From contig NW_026262637.1 in assembly GCF_021869535.1 (NCBI RefSeq), positions 15,748,001 to 15,812,000 of the forward strand: 64,000 nucleotides of DNA, given 5' to 3'. Source of the DNA: Mytilus californianus (taxonomy: Eukaryota). Numbering within the stretch: position 1 is the first letter of the stretch; each line of letters begins with the position of its first letter. This document shows positions 1-64,000 of this stretch, in pieces. The position numbers and the translations under genes were made by a program. Below the pieces are notes generated by a model, which did no database searches, had not been told where the DNA came from, and worked only from the letters and a program-made list of their open reading frames with translations.

Positions 1-28
1 TTTTTGTTTTGTTTTTTTTTGTTAAACT

Positions 29-2511
29 ATGATTTGAACTACACGTTGTACATAGTTATCATTTTAATAGTTTATATATTGAGAAAAATATCTTTACTCT
101 TATATTTAAAGGTTATTGCAATGAGACAAATACAACGTTCAAATAAGCATCATTGATTGTAACCATTAGGCTTGACTAGATTACCGAGGCGCTTACTAAT
201 ACATGTGACCAGTCAGGATTTAAGTAGACACAGCATAAAAATAGTTAGAGATTTTACATTTCGGTATATCCAAAACATAACTGAGCTTAATTTGAGTTTT
301 TAATTTGATACAGTTAATAGCGAAAACTGCTTTTCATTGTTTGCATCGTCTTAAAAGTCTACATCTGGATAACAACGTCTTAAAAGTGATACCCAAAGGA
401 ATATTCTACAACCTGAATTGTTTACAAGACCTTTAGATTGATAGCAATAAACTACAAAAACCATCAGGATGGCCAAATAAATGAAATGTCAAAAATCGTG
501 TCACTGAGATATCTGTCGTTCGACGTGTACCAAGATTTTAAATTTCCTAGCCAATGGTCTGATTTTAGTAATATAAGTTATTTGGAGGATGTTCACTAGA
601 TCAATAAATGTGCAATTCAACAAGAAAATGTTTGCTCATATAAAACTGATGTCAATAATGACTTTGTACTTACATATAGTTCCGTCCATATCGGATGATT
701 TTTTCGAATATTTTCCTAATTTAAATTCAATTGTATTAAAACTTGGTAATTATTTACCTAATAGTCCAATAGATCAAGTGTTTAGATCTTTTGGAGTTTA
801 AAGACATAGAAACGTGACAAATATCTTAATAACATCTAGTACATCTGACAATGAGTTTATCTTAGATTACGAACAAATGAAGTATTTATGGTCAATTTGT
901 TTGAAAAGATTGACATTGCAAGATTTATTCATAAAATCTATATCTAAATACGCACTGCAAAGATTTTCTGTTGAAAGCAAATGTCTTGAATATCTAGAAA
1001 TTTCACAAAATAGGATAATTGACCAAGCATTTGATTTGTTTGTCTTTATTGAGAACTTTGCAAATTAGAAAGTTTTCAAACTTATTAGAAATTGGCACCA
1101 TATCAGAAGTAAACGCTCGCACCCATCAAGATTGGACAAACTTACTTTCATTTTACCAAAATCTCTAGAAGAAATGTACATAGAAAGTTATATAGATAGT
1201 CATTGGTTTTTTGTACAATTTATTAACAGTTTAAATCTTCGAGTGCTAAGCTTGAAGGGCAATTACATCAAGTCATGTAAAGCAAGTTTTGAAGGAGGAA
1301 TAAATGTGGAGTACTATGATATGTCTGGATGGAGATGTGAAAAACTGTCTATCAATTTGTTGTATGGTTTCCCAAATTTGCAGACATTGAAAGCAAGTGA
1401 CTCACTTCTAGGACATGGATTTGAGAACAGCGCTAAAGGGGGGTCTTTCTTTAGTGAGACACTAAGAATGCGATATACTGACCTATCATTAAATGAAATA
1501 AACAGTATACCAAAAGGATTATTTTTGCAACCGTTGGAGCAGTTATTATCAGTGAACATGTCACACAACAATTTAACAATATTTCCATAATTTCTTTCTA
1601 TTATTAAACCATTAAAAATTATTGAAATGACCTATAACAGTATAACACACTTCGTAGACAATGAATTGAATCAAATTGAAAACCTAGGAGAAATAAATAT
1701 CTTCTTGAAAGGAAATCCCTTGCAATGTTCTTGTAAAGCTTTACAATTTTTAAAGTGGTTCGGTCAAACAAAACGAGTACCGGATATTTTGGATTTGAAA
1801 TGTGTAACCGAAAAGGCATCTCGTACGTTTTTAATTGAAGTTATTGCCGATCTGCGGAAATTTGAGATTTCTTGCAAAACTAAAGTCTGGTTGCCGGTTG
1901 CTGTCTTTATAACCTCCATTATCATAGTTGCTATGATATTAATCTTTATATGTTTTCGATATAAATATGCTCTTGAGTACTTTTTATTGAGATGGAAAAT
2001 GAAAATGAAAAATTACAAAAAATTGAAGCAGGAGTATACTTATGATACTTTTATATCATACAGTCATACAGATGTGGAATGGGTAAAACAGTTCTATGAC
2101 AAGTTGAATAGTATGGGGTTTGAATTATGTCTGGACGCCAAGACGTTTATTGCTGGTAACGGTATAGCGGAAAATGTTATAGATGCAATCGATTCCAGTA
2201 GAAAGGTTATATTTATTCTAACTCACAATTTCTTAAAGAGTTCTTGGGGGTCATATAAAATGGAATTGACACGTATGCATGCCTTTCAGAAAGGAAGAGA
2301 AGACATGGTGATTATTGTTGTAATGGATAAGATTATAGTTAGTGATATGCCAGAAATAATGAAAAGTATGTGGTTTAAAATTATATGTATTCAATGGCCA
2401 AACGGTGGCAATCTACCGTACAATACAGAGGAATGTTTTTATGAGAAGTTGAAAATTTCCCTAAAAAAGAAAGAACAAAACGAGGATGAAATCAGGGCTT
2501 TAGTTATCTAG
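29..2511 (+). pseudogene. Toll-like receptor pseudogene (LRR ectodomain disrupted; LRRCT-TM-TIR intact)
   Basis: Manual translation across frames gives an LRR N-cap and LRRs: IIDCNH/LGLTRLP...DLSRHSIKIVRDFTF, LNLSF/NLIQLIAKTAFHCLHRLKSLHLDNNVLKVIPKGIFYNLNCLQDL*IDSN, LRVLSLKGNYI, LSLNEINSIPKGLF. Frameshifts lie near 167, 300, 480 and 588. In-frame stops lie at 434-436, 799-801, 1066-1068 and 1588-1590. ORFs 589, 814, 1132 and 1627 share one frame. The start at 29 is tentative (signal-peptide-like stretch broken by a frameshift). Confidence 0.88.
1627..2511 (+). CDS. Intact C-terminal ORF of the TLR: LRRCT cap, transmembrane helix, TIR domain (294 aa)
   Basis: NPLQCSC LRRCT motif, hydrophobic VWLPVAVFITSIIIVAMILIFICF helix, TIR box1 YDTFISYS, box2 LCLDAKTFIAG, and AIDSSRKVIFILTHNFLKSSW. 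No lesions in 885 nt. Whether it is translated on its own is unknown. Confidence 0.7.
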   Translation: MTYNSITHFVDNELNQIENLGEINIFLKGNPLQCSCKALQFLKWFGQTKRVPDILDLKCVTEKASRTFLIEVIADLRKFEISCKTKVWLPVAVFITSIIIVAMILIFICFRYKYALEYFLLRWKMKMKNYKKLKQEYTYDTFISYSHTDVEWVKQFYDKLNSMGFELCLDAKTFIAGNGIAENVIDAIDSSRKVIFILTHNFLKSSWGSYKMELTRMHAFQKGREDMVIIVVMDKIIVSDMPEIMKSMWFKIICIQWPNGGNLPYNTEECFYEKLKISLKKKEQNEDEIRALVI

Positions 2512-3085
2512 AATTTTTTTAATTGCATAATTCAAAAGCAAAACCTCAAGTAAAAATGAATAATAATGAAACATGCTGATGAAATTGATGTTAAAGTATA
2601 TATAGATATGTAATAAAAATCCTAACAGTTTGCCTGTAGAAATGTGGAAACAATTTGATTTTCATCTATGTATATAATGTGTATTATTCAAATTATTAAA
2701 ATGTATAATGTTTGTAAAGTATCATATGTTTTAAAATGGAGTAGATATAGTCAATATCGTATCTGATGATGAGTTATACAGATACAGATATGGTGAGCGT
2801 ACATAAATTATTGATTTAGTTTTGTAGTGTTGTGTTATCAGTTAATTTTCAATCCTAAATAAGGATAGAAAAACGTAAGCAAATATCGGTATATATAGAT
2901 TATTACAACTTGATTTGAAAGTAGAGACCAAAATTATGTTGGCGATGGATGTGAACATAACAGCTAATCACTACGATCATCAAACTATAACTAAGAAAAT
3001 AACCGAACTTTTTAAAAATACTAGGTTCTGAAATTAAAAGCGTGATTATGAATAGATATATAAAAAAAACCGTCTCCTTTTCCGT

Positions 3086-3331
3086 AAATGTGAACTACCG
3101 AGTTTGAATTATCACTAGTTGTGTATTTACAATCTGCTTACCCTCCTGGAGCACCTGAGATAACCCCCGGTTTTTGTTTGGTTCGTGTTGATCATTCTTT
3201 AGTTTTCTATGTTGTGTTTTATACACTGTTGTTTGTATTTTTGTTTTTTTATTTTTTTTTGCCATGTCTTTGTCAGTATATTATCGACTTATGAGTTTGA
3301 ATGTCTCTTTGGTGTCTTTCGCCTCTCTTTT
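3086..3331 (+). mobile_element. 3' tail fragment of Penelope-like (Naiad-type) retroelement
   Basis: Contains ctgcttaccctcctggagcacctgag...gttcgtgttg...ttatgagtttgaatgtc...ggtgtctttcgcctctcttt, matching the tail that follows the RT remnant at 51110-52082. Confidence 0.7.
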
Positions 3332-3494
3332 TCAAAAGTAAAGGAGAACTACGATATAAGAGTTATAATTTGACCACTGAATATACAAAAATAGTGCCAT
3401 TCTTTAATCCTTTTAAATTATACACGTTTTATGTGTTTCTCAGTCCTGAGTGCTCTTGCGTTTATTTGTACTGTATTCCTGTCACGTAATGTTG

Positions 3495-3810
3495 TCATTT
3501 TAGCGGTATTTTTAATATTGTCATATAAGCGGGAGGTTTGGCTAGCCATAAAACCAGGTTCAAGCCACCATTTTTTCTTAAAATGTCCTGTACCAAGTCA
3601 GGAATATGGCAGTTGTTATCAAATAGTCCGTTTCTATTTATGTTGGCGTTAGTTTTTGTAGCAGTTCAGTGTTTCTGTTGTTCCGTTGTTTTCCTCTTAT
3701 AGTTGATGTGTTCCCTCGGTTTTGGTTTGTGACCCGGATTTGTTTTCGCTTAATCGATTTATGACTATCGAACAGCGGTATACTACTGTTGCCTTTATTT
3801 ATTGATAAAT
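3495..3810 (+). repeat. Interspersed repeat, family B (aaaatgcctgtaccaagtcaggaatatg core)
   Basis: The same core recurs at ~38860-39040, 41855-41990 and 47365-47560, and inverted at ~53260-53420. Confidence 0.65.
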
Positions 3811-3910
3811 GAATAAGATGGTATAAATACTTATGGCTAATTAAGTACATGTACAATTATGTAAAAAAATAATGTCAGTGAGATGTCGTAATCATTAATA
3901 AGACATTTTT

Positions 3911-4337
3911 ATAGATATAAGAAGATGTGGTATGAGTGTCAATGAAACAACTCTCCATCCAAGTCAAAATTTAAAAAAATAAACCATTATAGGTCAAAGT
4001 ACGGTCTTCAACACGCAGCCTTGGCTAACACCGAACAGTAAGCTATAAAGGGCCCCAAAAATTACTAGTGTAAAACCATTCAAACGGGAAAACCAACGGT
4101 CTAATCTATATAAACAACGAGAAACGAGAAACACTTATGAACCACATCAACAAACGACAACTACTGAACATCAGATTCCTGACTTAGGACAGGTGCAAAC
4201 AAATGCAGCGGGTTTAAACGTTTTAATGGTACCAATCCTTCACCCTTTTTCTGAAACAATAGTATAACATCACAACATAGAAAGACACACTATAAAATAT
4301 CAACTGAAATAGCTTAACTCAATCAAAGGACATATTA
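3911..4337 (+). repeat. Interspersed repeat, family A (aagatgtggtatgattgccaatgagacaac terminus; unclassified, SINE-like)
   Basis: Shared terminus and internal blocks (gccttcaacaatgag, ctataaaaggcccc, aaacgacaaccactgaa, tgacttgggacaggc) recur many times in the window. Confidence 0.7.
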
Positions 4338-4699
4338 ACACCAATGTCTATTTCTATATGTAGTTGTTTTAATAAATTGTGCCAAGGAGTTACCCATAAA
4401 AGGTATACAATACAATACAATACAAATATGTTTATTATAGTGACATTGTGTATGACAAAAATATGTACAATATTGAAATATTTCAATTAAATTACACCCG
4501 GCCCAATGGACCTATAAGTCACTTTAAATAGATACTAGTATTAATTCAGATTGACATCAGGAATTTTATATACATGTTAATGTTATATACACACCTTATT
4601 GGCATCTTAATATGGGTCCTCCGGTAAAAACAATCTACTTTTGGGTGAGGCCTTCCTCACATCCTTATATCAATACAAGTTATATAGTTAGATAAATAT

Positions 4700-5365
4700 A
4701 GATTCTACCACTGCATCGAGTGTGATACGATATTTATCCACTCGAGACAGTTAAATTTTCAAATTTAAAACGCGAGGCTCGCCGAGCGTTTTAAATATTT
4801 AAAATTTAACTGTCGAGAGTGGATAAATATCGTATTACACGAGATTTGGTGGTGGAATCTGTTTCTCTAATGATTTTCAAACAATACGCAGGCAAATTTA
4901 TTCCTTTTTTTTCGAATGATCTGCAAAAAGATGTGTTCTTTCTATGTGACGTCATCAGGCATGGTCGCCTTTTTTCATGCCGTCACAATAGGAAATTCAG
5001 AGGAAAGCAAGAAAATTCGACTTCATAATCGGATTTTAACCAGTGAAGAACTGAGATCAAACGAACCACACATTGATTAAATTTTTTTATACAATGGGTG
5101 CAGAAAGGGATAAATTGACGAAGAATTAGAGAAAGAACGAATACCTACGGCATATTTGTATTGATATATTATTATTGTTATATTATCGAAATCAACGGGA
5201 CAAAACGATCCTGTATCATACCCTCTCCTATATGCATAAGTCGAAAATGCAACCATCATTTCTCTGTTTTTGTTCATTTAACGTGTAAATTGATGTTTTT
5301 TATCTTTGCCGCATAATGTTCTTATGAAATAAATATGATATGGAAACTTAAATAGTGATATAATA
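4700..5365. mobile_element. Non-autonomous element with ~160-bp internal palindrome (Crypton-like, tentative)
   Basis: Arms 4700-~4773 and ~4786-4860 are inverted around a GC core cgcgaggctcgccgagcg. Downstream blocks (gaatctgtttctctaatgatt; tgattaaatttttttatacaatg.gtgcagaaagg) are shared with 56617-57019. The right boundary is approximate. Confidence 0.6.
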
Positions 5366-5937
5366 TTAAGAACAGAGTACAACCTGTACTACTGATTTAC
5401 TTCAACAGGAAGCCTAACACTTTTAACTTGACAGATTAACGACTTAATTTATCTTTCAGACTCCGATTACAATAATAGTATCGTTAATAAAAACTGACAT
5501 AATATATGTAACAAGCTACTGCCAGATTAAATATAAGGGTTTTCCCCATACCAGAACACTACTTCTGTGTTTCCCTTTTCTAACCACTACATGCATTAAC
5601 TGATGATATATCGGTCAGAAATTTTGGTATTATTTTTATAAATTATTTTATATTTCAATAAGAAATTATGTGAGGTACATGCATATGATAGGGGGACAAA
5701 AGCCTAACATCAATGCGCAACCTTATGAATAATGACATTTATTTTTCTAATAGAAGAACACTCGCATAGATTTATATTTTGAGTTAAATAATATCATTCT
5801 TTTATGAATATGTTCTTAGTTTATCCTATCGAATTAACTGCATGCAACTTTCGTCAGGTAGATCATTGCCAAAAGTGTTATATAAGTTAAACGAAAAAGG
5901 GTTAAAAAAATAAATAAAAGAGATACAAGTTGTTGGA

Positions 5938-6143
5938 AATACACTTTTCAAGTATTTATTTCGACATACAATTTTAGGATTCAGTGTAAAATAAGGAGAA
6001 GTGGTATGATTGCCAATGAGACAGCTATCCACTAAGATTCAAATACACTTTTCAAGTATTTATTTCGACAACAATTTTAGGATTCAGTGTAAAATAAGGA
6101 GAAGTGGTATGATTGCCAATGAGACAACTATCCACCAAGATTC
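5938..6143 (+). repeat. Tandem duplication of ~103 bp spanning a family-A insertion junction
   Basis: aaatacacttttcaagtatttatttcgaca...gtggtatgattgccaatgagaca.ctatccac.aagattc occurs twice head-to-tail. Confidence 0.85.
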
Positions 6144-6644
6144 AAACGAAGAGGATGAAAGCAATAATAGCTAACCGTATGCCCTTCAACAATGAGAAAA
6201 AAACCATACCGTATAGTCGGCTATCGGTATTTTACCGCTGTTCAAATCTCATAAAATCATTATAATAGATACTAATCAAAGTAAAAATAAACGAAACCAG
6301 ATGGAATCGCCTGAACTCTAATTTGGCCGAGACAGGGTATTTCGACAGGGTGATAAACAGTTTATCATGTTTATAAGTAAAGAAAAGGATTTAGCCTCAG
6401 GTTTGCCAAACCGAAAACAGAGTTTACTGAGAGAATATGCAAAACCCTTAAATATTAAAATGTATAACTTAAACTTTCGAAATAAATTTCTCAAATATAA
6501 CTTCACTTCAAGTTTTTTGTAAATCTTTTGTATTCCAATGGACCGAGGGAACTAAAAAAAGTCCAATTCATACCAACAGTATCAATAGAATATTACCTTT
6601 GTCGTACATATGATACCAGTACTTTTAACAGCTTCTAACAAAGC

Positions 6645-6831
6645 ATATCCGGCACGTCGCAGTGTGTTTGACTCCAATCTTTATTGACTAAGAATACAAG
6701 TTTTCCTACCATAGGTTGGGGGTTCTCCAAAGGCACTCCAGCTTCATCTACCAATAAAAACTCACCGCCACAAGATTGCACAATAGTGCTAAAAGTGGCG
6801 TTAAACATCAATCAATCAATCAATCAATCAA
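6645..6831 (+). mobile_element. 3' part of tRNA-derived SINE ending in (AATC)n
   Basis: ctccagcttcatctaccaataaaaact...aaaagtggcgttaaaca followed by caat repeats; same family as 29861-30111 and 46407-46658. Confidence 0.65.
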
Positions 6832-9384
6832 TAGCTATTCATAAATTAAGGTATAGCTAGAAATCAACATTAGATTTGATGGTAGGATAATAGCAGTTTC
6901 GCTTCATATACACACATAGGTGTGTGTGTGGTTTAAAAGGACATCAGTAGTATTCATTTAGAAAAGAAACACATTGCATGGAATGTATGGAATGACCCGG
7001 TAGGCTGAGTCAAACGTTGTACTCAATCTGATCAATTTCATTTGTATGTAAGCCATGATTTCAGTATCAACTTCCTATCCACAATACTTTACAATATTTA
7101 AAAAAAATAATAAAAACCATGAGTATAGACAGTGGTGATTTTACACACATGATCCGGTTTCTATCTGAAATAATGTGGTGAAAGTAGTTTTGGGACAATC
7201 AAATCTCGGGTTTTAGACCCCATAGATAGCATGCCACCAAGATACCATACAAACGTGCTTACAACATACTGTTTATAAACTCATCTTTAAGTCTATGTAA
7301 TGATAGCTGCATCTATGGTTTTGGTACCCCCTTCTCACATTAAGCATTTTTAAGTAATTCAATAGTTAATGGATAACTTGATATAAGTCTTGGCCGTAAT
7401 ATTGGTCTCATCCTAAATGTGAAATTCACAAAGTTTCACCACAAACAACTCTTACAGTGGTAATAACATACAAATTTTCATGAAAATTTTCAAAAAAAAA
7501 GTTTGAAGCATTGATTTATGTCAACTTGCAGTTCTTGCTTTCAGTAACTGATTCTATAATTCGGTATTTTGTATTATTGTTCTGTTTATACTGTGTTTTA
7601 TTTGCTTTTTGTACACGCTCTCGCTCCTTTTAGAGCTCGTGCGATTATTTCACCAAATAACAGTTTCTGTTTGTTACCTTGAAGGCTTTTGTAGCTTACT
7701 ATCGATAGGTTAGTGTTGCCAAGTCTTGTTTTGTGTAGTACTGTGTGAACTTGAATGTCATTTAGTCGTTTAAGTGATTTGCCATGGCGTGTTGTCAGTT
7801 TCTCTTCGATTTGTCAGTTTTAAATATCAACTTGGTATCTTCCGCCTCTGTTTAAATAGACGGTTTATGCTTTGTTTCATGTTGATGTCCGCAGGATGAG
7901 CTGTAGTTGTTTACATTCACGTCATATGGTGTCTTGAGGATAGTTGCTTTTGCAACCATACCAATGCATTTTATTTTTATAAAAAAAAAGTATCTCTTAA
8001 TTAATAGTGACTATAGTAAAGATTTACTATAGCATCAGTAGATAATAACTCTGAAGATGTATTCCTTTGATTGTGATAACACTTTTTCTCGTTTATTTGA
8101 TTGAGTCAACGAGGTTCAACCATACGTAGCTGCTGCACCAAAAATTTCTGTATTTATTTACCTTATATCATCCGAGTTTGGTTAGCCTCGATCAATTAAA
8201 AAATGATATTTTAAGAATAACACCACGATCTTTAGAGGTGATTTGACAGTTTCTGTCGTTGGTTGGTTTAAAATTTATCAATGATTATTTCATCTGATGT
8301 TTAATTGGAATAGCATTGACTAATGACAATTTCATCTTTGTTAAATGTTATTTTTTTTTGCCCATGCAACATATTGCAGCTTGCAAGTTCTACAAGTAAG
8401 AACATATTGTTTTCCTTTTTTGGTCAGATGTTTCATAGATACAATGTATTGTATCACTGCTTTTTTACTATGTTGACGAAAGTGTTTTTGAAGTTGGCGG
8501 GGGAAAATCGCTTACAATTGCTTGTTTTGTATCCTCCGCTTTTTAGGTGTTCTGATTTTATTCACCACTTTTGTGGTCTGTATTTAGTCACAACGTGAGG
8601 TGATGGAAAAGCTCTTTCAAGGAAGGGTCATGTCAATAAGACACCAATGCTTGCTGACAGTAGATAGAAAAGATTAAATCGGGATGAAAAGTGATAAAAA
8701 GGGGAACTCTATCTGTACAGGTCGTCTTATCTTTGTTGGCTAGCTAGGACGGCCTTTCTGTCTTTTTTTTTTTAACTTAACTAGCAGTTTCGGTGATTTT
8801 TTAAATTGTGTATCCTCTCTTTTTCTGAGTTGTCTCAAACCGTATTATGTCTACGAGAGCTTCCGGTTTTGCATAGACACTTGTCTTACTGTGACCATTT
8901 GATGTCTTTGGATTTTGTGTCGTTTGTTTGACCGTGCGAGACCTGCATGAGTAGTAGAGATCGTTAAACACCCACTTGTATTAGTTGTTGTGTTGCTATA
9001 TATTTAACGCCATATCCCATATCATTTTCATTTATACACTGTTTATGACAAAGGTATTGACAAAGGTATTTTCCAAATATTATTTATTTAACATCTGTCT
9101 AAATATATAACTTTTAATACATACATTAAACAATATTTTGTTGTAAAAAGTAACGGATCACAAGATAGTTCATGACATGGTGCATGTAAATACAGTATTT
9201 CATCTTAAATATGTGTTTGTCTTATAAATAGAATTAACGCTGTGCCTGCTTTGGGTTCATAGCGGGTAGAACACCCTTTAACTGCCAAATTGATTAATCG
9301 TGAGTTTAGTTTTTTAGAATTGTTATTACCGTAAAGTTGAAAACAAAACTATTGTTAAAGTAAGATTTATATAATTATATTATC

Positions 9385-9545
9385 GGTACAAAATTTACTG
9401 CACCAGATGCGCATTTCGACAATAAATGTCTTTTTAGTGATGATCGGGGCCAAAATTGTTGAAAAATCAACCCTTTTACAAAAATTAAAGAGCCGGCCAA
9501 ACCAAAAAGGACCTAAAGTATACCAAAATCCGGACAAGGAATCAT
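9385..9545 (-). mobile_element. Degenerate hammerhead-bearing retrozyme/PLE-type repeat
   Basis: The minus strand reads catca-CTAAAAA-gaca(tttat)tgtc-GAAA-tgcgc(atctg)gtgca. This is type I hammerhead geometry with stems II and III intact but the CUGANGA box mutated. Confidence 0.5.
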
Positions 9546-11006
9546 TGTTTTGCTAAGAATTGTCTAGAATTAAACTGTAAAGTTAGGAAATGGTCGATTG
9601 AGAGTGTGCGAGACAGGAAGTATTTATAGACCTGCGATCCAAAAAAAAAAATATGCGATCAAAATCAATCGCAAGTAATGTTTGAAATGTTCAATATTTA
9701 CGAACTTTTTCTGTCAAAACGTTTTTGTGACAGGTTTCGATGATTAGCTTAGTTAATTGTAAGTTTTTGGTAACCTTCTAAGGAATGACAATTATATTTG
9801 AATGACAAATCTATCGAGTTGTGCAATTCAGGCGGAGTCATGTTTTAGATTTTCAAAAAGGAGGGGTAAACAACCTGTGAGTATAGGTTTTTTCTGACAA
9901 TTCCTGCCTGTATACAAAACAACTTGAACGGACAGCTGACTTTTCAACCTTTTCTATTTAAAAAAAAAGTGTCGACCTGCTTTTTAATCTGTGTAATACA
10001 TATAAAGGATAACAGAATTACAAAAAATGCTGGGCAGTACAATAGACAATACAAAGCACCAACAGCTGACTCCTACGAAAAATACGTACAAAGAAAGACA
10101 ACTGAAAGAAACTTTAAAAGTATTGCACTGCTCTATCACTAATTCGTCCAAAATTAACATATGCAAGGATTTGTTGCATTGGAGTAATACATAATACATA
10201 ATACATAATTTTGTTAAGTGTGAGTTATAAGTATAGAAAGAAATCTGATCATTATAGACGTGGCTTCACAAACAAAATGAATAAATATACCATTTTCACA
10301 TATATGTCGTTTCGTGAATAGTGGTTAGTAACATAATGTTTCAAAATATTTTCACGGAAAAAAATCAATTAAGATTAGCAAGAAGTTAGCATATAATTCT
10401 GAAAGGAAGTGAGACTATAGGATATTACTTGATTATCAACGAAAACAGGTTCGTAATATATAACTTAAGCGTCCCTGTCGTTTGAATAAAAACATCGTTA
10501 TTGCTATAAACTGGAATTAAAAAGTTGACCAACATTATTGTCATCCTATGTTTGTATGATTGACTGATTGTTGCTAGCTTAATGTTCAGTGAAATATTTC
10601 ATTCATATTTAAGATGAGATCAATTTAACAATTATTTAGATTTTCAAAGTACACAAAAAGAAAACATTTGGCACGTTAGCATTTGTGAAAGCACAGTTCA
10701 GTAGGTTGTATTCCAAAAATAAAGATTTATCATTTCCCTTATCAAATGAAATATTCATCTGTATATTAGGTTAATGAGGTCTATAGACAAGAACGTAGCT
10801 GTTTGTATTCATTGATGTACTATATTCCTCAGATTATTTAACATAAGAACAAATATTCTGAATATAAATACTTCTTATAAAAAGTGCTGTAGTATATTAT
10901 AAAATGTCCTATTATTAACAATGCACTGATTATCAATTTTATGCGAACAAAACAACAAATGAACACATGACGGGTAAGGTATCGTTAACAATGTCAACAG
11001 CTAGTG

Positions 11007-14000
11007 CTATACAACTTCCGTTGTCAACCATTTATGTTCTAAAATATCATTCATTGCTATTCTTCTGTCTTCGTCAACTGTGAGCATCTTTGTCAGCAAA
11101 TCCCTGCATTCTGAAATAATCATAACAAGTGTTTGTATACTACATAACTGTTTTAAAAATCTTAAATTCAGTCCATCGATATTATGATACAGCATACATT
11201 TGCGGCAATAATTTAAATCAGATTTTGTGATGATCTTTTAAATACATGTAGCTGAATGCTATCCAAAAAGGCTGTTCGGGTCCTGTTTTGCTTCCGAGTT
11301 GGTTCCTTGGTCGAGTAAATTCAATTGCTATCTCAGTATGTATTGTCTTTATAAAATTGTCGGCAAATAAATTTACCATTGTTATAAAAGTACGGGAAAA
11401 TATGTGCTTCCAGTGAAAATATGTTCTTCCAGTGAAAATATGTTTGTAGTTCGTAACCAGTAAATAGATTTTGAAATTTAACAGGTAAATAGTCTTTTCA
11501 GACAATTTAACAACCCATGGCCAGTTTCTTTCTGTATAATAAAAAAAACTCATTGACTGGTATTGTTCTCATAGCCAGTAATAAGTATATACTAGCTATT
11601 ATAGCCTGTTTTCTAGCCTATACTTTTCTGAGACTAAAAGAGCTAAATTGATCTAATTTTTAAGTTGCACTTTTGTGAATTATATGGCATAGTAAACTAA
11701 CCTTCAAAAATTACTGCGATAATTTTTATAGTCATGCGAACAAAAGTATGGCGATACGGCATAAAAAACTTACCTTCAGAAATTGTTGCGGGAATTTCAC
11801 AGCCTTGTAAAATGCTAAAGTATAGGGATACAAAGTTGTTTTTGGATTCCATTGTAAACGGCAAAGTTCCAATCAAAAGGTAAAATAAATTTACCCCCCT
11901 GAAAAATAAACATAATTGTATTATACAATACATGTAAAACATAACCCTATTTTTCTTTATATTATATATCGGCAATTAAGAATTTACTCGGATTACACCA
12001 TTAGTCGGAGTGTACCTGCTATTTTTTGTTAGACCTATCATGGAAAGTGTTTAGTGAAACGTAAACAGAAAATAATTAAAATTGACTATGTAATTTGTTA
12101 GTTTGACATTCTTTTTGAAGAAAAAAATCATTATATAAATTCAAAATTCAAAAGTTTACATTGAATGATTACGAAACATCTTATAACTGTCCTATTCAAA
12201 GCTCCAACGAACAGAAAATAATCAGATGTTTACTGTTCCTGTTAAAAGAAGACTCTATCAATCACTAAATGATAACAAGCCTAATATGTCTGTTATCACA
12301 AGTTTTTAGCCATCAATAATCATGATAATGCTTATACCAAGCTCTATATATCAATAGATTATCAGAATAAAATTGAGAATGGAAATGGGGAATGTGTCAG
12401 AGAGACAACAATCCGACCAAAGAGCAGAAAACAATAATGAAGCATATTTTTTCGTTAATTCAAGGCTCTATCTATCAACATATTATCAGAGGCCTATTAT
12501 TTCTATTAATTCATTGCTCTATCTATCAATTGGTAATCAGAAGCCTAATGTTGATGTTAATTGAAGGCTCTATCAGTCCAAGGAGGTTATAGTGGAACCA
12601 TCATTGACCAGACATGATAATGAAAAGCCTTTTTTTATCGGACTTTATCTACATATATCTATCAATCATAATCAGAATACGATTTGCACGCCATTCTTAA
12701 ATTTGAATTTTTGTTTACACTAATTTAAGTAAAGAAATAATGTCTACTTGTTTTTCAAAAGAAAGCTTGTTCATAATCTTCATTCTCTTAACTTATCGTA
12801 TTCATAAACATATAATTTAATGTTGGATGTAACGCGTCTTCTGATTGGCTGACGTTGTTTTGTTTATCAGCTCATAGACATAATTTTGTCATGTGACCGT
12901 GACGTCATCAACGTTTTTTCATGGTTTACTCCGGTTTAAAATGGAATTTAGAATTAAATTATAAGAAATGACTGTAATATTTTTTCTGTCTACTCGAAAT
13001 AACATAAAAAATGTGGTGCACACTTTAAAATAACACGCTACGCGGGTTATTCAGTGTGCACCACATTTTTGATGTTATTTCTTCATAGACAGAAAAAATA
13101 TTACAGTCATTCCTTAAAATATTTGATATCATAGAATTAACTTCTTAGTGTACTTTTACTAAAATTTAAAGTTATTATTATAATGAAGGTTAATGTTAAT
13201 TTACATGACTGTATTTAAAATTTATCATGCAATGGAACTGTAAGAAGATTTCGATAAGTGCATAGATCATATATATAACTGGGAAGAAATAGTTTACTTG
13301 ATTATTGTAAGGGTTTGTAGATAAGATTGTTAGTACTTACAGACTCCATATATCTGATGCTGTGGTATAGTTTCTTTTACTGAGAACTTCCGGTGCAATG
13401 AACGAAGGTGAACCACAAAAGTGAAGTTTATTTTCTATTCCTTCAAGACTGGTACTCAATCCAAAATCTAATCAATGAAAATAAATTTAAAATAAAGATG
13501 AATATCTAATTTCTACGCTTATCTTATAACAGGGATGTCAATATCAAAATTTGAAGCTGATTTGGTAAAATAATGAATTTCGGGTACTTTTTATAAACGA
13601 AATGTGTTGGTGTATTAATTCATTACTAAACATTTTTACCCGTATTTGAAAGAAAAAACAAAGAAAAGAACAACGCTTTACCCAACCCCAGAAGCTATTA
13701 TTGTGTATGTATGGAGAACAACCAGAATTCAACATATAAAAAACTTGATTCAATGATGTATTAAGTCAGGTTCGACGTAACGTTACGTCTAAGTCGGATT
13801 AGAACTTTGAAAAAAAATGAATGCAAAGAATAAAATAAAGAGGTTTTTAGAATATGATTTTAGAATCGATCACCTGCTATTTTCACTTTTCCATCTTTTT
13901 CTAAAACCATGTTATCTAGTTTTAAATCCCTGTGAAATAAAATCATCATTTTTATTCTTATAGTCATTATTTTGTATTTTATATATCAAGCTTTATATAT

Positions 14001-16517
14001 CAGGCTTTTTAAATGTTTGATTTATCCATTTCTTCAATAATTTATTTCATTCGTAATGAAATTAAAAAAAAAAGGTTCGATTTTTTTTTCGTATATGACA
14101 GTTTGTCTGCCACACATTCAATAAACTGAAAATATAACTGTTATCAATGCATCTTTATATATGCAAGTAATTTTTATTACATGTATGTTCAAGTTAATTA
14201 TAATATATGAATTACACCTTAACTGTTTCAGTAATCTATTTACCAGATCAACTGAAAATGTCATTAATTGTAAGAATCTTTTTAAGTCGGTCGATATCTC
14301 TTTTTTCTTTTAAGTCTAAAAGTATGTTCTGTTTTGGTCTAATGAGTTATGTCTATTTAAAATGAAGTTGATGGCTGGTTGCCTTGTATTGATTCATGAT
14401 GGGGCAGCACTTTTACAATCAAGTTTATCCTTCACATATGAATAATTCATTTTGTTTTCTACGAGTTACCTGTGTAAAATGCCTTTATTGTGCATATAGT
14501 CTACAGCTGAACAGATCTGTGTCATAATAGATTTACCCTCTGTTTCTTCAATCTGTTTCCTTGAAGACAAGAAAAGTTTGACAGATCTTTATAAATTAGA
14601 TGAACAAAATTGACTTTCAAAAAAACAATAAGAATAAATATGAAGAATAACTGTTTAAATATATAGATTGGTTAAGATAAAAAAAAATGTAGAAGGCAGA
14701 CATTAAAGTAACATCTTTGAATATTGTCTTCGTTGGTACTGACATTGATTTTATTTTCAACAGTTTGATACATAACTTAGCAAGTATCGTCAACCAGTTA
14801 TTAACAGATAATATAATATATGGTCCTACTTGTTGATGATACTTATATGTTGGCATTGCAGAAGATCAAGTTTTTCCAAGACCGCGTATCATGTCTTGAC
14901 AGTAAACCCGTTGGAATACATCTTCAAGTACATGTGCATGTATTGAAAATAAATCTACAAAATAGCCTTTGACGCCTTTAGAAATGTTGTTTTCATGTTT
15001 GAGGTTTATCAATTGATATTTTAGTCCGAACCAACATGATTCATTTGTAAGCTGTTTGTTGTTTTTGTGTGTGCTTGGAACCTGTATATTAAATTTGAGT
15101 GGGACTCTTACCCATTGATTATGACAGTTGGTTCTCTGTGGTATAACACAGTCCTTTGGGGATTGAGCGCGCACACCCATGTTTAACCAAGCCGTATTCT
15201 ATGAGTGCCTGTCCCAAGCCATGAGCCAATAAGCAAGTGGTGTTCGTTGGTTACCTTATTGTTATAGTAAGTCATCCCGTAGCCTTTTATGAGTTACTAT
15301 GCGGGATACGTTTTGCTCATTGTTGAAGGCCGTACGATGACCTGTAATTGTTGACATCTTTGTTGTATGGTCTTAATGGATAGTTCTCTTATTGTCAATC
15401 TCATCACATCTCATTTTTTAATCTTTTCTTTAAATCTATATGTTTTATAAAACATTTGTTAAAGATAGGAAATTGTTTGTAAATCCTTATGTATTATTGT
15501 TCCTTTTTAAACAGATATCTTTGGTGATACATATACCACTTTTAAGGGAAAAAAGATTCTTGTATAAATTTCTGTTTGATTTACTTCACCCACCCTTTTG
15601 AAGTGTACCTATAATTTGTAAGTAAACTTGTAATTAACATAAAGACGAACGAGTGCAGTAATGGGTTTAAATCACATTTTTTTTTATTCATGGAAGTGTT
15701 TTTTTCTCCCATTTCAATTTAAGTTAGTTTCTGGTTCATTATATGGATATACTTGGTTCATAATCACCATTTAAACAATAAATAAATATTTACCTTCGTT
15801 TTAAATAATCCTTCATATTTTCTCCTTCAACTAGTTCTAAAACCAGATAAAAATTGCGTCCAGTTTCCATCCACTCCAAACAACGAACAATATTTGGATG
15901 GTCTAGACCTTTCTGCACTTTAATTTCACTGCAAAATCGTTTCTTTATTTTCTCCTGCTGCAGAATTGAACTTTTGGGAATTATTTTTATTGCCACCTAG
16001 TAAAAAATCAAAAATACAAATTGAAAGCATAATCTTATGTTCACTGTTGAGAAGTCATATTTGTATGATGTTTTCTATAATTCATAACTTTATAACCACT
16101 TCCCTATGGTACTATTTAAGTATATTCTGATAATGTAGCCAGCTTCCGAAATGCTAAGTACAAATATACAACCGAAACTCAAGATTAAAATTATCTAAGT
16201 CCTGTTTTGTCGGCATGAAATTTATAACATAAGATTCGGGTACAATTTTTTAAAGAAAACAATTAATACACAAATTTGAACAGTTAATTTCTATACATTT
16301 TGTATTTGTACATTATTTTTAAATTTGGCATTTGACAAGTTTTCAGACCCGACAAATATCTTACCGTTTGTTCATTCTGTAAATGTTTGCCTTCTCGAAC
16401 AGTGGAAAACGAGCCTTTTCCCAGAGTTTTTCCTATCTTATAGTTTCCAACCTGCTTTTTGATATCCAATGGTATAAACTGATCCTGGAAAACATCCTCA
16501 AACATCGAACAGGCCAT
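11007..16517 (-). CDS. HUNK-like CAMK-group Ser/Thr kinase, 7 coding exons, 285 aa, kinase domain only
   Basis: Exons 16517-16365, 15996-15794, 14559-14470, 13929-13874, 13467-13341, 11898-11774 and 11110-11007 are all GT-AG with matching phases (858 nt). They give GKGSFSTV, VAIK, HRDLKLDN, DFG, CGSPSFIAPE, DIWSLGVN and GTLPFT. The VGNY..G, GVN and GTLPFT motifs point to the HUNK subfamily; orthology is untested. Confidence 0.92.
12820..13116. mobile_element. Non-autonomous element with ~155-bp terminal palindrome, inside a kinase intron
   Basis: 12962-13116: taagaaatgactgtaatattttttctgtcta...tgtggtgcacac / gtgtgcaccacattttt...tagacagaaaaaatattacagtcattcctta around the core aacacgctacgcgggtt, preceded by a ctgattggctga block. 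Confidence 0.65.
15170..15422 (-). repeat. Family A repeat (inverted) in a kinase intron
   Basis: tgcctgtcccaagcc...ttgctcattgttgaaggccgtacg...atcacatctcattttt is the reverse complement of the family A blocks. Confidence 0.65.
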
Positions 16518-16689
16518 TGTTAGGGAAACCAGTCATTTCTGTAAGGCAGAGTAAACATACGAGAACTGATAGTAGTTAGGTAAAGCAGACATAAGTCTGT
16601 TCAATAAAGCCAATACAAGAAAGCTTAAGGCTATCGCTGTAGGCAAAATATTTCTTGCTGAAAAACAAACACTGTCTCGTCAATAGCTA

Positions 16690-17295
16690 ACGTCACAGTA
16701 CCCAAATTGCACCGAGTACCCAAATTGCACCTATTTAGCAATAGAAACAGCGGAAATCTTACAAGTTTTTTTAGAGACTAAACAATTTGTATTTTTATGA
16801 TTTGACATTATTGCACGTCTTTCAACATAACTAAATATATGAAGATGTGCACAAAATTGTCACTGTATATATCATCAGATGAAGTATTCACTGGAAAAAG
16901 TAAAATCTATGGCGACGTTCACTAAAAGGCATCTTTTAAAAATTAGCAAAATAAAACATGTTACAAGCATCAATTTCTTAAAAAGTAAGCATGGACTAAT
17001 GTCACATTGTTCTAAATATTTGAAGAAATAAAACAAAACATCTGTCATTCGATTTTTAAGTATGTGAATTTATGCAATTTGGGTACTCCTCATTATAGAA
17101 TCATGGATCGTTTGGAGGTCGGTTCAATCCCATTTTTCTATGATTCAATATGGATTCAAAATTAAATTGGTGGAACTATATAGTAAATAAGAATACATCT
17201 ACAAAATAAACCCAGAATGGAAACTTTTGTCGGGATCATAAGTAAACGTAGGTGAAAAAACTGTCAAAATAGGTGCAATTTGGGTACTCTCACGT
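16690..17295. mobile_element. MITE with ~25-bp TIRs and TA flanks
   Basis: Left acgtcacagtacccaaattgcacc versus right ggtgcaatttgggtactctcacgt, with TA on both sides. The gtacccaaattgca motif is repeated internally. Confidence 0.75.
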
Positions 17296-17872
17296 TAGGC
17301 ATAAAACAAGCCGTGTATGTAAAACAACAAGACATATTAAATCACTTAAGTATATCTACGCCACTCTGGGGGTTCTAATGATACATAAAGTTATGATGAA
17401 GGAGTTTATCGGCAATAAGAACATTTCCCTTTGATCTTACTGCCTAACATTTTCAACATCATGGACAGGACTTGATACTCTAGTTCAAATGAAAAGTAAA
17501 AAAACAACCTTATTAACAAAAAAAAACATTAACAAACAAAAAATTTTAACCGACGACAACCAAGGACAAACACTGACTTGGGACAGGCATTAGGCAATGA
17601 CGTCATGTATCAGTGCAGCAACATCACGTGTTCATGTCCGTCCGCTTCAATTTATCAATGCACGCGACTTCATTCGTACAACCGAACAACTATCCCAACG
17701 TTTTGTACGCGTAAAAGTAGTTTTACTTCTTATTTCATTTTACTTCATATTGTCATCCAAAAAATAAAATACAGTTAGGACAAATTGCCGATAAAAAGAA
17801 TAGTGGCATTTTATTTTTTGATACTGACTTCATTAGCTCGAATATCCATTCAGAAAACAAAAGCAAATAAAC

Positions 17873-18692
17873 ACTAGATTTGCCATTGCAAGCAATAGCG
17901 GATGGCACCCTTCCCACATTGCCACTAAACTGCAGCCATTTTGAAAATTAAAAACAGTCAAAGCACTTAAATGCATTACAACAAATTTGTCTGTAAATTT
18001 TCGGAAAATTTGTAACATTTTTTATTTTTTTTTATTTTTGCAGTTTCCATGGCAACGGCGGCCATTTTGGAAATTCCGAAGTCCAAAGTCTTATCTCCAA
18101 TTGTCAGTTACCATTTAGTTTCATTTAGTTTAGACCATTTTGAAATTTTTGGATATTTTTGCTGTTTCCATGGTTACGGTGTCCATTTCGAAAATTCCAA
18201 CAACAGTTGCAACATTGACTTATGTCATGTTATATATTCATGATGTTTCTTTGAGTTTGATCTTATATTCCTTTAGAAAATGCTGGTTTGATGTTTTTTT
18301 CCATAGGGTCAATGTTAAACTTTTCTCCAGTTTCCATGGCAATGGCAGCCATTTTGAAAATTCCAAGTACTGTTGGTACCTCAGGGCATCACTACCAACA
18401 TTTACATAAACTTTCAAGAGATTGCCTCTTATAACGAAAGATTTAGAATTTGCATTTTTTTTCACATTTTTTCAGTTTCCATGGCAACGGCAGCCATCTT
18501 GATGATGCCATACCCCGATTGCACAATTTTATATAGTGGTCTACATTATGGTATAGTTCCATCAATATTGTTCAAGCCAATTCTGAGAAATAGCATGGAC
18601 AAAAAAGTGTGGAAGAATAAATATAATAATAAGAAAAAAAAGAAACGAACAATAACAATATGTCACCCCAACTCGGTTGAGGGTGCCATAAT
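17873..18692. mobile_element. Helentron-type non-autonomous element with internal tandem repeats
   Basis: Subterminal inverted repeats atggcaccc (17902-17910) and gggtgccat (18681-18689), a terminal hairpin caccccaac-tcg-gttgagggtg, an aat-rich microsatellite, and four internal units sharing gtttccatggcaacggcggccattttg. Confidence 0.65.
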
Positions 18693-21600
18693 TACGTTTT
18701 ATGAACCTTTTAAAAATGTGTACCGTGTAGCTTCTTCGACAAAAGACAGAAATTGGAAAAAACGTTAATGCACACTTACATGAACTTGTACAACAAATAA
18801 AGATCATCAAAGCCTCAATCACGTCCGTAGAAAATATCCCTGCAGCTCATGTAACTATGTATTTTAACATGTATTTTTCACCAAACTATCACTCCGTGTT
18901 CTCACATCATTAATGTCATAAATTCCAATCTGAATACGATACATAGACCAAAGTAAACTACAAGTAGCGTGAAGCACGCCCTAAATTACTAAGTCTTCAT
19001 AACTTTATTGTCAATACACAAATATTTTAAAGTTTCAAATGCGAACTCGTTTTCAGTTAAGTATCCGGCTTATAATGAAGACCAATGTAATGGACTTACA
19101 CATACCGTTATTCTTTGATATAGGTTGTCAATAAACCGTCATTTGTATATGAAAGACATTTGAACCCATCTATAGTTTATCATTAAATATTTCCATATCA
19201 TATTTACATGTGTATTTACAATTTAGAGTTATTTACAAAAGGGCATTTAAATTTCTTTAAATGGATCCGACTTTTCACATCAATGTTTAATAACTGAAGT
19301 TTGTTATAAAATTAGGAATTTAACAAAAACATTTTATTTTGCAGTAAACCTGTTTCATAACATAATTATGTTAAGTAAAAAATACAGCGGTAATCTCCCA
19401 GATTAACCTTCCTTTAATTTTTGTGAATAAATATTTGTTATAAAATTCTTATAAATATGAATCCGATTAAACAAATATCGACTAGTATACATACAAGGTT
19501 ACATAACATCAGCTACTTCCATTTGTGGTGCAATTGTATAATTATATTCGTTAAAATTATTAACTTTCTTTCTTCCTGTAATTTGGTACAAATGTAGTCG
19601 GGTAGAATACTTTATGGTGATGTAATTGTTATCCTTTTTCTCATTACAAGCAAAAAGTAATGGGATATGTTTATTGAATCATGTTATTTACACAAAATCC
19701 TTACACGCAAGCACAAACAGAAAAATAACATTAGTTTTTTTTTTACTATTTTTCGTCTCAATATTGCAATGAGGGCTTCAACAAGGAGCATAAGATATCA
19801 TCTCATAGCAATTTTATATAGCGATTAATGGCGTCAGTTTGGGCAAAATTAGTCGCAAGATGTCGATAACGTGCATTGAAAACTGTTTAAGATGCGACGT
19901 AATAACTGTAAAAAAAATGATTTGTGTATCAATATCCAATTGAAACTACTATTGTATAAAAATAAGAAGATGTGACCTATGATTGCCAATGAGACAACTA
20001 GAATGTGTTTTTTTTTAAAGTTGTGGGGACGATGCCAATGTAAATGATTTGCTAATCAAAGGTTAGAGAGAAACAAATATCTCTTGTAAGAAAGACCAAC
20101 AGAAGGTCAGAGTGAAACATATACATGTATCTATTGTAAGAAATGAGTTAGGAAAGTAATACATCAGTCTAATTCAAATTATTTACAATTCCAATTATGA
20201 ATTTTTTTCTGAACAATATAGAAATTTAATGTACTTGTTATGACTGGAAGACTTTCTTTGACAGATACAAAGATTGTATATTATATAGAATGTCAATCTA
20301 ACAGTAGGGTATCTCGGGTGAAATCGATTTTAATTTTGTGTAAATAACCTAATTGCTAGTACTGAAGGTTCAAATTTATTGTTAAATAAAATAAAATAAG
20401 ATAAAAAAATATTAGCCGAGGTGTCTAATTGAAAAACAACATCGTAGAATCTGGACGATTGATAGCCTGACGTATTGTATATTTTACACTTTTTGAATTC
20501 CTAATGTTGATCTCTGAAAGTCTTTTAAATTTTTGTCGTTGGGTTGATCTTATCTTACGTATACCATACAACGCCTGTCTTAAACAGTTTTGTTTGTAAT
20601 GTTTATCCAAATTTTCGACAGTGTTTCTATTGTTTCAAACCTTCGAGGGAATTATCAAATTTTAACAACAATTTTTCTACATTCTTATTGACATAAAAGT
20701 TAACATCAATTTTGTTGGATTGTATGGTCAGTTGTAGTGTTCAATATTTGTTTGTAATTCTTGGGATCCTTTCTTGTAATTATATATCAAAATATAAAAC
20801 ACTTTATTGCATTACATTGACGATGCAAAAATCTTTCCTTTTCTGCCAGAATTGTGTTTTAAATGGAATCGCTTATTTAGAAATTTCAGGACCGGAAAAT
20901 TACCAAAAATATTATTGAGGTTTACAGAGCAATGCTTGAACTTTCTGTGTGCTTTTATGTTTGCATTATTTTTTTTTTATATAAAACATTGTCGTTTTAA
21001 TTAGTTGTGTCATGTAAGTAAGTTTTTAGGAAACCTTCAAGAGATTATGCATAGGGTAATTCAATTCACTTCATGTTTTTAAAATTAAAACTGAAATTGG
21101 GCCATTTACATGCATAGTTTTCTATCATATACCTTCCAGATTTACTCAAAATTTCATGGAAATTGAAAATACTACAGATTAAACAGAATTTGCAACTAGG
21201 TACATGTACAATATCACATAAAAAATGGTAGATTTACAAATGTATTAAGGGACTGGATTGTGACTGGACTTGGACTCCTGTCGACTTAATTTCTATTCCA
21301 CATAACTCGTTGACTATGTTAATACGTGAAGTGACTCGTCACCTGTCCATATAAGTTAAACGTATCATAATCAAAATACAAAAAAAACAATATCTTCCAA
21401 CAATACATTAATGTTATTACAGTCCCAGTTTTCGACTTTGTGGACACAGCTTAGGTAAACACCAGTGACAACTCTTTAGGGTGATATCGGAGAATCTAAA
21501 CTTCTATTTTGTATATATTAAAACACTATAAAAAAAACTATGAAAAATGAGATTTCATGCTTTATAAATATGCGTCTATAAACTAAACGTGTATATGCGT

Positions 21601-21706
21601 GTAAACTGTCGTTTAAAGAACGGTTAACAATAAATCATTTGCTAAGGTGTTTCTTAGGATTGATATATTTTCGTTATGGAATATAAAGTTTTGAAATAAA
21701 AATTTA

Positions 21707-22024
21707 TGCTGCGTTCACGCGTAATTCGAATTCGGTTCGCATTAACTAATTCGAATTAGTTTAATTCACATTCGAAACGTTTTACGTCCAAATGTAAATT
21801 CTAATTCGAATTGAAATGCGCGTCAAATTCGCTTTACTATCCAAACGACGTTAACTTTTAATTCGTATCAACAAAAACGCATTTCTAATGCGATTTGGAT
21901 AATGCGATTTAGCGAATTCGAATCAATTCGAATTAAAAAAGAAGAGTGTGTGAACGCGATTAGCGAATTCGATTCGCATTCGATGCGAATTCAATTCGAA
22001 TTAAATGTACGTGTGAACGAGGCA
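21707..22024. mobile_element. CpG-rich MITE built from AATTCGAATT palindromes
   Basis: TIRs tgctgcgttcacgcgta and tacgtgtgaacgaggca, TA on both flanks, and many aattcgaatt/gcgaattc motifs inside. Confidence 0.75.
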
Positions 22025-22199
22025 TAAATCATTGGGTAGAGTAACACGTTTGCAATAGTCCTTTCTATAAATTGTTTTTATTGCAGTCACGTGAAACAAA
22101 AATAATTTTCCGGTTTCATGAGACTTTAAAGAAATAAACCGAGGTTAATTGAAAAGAACGCGATTTTGGTCCAATGTAAATAATAAAATGACGTTTGTC

Positions 22200-22536
22200 C
22201 TTATGTTGTGCTGTTACACCACTGTGCAAGGTTAGGGGAGGGTTGGACGTTCATAATAATGTTTAAACCTGACTTTTAAAGTCAGTGGTTGTCGTGTGTT
22301 GCTGCCTGAAATATTTGTATTTCGTTTATTGTTTTGTCACAAATCAGGCCTTTATTTTTTTTCGTTTAAATTGTTCCACATTTGACATATCTAGGTCTTT
22401 TGTAGCGGACTATACGGTGTGGGATTTTCTCATTGTTGGAGTCCGTACGGTGACCGATAGTTGCTGAAATCCGCTTCTCTTGGGCGCTATTGGATAGTTG
22501 TTTCAAACTAAATCATACCACATCTTCTTTTTTATA
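22200..22536 (-). repeat. Family A repeat (inverted)
   Basis: Ends ggatagttgtttc...aatcataccacatcttcttttttata, the reverse complement of the family A terminus. Confidence 0.65.
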
Positions 22537-23357
22537 TTATTCCTCGCCTTTGATACAGATGACATATATTTATCAATAAAAAAAAATCCTATATAGATGT
22601 TTCTCTGTCTAATCTAAGAAATTGCTAATTGGTTTTTAAAATTAAAAATATAACACTAGATTTACAATTTTTTTCTTTGGGTAGCTGTCTCATTGTCGAA
22701 AACAAACATATTGATAATCCATGATCTATACCGACTAAAATGTATCATACATTTATTTTAAGATTCAGAATGCTTTCAGCATATCAAGTACAATCAACAT
22801 ACATGTAAAAATTAAATACAAACTACTTACAGATATCCGCTCGCCACGATATAGCCATTTGTGCTGAGGCGGAGTAAAGCAAACACCAATCAATCAATAT
22901 ACTTACAGAACAATAAACTGCCAATGAAATATACTTTATCACTTAGCTCCACTTACACACAACAAAAACGAACAACATCAGCATCTTAAAATTCGATTTT
23001 ATTTTTCCAATGTGAAGAAGGATCGCTGTTAGATGCTTTACGTAATATCTAGATATTAAAACATTTGCAGTTCGTTACGTTATTATTAATTATGTTTTAA
23101 GACCACCCGCTGGTTCATTAAGTTTAATTATTTAATGTTTCATGTTTACAGCCGATTAATTGATTAGGTATTTAAAAAAAACTAATAGCCTATTCCGTCA
23201 GGTGACTCAGAGATATTTATGTCTAAACATTTTAAAAGAAACGGAAAATGTTATAAGTACTTAACGCATGTGTTATAAAAAAAAAACAAATTTTACCTGA
23301 CTTGAAAAATATGCCTTTATTTTATGTCATGATAGGAGAATCTCTTAAGACTTACAA

Positions 23358-23590
23358 CAAAAAGTGTGAAAAGGCCTGTAGGTCGTTTATCATGAAATAG
23401 TACATCATTAGGTATTTATTCTGCAATTTACTATGCTATATTTCACAATACAATGGATTTTGTTTGCTATAAAAAAAAAAGTGGGACAAGACCTGTAGGC
23501 TGTTTATCTTGAAAAAAGTACATCATTATGTATTTTTCTGCAATATACAATAATGTTATATTTTATAATACAATGGCATTGCTTGTTATA
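23358..23590 (+). repeat. Diverged tandem duplication, ~113-bp unit, two copies
   Basis: aaaagtg...cctgtagg..gtttatc.tgaaa.agtacatcatta.gtattt.ttctgcaat...aatacaatgg occurs twice. Confidence 0.75.
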
Positions 23591-24058
23591 AGCATAACAC
23601 ATCTTAATGACTTTTAAATTCCGAAAACATTTTTTACATTATAAAAATTGTCTTTTAATCAGGTCATATATACCCGAGTGGACTAGCAGTCTTATGTAAG
23701 AACAGTGTGATTATAAAATTAAGAGTGTTACGAGAATCAAAGCAATTGCAAAAGATTAGTTAACGTTTTATTTTTAAAATTTATTATAACAACTAAATAT
23801 TTAATACTTTTGAGTTCGGATACACTAGGATATAACGTAGACATGAGATTATTTAATGGAATATACAATCTGTTAATGCTGATACATTTTCTAAAGCCTG
23901 AGAGTTATCAGATTCTTGAATATATTGATACGGCATAATCCACTAGTGGGATATAAAAAGCATTTCAATCTCCAATTTCACTAAATTAAAATAGGAGACA
24001 TTTTATCACTTAATAGATATTTTACATCCATAAAGAAAAATATGTTTCAGTATAGAAA

Positions 24059-24670
24059 TAAAAAGATGTGTTGTGATTGCCAATGAGACGGAGAGTTCCA
24101 CCAGACACCAAATGACGTTACAGTTAGCAACTAAAGGTCACCTACGATATTTTTCAAACAATGAATAAAACTAATACCGCATAGCAAGCCATAAAAGGCC
24201 CGACATGACACATGTAAAACAATTCAATCGAGAAACTAACGACCTGATTTATATATGAAATAATAAACAAAAATAGATATGGTAAACAACACCAAACGAC
24301 AACCACTGAAATTAGGCCCCTTACTTGGGACAGGCACATACATAATGTGGAGGGGTTAAACATGTTTTGCAGGTGCTTACTCACACCTTCCTCCTCTCCA
24401 TACCTGGGACAGTGGCGTAACAACACAACATAAAACAAAACTACACAAAATACGTTTAAAAAGGTTAGACTCATCAGCATATTAGCACCAACAAAAAAAA
24501 AACTAGCAAAAAGTCACAAAGTACTGATCAGTGAGTACTAGCAGCTACTGAAAGTTAGTTTAAATCCAATAACATCTGATAAAAAATCATGTAACAAATA
24601 CATCCATATTAATCAATACCCATCCATTGATTTAGTGTAAAGACGTCATAAACAGTCAGAGAAAAAGAGG
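24059..24670 (+). repeat. Family A repeat, long copy
   Basis: aagatgtgttgtgattgccaatgagac...cttgggacaggcacatacataatgtggaggggttaaacatg...tagtgtaaagacgtcataaacagtcagag. Confidence 0.7.
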
Positions 24671-25142
24671 GTCCTGTGAAATGCAGAAATGTAAATATTG
24701 ATAGAAGTAGGACCGTAAATGTTTATAGCTGTATAACAAAAAAAAATATGTTTTAATTTACTGATAACAAAATCATTCTGGTTCATTTCATTAATGTTAG
24801 ATTATTTTTAATGGTGGAAATGGTCACTTTGCATAGCTAGAGTACTGGTAATGTTAATCTTCATTAGTTAATCATTCAAAACGTATTAAACTTTTCTCAA
24901 TCTAATTGTCGAAAGTACTATATTAAGTAGTATATGTTCATGAAGTCCTAACATTCACCTTTCTGAATTTATAGTACTACTGGTAATTTCATTTATCATA
25001 TTATATAAGCGTGTTTTTAGCTGTCTTACACAATCGGCAAACACATTAAACGGACTAAATTGAAAGTTCTGATTTTAATCAGTTTGGTCCACACCATATT
25101 CTTTTGATTTCCAAAATATTTACACTAGACCCTATGGATATA

Positions 25143-25710
25143 AAAATAAGGAGATGTGGTATGATTGCCAATAAGACAACTATCCATCCAAGTTCAATGA
25201 AGTGGATGTAAGCAATTATAGGCAAGCGTATTGCCTTCAACAATGAGAAAACCCAATACCGAATAGTCGGATATAAAAGGCCCCGACATGAAAAATATGG
25301 AATAATTCAATTGAGAAAACTAACGGCTTAATTTATAACAAAATAATTTACGAAAAACAAATATGACAGACATAAACCAACGACAACCACTGAACTACAG
25401 GCTCCTGACTTGGGACAGGCACATAAAGAATGTGGAAATATTGAACATGTTTGAAGGCGCCAACCCTCCCCCAACCTGGGACAGTGGTGTAACAGTACAT
25501 AAGAACAAACTATAAAAAATCAGTTGAAAAGGGCGTAACTCACCAGGTCGATACAAAGCAGAAAACATCAAACAAAAACACAGACCGGGCGTGGCAGGGT
25601 ATTCATACATCCATAACAACAAAAGACACACAGTACAGATCTGAGAGTACTCGCAGTTACTGACAGCTAGTTCAAAGTCAATAACAACTAATAAACAAAA
25701 TCATGTTTCT
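25143..25710 (+). repeat. Family A repeat, long copy
   Basis: aaaataaggagatgtggtatgattgccaat...acagatctgagagtactcgcagttactgacagctagttcaaag. Confidence 0.7.
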
Positions 25711-26214
25711 AAGACTAATATGTATTGTTTTGTAATATTTTAAGGTATACAATGATATGCCCATCTACTCTAAAAGAATATAGTCATTATATATAAACTA
25801 CTGTTTTATCAACAACTACAACAACAACTAAACAAAATATATATAAAAAGGGGGGTCCATCACTCAATCGAGTGAGTGGAAATCCCCAGGTTATCCAATA
25901 GAGAAAGGCTCTCGAAGAGTTATAACTGTTTAGACGAAAGACGTGTAAACATATAAATAAAATGATATGTAAAGGCAAAAAGAAAAGATGTAATCATATT
26001 GTTCAGAAAGACAAATATTTTGACACAATAAACAACCTACGTCTGTATTTTTTATGATACATGCATAAACATCGTTTTGATTCATTTAAAGTGCCAAAAT
26101 ATTTGCGTATCCACATGTACGCAATAAAAAAATGTTTCGTATATTCTTAAATATCTATTTTCGCTATCGTTGTACAAATCTTAATTATTGTAATCTCATT
26201 TAACGAATTAATAA

Positions 26215-26457
26215 CGGGTCTGGACTAACATGAGCATCAGGACGGGTGCCACATATGGAACAGGATTTGCTTAACCTCCGAAGCACATACGATCACCATC
26301 GGCTTTTAGTGGGGTTCCTGTTACTCAGTCTATAGTTTTCTGTGTTGTTTTGTGTAGACTATTTTTGTCGTTTGGTCGTTTTTTGTGTTTTGCTATGGCG
26401 TTATCAGTTTGACTTATCATGAGTTTGACTATCCCTTTGGTATCTTCCGCCACTCTT
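26215..26457 (+). mobile_element. 3' tail fragment of Penelope-like (Naiad-type) retroelement
   Basis: acgggtgccacatatggaacaggatttgctt...ccctttggtatcttccgccactctt, matching the tail at 51840-52082. Confidence 0.65.
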
Positions 26458-28572
26458 GCACAAATCGTAAGACTTGTTTTAAGACTTGTGTATATTTTCC
26501 TGTGTATGTAGCATTTCTAGCCGATCCGTATGTTCGCTGTTTGGTTGTGTTATAAGATTGATTTATATAGTGACAGTTCATCATGTTTATGAAGACCCTG
26601 TAGTAAATGTATATATAAAAATGATCCAACACACCAAAAATGGCCAAGAGGTGCATACAACTTATAACACAATGTTACAGTTTATCTCAGGAAAAAGTGA
26701 AGGTAAATTTTGCACTTGAGAACTTGTACTTCTACATTTTCTTACTTCATGAAGCTTTTTTACCGGATTTTGCTAAGAAAACGATAACATTATTTAAAAA
26801 ATTGAAATAACTTCCTAGTTCGAAACAATATAAACTTAATAATTCGGCAATATAATTTCTACTTATACTATTTTGAGTCATATTTCTTCTTTGAGGTTAC
26901 TCTGTCTTTGGTATAACAAGCATACAGTTGCTATTTTGCATAATTACTACAAAACGGTATAGTAAATTGGTATGTAATGATATTTTGGTTTATATAGGTG
27001 CGCATGATGCCATTATACTAAAGTATCATCGCTACTGGAAATCGGTACCAACGAAGTTGAGAGAGAGGACAGAAAGGTACGAATTTAATTATTTAATTCA
27101 TTCTCATCTATTTTATTATGTTTAAAGCTCATGACGTGATTTTCTAACGTATGCTGCTTGTATATTTCATGCCAACAAGATTTTATATCATACTACAAAA
27201 TGAAGCACCTGGTAGTCTTGGTAACCTGTGGCATGGTAGGAGTCTGTAATTCAGTGGTTGTCGTCGGTTCATGCCCGTCATTACTTTTGGTAAACTGAAT
27301 TTTTATACGGCCGTTAGTTTCCTTGTTTGAATTGTTTCACATATTCCTGTCAGCGAAATACCTATCATCTTAATAAAGTTACACCTTTTGGAAAAACAAA
27401 AAACAAATACAAAATTAACTCCTCGTGCTACTTTTAGTGTTAAAACAAGTGGAAGTCTTATTTGTTAGATCAATTCATTTCCTTGGACACAAAGCAAACT
27501 GTAGGCATTTAATGATATTATTCATGCAAATGTAGTACGAACAGAAAAGACGGACACTCCAGTCAAAGACAATCCCCTTCTGCCAAACACCTTTACTTTT
27601 ATTTTTGGATCCTGAGAATGCACAGTTAAAACAATTTTTTTTTGTGTTACTAGTATTAAGGGACTTTCGAAAATTCACCGGCACAACCAATACGACAATA
27701 GCTGTACACCCTGACACCCAATAACACAATTATTATACTTATATATAACGACATAAATATATTTTTAATTGTGATCATTAAATGGAAGAAATATTTGTCT
27801 TTCAAAATACAACTTCCATTTAAAGAGTACCAACGACGTGTGACAAGAAAACAAAATCTACCAAATCACGCAGAGTTTTGGCTAAATTTTGTCCTTTTGA
27901 GAACACTGCAACTCTTACCTGCAGTAAAGCAGCTGGCCTATACCAATAACCCTTATACTGAATTCAATACATTTCACTTTAAATAAACATGGTACCAGAA
28001 TGCCAACTCAGCACGTTCAGCGAAATACACTTATAAGTGTTCGTAATGTAGCAATGGAGTACAATTTAAAACAGTAACTGCACTATACAGACTTCCTCTT
28101 AAGATCTAAAATTCAGTATACAATTATATTCTAGGCAGTGTTTTAGTTCACTTTTTCTTGTGAAATACTATTAAAAAAAAATAAACATAGAATGCTAAAC
28201 GTATGTTTTAAGATAATCATTTCAAATTAAGAAGATTAATTTCATGTCTAAACAGATAATGAATAATCTCACTTATTGTCATTTTTAATAACAAAAATGA
28301 TCCAAAGTTTTTCTCAAAAGTTTGACTTATGTTTGGAAGTGGGAAAATGTTCCTCTGTTTAACAGGAAATCTCCAAAGATCTCTTGGCACACAGTATATT
28401 CCGTACAGTGAGTGTATGCAAACTGTCGATAAGATTCCAATCAATCTTTCTACTTTTAGAATCCTTATTAGCATAACACATTTACCATTAAAATAAAGCA
28501 CTAACAATGTCGTTAAATTCAAATAAAAAAAAAGATATTAATGTAACTTCGATCTAAAGTCCAAAATATCCG

Positions 28573-29778
28573 TTTTTGTCGAGCCTGCGACTTTTGTCGC
28601 AAAAGCGAGACATAGCGATCCTACATTCCGTCGGCGTCGTCGTCGTCGTCGTCGGCGGCGTCCACAAATATTCACTCTGTGGTTAAATTTTTTCAATTTT
28701 TTATAACTTTCTTAAACTATCCTGCATTTCAACCAAACTTGGACAGAAGCTTGTTTATGATCATAAGATAGTATCCAGAAGTAAATTTTGTAAAAAAAAA
28801 AATCCTGCTTATCCGTATTTTACTCATAAATGGACTTAGTTTTTCTGTCAGTTAATATTTACATTCACTCTGGTTAAAGTTTTTCAAATTTGTATAACTT
28901 TCTTAAACTATCCTAGATTTGTAACAAACTTGGACAGAAGCTTGTTTATCCGTATTTTACTCATAAATGGACTTAGTTTTTCTGTCAGTTAATATTACAT
29001 TCACTCTGTGGTTAAAGTTTTTCAAATTTTTATAACTTTCTTAAACTATCCTAGATTTGTAACAAACTTGGACAGAAGCTTGTTTATAATCATAAGATAG
29101 TATCCAGAAGAAAATTTTCTAAAAAAAAAAATCCTGTGTATCCGTATTTTACTCATATATGGACTTAGTTTTTCTGCCAGTTAACATAACATTCACACTG
29201 TGGTTAAAATTTTTCAAATTTTAATAACTTTCTTAAACTATCCTGGATTTGTACCACACTTGGACAGAAGCTTGTTTGTGATCATAAGATAGTATTCAAA
29301 AGTACATTTTGTTAAAACCTGTTTATCCGTATTTTACTTATAAATGGACTTAGTTTTTTCTGCCAGTTAACATTACATTCACTCTGTGGTTAAAGCTTTC
29401 AAAATTTTAATAACTTTCTTAAACTATCCTGGATTTGAACCAAACTTGGACAGAAGCTTGTTTATGATCAAAAGCTAGTATCTAGAGGGAAATTTGGTAA
29501 AAATATATTTCCTGTTTTTCCGTATATTACTTATAAATGGACTTAGTTTTATTCCAGTTAACATTACGTACAGTCTGCAGTTAAAGTTTTTAAAACATTT
29601 ATTAAATTAATCACAAACCTTCTTGGATTTTTACCAAACTTGAACAGAACTTCTTACAATCAAAAGATAGTATCTAGAGGAAAATTTTAAATATTTTTTT
29701 CCCCATTTTTGTTGAGCCTGCGACTAACAGCAAAAGTAGGCGAGACATTGGGTTCCGCGGAACCCTTACGAATTTTTT
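28573..29778. mobile_element. Helentron-associated (HINE-type) non-autonomous element with internal ~140-190 bp tandem array
   Basis: T-run flanks, gagcctgcgac...gcgagacat blocks at both ends, a (GTC)n microsatellite at ~28630-28660, five to six units starting attcactctgtggttaaa, and a perfect 3' palindrome gggttccgcggaaccc (29750-29765). Confidence 0.75.
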
Positions 29779-29860
29779 TCTAATTTGTTACCTAATTTTT
29801 AACCTGATTTAGAGCTGTAACTTTAAGTATGTTGTATATAGTCGTATTACAATGGGGAAG

Positions 29861-30111
29861 GAGGGACTCGGTGAGCGAGTGGACTATGTAGTTCAATTAC
29901 TGAATCCCTATCTTGTCAACACTGAGGTTGTGGCTTCGAACCTCGCACTAACAGAAGCTTTAGATTCCAAACTTAATTGACTAAGATTGTCAGCTTTTCT
30001 GTCAAAGGTCGGTGATTTTCTCCAGCTTTCTCCACCAATGTAAACTAACCGCTTCCAAATAACCAATAATGCTAAAAGTGGCGTTTAACACCAACAATCA
30101 ATCAATCAATC
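29861..30111 (+). mobile_element. tRNA-derived SINE, near full length, (AATC)n tail
   Basis: A-box-like ggtgagcgagtgg, B-box-like gcttcgaacc, central ggtcggtgattttctcc...tcctccacc-type box, and aaagtggcgtttaacacc tail. Confidence 0.7.
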
Positions 30112-33100
30112 TGTACAATGGATACATTTTTCTTGCATAGGACAAATTGTTTAATGACGATATATTTATAACTAAGTAGAATATAATCTGTGATTGAACA
30201 GTACAGATGACATATCATAGGATCGTAAGAGAGTATACTTATAATTATATATTTGCTATTTCGTATATCAAAAAAAAAAATGCTCATGCAAGGATATTTA
30301 TACCACACCCCCTTGACATTATAAAGAATAGTGGTGATTAATCTCAATGACATCTTTACATACAGTAGCAGTTGATTGGAAGACGCCGTACACCGCTTTG
30401 CAATTTACTTACAGTAAATGTTAATTGTTTTGTTCATTACAGTTTAAAAAGATCATTCGTAGCAAAATTTCAGCGAATATAAAGTCATAATGTCATATTT
30501 TTGAAATTCAGCTAGAAAAAGAGTGAACAACAATGTATGTCCTGTGTGAAGACGGTAGGCGATGAACCTGAAAATTGCCAGGCTCCAGGTGTACAATTGG
30601 GGAAAAAAAACAGAAAACTTGTTTTGTACTTGCAGGCATAAAAACTAAAGCAGCGTAGAAAGGAAAATGAATTCATAAGCCTTTCACTTTATCAAATTGG
30701 TAGATATGGTTTTTATGAAAGAAATCTTACCTTGTTAATTATTTTCGTCCTCGCTCTCTGCTTAATTGGTACCCAATTTCCGGTGGCGATGATACAGTGG
30801 TAATGAAAACGACTTACCTGACCGACGTTAAGAGTGATCGATCCGATATCAGCATACTCCCGGGTAACCTGGACTCTTTCAAAATGTTATCTAAGTCATC
30901 AAAATAATATACAATCAACTACTGGCATACAGTCCATTGAAAACTTGTTAAATTGAGTTGATTATCAATGGTATGATTTATTGCTGTTACTTGTCAACAC
31001 CTCGCAAACGATCCAAATATTTACTGTTTGTATTGACTTGAAATGGGTTCAATTTACCATACACACCTATGTAATGAGTGCATTATATTTATTTATTTCG
31101 GCAGTAAATAATTGAATGGTGCATTGAATTAAACGTACTCATGTCTAACGGTATTTAAACTGAATGAAATATATTGTTATACTTTTAAATCAAGGGTTGG
31201 TATAGTAAACTATCGATCATTATTGGTAAAGATACATATAAGTCCAATATAACCTTTAATTGCATGATCAAAATGATTTAAGTTGAAAGTTAGTTAATAA
31301 AGTGTAATTAATGCGATTTAACTTCCTGTTGGGAAATGTAAAATATTTACTGTGAAGGATTTTCATTGATAAATCACAGTCGACAATTTAAAATGGATGA
31401 CAGAAGACATCAATCAATACATATCAAATACAGTCAATATATTTATCGAACTATATCGCAATCTAGCAAAGAATTCCGATCCAACTGGTGTTAAAAATGG
31501 TGGTCTTGAACTTGCAGTAAGGGCAGAGATTTTGCTCCATGTTGAATGCATTAATGTGACTTCAAGATGAAGAAACACACTAAAGTGATACTGTTTTTTC
31601 ATGTGCTTGTAGTGATTTTGTCTCATGAATTAGTACAACATATTTTCTTTTTTTTAGTTATTATATAACAAGTACGAATCAACTAGAAATTATGACAACA
31701 ATGACCTACTAAGTTCAGCTAATATATTTGAATTAACAAAGCAATTCAATACAGCTATTGTTTAAATCGACAGCCTTGTCAAAAAGGGACCATTACACAC
31801 CCACAAAAGCCTTTTATCTTGATATCAGTTTTTGTTGCATGACGATTGTATATATTTTTATCATCAGTTTAGCAGTGAATGAATCGGTACTGACCTGATC
31901 TAAAATTTGAGTTCCGTGATTTAGCAAGCTATAAAACCATGTTTAATATCGTCTACTATCTTCTGATTTATATTAACACACCAGTTTCTCTGGAATAGTT
32001 CGGTGTAAATCAATAATTGATATCATGTTTGCAGAAATCGTGCCAAAGTTCTCACTGCTTGGATGGCAGTCAATAGTTTCTGACCGTTTTTTTCCCTGAG
32101 AATTTTTTGTTTTTACTTTGTCTTTTCTGATATGTAAGTTTCCCGGGTATAAACAAAATAAACCCAGTTTCTCAGTGCGGAGTCTCCACTAGGGGGTCCG
32201 TTTGTGTGAGTCTCTCCGCAAGCAAAAAACAAAACTTGCAATTACGTTTTGATGAGTCAATACAAGGCCAGAAAGAAATTAATTCTTCCAACATACACTT
32301 ATTTTACAATGGCAGGTCAAATATGCAAAGAAACAGCCTTTTTAGAGTCAAACTAGTAAGTTTTATGTTTAATTTGTTTTAATTCTAAATTTGCACGAAA
32401 CAGTTGTCACTTGGTGTTAACCTTTTTAATATATTATGATGATTACTATACACGTAAAATCAAGTCTTTCTAAAGTTGTGAACACAATTCTATGACATAC
32501 ATAAAATATGGTTGGAAATTAAACAGCATGCATGTTAATATTGCAACTGATTCTGTAACCCTAACCAGTCGATTTCTTTTCAAAAGAATGTTTTCCTACA
32601 TATTATATATATATATACGCTCTAATCAAACGCTATAAAAATTAACCCATCAAATCGCTTGTAAAAAAAAACTTAATATAATTTGCATAGATAAATGAGC
32701 GAAAAATTAAATAAAACAATGGATGACACTTAATGGAATAGATGGCACAATCGTAAAAAACGAGCAAAAATGAAAGGAAGCATATTTAAAAACTTAAGTC
32801 CCAGTAATTGGATCTCTCGTGTAAACTGAATTTAAATAGGGTGCTCTTGAAGGGTAAAGATATCCTGCTTTGCAAGCTACATTCGTAAATTACACAAACG
32901 TCCAAGTCAGAAATAGAACCACAGCTTGTACATTTGAAATAGCACCCAAACGTTTGAGTACTTTAACGTTTTATTCTGCAATTGAGTGATTATTATCATT
33001 TCAATATGTGTTTCATAAATTTACATGTATTCACATATATTTATCTCGTGACACAATAATTTAAAAAAATACTATGACTTTATGTAGGAGACACAGAAGC

Positions 33101-33435
33101 CAATTACTAAAATAATGAAATTATCTTCACTGTAAAACGTCATTTGTATTCAGAATGCCTTGTCTCTGCTTTGTTATATTCTGGTAAGAGTGGTTTATCT
33201 GTCTGGGCTGAAGTAAGCTAGAGACAAATGATAAAGAGGAATTAGGTGATCGTGTATCTTGTTTTTAAAGTACACAACCGATTGCTTGTTCTTGAAATTA
33301 AGATGTTAATTGACTTGTAAACATATATAAGTATTATAATGACTTTGTCTTCGGTACAGAGAAGTAGGAAAATAACTTTTGAGCGCAAGTATCGTCTATC
33401 ATGAACGTCATCATTTAGGGAAACGAATTAAATCA

Positions 33436-33702
33436 GGCAAGAATTATTAATAGGCAATAATTATTAATAGGCAAGAGTTATTAATGGGCAAGAATTTTCA
33501 ATAGGCAAGAATTATCAATAGGCAAGAATTACTAATAGGCAAGAATTATCAATAGGCAAAAATTATTTATAGACAAGAATTATCAATTATAGGCAAGAAT
33601 TATCAATAGGCAAGAATTATTAATAGACAAGAATTATCAATAGGCAAGAATTATTAATAGACAAGAATTATCAATAGGCAATAATTATCAATAGGCAAAA
33701 AT
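33436..33702 (+). repeat. 17-bp minisatellite (GGCAAGAATTATCAATA), ~15.5 copies
   Basis: Direct head-to-tail units with point variants and no spacers; one unit carries a 3-nt insertion. Confidence 0.95.
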
Positions 33703-34090
33703 CACTAACATCTATTTCCATTTCAAGTGACTCACGGGTGACCATAATTGTGGTTGTAGTAAATCATACACGGACTCAACAGACGTTGGTCATCTTCAAA
33801 TAATTTATTTGCAGGCATAGGTTTAATAAATATAACACTTAATAAATTTCGTGCATTTGAAGCGCTTTTCTGTGTTAATCAGACACGTTGTATTATTCTT
33901 ACTTGTGAAAATTGTAGAACCGATAATCAGGAACCAAAGTTCTTCCATATTTTATGCTCACTTTCTTTGTTCATATGTTTACTGTGAAAATCAGTATACT
34001 GCGCAGATAGATTTAATAGAATAGCAAAATTAGAAAAGAACTTCAATCACTCTACGATGCTCAGTTATCCTACATCGTAATATGCTGTAT

Positions 34091-35746
34091 TTATTCAACT
34101 TTATAAATTGCACTGCGTGATCTCTCTGAGCATACTAACAACAATTTATTCTCTTTATCAAGACTTATCGCCCTTGGATTGCTGATACCATCTCCAACCA
34201 ATGGAATTTGTTTGAACTGCTTCCCATTAGGTGATATAACGACGACGTTGTTAGAATTTAGTCCGGCCACGAAAACATTGCAATTGTTGTCGACTGATAT
34301 TCCGCTTGGATTTCGTAGAACAGTTTCGTCCTTGAATTTCCAAAGAGCAGAACCATTGATATCGTAACAGATAACAGTGTGTTCCTGCCAGTTCGAATAG
34401 AAAATCTTATCTTCAGATCCCACTACATAAGATTGAAAAATCGGGTCTCCTACATTTAGCGTGGTAATTCTCTCTGTGCGCAAATCCATTTTCTTGACTT
34501 TAGATTTATCCGTTGTATAGATAATTGATCCTTTAGAATGTGAAATACCAAAACAGTAACCTTCAGCCCTTACGCGTTTAATAACTTCTTTTCGTTCCTT
34601 ATCAATGAATGTTATTTCGGCATCATCAGTGACTGCAATCTTTTTATCATTTATACACGTGACATCATACGCCATTCTTAGTTGTAGTTTCTTATTCACA
34701 GTACCGTAAGGATCTAGAAATACAACATAGAAATCACCTGTAATAATAATACCACCTGTTGGTAGTAATAAACACCCCGTTACGCTCATGCCTTCTGGTA
34801 ACGGCAGTTTTCGTAGTAAAGTAAGTTTGACACTGTTGATTGTAGGTTTTTGTGTAACCATGAACATTTGTATTTCCTTATCTTTTCGTTTAACATACGT
34901 TTTGCTCGCGGGTAAAGTTTTTACAGAAAAAGAACCGAGTTTGATATCACCCCTATCTATGTTCGCAACCATTATATCATCTAAACAGAAAACAATGTTT
35001 TTCAAAGCGCCTCGTGTTTGTAGAGAAGTGATAGATTCCTCTGCTTTCTGCAAGTCCGTTTCAAACTTTTTCGATGCTAAAAACACCTGCATATTGGATG
35101 CATTTTCTGTCATAAAAGATAAACTGTCCTTAAATTCTCCCGCACATTGTTGGTGTTCAGAGAGCTGGTCGATAACTTTATGGATTTCTGTTTTATGTTT
35201 TAATAACGCAGTTTTTCGTTGTGCTTCTAGAATATCCAACTGTTCATTTAACTGTTTTCGTATCTGTTTGATTCTGTTTTCAATTTGATTGCTTTCGGAA
35301 GTAAGCTCTCTTATGTTCTGTCTTTTTTCTTTGACCATATATTCACAAAAGGAATAGATATCTTTGAAACCCTCTGACAACTGCTCAGTCAAAAATGATC
35401 TTTTGGTATCTTTTAGAAAATCATCAACAGCTGGCAGACTAGTACAGTGACTGTGTAAAGGATCAATACACTTTCTGCAACATAACTGCTCATGAGTAAT
35501 GCAGTAATTCTGAAACGGTGCGTTATGTTGTTCGCAGTGTGAGCTCAATTTCCTGATGATAGGAGGTAGTTTCGAGTAATTATCCATTGATATGACCATA
35601 TGTTCTCGTGTTTTCCTAGCGCTGCTATGGTGATCTGCACAGTTTGAACAAAATGCCTCTTCACAGTCATGACACCACACCACCGATTCCTGTTTGATAC
35701 CTCTGAAGTCACAAGCTTCGCAGAAAGTAATCGTATTTGACGTCAT
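34091..35746 (-). CDS. RING-less TRIM-like protein: B-box1, B-box2, coiled coil, NHL/beta-propeller-like C-terminus (551 aa, single exon)
   Basis: CEAC...WCHDCEEAFCSNCADHH...H (B-box1), CEQH...YCITHEQLCCRKCIDPLHSHC (B-box2), a heptad-rich middle, and repeats such as LRNPSGISVDNNCNVFVAGLNSNNVVVISPNG and ISNPRAISLD. The ORF is uninterrupted. Confidence 0.92.
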   Translation of the reverse strand: MTSNTITFCEACDFRGIKQESVVWCHDCEEAFCSNCADHHSSARKTREHMVISMDNYSKLPPIIRKLSSHCEQHNAPFQNYCITHEQLCCRKCIDPLHSHCTSLPAVDDFLKDTKRSFLTEQLSEGFKDIYSFCEYMVKEKRQNIRELTSESNQIENRIKQIRKQLNEQLDILEAQRKTALLKHKTEIHKVIDQLSEHQQCAGEFKDSLSFMTENASNMQVFLASKKFETDLQKAEESITSLQTRGALKNIVFCLDDIMVANIDRGDIKLGSFSVKTLPASKTYVKRKDKEIQMFMVTQKPTINSVKLTLLRKLPLPEGMSVTGCLLLPTGGIIITGDFYVVFLDPYGTVNKKLQLRMAYDVTCINDKKIAVTDDAEITFIDKERKEVIKRVRAEGYCFGISHSKGSIIYTTDKSKVKKMDLRTERITTLNVGDPIFQSYVVGSEDKIFYSNWQEHTVICYDINGSALWKFKDETVLRNPSGISVDNNCNVFVAGLNSNNVVVISPNGKQFKQIPLVGDGISNPRAISLDKENKLLLVCSERSRSAIYKVE

Positions 35747-37356
35747 AATTACTAATCTAATAAATGAAAAAATGAGATAAGATTATCTTCATAAAGATAT
35801 AGAAAAATAGAATTTTAATCGTTTTTACATTAAAAAATAGAGCCAATGTGTTTAGATAGGATAACATCTTTTTCTTTCTGGGTAAGAAATTCAAAAAATT
35901 AAGCCATGAATCGCATTTTAGAAAATGATGTTTTTTGACTTGATATATATTTACTTCGTCATATTATTAACTGATTGGTTCCATTATAAGATGAAGTAAT
36001 ATTAATTCAAATAAAAAACAGAATGTTTCAGTTTTGTGCTGCTATACATGGCTCACTTTCTTTAGGACCCAACAAACAAGTAATAGATCTTTTCAATTTT
36101 CTCGACAAACCTTATTACTGACTGTGACTTGTCCTCGGTTTTACATGTCATGAGCATCACAGTGAGTGCCACTTGGAATCAGAAATATCATATGCTTAAT
36201 CCCCAGGTTAATACGGAAAAAGTGGGGTCGTGTTGCTCAATCTTAAGATTTTTTTTATTTTTTGTTTTTATTTCATTGTCCTCTTTATTCGGTCTTCGAC
36301 TTTAGTTTTGTTTAGCTGGATTTTAAAAGTTTTTGTTCGTTTGTTCTGTAAGTTTTTGCTTATTCATTCATATTTGCTTTTGCTCTCCCTTCGTACCCTC
36401 TAACAGAAAATGCAATACAAATGGTAGAAACGAAATTCCCCAACAAGTACCCATAAAAAAGTACGATATTATTAATGGCAATTAAAGCAAAACTTTCTTT
36501 TTCCTTTGATAAATTTTATAGAACAAGTGAATAACATTAGTATTCACAGTAGTTTAAAGGTTAGATACAAACCCTGATAAATCATACAATCAACTGTCAA
36601 ACATAAAACTGTTTAAGTAAACACTGTCTAAGTAAACAAATGATAATTTACTTTATTTATATATTAAATGCCATAAGATATCTTTGGCCGAATGGTCATG
36701 GGGTTGTGTCACAGTGCAGGCGGTGTTACCACGTTGTGACAGAAGAAGGTGTTCGAATCACGCTGTAATATCCATCGCTACATACTTCAAAACCTCACTA
36801 TTATTTCATTTCTTTTTAAGATATTGTCTACTTTCCCTATTACTTTGGTATTAGGAGCTGAAATCAAGATAAACATGCAAACGGGCAAATTGCCGCTGCC
36901 TATGTATATATTTTATGTTTCACCCACACTTTGTACCACGTCATAGTTCTTGTATCTAGTATTTTTAAACTTGGGGGTGCGAGAGCTCCATTCAGATTGA
37001 GTTTCAGTCGAGTCATTGCACATGTACACGAAAAAGGGAAAATGAAATGCATGTTTATGTCTTTATCCCGATAGATATGGTCACTTAAACTGTCTTCTAT
37101 GGAGAATGTAATATTTTCATAACCAACCTTTTTATCTTCGCTTGAACGAATTTACTTTCGTTTTCATGGAGTGTTGAAAAACAAACCATTTCGGTTATGC
37201 AAAAATTCCGGATTTATATAAGTTTATTTATAGTCATGTAATCGAAAATAAGAAACATTCGTAATTGATTGTAACAATGTTAAAAAAGAGATGAGTTATT
37301 TGAGTTGAGTTTAAAAAAAAAAACAATAAAATATTTATCAGGTAACGATAAACAAG

Positions 37357-37469
37357 ATATTTAGTATATGTAAGAGAATGATAATCCCTTTCTTCATGAA
37401 TAAGTACGAGCGTTAGCGAGTACTTTTCATGAAGTAAGGGATTATCATTCTCTTACAAACTTAGAATAT
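37357..37469. repeat. ~113-bp palindrome with GC core
   Basis: gtaagagaatgataatccctt.cttcatgaa.aagtac / gtactt.tcatgaagtaagggattatcattctcttac around gagcgttagcga. Confidence 0.85.
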
Positions 37470-40400
37470 TGTAAAGTGTTCAAGGCTCAAATGATCTATT
37501 CAAGAATTAGTTTCATTGTCAGTGCAATGTTTATAATTGATGCATGACTTCCTTTTTCAGCATGTCATTTATGGATAAGTTTTAGTGATGTGAAGACTTT
37601 CTTATCATTTGGGAAATATTTTTTAAAAAATGCGTTATAGATATTAGGTGACACAACAGTAGAAAGAAAAGGGTAGGAATTGTATGTTTCCTGATTGTGA
37701 GTATGAATGTAAATCATGTAATATTTTAGTGAGGAATTATCCTTTTTTATTTACAGTTTAAATCAATTAATACATTTGAGTTACAACTAAATGTTATTTC
37801 ACAGCCAATAAGATTTAGGTTATTTTTTATCTGAAAGAATTTTTTTCTTTTTTTTTGCATTGCTTTGGTATTGTTTAATTTTATAGTAATTTGAAGTTAT
37901 TAATATTTTCATAATAAAATTCATGGTACCAATTTTACTGCACCAGTAAACTTCAACTTATTTTGAGATTTTTGTTTGTTTCACAATTCAACTTTTAGTC
38001 AGTTTCAATCACTGTGTGATAAATCCTTTCAATCTGATAAATGTGCTTCGGGGCAGTTGTAACTCATTTATAGAAACTCTTTGTTTTGAACTGTAAATAG
38101 ACCCAAATAATAGGATAATCCCTTACTAAGAACATGATTTTCATTCATTCTTCACAATTAAGAGGCATCCAATTCTACAATTTCATTGGTCGAGAGTACT
38201 TTGCTATATTCTAAACAGTGAAGGAAAACAATACTACTCATTTTGGTGGATTTCTTTATGAATAGAATTCTTCAAATTAGAAAACCTATAACACTTTAAA
38301 TCTACCGACTACAAATGTGTTGAAGACGTCTAAATTTCTTGATAGTACAATTCCCCGTTCACATATAATAAAACTGACCATATTGTAACTATAAGTCTGT
38401 GTTACCCAAGAGTCGAAATACAATGTATCGTGTGCACATGGTGCATAAATCTATGGTTATCAAAATTTCAAAATGTATCAACTGATTTTTATCGAGGATT
38501 AGGTCATAAAATGGGCAAAAAAATGAGAAAAACATTGATGCACTTTTCGAAAGTATTAAAGCTGTTGGATCGTTGATGCAAATACGTATTTAATATATCC
38601 ATGAACACACATGCTTAATCTATTTGTAGCTTATCACTAGTCTAATCTTTCAGAGAGAAATATGTTGGTGTTCCGACAGACCAGATAAAGCCCAAAGCAG
38701 TACTGTTTTTGTGTGTAATTCACATTACATACACTGCGTCATAACAGTAATGACACTTCAGTTGGAAACCCAAAATATACTCCTAAGAAACTGACTAAAG
38801 ACGAACGTTTGAACAATCGTTGGTCTGCTTAAACAATGTTGGATCTATGAACATACACGCTAAACTAGTTTTAACCAACCATTTTCTGTAGAAAATGTCT
38901 GTACCAAGTCAGAAATGTAACATTTGTTTTCTATTCGTTCCGTTGGTTGATATAGTTGAGCATTTGGTTTTGTCAGGTCTTATGGAATTTCCCCTGTTTG
39001 AATTTACCTTGAAGTTCGGTATTTTGTTTTACTGTTTTTGTCTATTTATTAGTAGACCTTTCGGATCATCTATAGATGAGAAAATTTGTGTTTAAACTAT
39101 AATCAATTACAAATGTTGTAACTTTAAATCAATATGTTTTGCCGTTTTTTGTATATAAAGCTCATTGATAATGTTGAAAACCAAACATATATATTGAAAC
39201 TTGTATTACATTTGTAACTTTTATTCCAAAACGTTTTATCGAATCCCTCGTTGAAAATTTGTTTCTCTTTTTTATTTGATATAGGTGAAAAATTACCGAA
39301 CTACGTAAGTGTTTATTTGCAAAAAAGTAAAAGCTGATAGATAATAAAGCAAGTGTTTGCATTTTTTTCCTTTTTCTTTTTCTTTTTTTTTTTAATCCTT
39401 TTATTTTTTAGGGAAAGGGGGGATAATGTGTTTTTCATCATGCGAACTATTCTGTTATATAACACCAATATACAAAAGGTAATAGAACTAAATTTCAATC
39501 AAAAGAAAACAGAATTATCGATCATCACCGAGGTTGTGATTTCAAACCCGTTCATGACAATGTGCGTTTGACCTTAATCTTAACTAGGATGGCCAGTTTT
39601 CGTATCTAAGATATGTAGTGTTCTACGGGCACTACGGCGTTCTGTACCAATTTAAACTTGCCACAACGATATAGAAGAGTTTTGAAAGTGGCGTTAAATA
39701 TCACCAATCAATTAATCAACGTCAAATTGAATTAATATATATGTAGCAAATGTTCAAGCGAGGAATCTTGTTCATAGTGATCTCGTATTATATCATGATG
39801 TTGTTATCCTCTTTACATCGGATGACCGTAAGGGCATTCCGATGTATTGTTGCCACAGACATTTCTACCCACGTGACATTCGTTTTTGACTGATAACCGT
39901 ATAATTACGCGGATATTATCGTGTGCAAAATAACATTCCTTATCGCTTGTTATATATTAATTTTATCAATAAATATTCATGAAAATAATTTTTTTAAGAA
40001 CATAGATAAATGATACGAAAATGTTTTGTCGTGAGAAATATATATATCAATAACAAATCAAGAATACCGATAATTTGTGTTAACGCATGCGGAAGAATAT
40101 CTCAAGAACGTTTTGTGACAAACGCGGGAAAATATGAATGCTTACTCAAATCCAATCTATTAGAAAAACGAATTATTGCAGAAGAGTGTCCACCATGCAC
40201 TTGCACTGCACTATCATTAAAAGAGTAGAATAGAATGATATACAAATGGATGAAAGTTTTATATAACTATTATACAAATATAAATATAATATATAACAAC
40301 AAACCAGAGTATACTGATAACAAATAATAATATCACTACAATATAATAGTTATTATGGTGTGGTTGAATTCCCTGTCATTTATTTATCATTCACACACGA

Positions 40401-41246
40401 ACTTGTCTCAGGAAAAATATATCTCTCTACCCTAACCGAACTTTCATGTATAGAGATGTGATTTTTTTCTGAGACAAGTGCTTGTGACCATCCACCAGAA
40501 CTTGCGGTCATCCGATGTTCAGTACTTCAGTACTTTGATTGGAATTTGGTGTCAGTTAAAATGATTGTTTTTTTTAACTTTTGATATGTTGACTTCTTTG
40601 TTTCGTTGGCCTGGTGTTTCATTGACCGGAACCCCACTTTTCTTTTAATTTTGACAATTTGCTACAGTGAAATGTAATTCTATTTTCTGGGTTTTTTTTT
40701 GGTTTTTTTTCTAATATTTAACCATCATTAAACAAATTAGGACAAGTGATATAGGAAACTACTTCCCGTAAAATCAGACTACAAAATAATGTTTTCCCGT
40801 AATGATGTTACATGCAGTTGTAGTTACAAAACATTCAAGCGAAAGACAGGTCACTTCTGTATAGAAGACTCCATAATATTTGAAAAATTACTTTCGCTTT
40901 GTCTAAATTTCTCAAATCTGCATTGTGATATTCTGATTGAAAAATACGTATACTACTTTCACGTGAAATTCGGTGTATTGTATATTCAAAGGATTACAGA
41001 ATATTTAGTTTTAGATTTCATTCCTGTTTCGGTTTCGATTCTGATAAAACGTTAATTTAATGAAATTGTTTATTTCTCTCCCGTTGATGGTGATTGCGTG
41101 CATGCCGCTTTTTATGTGCATGAATAAGCTTTTCCGAAATGCTAGGGATATATTTTAGAAACATTTCTGCTCGCCAGAGAATAAACTATTTGTTCTTTAA
41201 TATATTCTGTGTCAGTAGCTGTGAATGATTCTGCATTACATGTATA

Positions 41247-43074
41247 TGTTACAGGCAATTTCTAAGTTTAGGCATTTTGTACAATGACTGAATTTTCAGG
41301 CAATATATAAAATGCCTAACCTTGACAGGCATTATATAAAATGACTAAAAATATCTAGTCATTTTGTAAAATGACTGAAATTTTGAAACAAAATGCAACA
41401 AATTGCCTGTTCAGTTTCAGGCAATTTGTAGAAAAGGGATATCATTGAGATGCAAATGACAAAAAGTGGATAAAAACACAACATCTTGCAAAGAAATTAA
41501 CTAATGGTTCGGTAGAATTAATTTATTTTTCAAAAACAAGCTGGGAAAGTTTGTATGTCATATGACATGTTCTTTTTAGTGAAACTACGTTAAGTATGTA
41601 CTCACTCTGTATTTCAGATAGTAAATTTATGATTATTTTGTCAAAATAGCAGAAGGACAAACTGTTCTTTCAAAAGAACAAAATTTACAAACGAAGTTTT
41701 AGAAAATCCATATTCAAAACAGTGAAGTGAAACATGTGAAGCAGAAAAAAAGAAGTTTGTGTTTAATTTACTGCTTGTTGTTTGTTTGCCTTCAGTAGCA
41801 AATAGTTCATGCATTTTTAATTATATAAGACGAGAACAATTTTCTACATAAGAAAATGCCTGTACCAAGTCAGGAATATGACAGTTGTTGTCCATTCGTT
41901 TGATGTGTTTGTGCTTTTGATTTTGCCATTTGATTAGGGACTTTCCGTTTTGAATTTTCCTCGGAGTTCAGTATTTTTGTGATTTAATTTTTTGGTTATA
42001 ATTCATATGGGTTAAACCCGGATAAAGGATAGGAATTTCGACTGCCGCTAAAAAATGAAGGTATTTTGGATAGGGACAGAAAATTCCACCTGCAGAACGG
42101 TCATAGAGTTTAAAATATGGAGAGAGTGTTGCACTTTACTAACATGCGGCAAAATTTAATGTCTCCATTCAGAAAGAATGAGAATTTATACATCCACATC
42201 AATGCAAATTCCCCTCTATGGCATGGGTTTTGCCATGCAAGGCCGTGTTTGGTTGTGATGCAAAGATATGGGTATTTTAATCGTCACTTCCTCAAGGAAA
42301 TTCCTGTGTCTTTGCAATCTTATGAATTAATGAGACAGTAACTACCTGTGGTTAAAATCTCGAAAATCGACCAAGAAGAGACAAATAACGGTGCATTGAC
42401 AGGGTAAGAGTCTCCTGTTATAGATGCATCACCCGTCATGGGCAGATCTGCTTCAGTCCGTTAAAAGCTATAAGCTAAAAGATATAAGTCAAACTAGTCA
42501 TGATAATGTACTTTGAATCTTTTAGGAACATATGAAAAAGAAGATATTCATGTGTGACGTGTGTGCTTATGTGAAACCCAAAGTTGCCGAACGTTAAGTG
42601 TTTGATCAGAAAAGGTAATAAATGAGCTAAATGTGTCATGATCCAGGTTTCTCCAAATGTGGTAGAAGTGCTAACACCAGATTTTACGCCAAACAATGTA
42701 TTTGCAAAAATTCAGGACAAATATTTTGTAACAGTTCTGTCATCCAAACATTTTAAGAAATAACAAATAATTGTCGAGTTCTGTGCTTGTGTGAATTTGG
42801 AATAATTCAGTAAAACTTATTTTTGATTACTAAAACTCTTAAATTGCAAGCTTTAACATTCCGTAATTATCATAAATAGAACTGCTCTGTTGTTTAAAGC
42901 TTTCAGTTGTTTTTTATAACATTTCATTCTATAAAATAATTTCAGGCTTTGTAAAATGACTTTCAATTTTTCCAGGCATTTTGTAAAATGCCTGGAAAAA
43001 TTAGTCATTATGTAAAATGCCTGAATCTTGCAGGCATTTTATAAAATGCCTAAATTTAGAAAATGCCTCTACCG
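41247..43074. mobile_element. ~1.8-kb DNA transposon relic with long, internally repeated TIRs (foldback-like)
   Basis: 41247-~41390 and ~42940-43074 are inverted copies made of aggcattttgtaaaatgcct palindromic units, with TATA on both flanks. A family B repeat is nested at 41855-41990. Confidence 0.7.
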
Positions 43075-43315
43075 TATATATTGATTACTGAATTGTCCTT
43101 TTTTTACTTCATCTGTTCTATTTGCCTTTTGAATGCATATACTTAGTCTGCGAGGTATCTTTGTTAGCCCTGCTTGTCTCTGAGTGCGCTTTTCATGTAA
43201 ATAATCTCTTTTCCCGGTTAATCATTTAATATTTAATACTTGTTTAATGCTGCTTAAGCTTGATTGACTGACTGTCTTGGTTACTCAAAGTAGCAATCTA
43301 AAAATATCTAAATTA

Positions 43316-43524
43316 CTGTAAACCAACTTTTTTTTGTGGATACTTTATTTCGCGTTTAGCCCTTACTAGCAGATTTTGCGACGATTCAATTTAGCGATTT
43401 TCAAATATGCTTGATGTAGTTAAATAAGGAAAAATCCAAGTTTTACATATTCGCGACGATTTATTTTCGCGTTATTTTTCTACTCGCGAAAATAAATCGC
43501 ACGCGAAAATAAGTTGGTTACCAG
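43316..43524. mobile_element. Tc1/mariner-type MITE with TA TSD
   Basis: ta|ctgtaaaccaactt ... aagttggttaccag|ta, with internal ttttcgcg repeats. Confidence 0.75.
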
Positions 43525-43574
43525 TATCTGAAAAATAAAATTGACGGGTACCACATGTAAAAACACAGTAAATG

Positions 43575-43765
43575 CGCACCCTTTTGAAGCACCGTCATCT
43601 CCTGTTTTTGATTGGGTTCGTCCTGGTATGTCCAGATTTTTATGTAGTGTTTTGTGGAATTGTGGTTCGTTTGTTCATCGTTTTCGATTTTGTGTGCCTT
43701 TGAGTTTTCAGTTTTGCTTCGAATTAAGAGATTTGATTATCCCTTGGTATCTTCCGCCTCTTTTT
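43575..43765 (+). mobile_element. Degenerate Penelope-like (Naiad-type) 3' tail
   Basis: gcgcacccttttgaagcacc...gggttcgt...gattatcccttggtatcttccgcctcttttt. Confidence 0.55.
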
Positions 43766-43785
43766 GATGACTAGTTGATTATATA

Positions 43786-44459
43786 TGTAGGACTCTGAAC
43801 CGCGATGGTACTCCGAACAGCGGTTGTCACGCTGATGTGCGATGGTTGCATTATGACGCTATCTTGTTGATAGCTACGCCGAGGTGCGATGGCCTACATA
43901 AACTATATTTTCATTGCTTTGCATGTCGAAATAGAAGTCAATTTGTTTGTTACATGAAGATACAGTTTTTCCGAGTTCTTAAATTAATAAGGGCTTATAA
44001 TCTTTTATTACTATGGGAAACGGGGAGTGATTGTTTGAGAGGGGAAATTTTACCTTTTGTAGCGGATTAGTTTTTCAAATCTAAAAACTATTCTTTTTTT
44101 ACATACAGTGGAGCGGGTCTTTCTCTTAATACATACGGGACTCTCTGTATTATATCATGGTAAACGAAGAACTCATGAGAGGAACAAAGTAAAGATAAAA
44201 TAATAACGCAGAATTATGTCCACATGCAGAAAATCAAAAAGGACGAGCTCTCATTTAGTATGCAACTGAAATTAAGTACAGATATATACTAGTAGTCAAT
44301 AATGTTTGTAAATTTATATACCAACTATTAAAAAAATCTAATTCTTATAATAACTGCACATCTGTATACATTAAACTAGCCATCAAGCGTCAAATAGACC
44401 ATCGCACTTTAGCATGACCATCGCACTTCACCGTCCCTATCGCACCTCCGAGTCCTACA
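43786..44459. mobile_element. MITE-like element with TGT...ACA termini and TATA flanks
   Basis: tata|tgtaggactc ... gagtcctaca|tata, with subterminal gtgcgatgg / ccatcgcac repeats on both arms. Confidence 0.7.
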
Positions 44460-44901
44460 TATATTCTAATTGTGTTTGGATTATGTCGCAATTGTTGCTC
44501 TCGGTTTCAGCAAAAACGCTTTGTCATCTTTTATTAAAGTTCGTACAGCGTAAGTTTACTTTTATATAAAAAAAGTATAACAAAAATACCGATCGCGAAC
44601 TGTTAAAAAGTCATTTTTGGTTGAGAATGTTTGAATCTCATTCTTTTTCCCCCAGTATGAACATGATAAAGTTTGAATTAAATGATGAAAAACATAGATT
44701 TTGCTGTATTATATTTCTTCATGGTGATTTTTATGTGAAAAAAATGATGTGCATTTGAATCGACATGCTATTTGTTAGATTGTAATTCGGAGGAACCGTT
44801 GAAATATTTAATAAATTTTAAGACTTGATGTTTCTATTGGAAAATGAAATCGTAAAACCTTGCTTATAAATCAAATAATTGATTGATTGTTGGTTGCTTA
44901 A

Positions 44902-45533
44902 GGGATTATGATACAGTTACAAGTGTGGGGGGGGGGGATGACGTCGCTAACGTAAAATGTTATATTTTCTCGACGTCAAACTGTGACATATCGGGAAAAG
45001 ATGTATTTTTCGACTGATTTTTATCATTCAGACTGATTTAACTTGAAAACGAGTTCATGGGCCCCTCTTTTTAAAAATGACATTTGGCTTGATTATGTGA
45101 AGAGATTATTTGTGCAAATTTTTATGAAAAAGTCACCGATGAAATTTTTTAAATTAGAAAAATATACAGCAAGAAATGCCGTTTCTTTATAACTAAAACC
45201 TGGAAAGTGTGATAAAAATGAATTATTTCCAAAGAATTATTTCACAAATGCAAAGCAAACTTATGTAGAGAAGATATTCCAAATGTTTTTACAAAAATCC
45301 GCTAGCGTTTGTCTTTTAAAACAAAAAAGTTAGGTATGTCTTTCCGAAGGATAGAAATGTCCAAGAAACCGAAATTTCCAGTAAATGTCAAAAATTTAGA
45401 CCCCATTTATCTCTAACATTAGCACATGAAGGTATATTTTTTATTTCATATTTGAATTGACTCAGTGAAAAATAGCTTGTATGCAAACTTTCGTCAAAAA
45501 ATTACCGTGGGATCAAAACTGTATCGTATGCTC
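44902..45533. mobile_element. Kolobok-type non-autonomous DNA transposon with TTAA TSD
   Basis: ttaa|gggattatgatacagtt ... aactgtatcgtatgctc|ttaa. Removing it restores ttgattgattgttggttgcttaacgtccagtg, a repeat also seen near 10560. Confidence 0.7.
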
Positions 45534-46406
45534 TTAACGTCCAGTGACAAATAATAAATGAACATATACAATCTTGTTTTGTTAACTTCGTATTAAAAAA
45601 TGCAACAATTAATGAATAAATACATGTAAAACATTCATGTAAAACATATGCGACCAGCCGACATAAAATGTTATCAATAAAATGAACAAAGTTGGAACAT
45701 ATACGTAGCATTATGTGTTAGATTGTCTATAAAATAATGATTGGTCAGGTGTTTTTTGAGTATCATCCTTTTATTGTAAATCTCCATAGATTCCTTGTTA
45801 ATAACGCAAAATAAATGGAATAAATAAGTGAATGTTCAGGGAACACGAAGAATATGTCGCCACAACTTTCATCTTCAATCACATATCAAACGACAGCATG
45901 CGTTTGTTACGTTTTATCAACTATCTGTGTTATTCTGGAAGAAAGAAATGTAAACATTTGTTAATTATATAATAATATGTACTAGGCAAATATTGATTAA
46001 GGGAAAAATGAATAAGGATAAAACAAAACTCATCTATTTCAGCGATGACATAGTTAAGAAAAATCCTATTGATTCAAATTAGTGAAGTCAAGTGGACTTA
46101 CAATAAAACAAACCTGGCCTATAAAGAAAAAAATCGTTTTGATTAATGAACATCGATAACTGTCCTAATTAATACAGGTACAAACTAGTTATACAAACAT
46201 TTTCTACCGCGTAATAGAAGCTATGGTAAGGCCTCTTTTGTCCTGTCTTGTCAACATCTGAGGTATGTTATTTGTTAGAATTATAGTACTCAGGGGGCCA
46301 AAAAAAGAAGAAAACCGACGAGTAAGGCCTTCTCTCCGTGTTATATGAAGTTCTTTGTTGCAAAAATCAGTTAAAATTAAAGAATTTGAATAATAACTTA
46401 TACAAG

Positions 46407-46658
46407 ATTGATTAATTGCTTGATTGTTTGGTGTTGCGCCATTGCACTATTTCGTGGCGGTCAGTTTTTATTGATGGAAGAAGAAGGAGTGCCAGCCGGA
46501 GATAACCACCGAAATTCGGTAGGAAAACTGACAATCCTATTCAGTTGAGATTGGAGTCGAACGTACCTGTTACGTGCCGGATTCGAATCACAACATCAGT
46601 GTTGACAGGCTAGTGATATATTAGTTCGACTACTTAGACTACTCGGCCACCGAGGTCC
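46407..46658 (-). mobile_element. tRNA-derived SINE, near full length
   Basis: The minus strand begins ggacctcggtggccgagtagtctaag (A box) and includes gattcgaatccggc (B box), a central ggtggttatctccgg...tccttcttcttccatcaataaaaactgaccgccacga box and an AATC tail. Confidence 0.75.
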
Positions 46659-47097
46659 GCACGTATACAAGAATAGAGGCAGAAAGTTTGTTAAATAAAT
46701 AAGGATTGTGTCTGCATAAACCGATTTTCTTTCTTTGTCGTTATTTTTGATAATTCTTTTTATCATTCAGATTAGTTTCGTGTAATTGTGCAATCCTTCG
46801 ATATGTAACTCTGATTCTCGGAAGGTTGATGTTCAAAACGGGTAGGGATATGGTGGAGCAAGGAACACCTAAATTACTGGCCGATTGCTAGTATTACACC
46901 ATTGGCCTCGTCAATTGAGGAATTCGAACTCGGAGATATCATATCAATTATATTTTTTATGATGTCATAGTCCTTGTACGATATGTAAACTTAGACTAAA
47001 CTTAAAACTATAATTTACCAATTATCATGTCGATATATCATTCATTACTTATAAAAACAGGACAACTTTAAAAGTATTGAAGACACACTGACAGATT

Positions 47098-47295
47098 ATA
47101 AGGTTTCAACTCCCTCAGGCAAAGTTGACTTTAGATGGATTTGTTTATTTTGGTAGGTCCTTTTTGGTCATATAGCTCTTCAAGTGTTTAGATCCTTATT
47201 CATCCTTGGCTTTCAAATATTCGGCTTTGAGCGTTCCTGATGAAGGTTAATCCAGAAAAGTGCTTCGGACGCATTAAAATTTATAACGTGTTGTT
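47098..47295 (+). mobile_element. Repeat carrying a hammerhead-like motif (retrozyme/PLE-associated)
   Basis: gagcgttc-CTGATGA-a-gg(ttaat)cc-a-GAAA-a-gtgc(TTCG)gacgc at 47229-47272. An inverted, more decayed copy lies at 50055-50245. Confidence 0.5.
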
Positions 47296-48020
47296 TTCAT
47301 ATTTTACAGATTGAAATTCTTTAGGTTTGCAGCTTTTGGGCTAATGAAAAGATCTTTCATTAAGTGAGAGGTTTAGCTAGCTTTAAAACCAGGTTTAATC
47401 CACCATTTTCTACATCCGAAAATGCCTGTACCAAGTCAGGAATATGACAGTTGTTATCCATTCGTATGATGTGTTTGAGCTTTTGATTTTGCCATTTGAT
47501 TAGGGACTTTCCTTTATAAATTTTCTTCGGAGTTCAGTATTTTTGTGATTTTACTTTTTTCATGTGTACTGAATTTAAGAGCAGATTCTATCATTGGTTC
47601 TTGTGCATGTATTGTTTGCCAACTTATTTTAAATATTAGAATGTTATGAAATTATACAATTATTCTTATCGGTCATGTAACTGCAATAAGTTTGAGAAGA
47701 GATTCCTACATAATAAATTTTTTTTCGAATTTTAACTTAAAAATTAAGGTAAACAGAAGTATTTATTGTTATTCAATATATGATCGTTCAATATTCTTTT
47801 AATTCCGAAATACTTGCAAAAATAGCGTGCCTAAAAGAATACAACTTGATATATGTTTTACCTTCCAAACACTTGTTCCAGGTATATTTATTTTCGACGA
47901 CTTCTCCATCTTTTTCAATGCCTCATACTGACTTCTGGCAACACAAACTTTATCTCCCGGAAAGGTTTTCTCGTCAGAGGTGTTCTTCAATGATAATATG
48001 AAACAGGGTAAACATGTATT

Positions 48021-48498
48021 GCTTTTGGTCTTTTTCTTTTTATTTTGCCATGGCATTGTCAGTTTATTTTCGACTTATGAGTTTGAATGTCCGTTTGGTA
48101 TCTTGCGCCTCTCTTTTACAAATTTTTCCGTAGCAGAAACAGTTGCGGCAGTATTTGAAGGCATTTTGGATCATTCTCTATATATATCGCTATCTATATC
48201 TATTATTATCTTTATTTTTGAACCAGCCATACTACTTTGTGATATCCCTGCTATTTTTATACTAAGTGAAGTTGTACATTGTTTATTCGGTCTGTAAATA
48301 CTGTCCTTTCAACTTAATACCTGTATAATGCTAATAAAAACGATAAAGACATTTTCAATTTGATATTGGGGGACGAAGTCTTCATCACAATAGAAAATCT
48401 CTCAGTATCTACATAGCATCATTAACATCAACATCAAATACATTGATACGGAACCAAAAATGCACAACGTTTTATTCTGCCAATACCTCCGCGTATTC
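48021..48498 (+). repeat. ~480-bp direct duplication (second copy 51975-52461): PLE tail plus ~380 bp of flank
   Basis: Long near-identical blocks visible by eye, e.g. gtagcagaaacagttgcggcagtatttgaa and gatattgggggacgaagtcttcatcacaatagaaaatctc. Confidence 0.9.
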
Positions 48499-48958
48499 AC
48501 GTGATCATATACAACCATGATACACTGGATGTATATCCTTAACTATATAAGTATTAAAAGGGTATTATGTAAACAATTATAGTTTTCTAAATATATAAAA
48601 AGGAGGAAGGGCCAATGTATAATCAGTTATTTGTTTTAACCTACTTGGAATCGGATATTCCAACTTTGTATCTGAAAAGTATGATAAAAATCGTTCTAGC
48701 ATTATGTTCTCCAGAAAATATAAACTCACTGACAGAACATAGAATGTAGTCGTTGAGAACTAACTATAAGTAAACATGTAAGGTAAAGTTACTTTAATAA
48801 ATATCTTCATTTTTGTGTATGATGCATATAAATGTCAAACAAAGAGCAAGTTAGAATTTATAAGTGCTGAACACTAGAATTTTACTTTTTATTACCACGG
48901 ATGTGGTTCCGGAAATACTCATGACAATGTTACTTACAAATAGCAACATCAAGCCCTT

Positions 48959-49426
48959 CATCTTCGCTAGCCAAGGGTTACGATCCACTTCCCTGCTCTT
49001 CACCCTTGGCGGATTGATATAGAATTTCGGGGACACAAGGTAATGATTTTCGTATGTAAACAATTGCCACGTGCTTATTGTGCAACAAGTCTTTACATCC
49101 CTAAACATACGACTATATTTAGTGACAATTTGAATGTTTTAATCAATTAATAGAAGTTCCTGTGTATGTTTCTTGCACAAATGCATGAATATCAACGTAT
49201 ATTTTCGTTTCCTGCTTTACCAAGTGTGTAGAATCTAGACGCTACCGTGTTTTTACCTCCAAATTGAAGAGTTCAAGTGCTACCATTGGTCAAGAATAAT
49301 GTATTCGGAATGGGCGTGACTTTAATCTACCGATAGATGGCGCAACATTGTTATCACAAATGTTGGCTAAATCTGCCAAGGGTGAAGAGGAGGGAAGTGG
49401 ATCGTAACCCTTGGCTAGCGAAGATG
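48959..49426. mobile_element. MITE with ~57-bp TIRs, no clear TSD
   Basis: catcttcgctagccaagggttacgatccacttccct.ctcttcacccttggc.gatt and its reverse complement at 49370-49426. Confidence 0.8.
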
Positions 49427-50054
49427 CAAGCTACCCTCCATTGAATGTCCCTATAATATTTTTCGCCTCTGTTACAATGTTGCTCTTGTAGTGTTTTTGC
49501 AATACAAAGGGTATGGCTGTGTCCAGCTGTCTATCATTTAACGGATTAATTGTAATTCTATTCCGACCTGATCTGATTCCAATTAGAGAAGGAAAACCCG
49601 GTCACTTGTTGTCTGGTACTATGTTATCTCTATTACAAATATGTGTTGATATAAAATATTTTTGTACCCTCTCTCTGTTCAGTCATCCAGAAGTAGTAAA
49701 GGCAATGGAGACTTAAAGCTTGCTATATGATGCGGATGCATGTCCAACAATGCAAACTTTACAGTGATCCTGTAATAACAACTATTACTTTTCCGAGTAT
49801 TCTGGACATATTACATTCTTTGACAGTCTTCAGTTTTGACTTTCTCTTTATTGGCATTTGTCAAACTATGTAACATTATACTTAAATCATATCTTCTATA
49901 CGTTTTACAAGTAATTTGCGATAAACATGAAATGTTCAAGTATATCTGTCAAATGTTTATATTTCTGATATAAATGTTAGAATAATGTTTTAAACATTTT
50001 CAGAAACAAAGTTAAAAATTGAATGGGAATTAATAAATGATGAAATTACAAATT

Positions 50055-50245
50055 TGGTGCGTAGTAAGTGCTTTTATTTTTTGATTTACCATCATCAGGA
50101 ACGCTCAAGGCAACAAATTTGAAAGTCAATTTAAGGATGCTTAAGTTTTTGAATACGTGAGAAGCTATATAACCAACAAGGACCAACAAGAATAACCAAA
50201 TCAATACAAGGTTGACCTTTCCTGAGGGTGTTGGAACCATAGTTT
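50055..50245 (-). mobile_element. Inverted, decayed copy of the hammerhead-like repeat at 47098-47295
   Basis: The minus strand reads ttgccttgagcgttcCTGATGAtggtaaatc... and ccctcaggaaaggtcaacc matching the 47110 region. Confidence 0.55.
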
Positions 50246-51109
50246 TTAATACTTACTTATTTTATCAACGGAAAATCTAAGAAAGGTATGTTTTATCATA
50301 TCAGAACATAATCAATGACTACTGAGCTAATGATACCGTCGTGTTTTTTTGTAATTTCCATGTTCACATTTTCTGAAACAGTTTTGGACTTAAGTATCAA
50401 CCAATATCAGTATATCTTATTATTTTGCACACAAAGAAAAGAATTTGATTTTCTAAGCAGCTGTTTGCTTTGAAATATTTTTTTTCTAACTCAACATAAC
50501 AAAGAAAGTTAGAAATGTTAGACCACAAGGGTTTTTATCTTTATCTGAACATTGTTCATTATAACTTATGCTCAGCAATTTTCTCTAATACTCAAGCCCA
50601 ATGCTCACTTATAACAATATTTGTGTCACACTAATTTCCTTCAACTTTTGTTTTGAAGATTTTTCATGTGTCAGTAGTTCACACAAAGCGAATGCTTTTG
50701 CAACAAATTCCCCCCCCCCCCCCTCTCCCTAATAAAAAAGAAAGGAAAAAAACGGAATTGGAAACGCACATTTTCTTGCTCATGTTACATTTTCTGTGTT
50801 CTGTATACAGAAAGTGTTAACATTCTTGTTTCCAGTATCAAGACGAGAACAATTTCAAACTTTTAACTTAAAAATCATTATTTACAAATAACAAATCAGT
50901 AAAAGTAAACGATACGTGATACATGTAATACATATTGGTAATAAGTACTCAGGTTAACCTTTTCTGCGAGGTTGTACGTTTTTTAAATTAAGTGACTAGG
51001 TTTGAACAATGTTGAAATGGTACACAATTCTGAAAATAAGGAATAATTTAACCAAAATTGGGTATCAATTTATCGTTTTTTTTTTTGGAAGAATTTAATT
51101 TGATTTGTA

Positions 51110-52082
51110 AAATTCTCTGAAACTGACATTATCAAGATGTTTGATTCGTTATATATTTGTTACGTTTGAAAAACATGTTTTTCAAAAAACAGTCGGCATT
51201 CCCATGGAAAACAAAATGTGCTCCTCTTCTTGCCGACTTGGTACTTTATTCATATGAGGCTGACTTCATACAGGAGCTTCTTAGGAAAGAAGCTAACATT
51301 ATCCTTTGACTTCATTTTGCGCTATTCAGATGATGTCCTCTAACTAAATAATTCAAAGGTCTGTGACTATGTTGAACGCAACTATCCTGACGATCTTGAA
51401 ATAAAGGATCCAACAGATACAATTAAGTCAGCTTCATATCTTGACTTACATCTAGGAATTGACAATGACGGTCAGTTGACACAAAACTTAACGACAAGGG
51501 AGATGATTTCAGATTCCCAATAGTGAACTTTCCATTTCTATGTAGCAACATTCAAGCAGTGCCTTCATATTTAATAATATCTCTCAGGGCTTGCGTTTCC
51601 TATCATGATTTCCTTGATAGAGGGTTGCACCTCACAAGAAAGCTATTAAACAAAGAGTTCCAAGTAGTGAAGTTGAAGTCATCCTTTCGAACATTTTACG
51701 GACGCCATCACGAGTTGGTTGACTGTTATAGGATATCTGTTTCACAGATAACGATGGATATGTTTCAATCGTCGTAACCACAATCCTGCCCTCATTTTCT
51801 CCGAATGTGACCTACCGAATTAGGATATCATCGGGTCTGTAATTGAGCAACAATACGGGTAAAACATTTGGAGCAGGATCTGCTTACCCTTCCAGGGCAC
51901 CTGAGATCAGCCCCGGTTTTTGGTGGAGTTCGTGTTGTTCAGTCTTTAGTTTTCTATGTTGTGTTATGTATGCTGTTGTTTGTCTTTTGGTCTTTTTCTT
52001 TTTATTTTGCCCAGTCATTGTCAGTTTATTTTCGACTTATGAGTTTGAATGTCCCTTTGGTATCTTGCGTCTCTCTTTTACA
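51110..52082 (+). mobile_element. 5'-truncated Penelope-like retroelement (Naiad-type, C-terminal RT), pseudogenised
   Basis: Frameshifted translation gives ETDIIKM, VFQKTVGIPM, CAPLLADL.LYSYEADFIQEL, RYSDDVL (YxDD), SASYLDLHL, DKGDDFRFPIVNFPFLCSNI and RKLLNKEFQVVKLKSSFRTFYGRHHELV. No GIY-YIG follows the RT, consistent with the N-terminal-EN Naiad architecture. Confidence 0.8.
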
Positions 52083-54127
52083 TTTTTGTTCCGTAGCAGA
52101 AACAGTTGCGGCAGTATTTGAATGCATTTTGGATCATTCTTTATATATATCGCTGTCTATATCTATTATTATCTTTATTTTTGAACCGGCCATACTACTT
52201 TGTGATACCCCTGCTATTTTTATACTAAGTGAAGTTATACATTGTTTATTCGGTCTGTAAAATACTGTCCTCTCCACTTAATACCTGTATACTGCTAATA
52301 AAAACGATAAAGACATTTTCAATTTGATATTGGGGGACGAAGTCTTCATCACAATAGAAAATCTCCCAGTATCTACATAGCATCAGTAACATCAATATCA
52401 AATATATTGATACGGATCCAAAAATGCACAACGTTTTATTCTGCCAATACTTCCGCGTATTCGCAATGTTTTCGAGAGAAGGCTATTCAGGATTTTATCG
52501 TAAAATTTTTATATTTTATTTATAACAAAATAAGATGACAACAAATCAATAAAAATGAATTCAATGGCATTCTGATTTTAGGAGGAAGATCCATAATCCA
52601 AAATTGTTCTGTCAGTATTTTCAAGATGTGAGCATTTTGCGATTTAAGAGACAAGAAACAAAATTGCTGTGTCGTGGAAATCGCACGTACATGGGATTAA
52701 TACAGCACAGTTATACACGTTATTGCTATATATTTATCGGAAATTATTGTATAACAGGAAAGCGATTATTGTACGACGTCAATAAGTCAATTATTTCAAC
52801 ATATGGGGTCAAGTGTCGAAGAATCTTAATTAGTGACAAGGTATACATGGTATATGCAATCCCATCATAAAAACAGGAAAATGTGTCTGTTTCCGCCAAC
52901 TTCCTGTATAAAATATTAATTCAAGATAGACAAGTACACAAGTACTTTAAATCGAAAATAAGAAGAACGTGCTCCGTTGGTAAGTCGAGTAATGTATTTT
53001 TAAGGTTGATGATATTTATAAGGAGCAAAAATCGTTGGGTATTTCGTTTATGTTTATAACTGATTATCTTTAAATAGATGACGTGTAATGTCATTGGTCC
53101 TACGAAATGTAGTTTAGTTGTGTTAGTTATTAGATTCAGAATCATTTGATTAGTTTGAACTTGAACATTTTAGAAATAGTTGCTTATAAAAGTCATGGAC
53201 TCTTTCTTGAGCACCTCATATCCCCTCGGTTTTTGGTGTTTTTGGTATCTTTCACTTATTTTTCACAGGTATAAAAGTATAACAAAAATACCGAACTCCA
53301 AGGTAAATTCAAAAAGGGAGAAGTCTATAAAAACTGACAAAATCAAACGGAAAGAGTGGAAAACAACTGACTTGGTGCAGACATTTGAAGAAGAAAATGG
53401 TGGGTTAAATCTGGTTTTATAGCTTGCTAAACCTTATATGTATAATATGCCTGATATCAACGGGATTTGCAAAATTACTTCTTTCCAAATATTTTGTGTC
53501 AATATTAATTGTTCTAATTTAAAATTTGATATTCTTGAATAATGTCCTCTACAAGATCAAGTTTTTATGGAAAATGACACAGTAGTAGGGCCTTGTGGGA
53601 AGTCGGTATCAAGAGTTTTGCCAAAAGAGTAATACATAACATATACGCAAGAAAATCGACAACATCATAATCAAAGGACAAACGACGATCAGACCAACAG
53701 TCCAATAAAAACCATACTTCCACCGTATTTTGAGTAACCGAAATCATCCGTCGTGAATAAATAGAAGTTATTAACGACCACCAATACCCTATTTTTCAAA
53801 AGTCTAAACATCAATATGATGTAACAAAGGCAAGAACAAACAGATTTCTGACTTGGGGCAGGCGCATGTTCATGTGGCAGGGTTAAAGTAGCCTTTGATT
53901 TTTGAGAGATTATAAACCCTTCCATTTCAATCTTAACCATGTTTGAATTGGAACAACAAAGTCAACAGAATGGATGTAGGAAAAACATCAGTACAAAAAC
54001 AGTCTAACACCACCGTCGCAATAAATAAAAAAGTAAAACATATATTCATTATTACTACTGTATTAAATTAAAGCAATATAAAGCATGTAAAATATTTCTT
54101 AAGTCTGACAATAGATTATTTACTTAC

Positions 54128-54346
54128 GGAACCATTTCCGTGAATACACACAGCTGAAAGAATTGCGAGTATCACAGATAACACAATGATCGTTGCTACT
54201 GATCTTAGAAACCAGCTGTTAAGTCTAGAATTATGTTTATTACACGAAGGTGGTATGAGACACTGTATGCACCATGAAATATTATCTTTTCTTCCTTCAT
54301 CATGGACTTTTTTTGATATTTTTCCATCACTGGTATCTAAATCCAT
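54128..54346 (-). CDS. Possible first coding exon of a type II membrane protein (orphan)
   Basis: MDLDTSDGKISKKV...RSVATIIVLSVILAILSAVCIHGNGS followed by a gtaagt donor, with an acceptor-like attgctag 27 nt upstream. No downstream exons were identified. Confidence 0.35.
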
Positions 54347-54865
54347 ACTTGTTAATGTTCAATCAATCTTTCTAGCAATTTATCAATGAAAATTTACAAA
54401 ATATTTAATTTAGTTTAGAAAGAATCTTAAAATAAATCAACAAAGTTTTGAAACCTATTAATAGATTGGAAATTTGTAAGATATATATACTGGATTCAAA
54501 ACGAAAGTAGCAAATAAACAATTGAAAAACCATAAAAATAATTGAAAAACAAGAACACATGCTATACATCTTTGTGATATTTATAACATTAACAGAGGTA
54601 TTCTGTAAAACACAGCTTTAGGCCTCTTTTGAACATTTGAAGTTCCCTACTATATGTATTGGTTACCTAAACTACACAAAAACGGTAAAAATATCGTTCC
54701 ATCTCGGCCTCTAGTAGTGTTCTACAACTAATTTTTCCGTGCTGTTAACTAGTTCCTTAACTACTATCAAAGAACTTATCATTAACTGTTGCAATAAAAA
54801 ATATGAAAATAGTGGAAATTATAACTATTTTTGGAGTGTAAAAAATTATTTGGATGTTTTATAGA

Positions 54866-55206
54866 TGCATACGTGCTTTTGATGGTCCTTTTGATTCTGC
54901 TGACAGTTTGAACTTTTTAACTCTTTGCACTTCACTTCCACAAAATCTTATCAAACAAAATTTTTCCAATATAATTAGATGGTCGTTTGAAAAATTTAAC
55001 TGCAAATATATATGCTGCAACTCATTTAAAGACTTTTCTCTAATGAGAAAGGTAAATATGATAGATATACTTACTGGAGGTATGATGAGATGATTGAAGC
55101 GGTTCATTTTCTCCTTAATAGCATTTATGTACGTTTCGACAATAAAGTGTATCGACAGGTTGTAGGTATGACCAATTGCGCCCCTTTAATAGCAAACTTG
55201 TTATGA
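54866..55206 (+). mobile_element. Internal RT fragment of a second Penelope-like (Naiad-type) family
   Basis: SLNFLTLCTSLPQNLIKQNF (decayed FDFSTLYTxLP motif), YICCNSF, then after a frameshift EAVHFLLNSIYVRFDNKVYRQVVG-MTNCAPLIANL (motif B'). Confidence 0.75.
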
Positions 55207-56616
55207 TTAGTCAGAGGCTGGACGTCTGGAATGTGGTAAATGTGTTAACGGTATCTCATTGGTTATAAATAACATTAAATGGCTGCATCTCAGCTGCTTC
55301 CGGGCTGCTTCTGGGGGAAGTGAAGGATATCTTAACGTCTGATTGGCAATTATTGAGTTGTATGCATTATATGTCAACGCGTCCGTAAGTGGGGTCGGAT
55401 AAAAATCATGATAGTAGGTCATCGGTAGAAACTATAATGAAGTGTTCAATTGCTATCATAATTTAAGCCAAATTTAGTTCACGAAGCCCTGTCAGTTTGA
55501 GCAAATAATATCATTCTGTGATGATGAAATTTATGTTATCTTGACATTTTGTTGCAATTTTGGTACAAAGGTGTGTATTTATGGATTATTAATGTTCTTT
55601 CAAAAACAAAACAATAATACATCTAATCTTCACTTTATAGTGCGTATTGAAACATGTTTTGCTATATTTCTTCATAAACTATAATTTTAAATAGTAAATA
55701 CACAAAACGTGTGCTCTATGATTAAAAATGTTATCCTCATATTTTTCATTGCTTGAAGATATTGATTAAAAAATATTCAAAAACGGAATTTACCGTATTG
55801 ATACGAAGATGTCCTTTCGTTTCCCGCGCAATCACCGCTTTGTGGTAAAGTTCAATATCGAGGTGCTTCAATCACGGAGGAACATTTACGTGACAGTGCG
55901 CAACACCAGAAATTTACCTCACTTCGATGACACAGTTCAACCCAACAAGACGTACTACCTGATCTTGGTATCTCGAAGACAACGAAGTCTACCTATACAC
56001 AGATTGTTAAAGGTTTGTAGCCATGAGTGTTAACGCCCGTAACTGAGACAGCTTCATTGGTGTCAGTTGTGAACGCTGTCGTGGCTATAAATGGAAATTT
56101 TTCTGTGTTTATTTTGACGCGGACATTTTCATATTTGGCGGGATTCAGAAAATTATATTTTCGTGATTTCGCTCGTGGGTCTGTAATAAACTATTGCATA
56201 CACACTCACATTGATTCCCCTGAAGTAACATAAATTTTCTGTTCAATATTTACGTGCTTAAATATTACAGGGAGCAGAACATTTGTAAAAAACAAAAACA
56301 ATATTGAAATAAAGTGTTCATTTCAATTTTGTTCAGTCACACTTAAATATTTACAAGTTAATATTTGTTCTTATAGCATACACTAAGTTTAACTGACAGT
56401 ACATTAGTATTAATCAATTTTCCGGTTGGTCTGGATTGAATTATACTCATGTATACAAAAATACATTTTTGTTAACTGCATTGGTACTTTTTCATTTTCC
56501 GGTTGAGCTGGATTGGAAATTACAAGTGCATTTAACAGAACATTGATAATAATAAAAAAAAAAACCAAACACTTAAGAGCCAATTTTGTATTTATTGATT
56601 TCACAGGTGTAAATAT

Positions 56617-57019
56617 AGATTATTACATTGATACCAGTGGATTATCGGATTTATCCAATCGAGATAGTTAAATTATCAATTTTAAAGTCTGAGCCTTGGC
56701 GAGGACTTTAAAATTTATAATTTAACTATCGAGATTGGATAAATCCGATAATTTACGAGTAACTATGTAAGAATCTGTTTCTCTAATGATTAAAAAATAC
56801 ATTTTCATTTTTTGTTAAACAAAAACCCCCTTCGAGTGCCTTCCACATTTCACAAAGTTGTCAATTTCATTAACACCTGTTAGCATATTTTGAGCTGATA
56901 AAGGTTATGACCCTTAAATTCATCCAATCATCTTCTGAGATCACCGGCAACCACACGTTGATTAAATTTTTTTATACAATGAGTGCAGAAAGGTATAAAT
57001 TGTCAAAGAATTAGAGAAT
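56617..57019. mobile_element. Palindromic non-autonomous element (same family as 4700-5365), truncated at the retrotransposon junction
   Basis: Palindrome ~56617-56779 around ctgagccttggcgagg, with shared downstream blocks; homology to the first copy stops abruptly at gaattagagaa. Confidence 0.65.
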
Positions 57020-57216
57020 ATTTTATACCGGGAGATCTGGTCAATATTTACATTTGTCTTATATTATTGTTGCACAGGTGTAATATTTTATACCGGGAGA
57101 TCTAGTCAGTATTACATTTGTCGGTCTAGATTATTGTTACACACCGTAAATAATTTACATCCATATATCGCGTGTAAACTAAGCCATATATTGACATAAT
57201 ACAATATAAAGCAATC

Positions 57217-59113
57217 ATGTCGAAAGTGGTGAATATAAACACGGAAGTAAAGAAGAACTGATTACAATTAAAGATATTGGGGAGGCAAGAGCTAAACTTA
57301 TTATTGCTGCAAGGAAAGATAAGGGAAAATTAACATTTGAGGATTTGAAATTAATTCAAGGTCTTCCAAATACTATGTGGGACCCTCTCGTAGCAGCAGG
57401 TCGAATTATTTTTGAAAACAGAGAAGAAGTTGATGACAGTGCGGATAAGAAAAAACAAATCGAGAAGTTGAAAACAGAACTTGTCAATCAAAAACAAGAT
57501 GCTGAACAGGAGATAAAAAAAATTCAGAACAATTTTGACACACGGTTTTCAATTGCAACTCAAGAAAAGGCAACCATACAACATGAATTAAAACATCAGA
57601 TAAAAGATTTGCAAAATGCATTGGAAGGGGAAATGGTGGAAAAGAATGAGTATGCTAAATTGATAGAAGAAATAAAACAAAAGTATGTAATGGAGTCATC
57701 AGCTCTGCAGGAGTTCAATCAACAGGAAAAGGAAAAATTGCTGATCAAGGTTGATCAAGACAAACTGGAAAAACTTGAAAAACAAAAAGAACAAATGGAT
57801 TTGTTAGAAATAGAAAGACGGGAAATGAAAGATATGATGGAATCCATAGAAAAGACGTTTGAAAGTGAGAAAACTGTATTTATGGAAAAGACAAATCAGT
57901 TGATAACTAAATTAAATGAAGAGCGGGCAATACAGGCACTCACCATAGAACGCGAAAAATTTGCAAGAAAGAAATGTGACCGTCTTGAAGAAGAAATAAA
58001 ACATTTACAAATGTCCAAAAGAGTTACAGAAACAATAGTACAGCATGAAAAAAATCCTAAAACCAATATACAAGCTACAGAAGCTTTAAAAGTAACTGAC
58101 ACGTCAAACACTGTCCAAATACCTGAGGAGAACAAACAACCTAACAGTAGTGGTCCATCACCACAAAGGCTTCCGTGCTATGATGGGAAGACAGAATGGA
58201 AACCCTACTACATGCAATTTATTCATTTTTCCAATCGGTACAGGTAGGATATTAAGCAAAGATTAGACAGACTTATAGAATGTTTGCGTGATAAAGCACT
58301 GAAGTTCTAAAGTACTCGTCCGCCATCAGTCCAAAATGATTTTGTACTACTTTCAGAAAAGATGAATCAACGTTTCGGAAATAAAGACCTACCCTATACC
58401 ATCAGAAGGCAATTACAGGAAGTAAGACAAAATATTGATGAAACAGTAGAGGAGTTTGCAGAAAGGGTCCAGGAAATGGCTACTGATGGGTACGGACCAA
58501 ATACACCTGAAAAAGTCGTTGAAACCATAAGCGTAGATGCATTTTTAAAGGGCTGTAGCGACAAGAAAGCTACTCTTTTCGCTATGGAGAAGAATCCAGT
58601 TACACTAGATACTGCTCTACAGTGTGATAAGAGTTCAATACACAATCAAAGAATTGTGCTCGGCAAGAGACAAAGGTTGTCAAAAGAGTTCATTTTGACT
58701 CTGATACTGATTCTGAAACAGAATCTTCAGAATTTGCTGTTCGAGCATTAAAAAGGTATGATAGGAGATCTTCAACATCATACGACAGGAGACAGACTCC
58801 ATCTTCTGATTGGCAGTCCTCAGTTGAGTCGCGTCTTAAGAAGACCGAACAGGACATTGGTGACATTAAAGATGATGTTTCGAAAATTCTGATGGCTGTT
58901 TCCAGACAATCTATTAGTAGTCCGAATCGAAGGTCCATATCAACAGGAAGAAGTCCAGATAGGTCTTATGACGTGTGTTTTCGTTGTCATGAAAAAGGGC
59001 ATTATGCAAGGAATTGCCCTAATACCACAGCCGTTGCCAGAATTCCAAGATCATCATCACCAAAACCAATTGAAAGAGATCAACATTTAAACACCCAAGG
59101 ACTGAAGAAATAG
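57217..59113 (+). pseudogene. gag: gag: N-terminal HhH, long coiled coil, capsid-like region, CCHC knuckle
   Basis: ATG at 57217, frameshifts near 57242 and 58667, in-frame stops at 58245-58247 and 58308-58310. Joins ORFs 57345, 58362 and 58892. Confidence 0.85.
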
Positions 59114-59128
59114 ACCGGTCTTTAGTCC
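59086..59128 (+). promoter_or_regulatory. -1 programmed ribosomal frameshift signal at the gag-pol junction
   Basis: Slippery heptamer T TTA AAC (59086-59092) in gag phase, a 6-nt spacer, and a 10-bp stem ggactgaaga/tctttagtcc (59099-59128). The -1 frame is open into the protease ORF. Confidence 0.85.
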
Positions 59129-62100
59129 ATAATCCACATACAGGTCGTCCACCAACAACTGAAATTGAACAAATTGTGAGTGTAACCGGCGATGCTTGTA
59201 CTCATAATCTTGTTTCAAACATCAATAAGCAAGGACCATTCAACTCAAACTTGGATGTGACTCGTTCCACAACAATTACCGGTTGCTCTGGTACTTGTGA
59301 GACGAGCCACTACAAGAAAGAGGATGTCCCTACAGTCATTAGTCAATTTAAAGTGAAAGAAGTTTCAATGTATGGAGATGATACCAAATATAAACCCATT
59401 AATTTAGTACTTCAAATAACTATAAATGGTAAACAGGCTGATGCAATTGTTGACACTGCAGCACAGGTAACGGTTATCAATTTTGATTTTGCTAAATCCT
59501 TGAATCCTGCAATTGAAGTTAAAGAAACAGTTATATTGAAAGGAGCAGGGAAAGACAACAGCATCAGTGCAAAATATATAGATAGAGTAGCCATCAAGGT
59601 TGGCAAAACTGAAACAAGATGGAGGGTCATAGTTGCCGATATAACAGATCCGGTCATTTTAGGACTAGATGTTTTACAACACATAAAAGCTGTTATAAAT
59701 TTAGTTGATTTGACCCTAACAGTTGATGGCGAAAAACTTCCAGCTACAGTTTTCAATGCAAAAAACGACAAGATAAAGATATGTAGGGTGAAGTTAGGGA
59801 AAGATGTAATAGTTCCACCCCAATCACAAGTTCATCTACAGGCTAAATTGAGTGGAGATTGTGAAAATGATATTATTGTCCAACCTACAACAAACTTGAA
59901 GGGGTTGCTTATGCCAAATATATTGAGTACAGCTGAACATCAGGTACCAGTGTCTTTGAGAAATGTCACTGATAAATATATTACTTTAAAGAAGAACTGT
60001 AATATTGGAACGGCAGTGGAGGTAGCAGAAGTCATTGAAGAAGCTGAAGATTGTCCAACACTCACAGTTAGAAAACTTGAACAATTTGATTCAGGAAAAG
60101 ATATATTAAGCTGTATTCCAGAACATTTGCAGGACATGTTTATGAAATCAAAGAAAAATCTATCGTTCGATCAATCCAGAGAATTTGCCAAACTGTTAGT
60201 GCATTTCCAAGATATTTTTGCAAAAAATGAACTTGATATTGGACACTTTACCAAAATAAAACATCGCATTGATACTGGGAATGCAGCTCCGTGTTAAAGA
60301 ACGTTTGCGGCGTACTCCTTTAGGATTCGAAAAAGAAGAGGAGGCTCACTTGCATGATTTATTGAATAAAAAGATTATTCAGCCGTCTTCTTCTGCGTGG
60401 GCAGCTGCACCAGTGCTTATTCGTAAGAAATGTGGAGCCCTGAGGTACTGCATTGATTTCAGAAAATTAAGATCTTTGACCAGAAAAGATGCATTTCCTC
60501 TCCCTCGTATTGAGTCTTGTTTGGACACCCTTAAAGGAACACAGTTTATGTCCTGTATGGATATGGCATCAGGCTATTATCAAGCCGAAATTCATGAGTC
60601 TGACAGACATAAAACAGCCTTCCTTACCAAGTATGGTCTTTTTGAATACATCAGATTAAGTTTTGGTCTCTGTAATAGTCCAGCATTTTTTCAGAGGATG
60701 ATACAGCTGATTTTGACTGGTTTAACTTGGAAAGAATGTCTCGCATATCTAGATGATGTTATTGTATTAGGTAAAGATTTTAGTAACCATCTTGAAAACC
60801 TGTATAAAGTTTTGCAACGTTTTAAAGACAATAACTTGAAGCTTAAACCAAGCAAATGTTCATTCTTTCAGACAGAAGTCCTGTTTTTAGGAAAATTTGT
60901 TAACAGAGACGGTATATCTATTAACCCAGAGAGTCGAAATACCATTCTGAAATCGCCTGATGTATATTGTGATTATTGTTGTAGAGCACAGAGAAGTTGG
61001 GGACAGTTTGAAACTGATATTGATGACGTCATTCCACTTGCTGTGAGGAAAGTAGTAGAGACTGGTGTCAACAATGCTCAAACAGACCACTGCAACTGGA
61101 TGGAAGGCAGATCACCCAGAGACATTATTGCAGAACAGGAGAAGGATTCAGACTTATGCAGGATTATACAGTGGTTAAAGAAAGATCAAGTACCCAGTGA
61201 AATAGCTTTACAGCTATGCAGTCCAGCTGCAAAACATTGGTGGAGCTGTAATTCGCAGCTGAAATTTAAGGATGGAGTTCTTGTCTATGAGTGGCTGGAC
61301 ATCGTGCCACCAAAATTACTTGTCATGGTTCCTAAATCGATGAAACAAGAAGTCTTGATAAATTGTCACAATACAAAAATAGCTGGACATTTTGGACAAC
61401 AGAAAACTTACAACAGACTTAAGTCAAGATTGATGTGGCATGGTATGAGGCAAGAGGCATTAATTCATGTTAGAACTTGCGAAGTATGTAACATCAATAA
61501 GAAGCCAAATAGAAAAGCAAAGGGAGCTCTTGGACAATTCCAGGCTGTTTCCCCCATGGAATGAATTCATATAGACATTTTAGGTCCACTTAAAGAAAAT
61601 GCAAAAGGAAACAAATGTATACTTGTTGTAATAGACCAGTTCACCAAATGGGTCGAATTTTATGCTTTACCTAATCAAAATGCACAAACTGTTGCTACAA
61701 CATTAACTGATAATTTTATATCAAGATTTGGATGTCCGTCCATAATACACTCAGATCAGGGGAAAAATTTAGATGGAAATCTATTTCGTGAACTCTGTAG
61801 TCTTCTTGAAATTCCATAAACAAGAACCACGTCATATCGTTCTTGCTGCAACGGTCAGGTGGAAAGATATAACAGAACTATCATTCAATGTATTCGTTGT
61901 TTTTTAAAAGGAAAGCAAGGAAACTGGGATCAGAATTTACAGCTGTTAGCAGGAGCCATTAGATCAACTGAAAACAGAAATACAGAGTATTCCCCTAATA
62001 TGCTAATGTTTGGACGAGAAGTGCAGCAGCCTGTGGATTTGCTAATGGGGACCTCACACGCTAGGGGTAACAATAAGCAACCGTCTGAATATATTAAAGA

Positions 62101-62886
62101 TCTAAAGCAGGTAATGGAAGAAGTTTACTCAATTGTCAGGGAGAATATCCAGTCTGCACAATTCAGACGGAAAAGAGATTACGATACCAAGCTTTTTCAA
62201 AGAACCTATGACGTTGGAGATGCTGTTTATAGAATAGATTCTGCTACTAAAGTAGGGGAGAGAAAAAACTGAGGTTACCTTGGCAGGGGCCATATCTAGT
62301 CATCAAAGTCATTTCTCCGGTTTTGTACAGAATCCAAAAGCGCAAGAAAGCTCTCGTTGTGCACCATGATAAATGGAAACCCTGTGAGGACAGAGTTTTA
62401 CCAAAATGGCTTAAATATGCGAGACAAAGGCTTTCACTAGGCGTTCCTCAAGAGGATGAGGATTTTGATATTATGATACAAGATCCAGATATTGGCCATG
62501 ATCTCTCGGTGTTTTTCCCAAATGAAAATCCTGACAATGATCTGACCATAATATGCTCCGGTAGTTCTGGAAATTATGATCAGATCACTAATGGAATTTC
62601 TGTTCAAGATGTTGATGTGAATAATCAGGTTATAGATACCCCAGGAAGTATTCATAGCCCTGTTGTTGATGCTGAAGCTATTAGTTCATGCCCCTTTTGT
62701 GTAACCGGCAGTGCTGGTAAAAAGGAGTGTGAACATCATTATAGGGTGGTATCAGATTTAAACGACTCATTTAGGGACAGTGATTTTCTCTATGGAGTGC
62801 AGGATTCAGAAGAAAACGAGTATGTCGTTCGTTCGAGGAATCGTCCGAAATATCTGGATGATTATGTTACGACGTATGTTGACTAA
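59086..62886 (+). pseudogene. pol: pol: aspartic protease, reverse transcriptase, integrase; RNase H absent
   Basis: PR DTA motif; RT KDAFPLPRI, MDMASGYYQ, FGLCNSPAFFQ, LAYLDD; IN HNTKIAGH..CEVC, IHIDILGP, HSDQG, VERYNRT, PWQGPY. Frameshifts near 60291 and 62265; stops at 61562-61564 and 61817-61819. Confidence 0.92.
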
Positions 62887-62982
62887 TTGAACAGTTTGTG
62901 TGTAAATATTTTATGTTGTGTTGTAGCTGTGTAAATATATTATTTTATGTTGTAATTGTGTATTTGCAGCTTTATAAGTAGA

Positions 62983-64000
62983 ATGGCGTCCATTAAACGC
63001 GAACTGGAATACGATGTAGGGGAAGAGATCGAGTTAGAAGGGAATAGGACGGTTGTGATTATGGGGAAGGAGATGGAGGTGCTGGATGAAATGGTTGAGG
63101 AAGATCCAAAGGCTCCGCAATGTCCACTGTGCCCACTTAAGGCCAGACACGCATTAGAGAAACACCTTCCTTGGTACTATGCTCCGCTGACTGCATGCTG
63201 GAGCTGTAACAAGCAAGAAAGAAGATTAGAGTACCACGGCAAGGAACATCATAGAGCTGAGGAATGTTTCCTGTGGGATGAGGATGAGTATGGGGAAGTT
63301 GGGTTCAACTTATGAACGGGTTGTTTAGGGCATTGGCAGAGGTCAAGAAAGTGGAGTATCCTGAAGGGTTAATGGAGTATGTAAGTGAAATAATGACAGG
63401 AGTGAAAACAAACAGAAATTTCACAGAGCAAGAACTGTCTTTAGTCATACTGTTTAATCGTTTGAATGATTATCCTGTTCTACAATGAAAGAAATTAAAA
63501 TCTAAGTCCGTCTACAGGCTTCATTCCTTAATCCACTGGAAAGTTTTGGTTATTGTCATCTCAAAATTACAGTATGATCAGCAACATTGGCTTTAAACAT
63601 TCGAAGAATATAAATCTGCAACAGGAATTTCATTAGGACCTTTGGGAAGCAAACTTTCTGGACCAACTTCAATTACTGACTCCCATGTCCATTTGGACAC
63701 GCTCTTGGTTCGTACCAGTTGTTCTGGTTTCCATGAGCTGTCCGACTTTGGAACTCGGGAATACTACAAACGTGCCTGATGTTTATGGTGGCTAATTTCT
63801 GTTTTCCTTCATCCTGGCCAAATTCTTCACAAAGAACAGAATTGCGCAAAACCCCGTCCATTTCAGTTTTGGTATCCACCCACGCACCGTCAATTCTTCA
63901 TCCTTGTCACGTTTACATAGACATCTGACCGATTTAGAGTACATTGTCCAGTCCTCCAGGACTGTTGCCATTGGAGAGTGTGGACTGGATACTTCCGATA
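62983..64000 (+). pseudogene. tatD: Extra ORF3: two C2H2-like zinc fingers, helical linker, TatD-family metal-dependent nuclease (partial, runs off the window)
   Basis: Stitched translation gives ITDSHVHLD (motif 63678-63698), VANFCFPSSWP, HFSFGIHP (GIHP 63871-63882) and VAIGECGLD (63964-63990), the first three conserved TatD blocks in the correct order. Frameshifts near 63298, 63750-63778 and 63850; stops at 63486-63488 and 63594-63596. Confidence 0.88.

What the first reader, a model, noticed from the sequence alone, without database searches (positions are those of the whole stretch)
62983..64000. Ty3/Gypsy retrotransposon carrying a TatD nuclease as a third ORF
Seen: 96 nt after the pol stop, on the same strand, a frameshift-fragmented ORF has DSHVHLD, FGIHP and VAIGECGLD in order, and it is decayed like gag and pol. 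Known: HxH, GxHP and GExGLD are the hallmark metal-binding blocks of TatD TIM-barrel nucleases (3'-5' exonuclease/AP-endonuclease activities), and the post-pol slot in Gypsy elements normally holds env or nothing. Inference: the element family has captured a TatD nuclease as an accessory gene. Possible roles are processing RNA:DNA intermediates, handling abasic or deaminated cDNA, or clearing cytosolic cDNA that would trigger innate DNA sensing. I do not know of a description of this arrangement, but I cannot check the literature.
Basis: partly seen in the sequence, partly recalled or inferred. Interest (0 to 1): 0.9.

Follow-up and report, generated by a model that had tools for sequence, protein, structure and literature searches.

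The report
Mussel Gypsy retrotransposon with TatD gene
A dead copy of a mussel (Mytilus) Ty3/Gypsy retrotransposon carries, right after pol, a third gene for a zinc-finger plus TatD-type nuclease; the same pairing recurs at nine or more other loci in three mussel species, and I found no published description of it.

Summary
The pol stop ends at 62886. An ATG at 62983, 96 nt later on the same strand, opens a reading frame that carries DSHVHLD, FGIHP and VAIGECGLD in order. Its last stop-free piece scores above Pfam's cut-off for TatD_DNase. This copy is broken and runs off the window.

The window comes from a Mytilus genome. The pol-to-ORF3 adjacency recurs at nine other loci in M. galloprovincialis, M. 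edulis and M. coruscus:
- six gene models join pol parts to ORF3;
- two pol/TatD pairs have consecutive accession numbers on one contig;
- one further pair shares a contig.

pol and ORF3 diverge in parallel. Nothing after pol repeats sequence upstream of gag.

Intact relatives are 466-533 aa. They have a disordered N-terminus, two C2H2-like zinc fingers, a helical domain and a complete TatD barrel whose metal-binding columns are invariant. They form their own clade, apart from TATDN2 and bacterial TatD.

The proposed mechanism, a nuclease acting on reverse-transcription intermediates, is inferred. No description was found in the paper library.

The parts
56617..57217 (+). Stretch upstream of gag: candidate 5' LTR/leader, limits unresolved. 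It contains a palindromic repeat head (56617-56776) and a TATA-like motif near 56995.
   Evidence: A roughly 400-bp similarity to 4732-5133 with the same internal spacing, and hairpin arms I4/I6. No second copy exists downstream within the window, so LTR limits cannot be set.
57218..59113 (+). gag: coiled-coil region, faint Retrotrans_gag match, CCHC zinc knuckle. It is broken, lying in several stop-free pieces in more than one frame. The start codon is provisional.
   Evidence: The N-terminal part of gene model P0001 matches the coiled-coil region.
59176..62886 (+). pol, given as one part. Domains: aspartic protease 59413-59682, reverse transcriptase 60419-60892, integrase zinc-binding domain 61328-61504, then integrase core and C-terminal tail to the stop at 62886. 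Breaks: two frameshifts, at least two in-frame stops, one internal deletion that removes the RNase H region.
   Evidence: Pfam: PF13975 1.1e-11, RVT_1 1.2e-25, Integrase_H2C2 4.3e-17. Break counts come from tblastn of relatives P0179, P0184, P0175, P0182, P0183 and P0294. Relatives carry PF17917/PF17919 RNase H.
62887..62982 (+). 96-nt pol-ORF3 spacer. It holds a 29-nt unit repeated 2.2 times (62899-62962) and ends in a T-rich tract plus CAG (to 62969), which looks like a splice acceptor 13 nt before the ATG.
   Evidence: Four M. galloprovincialis gene models (P0001, P0003, P0006, P0015) enter ORF3 at the equivalent point just upstream of the start methionine. There are two stops in the pol frame, so simple read-through is unlikely.
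62983..64000 (+). ORF3, given as one part and running off the window: acidic N-terminus, two C2H2-like zinc fingers (63121-63252), helical domain, and TatD nuclease domain from 63678 to the window end (first three of the TatD motif blocks). Breaks in the visible part: three frameshifts and two in-frame stops.

Best explanation
The region 62983-64000 is the first two thirds of the third gene of a Ty3/Gypsy-type LTR retrotransposon family of Mytilus mussels. It is not a neighbouring host gene. In intact relatives the gene encodes a protein of about 470-530 aa. That protein has a disordered acidic N-terminus, two C2H2-like zinc fingers, a helical domain, and a complete TatD-family TIM-barrel nuclease with all metal-binding residues conserved. 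The gene lies 96 nt after pol on the same strand. It is probably translated from a spliced subgenomic RNA that uses an acceptor just upstream of its ATG, as env is in env-carrying Gypsy elements (inferred). The most likely job (inferred, about 0.35) is that of an accessory nuclease guided by its zinc fingers to the element's own reverse-transcription intermediates. There it would trim RNA from RNA:DNA hybrids, or 3' ends or abasic sites of the cDNA, alongside the element's RNase H rather than replacing it. The copy in this window is dead: gag, pol and ORF3 are all broken. The confidence figure below is for the structural claim, that ORF3 is an integral gene of the element family.
For: Shown:
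- TatD_DNase scores above Pfam's cut-off on the window piece.
- The window aligns colinearly to intact P0055 from its residue 1.
- Five gene models on five contigs join the pol tail or integrase to the ORF3 N-terminus (P0001, P0003, P0006, P0015, P0022).
- M. edulis model P0294 has protease, integrase zinc domain and full TatD in one protein. It is 81% identical to the window's pol part and 65% to its ORF3 part.
- Two pairs have consecutive accessions on one contig: VDI00835 (TatD) with VDI00836 (integrase), and CAG2227663 (tatD) with CAG2227664 (RT-integrase). P0183 (RT-RNase H) shares a 96,454-bp contig with the ORF3 halves P0319 and P0320.
- pol and ORF3 identities to the window fall together: 90/76, 81/65 and about 50/42 %.
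- No repeat of the stretch after pol occurs upstream.
- The metal-binding columns are invariant or nearly invariant across 32-35 sequences that share only about 25-55% identity.
- The AlphaFold model of P0055 has pLDDT 80, and Foldseek gives TM 0.83 to YcfH/TatD structures.
- The family profile hits YcfH at 9e-39 and TatD at 3e-34.
- Several intact copies at 90% identity or more lie on different contigs and in different species.
Background: TATDN2 degrades the RNA strand of R-loops (PMC10711561). NCBIfam names E. coli TatD a 3'-5' ssDNA/RNA exonuclease.
Against: - A 3' LTR downstream of ORF3 was not seen, because the window ends inside the gene, and the 5' LTR is not delimited.
- Adjacency in other genomes rests on gene models and accession order, not on DNA that I read.
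- RefSeq annotates some family members as ordinary genes (TATDN2, YcfH-like), so some copies could be stand-alone or domesticated.
- A search aimed at long pol-TatD fusion proteins found none beyond P0294.
- There are no expression data, and no evidence on substrate or on packaging into particles.
- The family is not closer to TATDN2 than to bacterial TatD by a clear margin, so transferring TATDN2's RNA specificity to it is weak.
Confidence: 0.8

Rival explanations
1. ORF3 is an integral gene of the element, but its nuclease works against the host or against competitors rather than on the element's own replication intermediates. For example, it might remove cytosolic nucleic acids that would trigger sensing, or degrade silencing RNAs.
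For: The structural evidence is the same as for the best explanation. ORF3 is a separate protein, not part of Gag-Pol, so nothing ties it to the particle. A TatD-family nuclease is used in a bacterial anti-phage system (QatD), which the family matches weakly and below the cut-off.
Against: There is no signal peptide, targeting evidence or expression data. It is as untested as the favoured mechanism.
Confidence: 0.2
2. The zinc-finger-TatD genes are a host multigene family or a separate mobile unit. Gypsy copies lie next to them through insertion preference or repeated transduction, so ORF3 is not inside the element.
For: RefSeq names some members as ordinary genes on chromosome-scale contigs. 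Most family members were retrieved as stand-alone proteins. The 3' LTR was not seen.
Against: The 96-nt spacer has no LTR-like repeat. Order and strand are constant, and gene models enter ORF3 at the same point in four copies. Adjacency holds in lineages only about 42% identical in ORF3, with pol diverging in parallel. ORF3 in the window is decayed to the same degree as pol.
Confidence: 0.07
3. Chance adjacency, or a one-off capture of the host TATDN gene at this locus only.
For: None beyond the fact that only one locus lies in the window.
Against: Nine further loci occur in three species. The family forms its own clade apart from TATDN2. It is multi-copy.
Confidence: 0.02

Closest known systems
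Env-carrying Ty3/Gypsy elements (errantiviruses and their metazoan relatives; PMC13524379)
   Same: An LTR retroelement with a third reading frame directly after pol on the same strand. An acceptor-like site lies just before it, suggesting a spliced subgenomic message.
   Different: The third gene is a soluble zinc-finger-TatD nuclease, not a membrane fusion glycoprotein. Neither the paper library nor BFVD (the library of predicted viral protein structures) shows a TatD protein in any retroelement or retrovirus. The only BFVD match is a giant-virus protein.
Retroelements with an extra nucleic-acid enzyme: the second RNase H of retroviruses and plant Athila/Tat elements (abstract of PMC9040795). 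From my own knowledge, untested here: dUTPase in some retroviruses and LTR retrotransposons, and the hydrolase ORF of Ngaro elements.
   Same: An accessory enzyme acting on nucleic acids or nucleotides has been added to the gag-pol core and kept over long periods.
   Different: The fold is different (a TatD amidohydrolase-type TIM barrel). It is a separate ORF rather than a pol domain, and it is preceded by its own zinc fingers.
Vertebrate TATDN2 (a 3'-5' RNA nuclease that degrades the RNA of R-loops; PMC10711561)
   Same: It is the best-scoring named eukaryotic relative: about 28-30% identity over the whole TatD domain. The metal-binding columns are the same.
   Different: The family is not orthologous. 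It forms a separate clade, has a different N-terminal region, is multi-copy, and is linked to pol.
Bacterial YcfH/TatD and human TATDN1/TATDN3 (solved structures 1YIX, 6L25, 1J6O, 4P5U, 2Y1H, 8EFG)
   Same: The same fold (TM about 0.75-0.84 on the target) and the same motif blocks.
   Different: All NCBIfam equivalog scores fall far below their cut-offs. The solved proteins lack the roughly 260-residue N-terminal region.

Membership tests
TatD-family metal-dependent nuclease (Pfam PF01026) | Profile score above the curated cut-off | tested here: met
   The window piece scores 33.2 bits against a cut-off of 27. Intact relatives score 120-158 bits over profile positions 1-253.
TatD-family metal-dependent nuclease (Pfam PF01026) | Conserved metal-binding blocks (HxH, GxHP, GExGLD, then two His and an Asp later in the barrel) | tested here: met
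   The first three blocks are present in the window; the later ones lie beyond the window end. In relatives all these columns are invariant or at least 90% conserved.
TatD-family metal-dependent nuclease (Pfam PF01026) | TIM-barrel fold of the TatD type | tested here: met
   The model of relative P0055 has pLDDT above 90 in the barrel. Foldseek gives E 3e-16 and TM 0.83 to 6L25 and 1J6O. This was tested on a relative, not on the broken window copy.
TatD-family metal-dependent nuclease (Pfam PF01026) | Intact reading frame and nuclease activity | tested here: not met
   The window copy has three frameshifts and two in-frame stops. Activity of intact relatives cannot be tested with these tools.
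Ty3/Gypsy (Metaviridae-type) LTR retrotransposon | gag with CCHC, then protease, RT, RNase H and integrase, with RT before integrase | tested here: met
   The order is confirmed. RNase H is missing from this copy through a deletion but is present in relatives.
Ty3/Gypsy (Metaviridae-type) LTR retrotransposon | Two long terminal repeats enclosing all genes, with a primer binding site and a polypurine tract | tested here: inconclusive
   No repeat pair lies in the window, because the 3' end is beyond base 64000. The primer binding site and polypurine tract were not identified.
Ty3/Gypsy (Metaviridae-type) LTR retrotransposon | No LTR between pol and the extra ORF (the ORF is internal) | tested here: met
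   The spacer is 96 nt. Nothing in 62887-64000 repeats any sequence in 1-57400 (best hit 16 nt, E 0.05).
Host TATDN2 orthologue | Groups with TATDN2 in a tree, is a single- or low-copy gene, and has no linkage to transposon genes | tested here: not met
   It forms a separate clade in a neighbour-joining tree without bootstrap. Many paralogues occur in each Mytilus genome. It is adjacent to pol at ten loci including the window.
Env-carrying Gypsy (errantivirus-like) | The third ORF encodes a membrane fusion glycoprotein | tested here: not met
   ORF3 is a zinc-finger-TatD protein.

The most novel reading that the evidence does not exclude
An old, still partly intact clade of mussel Gypsy-type retrotransposons has kept a zinc-finger-guided TatD nuclease as a working third gene, under selection for catalysis. 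This would be the first TatD-family enzyme known as a retroelement accessory gene, and a natural case of a retroelement adding a second, non-RNase-H nuclease to its replication cycle.
Probability: 0.5. Interest if true: 0.7.

Novelty: new variant of a known kind. Interest (0 to 1): 0.62.

Why it matters
Accessory genes of LTR retroelements are few, and each has been informative about replication or about conflict with the host. Examples are env, dUTPase and a second RNase H. A TatD nuclease with its own zinc fingers, kept across lineages that now share only 25-45% identity, would add a new enzyme class to that list. It would also point to a step in reverse transcription or host conflict that mussel elements handle differently. 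There is a practical side as well. Dozens of Mytilus 'tatD', 'TATDN2', 'YcfH-like' and 'YabD-like' gene models are probably transposon genes. They inflate apparent TatD gene-family expansions in bivalve genome annotation.

Tried and rejected
I did not try it again.
LTRs around ORF3 in complete copies therefore remain unseen.
- 'TatD replaces RNase H' is rejected. Relatives' pol proteins carry PF17917/PF17919, including P0183 on the same contig as an ORF3 copy. The gap in the window is a deletion private to this copy.
- Read-through from pol into ORF3 is rejected. The two are in the same frame, but two stops separate them.
- The short piece carrying DSHVHLD gave no Pfam hit on its own, being too short.
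- phmmer of the 66-aa TatD piece against PDB sequences gave only a marginal YcfH hit. The family profile was needed.
- A search aimed at long pol-TatD fusion proteins (region 606-1106 of P0294) returned four proteins, none with pol domains.
- No LTR pair was found around the element in the window.
- The 400-bp repeat upstream of gag, shared with 4732-5133, could not be assigned either to an LTR or to an unrelated palindromic repeat.
- Six literature searches found no paper linking TatD to retrotransposons or to mussels. Repbase cannot be searched here.
- The finding's suggestions to read the gene across its frameshifts and to build a consensus protein were not followed. Pieces were searched separately.
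- dN/dS was not computed, because no DNA of intact copies was at hand.
- Taxa of the more distant family members (P0014, P0019, P0028, P0037, P0043, P0045, P0083) could not be named.

Full report
**1. What is in the sequence**

The window is AT-rich (31% GC), has no N, and comes from a Mytilus mussel. Every named close protein match is from M. galloprovincialis, M. edulis, M. coruscus or M. trossulus. The window also holds mussel-typical genes:
- an LRR-TIR receptor gene at 438-2511;
- a B-box/beta-propeller ORF at 34091-35746.

From about 57.2 kb to 62886, the + strand carries a degraded Ty3/Gypsy-type element:
- gag, with a coiled coil and a CCHC knuckle;
- aspartic protease (PF13975, 1.1e-11);
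- reverse transcriptase (RVT_1, 1.2e-25);
- the integrase zinc domain (4.3e-17) and an integrase tail.

The pol stop ends at 62886. An ATG at 62983 follows after exactly 96 nt. Downstream of it, DSHVHLD, FGIHP and VAIGECGLD are read in order but in different frames. The last stop-free piece passes Pfam's cut-off for TatD_DNase (33.2 bits against 27).

**2. State of the copy (counts only)**

- ORF3, as far as the window shows it: three frameshifts and two in-frame stops.
- pol: two frameshifts, at least two in-frame stops, and one internal deletion that removes the RNase H region.
- gag: several pieces in more than one frame. I had no gag relatives to count against.

ORF3 is thus decayed to the same degree as the rest of the element. 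This fits one insertion ageing as a unit.

**3. ORF3 is a defined protein family**

I searched the first stop-free piece of ORF3 against 1.8 billion representative proteins. It found 49 relatives. Thirteen of these carry a TatD domain, and five carry integrase or pol-tail sequence.

Intact members are 466-533 aa, with more distant members reaching about 690 aa. The closest intact one, P0055 (533 aa), aligns from its residue 1 to the ATG at 62983 and on, colinearly, to residue 373 at the window end (66% identity). About 160 residues of the gene therefore lie beyond the window.

An alignment of 32 family members shares only about 25-45% identity with P0055. It nevertheless keeps two groups of columns invariant or nearly so (which includes TATDN2 and bacterial TatD):
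- two Cys-Cys...His-His groups;
- every TatD metal-binding block.

An AlphaFold model of P0055 has mean pLDDT 80. It shows:
- a disordered N-terminus (residues 1-64);
- two beta-beta-alpha zinc fingers;
- a helical domain;
- a TIM barrel with pLDDT above 90.

Foldseek places the barrel with YcfH/TatD structures (E 3e-16, TM 0.83). The family profile hits YcfH at 9e-39, TatD at 3e-34, TATDN3 at 1.5e-26 and TATDN1 at 1e-19. All NCBIfam equivalog scores are below their cut-offs.

In a neighbour-joining tree of the TatD domain (no bootstrap), the family is its own clade. It sits apart from vertebrate TATDN2 (with a Penaeus protein) and from bacterial TatD. TATDN2 is the best named eukaryotic match, at 28-30% identity.

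**4. Is it part of the element?**

The evidence I could gather is at protein and record level.

(a) Five gene models on five different contigs join the pol tail or integrase to the ORF3 N-terminus:
- P0001, P0003, P0006 and P0015 from M. galloprovincialis;
- P0022 from M. coruscus, which is more diverged.

The four M. galloprovincialis models enter ORF3 at the same point just before the start methionine. This point matches the T-rich tract plus CAG that ends 13 nt before the ATG in the window.

(b) M. edulis model P0294 (1106 aa, named 'tatD') holds protease, integrase zinc domain and a full TatD domain, in that order. It is 81% identical to the window's pol part and 65% to its ORF3 part.

(c) Two pol/TatD pairs have consecutive accession numbers on one contig:
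- VDI00835 (TatD, P0075) and VDI00836 (integrase, P0184);
- CAG2227663 (tatD, P0072) and CAG2227664 (RT-integrase, P0186).

Reading consecutive numbers as neighbouring genes rests on how such records are numbered. That step is inference.

(d) P0183 (RT-RNase H) lies on the same 96,454-bp contig as the two halves of an ORF3 copy.

(e) Identities to the window fall together for pol and ORF3: 90/76, 81/65 and about 50/42 %. This is expected if the two have been inherited together.

(f) In the window, nothing in 62887-64000 repeats anything in 1-57400 (best match 16 nt). No LTR therefore lies between pol and ORF3. This test is weakened if the 5' LTR is missing from the window.

Together this makes ten loci in three or more species and at least three or four ORF3 lineages. 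Chance adjacency and one-off capture are excluded. A host gene family that merely attracts insertions is unlikely. A 3' LTR after ORF3 remains unseen.

**5. How it probably works**

Shown:
- the architecture of the protein;
- conserved catalytic columns;
- several intact copies at 90% identity or more on different contigs and in different species.

Inferred:
- *Expression.* It probably comes from a spliced subgenomic RNA. ORF3 is in the same frame as the pol tail, but two stops separate them, so read-through is unlikely.
- *Function.* TatD enzymes are metal-dependent 3'-5' exonucleases on single-stranded DNA and RNA (NCBIfam name). TATDN2 removes the RNA strand of R-loops (PMC10711561). I therefore favour a nuclease that its zinc fingers bring to the element's reverse-transcription intermediates, at about 0.35. 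The main alternative, at about 0.2, is action on host or competitor nucleic acids.
- *Not a replacement for RNase H.* Relatives' pol proteins have RNase H.

**6. Comparison and novelty**

The layout is that of env-carrying Gypsy elements, but the cargo is a nuclease. BFVD, the library of predicted viral protein structures, holds no TatD-like protein from a retroelement or retrovirus; its only match is a giant-virus protein.

Six searches of the paper library found nothing linking TatD to LTR retrotransposons or to mussels. A 2026 survey of third ORFs in metazoan Gypsy elements does not mention nucleases. Repbase could not be searched.

I rate this a new variant of a known kind. In public annotation these genes pass as 'tatD', 'TATDN2', 'YcfH-like' or 'YabD-like'.

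Noticed in passing
window 438-2511 (+): A Toll-like-receptor-type gene: LRR pieces followed by a transmembrane stretch and a TIR domain (TIR_2, 1.2e-16). It lies in several ORFs in different frames, so it either has introns or is a pseudogene.
   Followed up: partly
window 34091-35746 (-): An intact 551-aa ORF with an N-terminal B-box zinc finger and a C-terminal beta-propeller, the TRIM-like type expanded in bivalves.
   Followed up: partly
window 48015-48498 and 51977-52462: Direct repeats of about 485 bp, 91-96% identical and 3.96 kb apart, with no long ORF between them. This may be an LTR pair of a non-autonomous element or a local duplication. More diverged copies lie at 3229-3339 and 43664-43774.
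   Followed up: no
window 4700-5133 and 56617-57018: A repeat of about 400 bp with a palindromic head (hairpin arms 82-86% complementary) and a 70-nt block 93% identical. One copy lies directly upstream of gag. It could be part of the 5' LTR or an unrelated foldback repeat.
   Followed up: partly
window 62899-62962: A 29-nt unit repeated 2.2 times inside the pol-ORF3 spacer. It runs into a T-rich tract plus CAG that looks like a splice acceptor.
   Followed up: partly
window 33375-33753 and 28670-29565: A tandem array with a 17-nt unit, and an array of units of about 190 nt.
   Followed up: no
proteins P0008, P0009, P0021 (ENA contigs of 186,700 and 316,256 bp): The zinc-finger plus helical module of ORF3 also occurs, up to three times in tandem, in long proteins (1.4-1.9 kaa) without any TatD domain; P0008 and P0021 also carry a B-box. 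It is therefore a separable module, possibly of host origin.
   Followed up: partly
proteins P0178, P0209: Close relatives of this element's RT-RNase H-integrase are deposited as proteins of a bacterial MAG (Candidatus Thiodiazotropha endolucinida, a clam symbiont). This is probably host retrotransposon DNA binned with the symbiont.
   Followed up: no
protein P0330 (1304 aa, Logan): A TatD domain combined with a CXXC zinc finger (PF02008) in one long protein. This is another TatD fusion of unknown origin.
   Followed up: no
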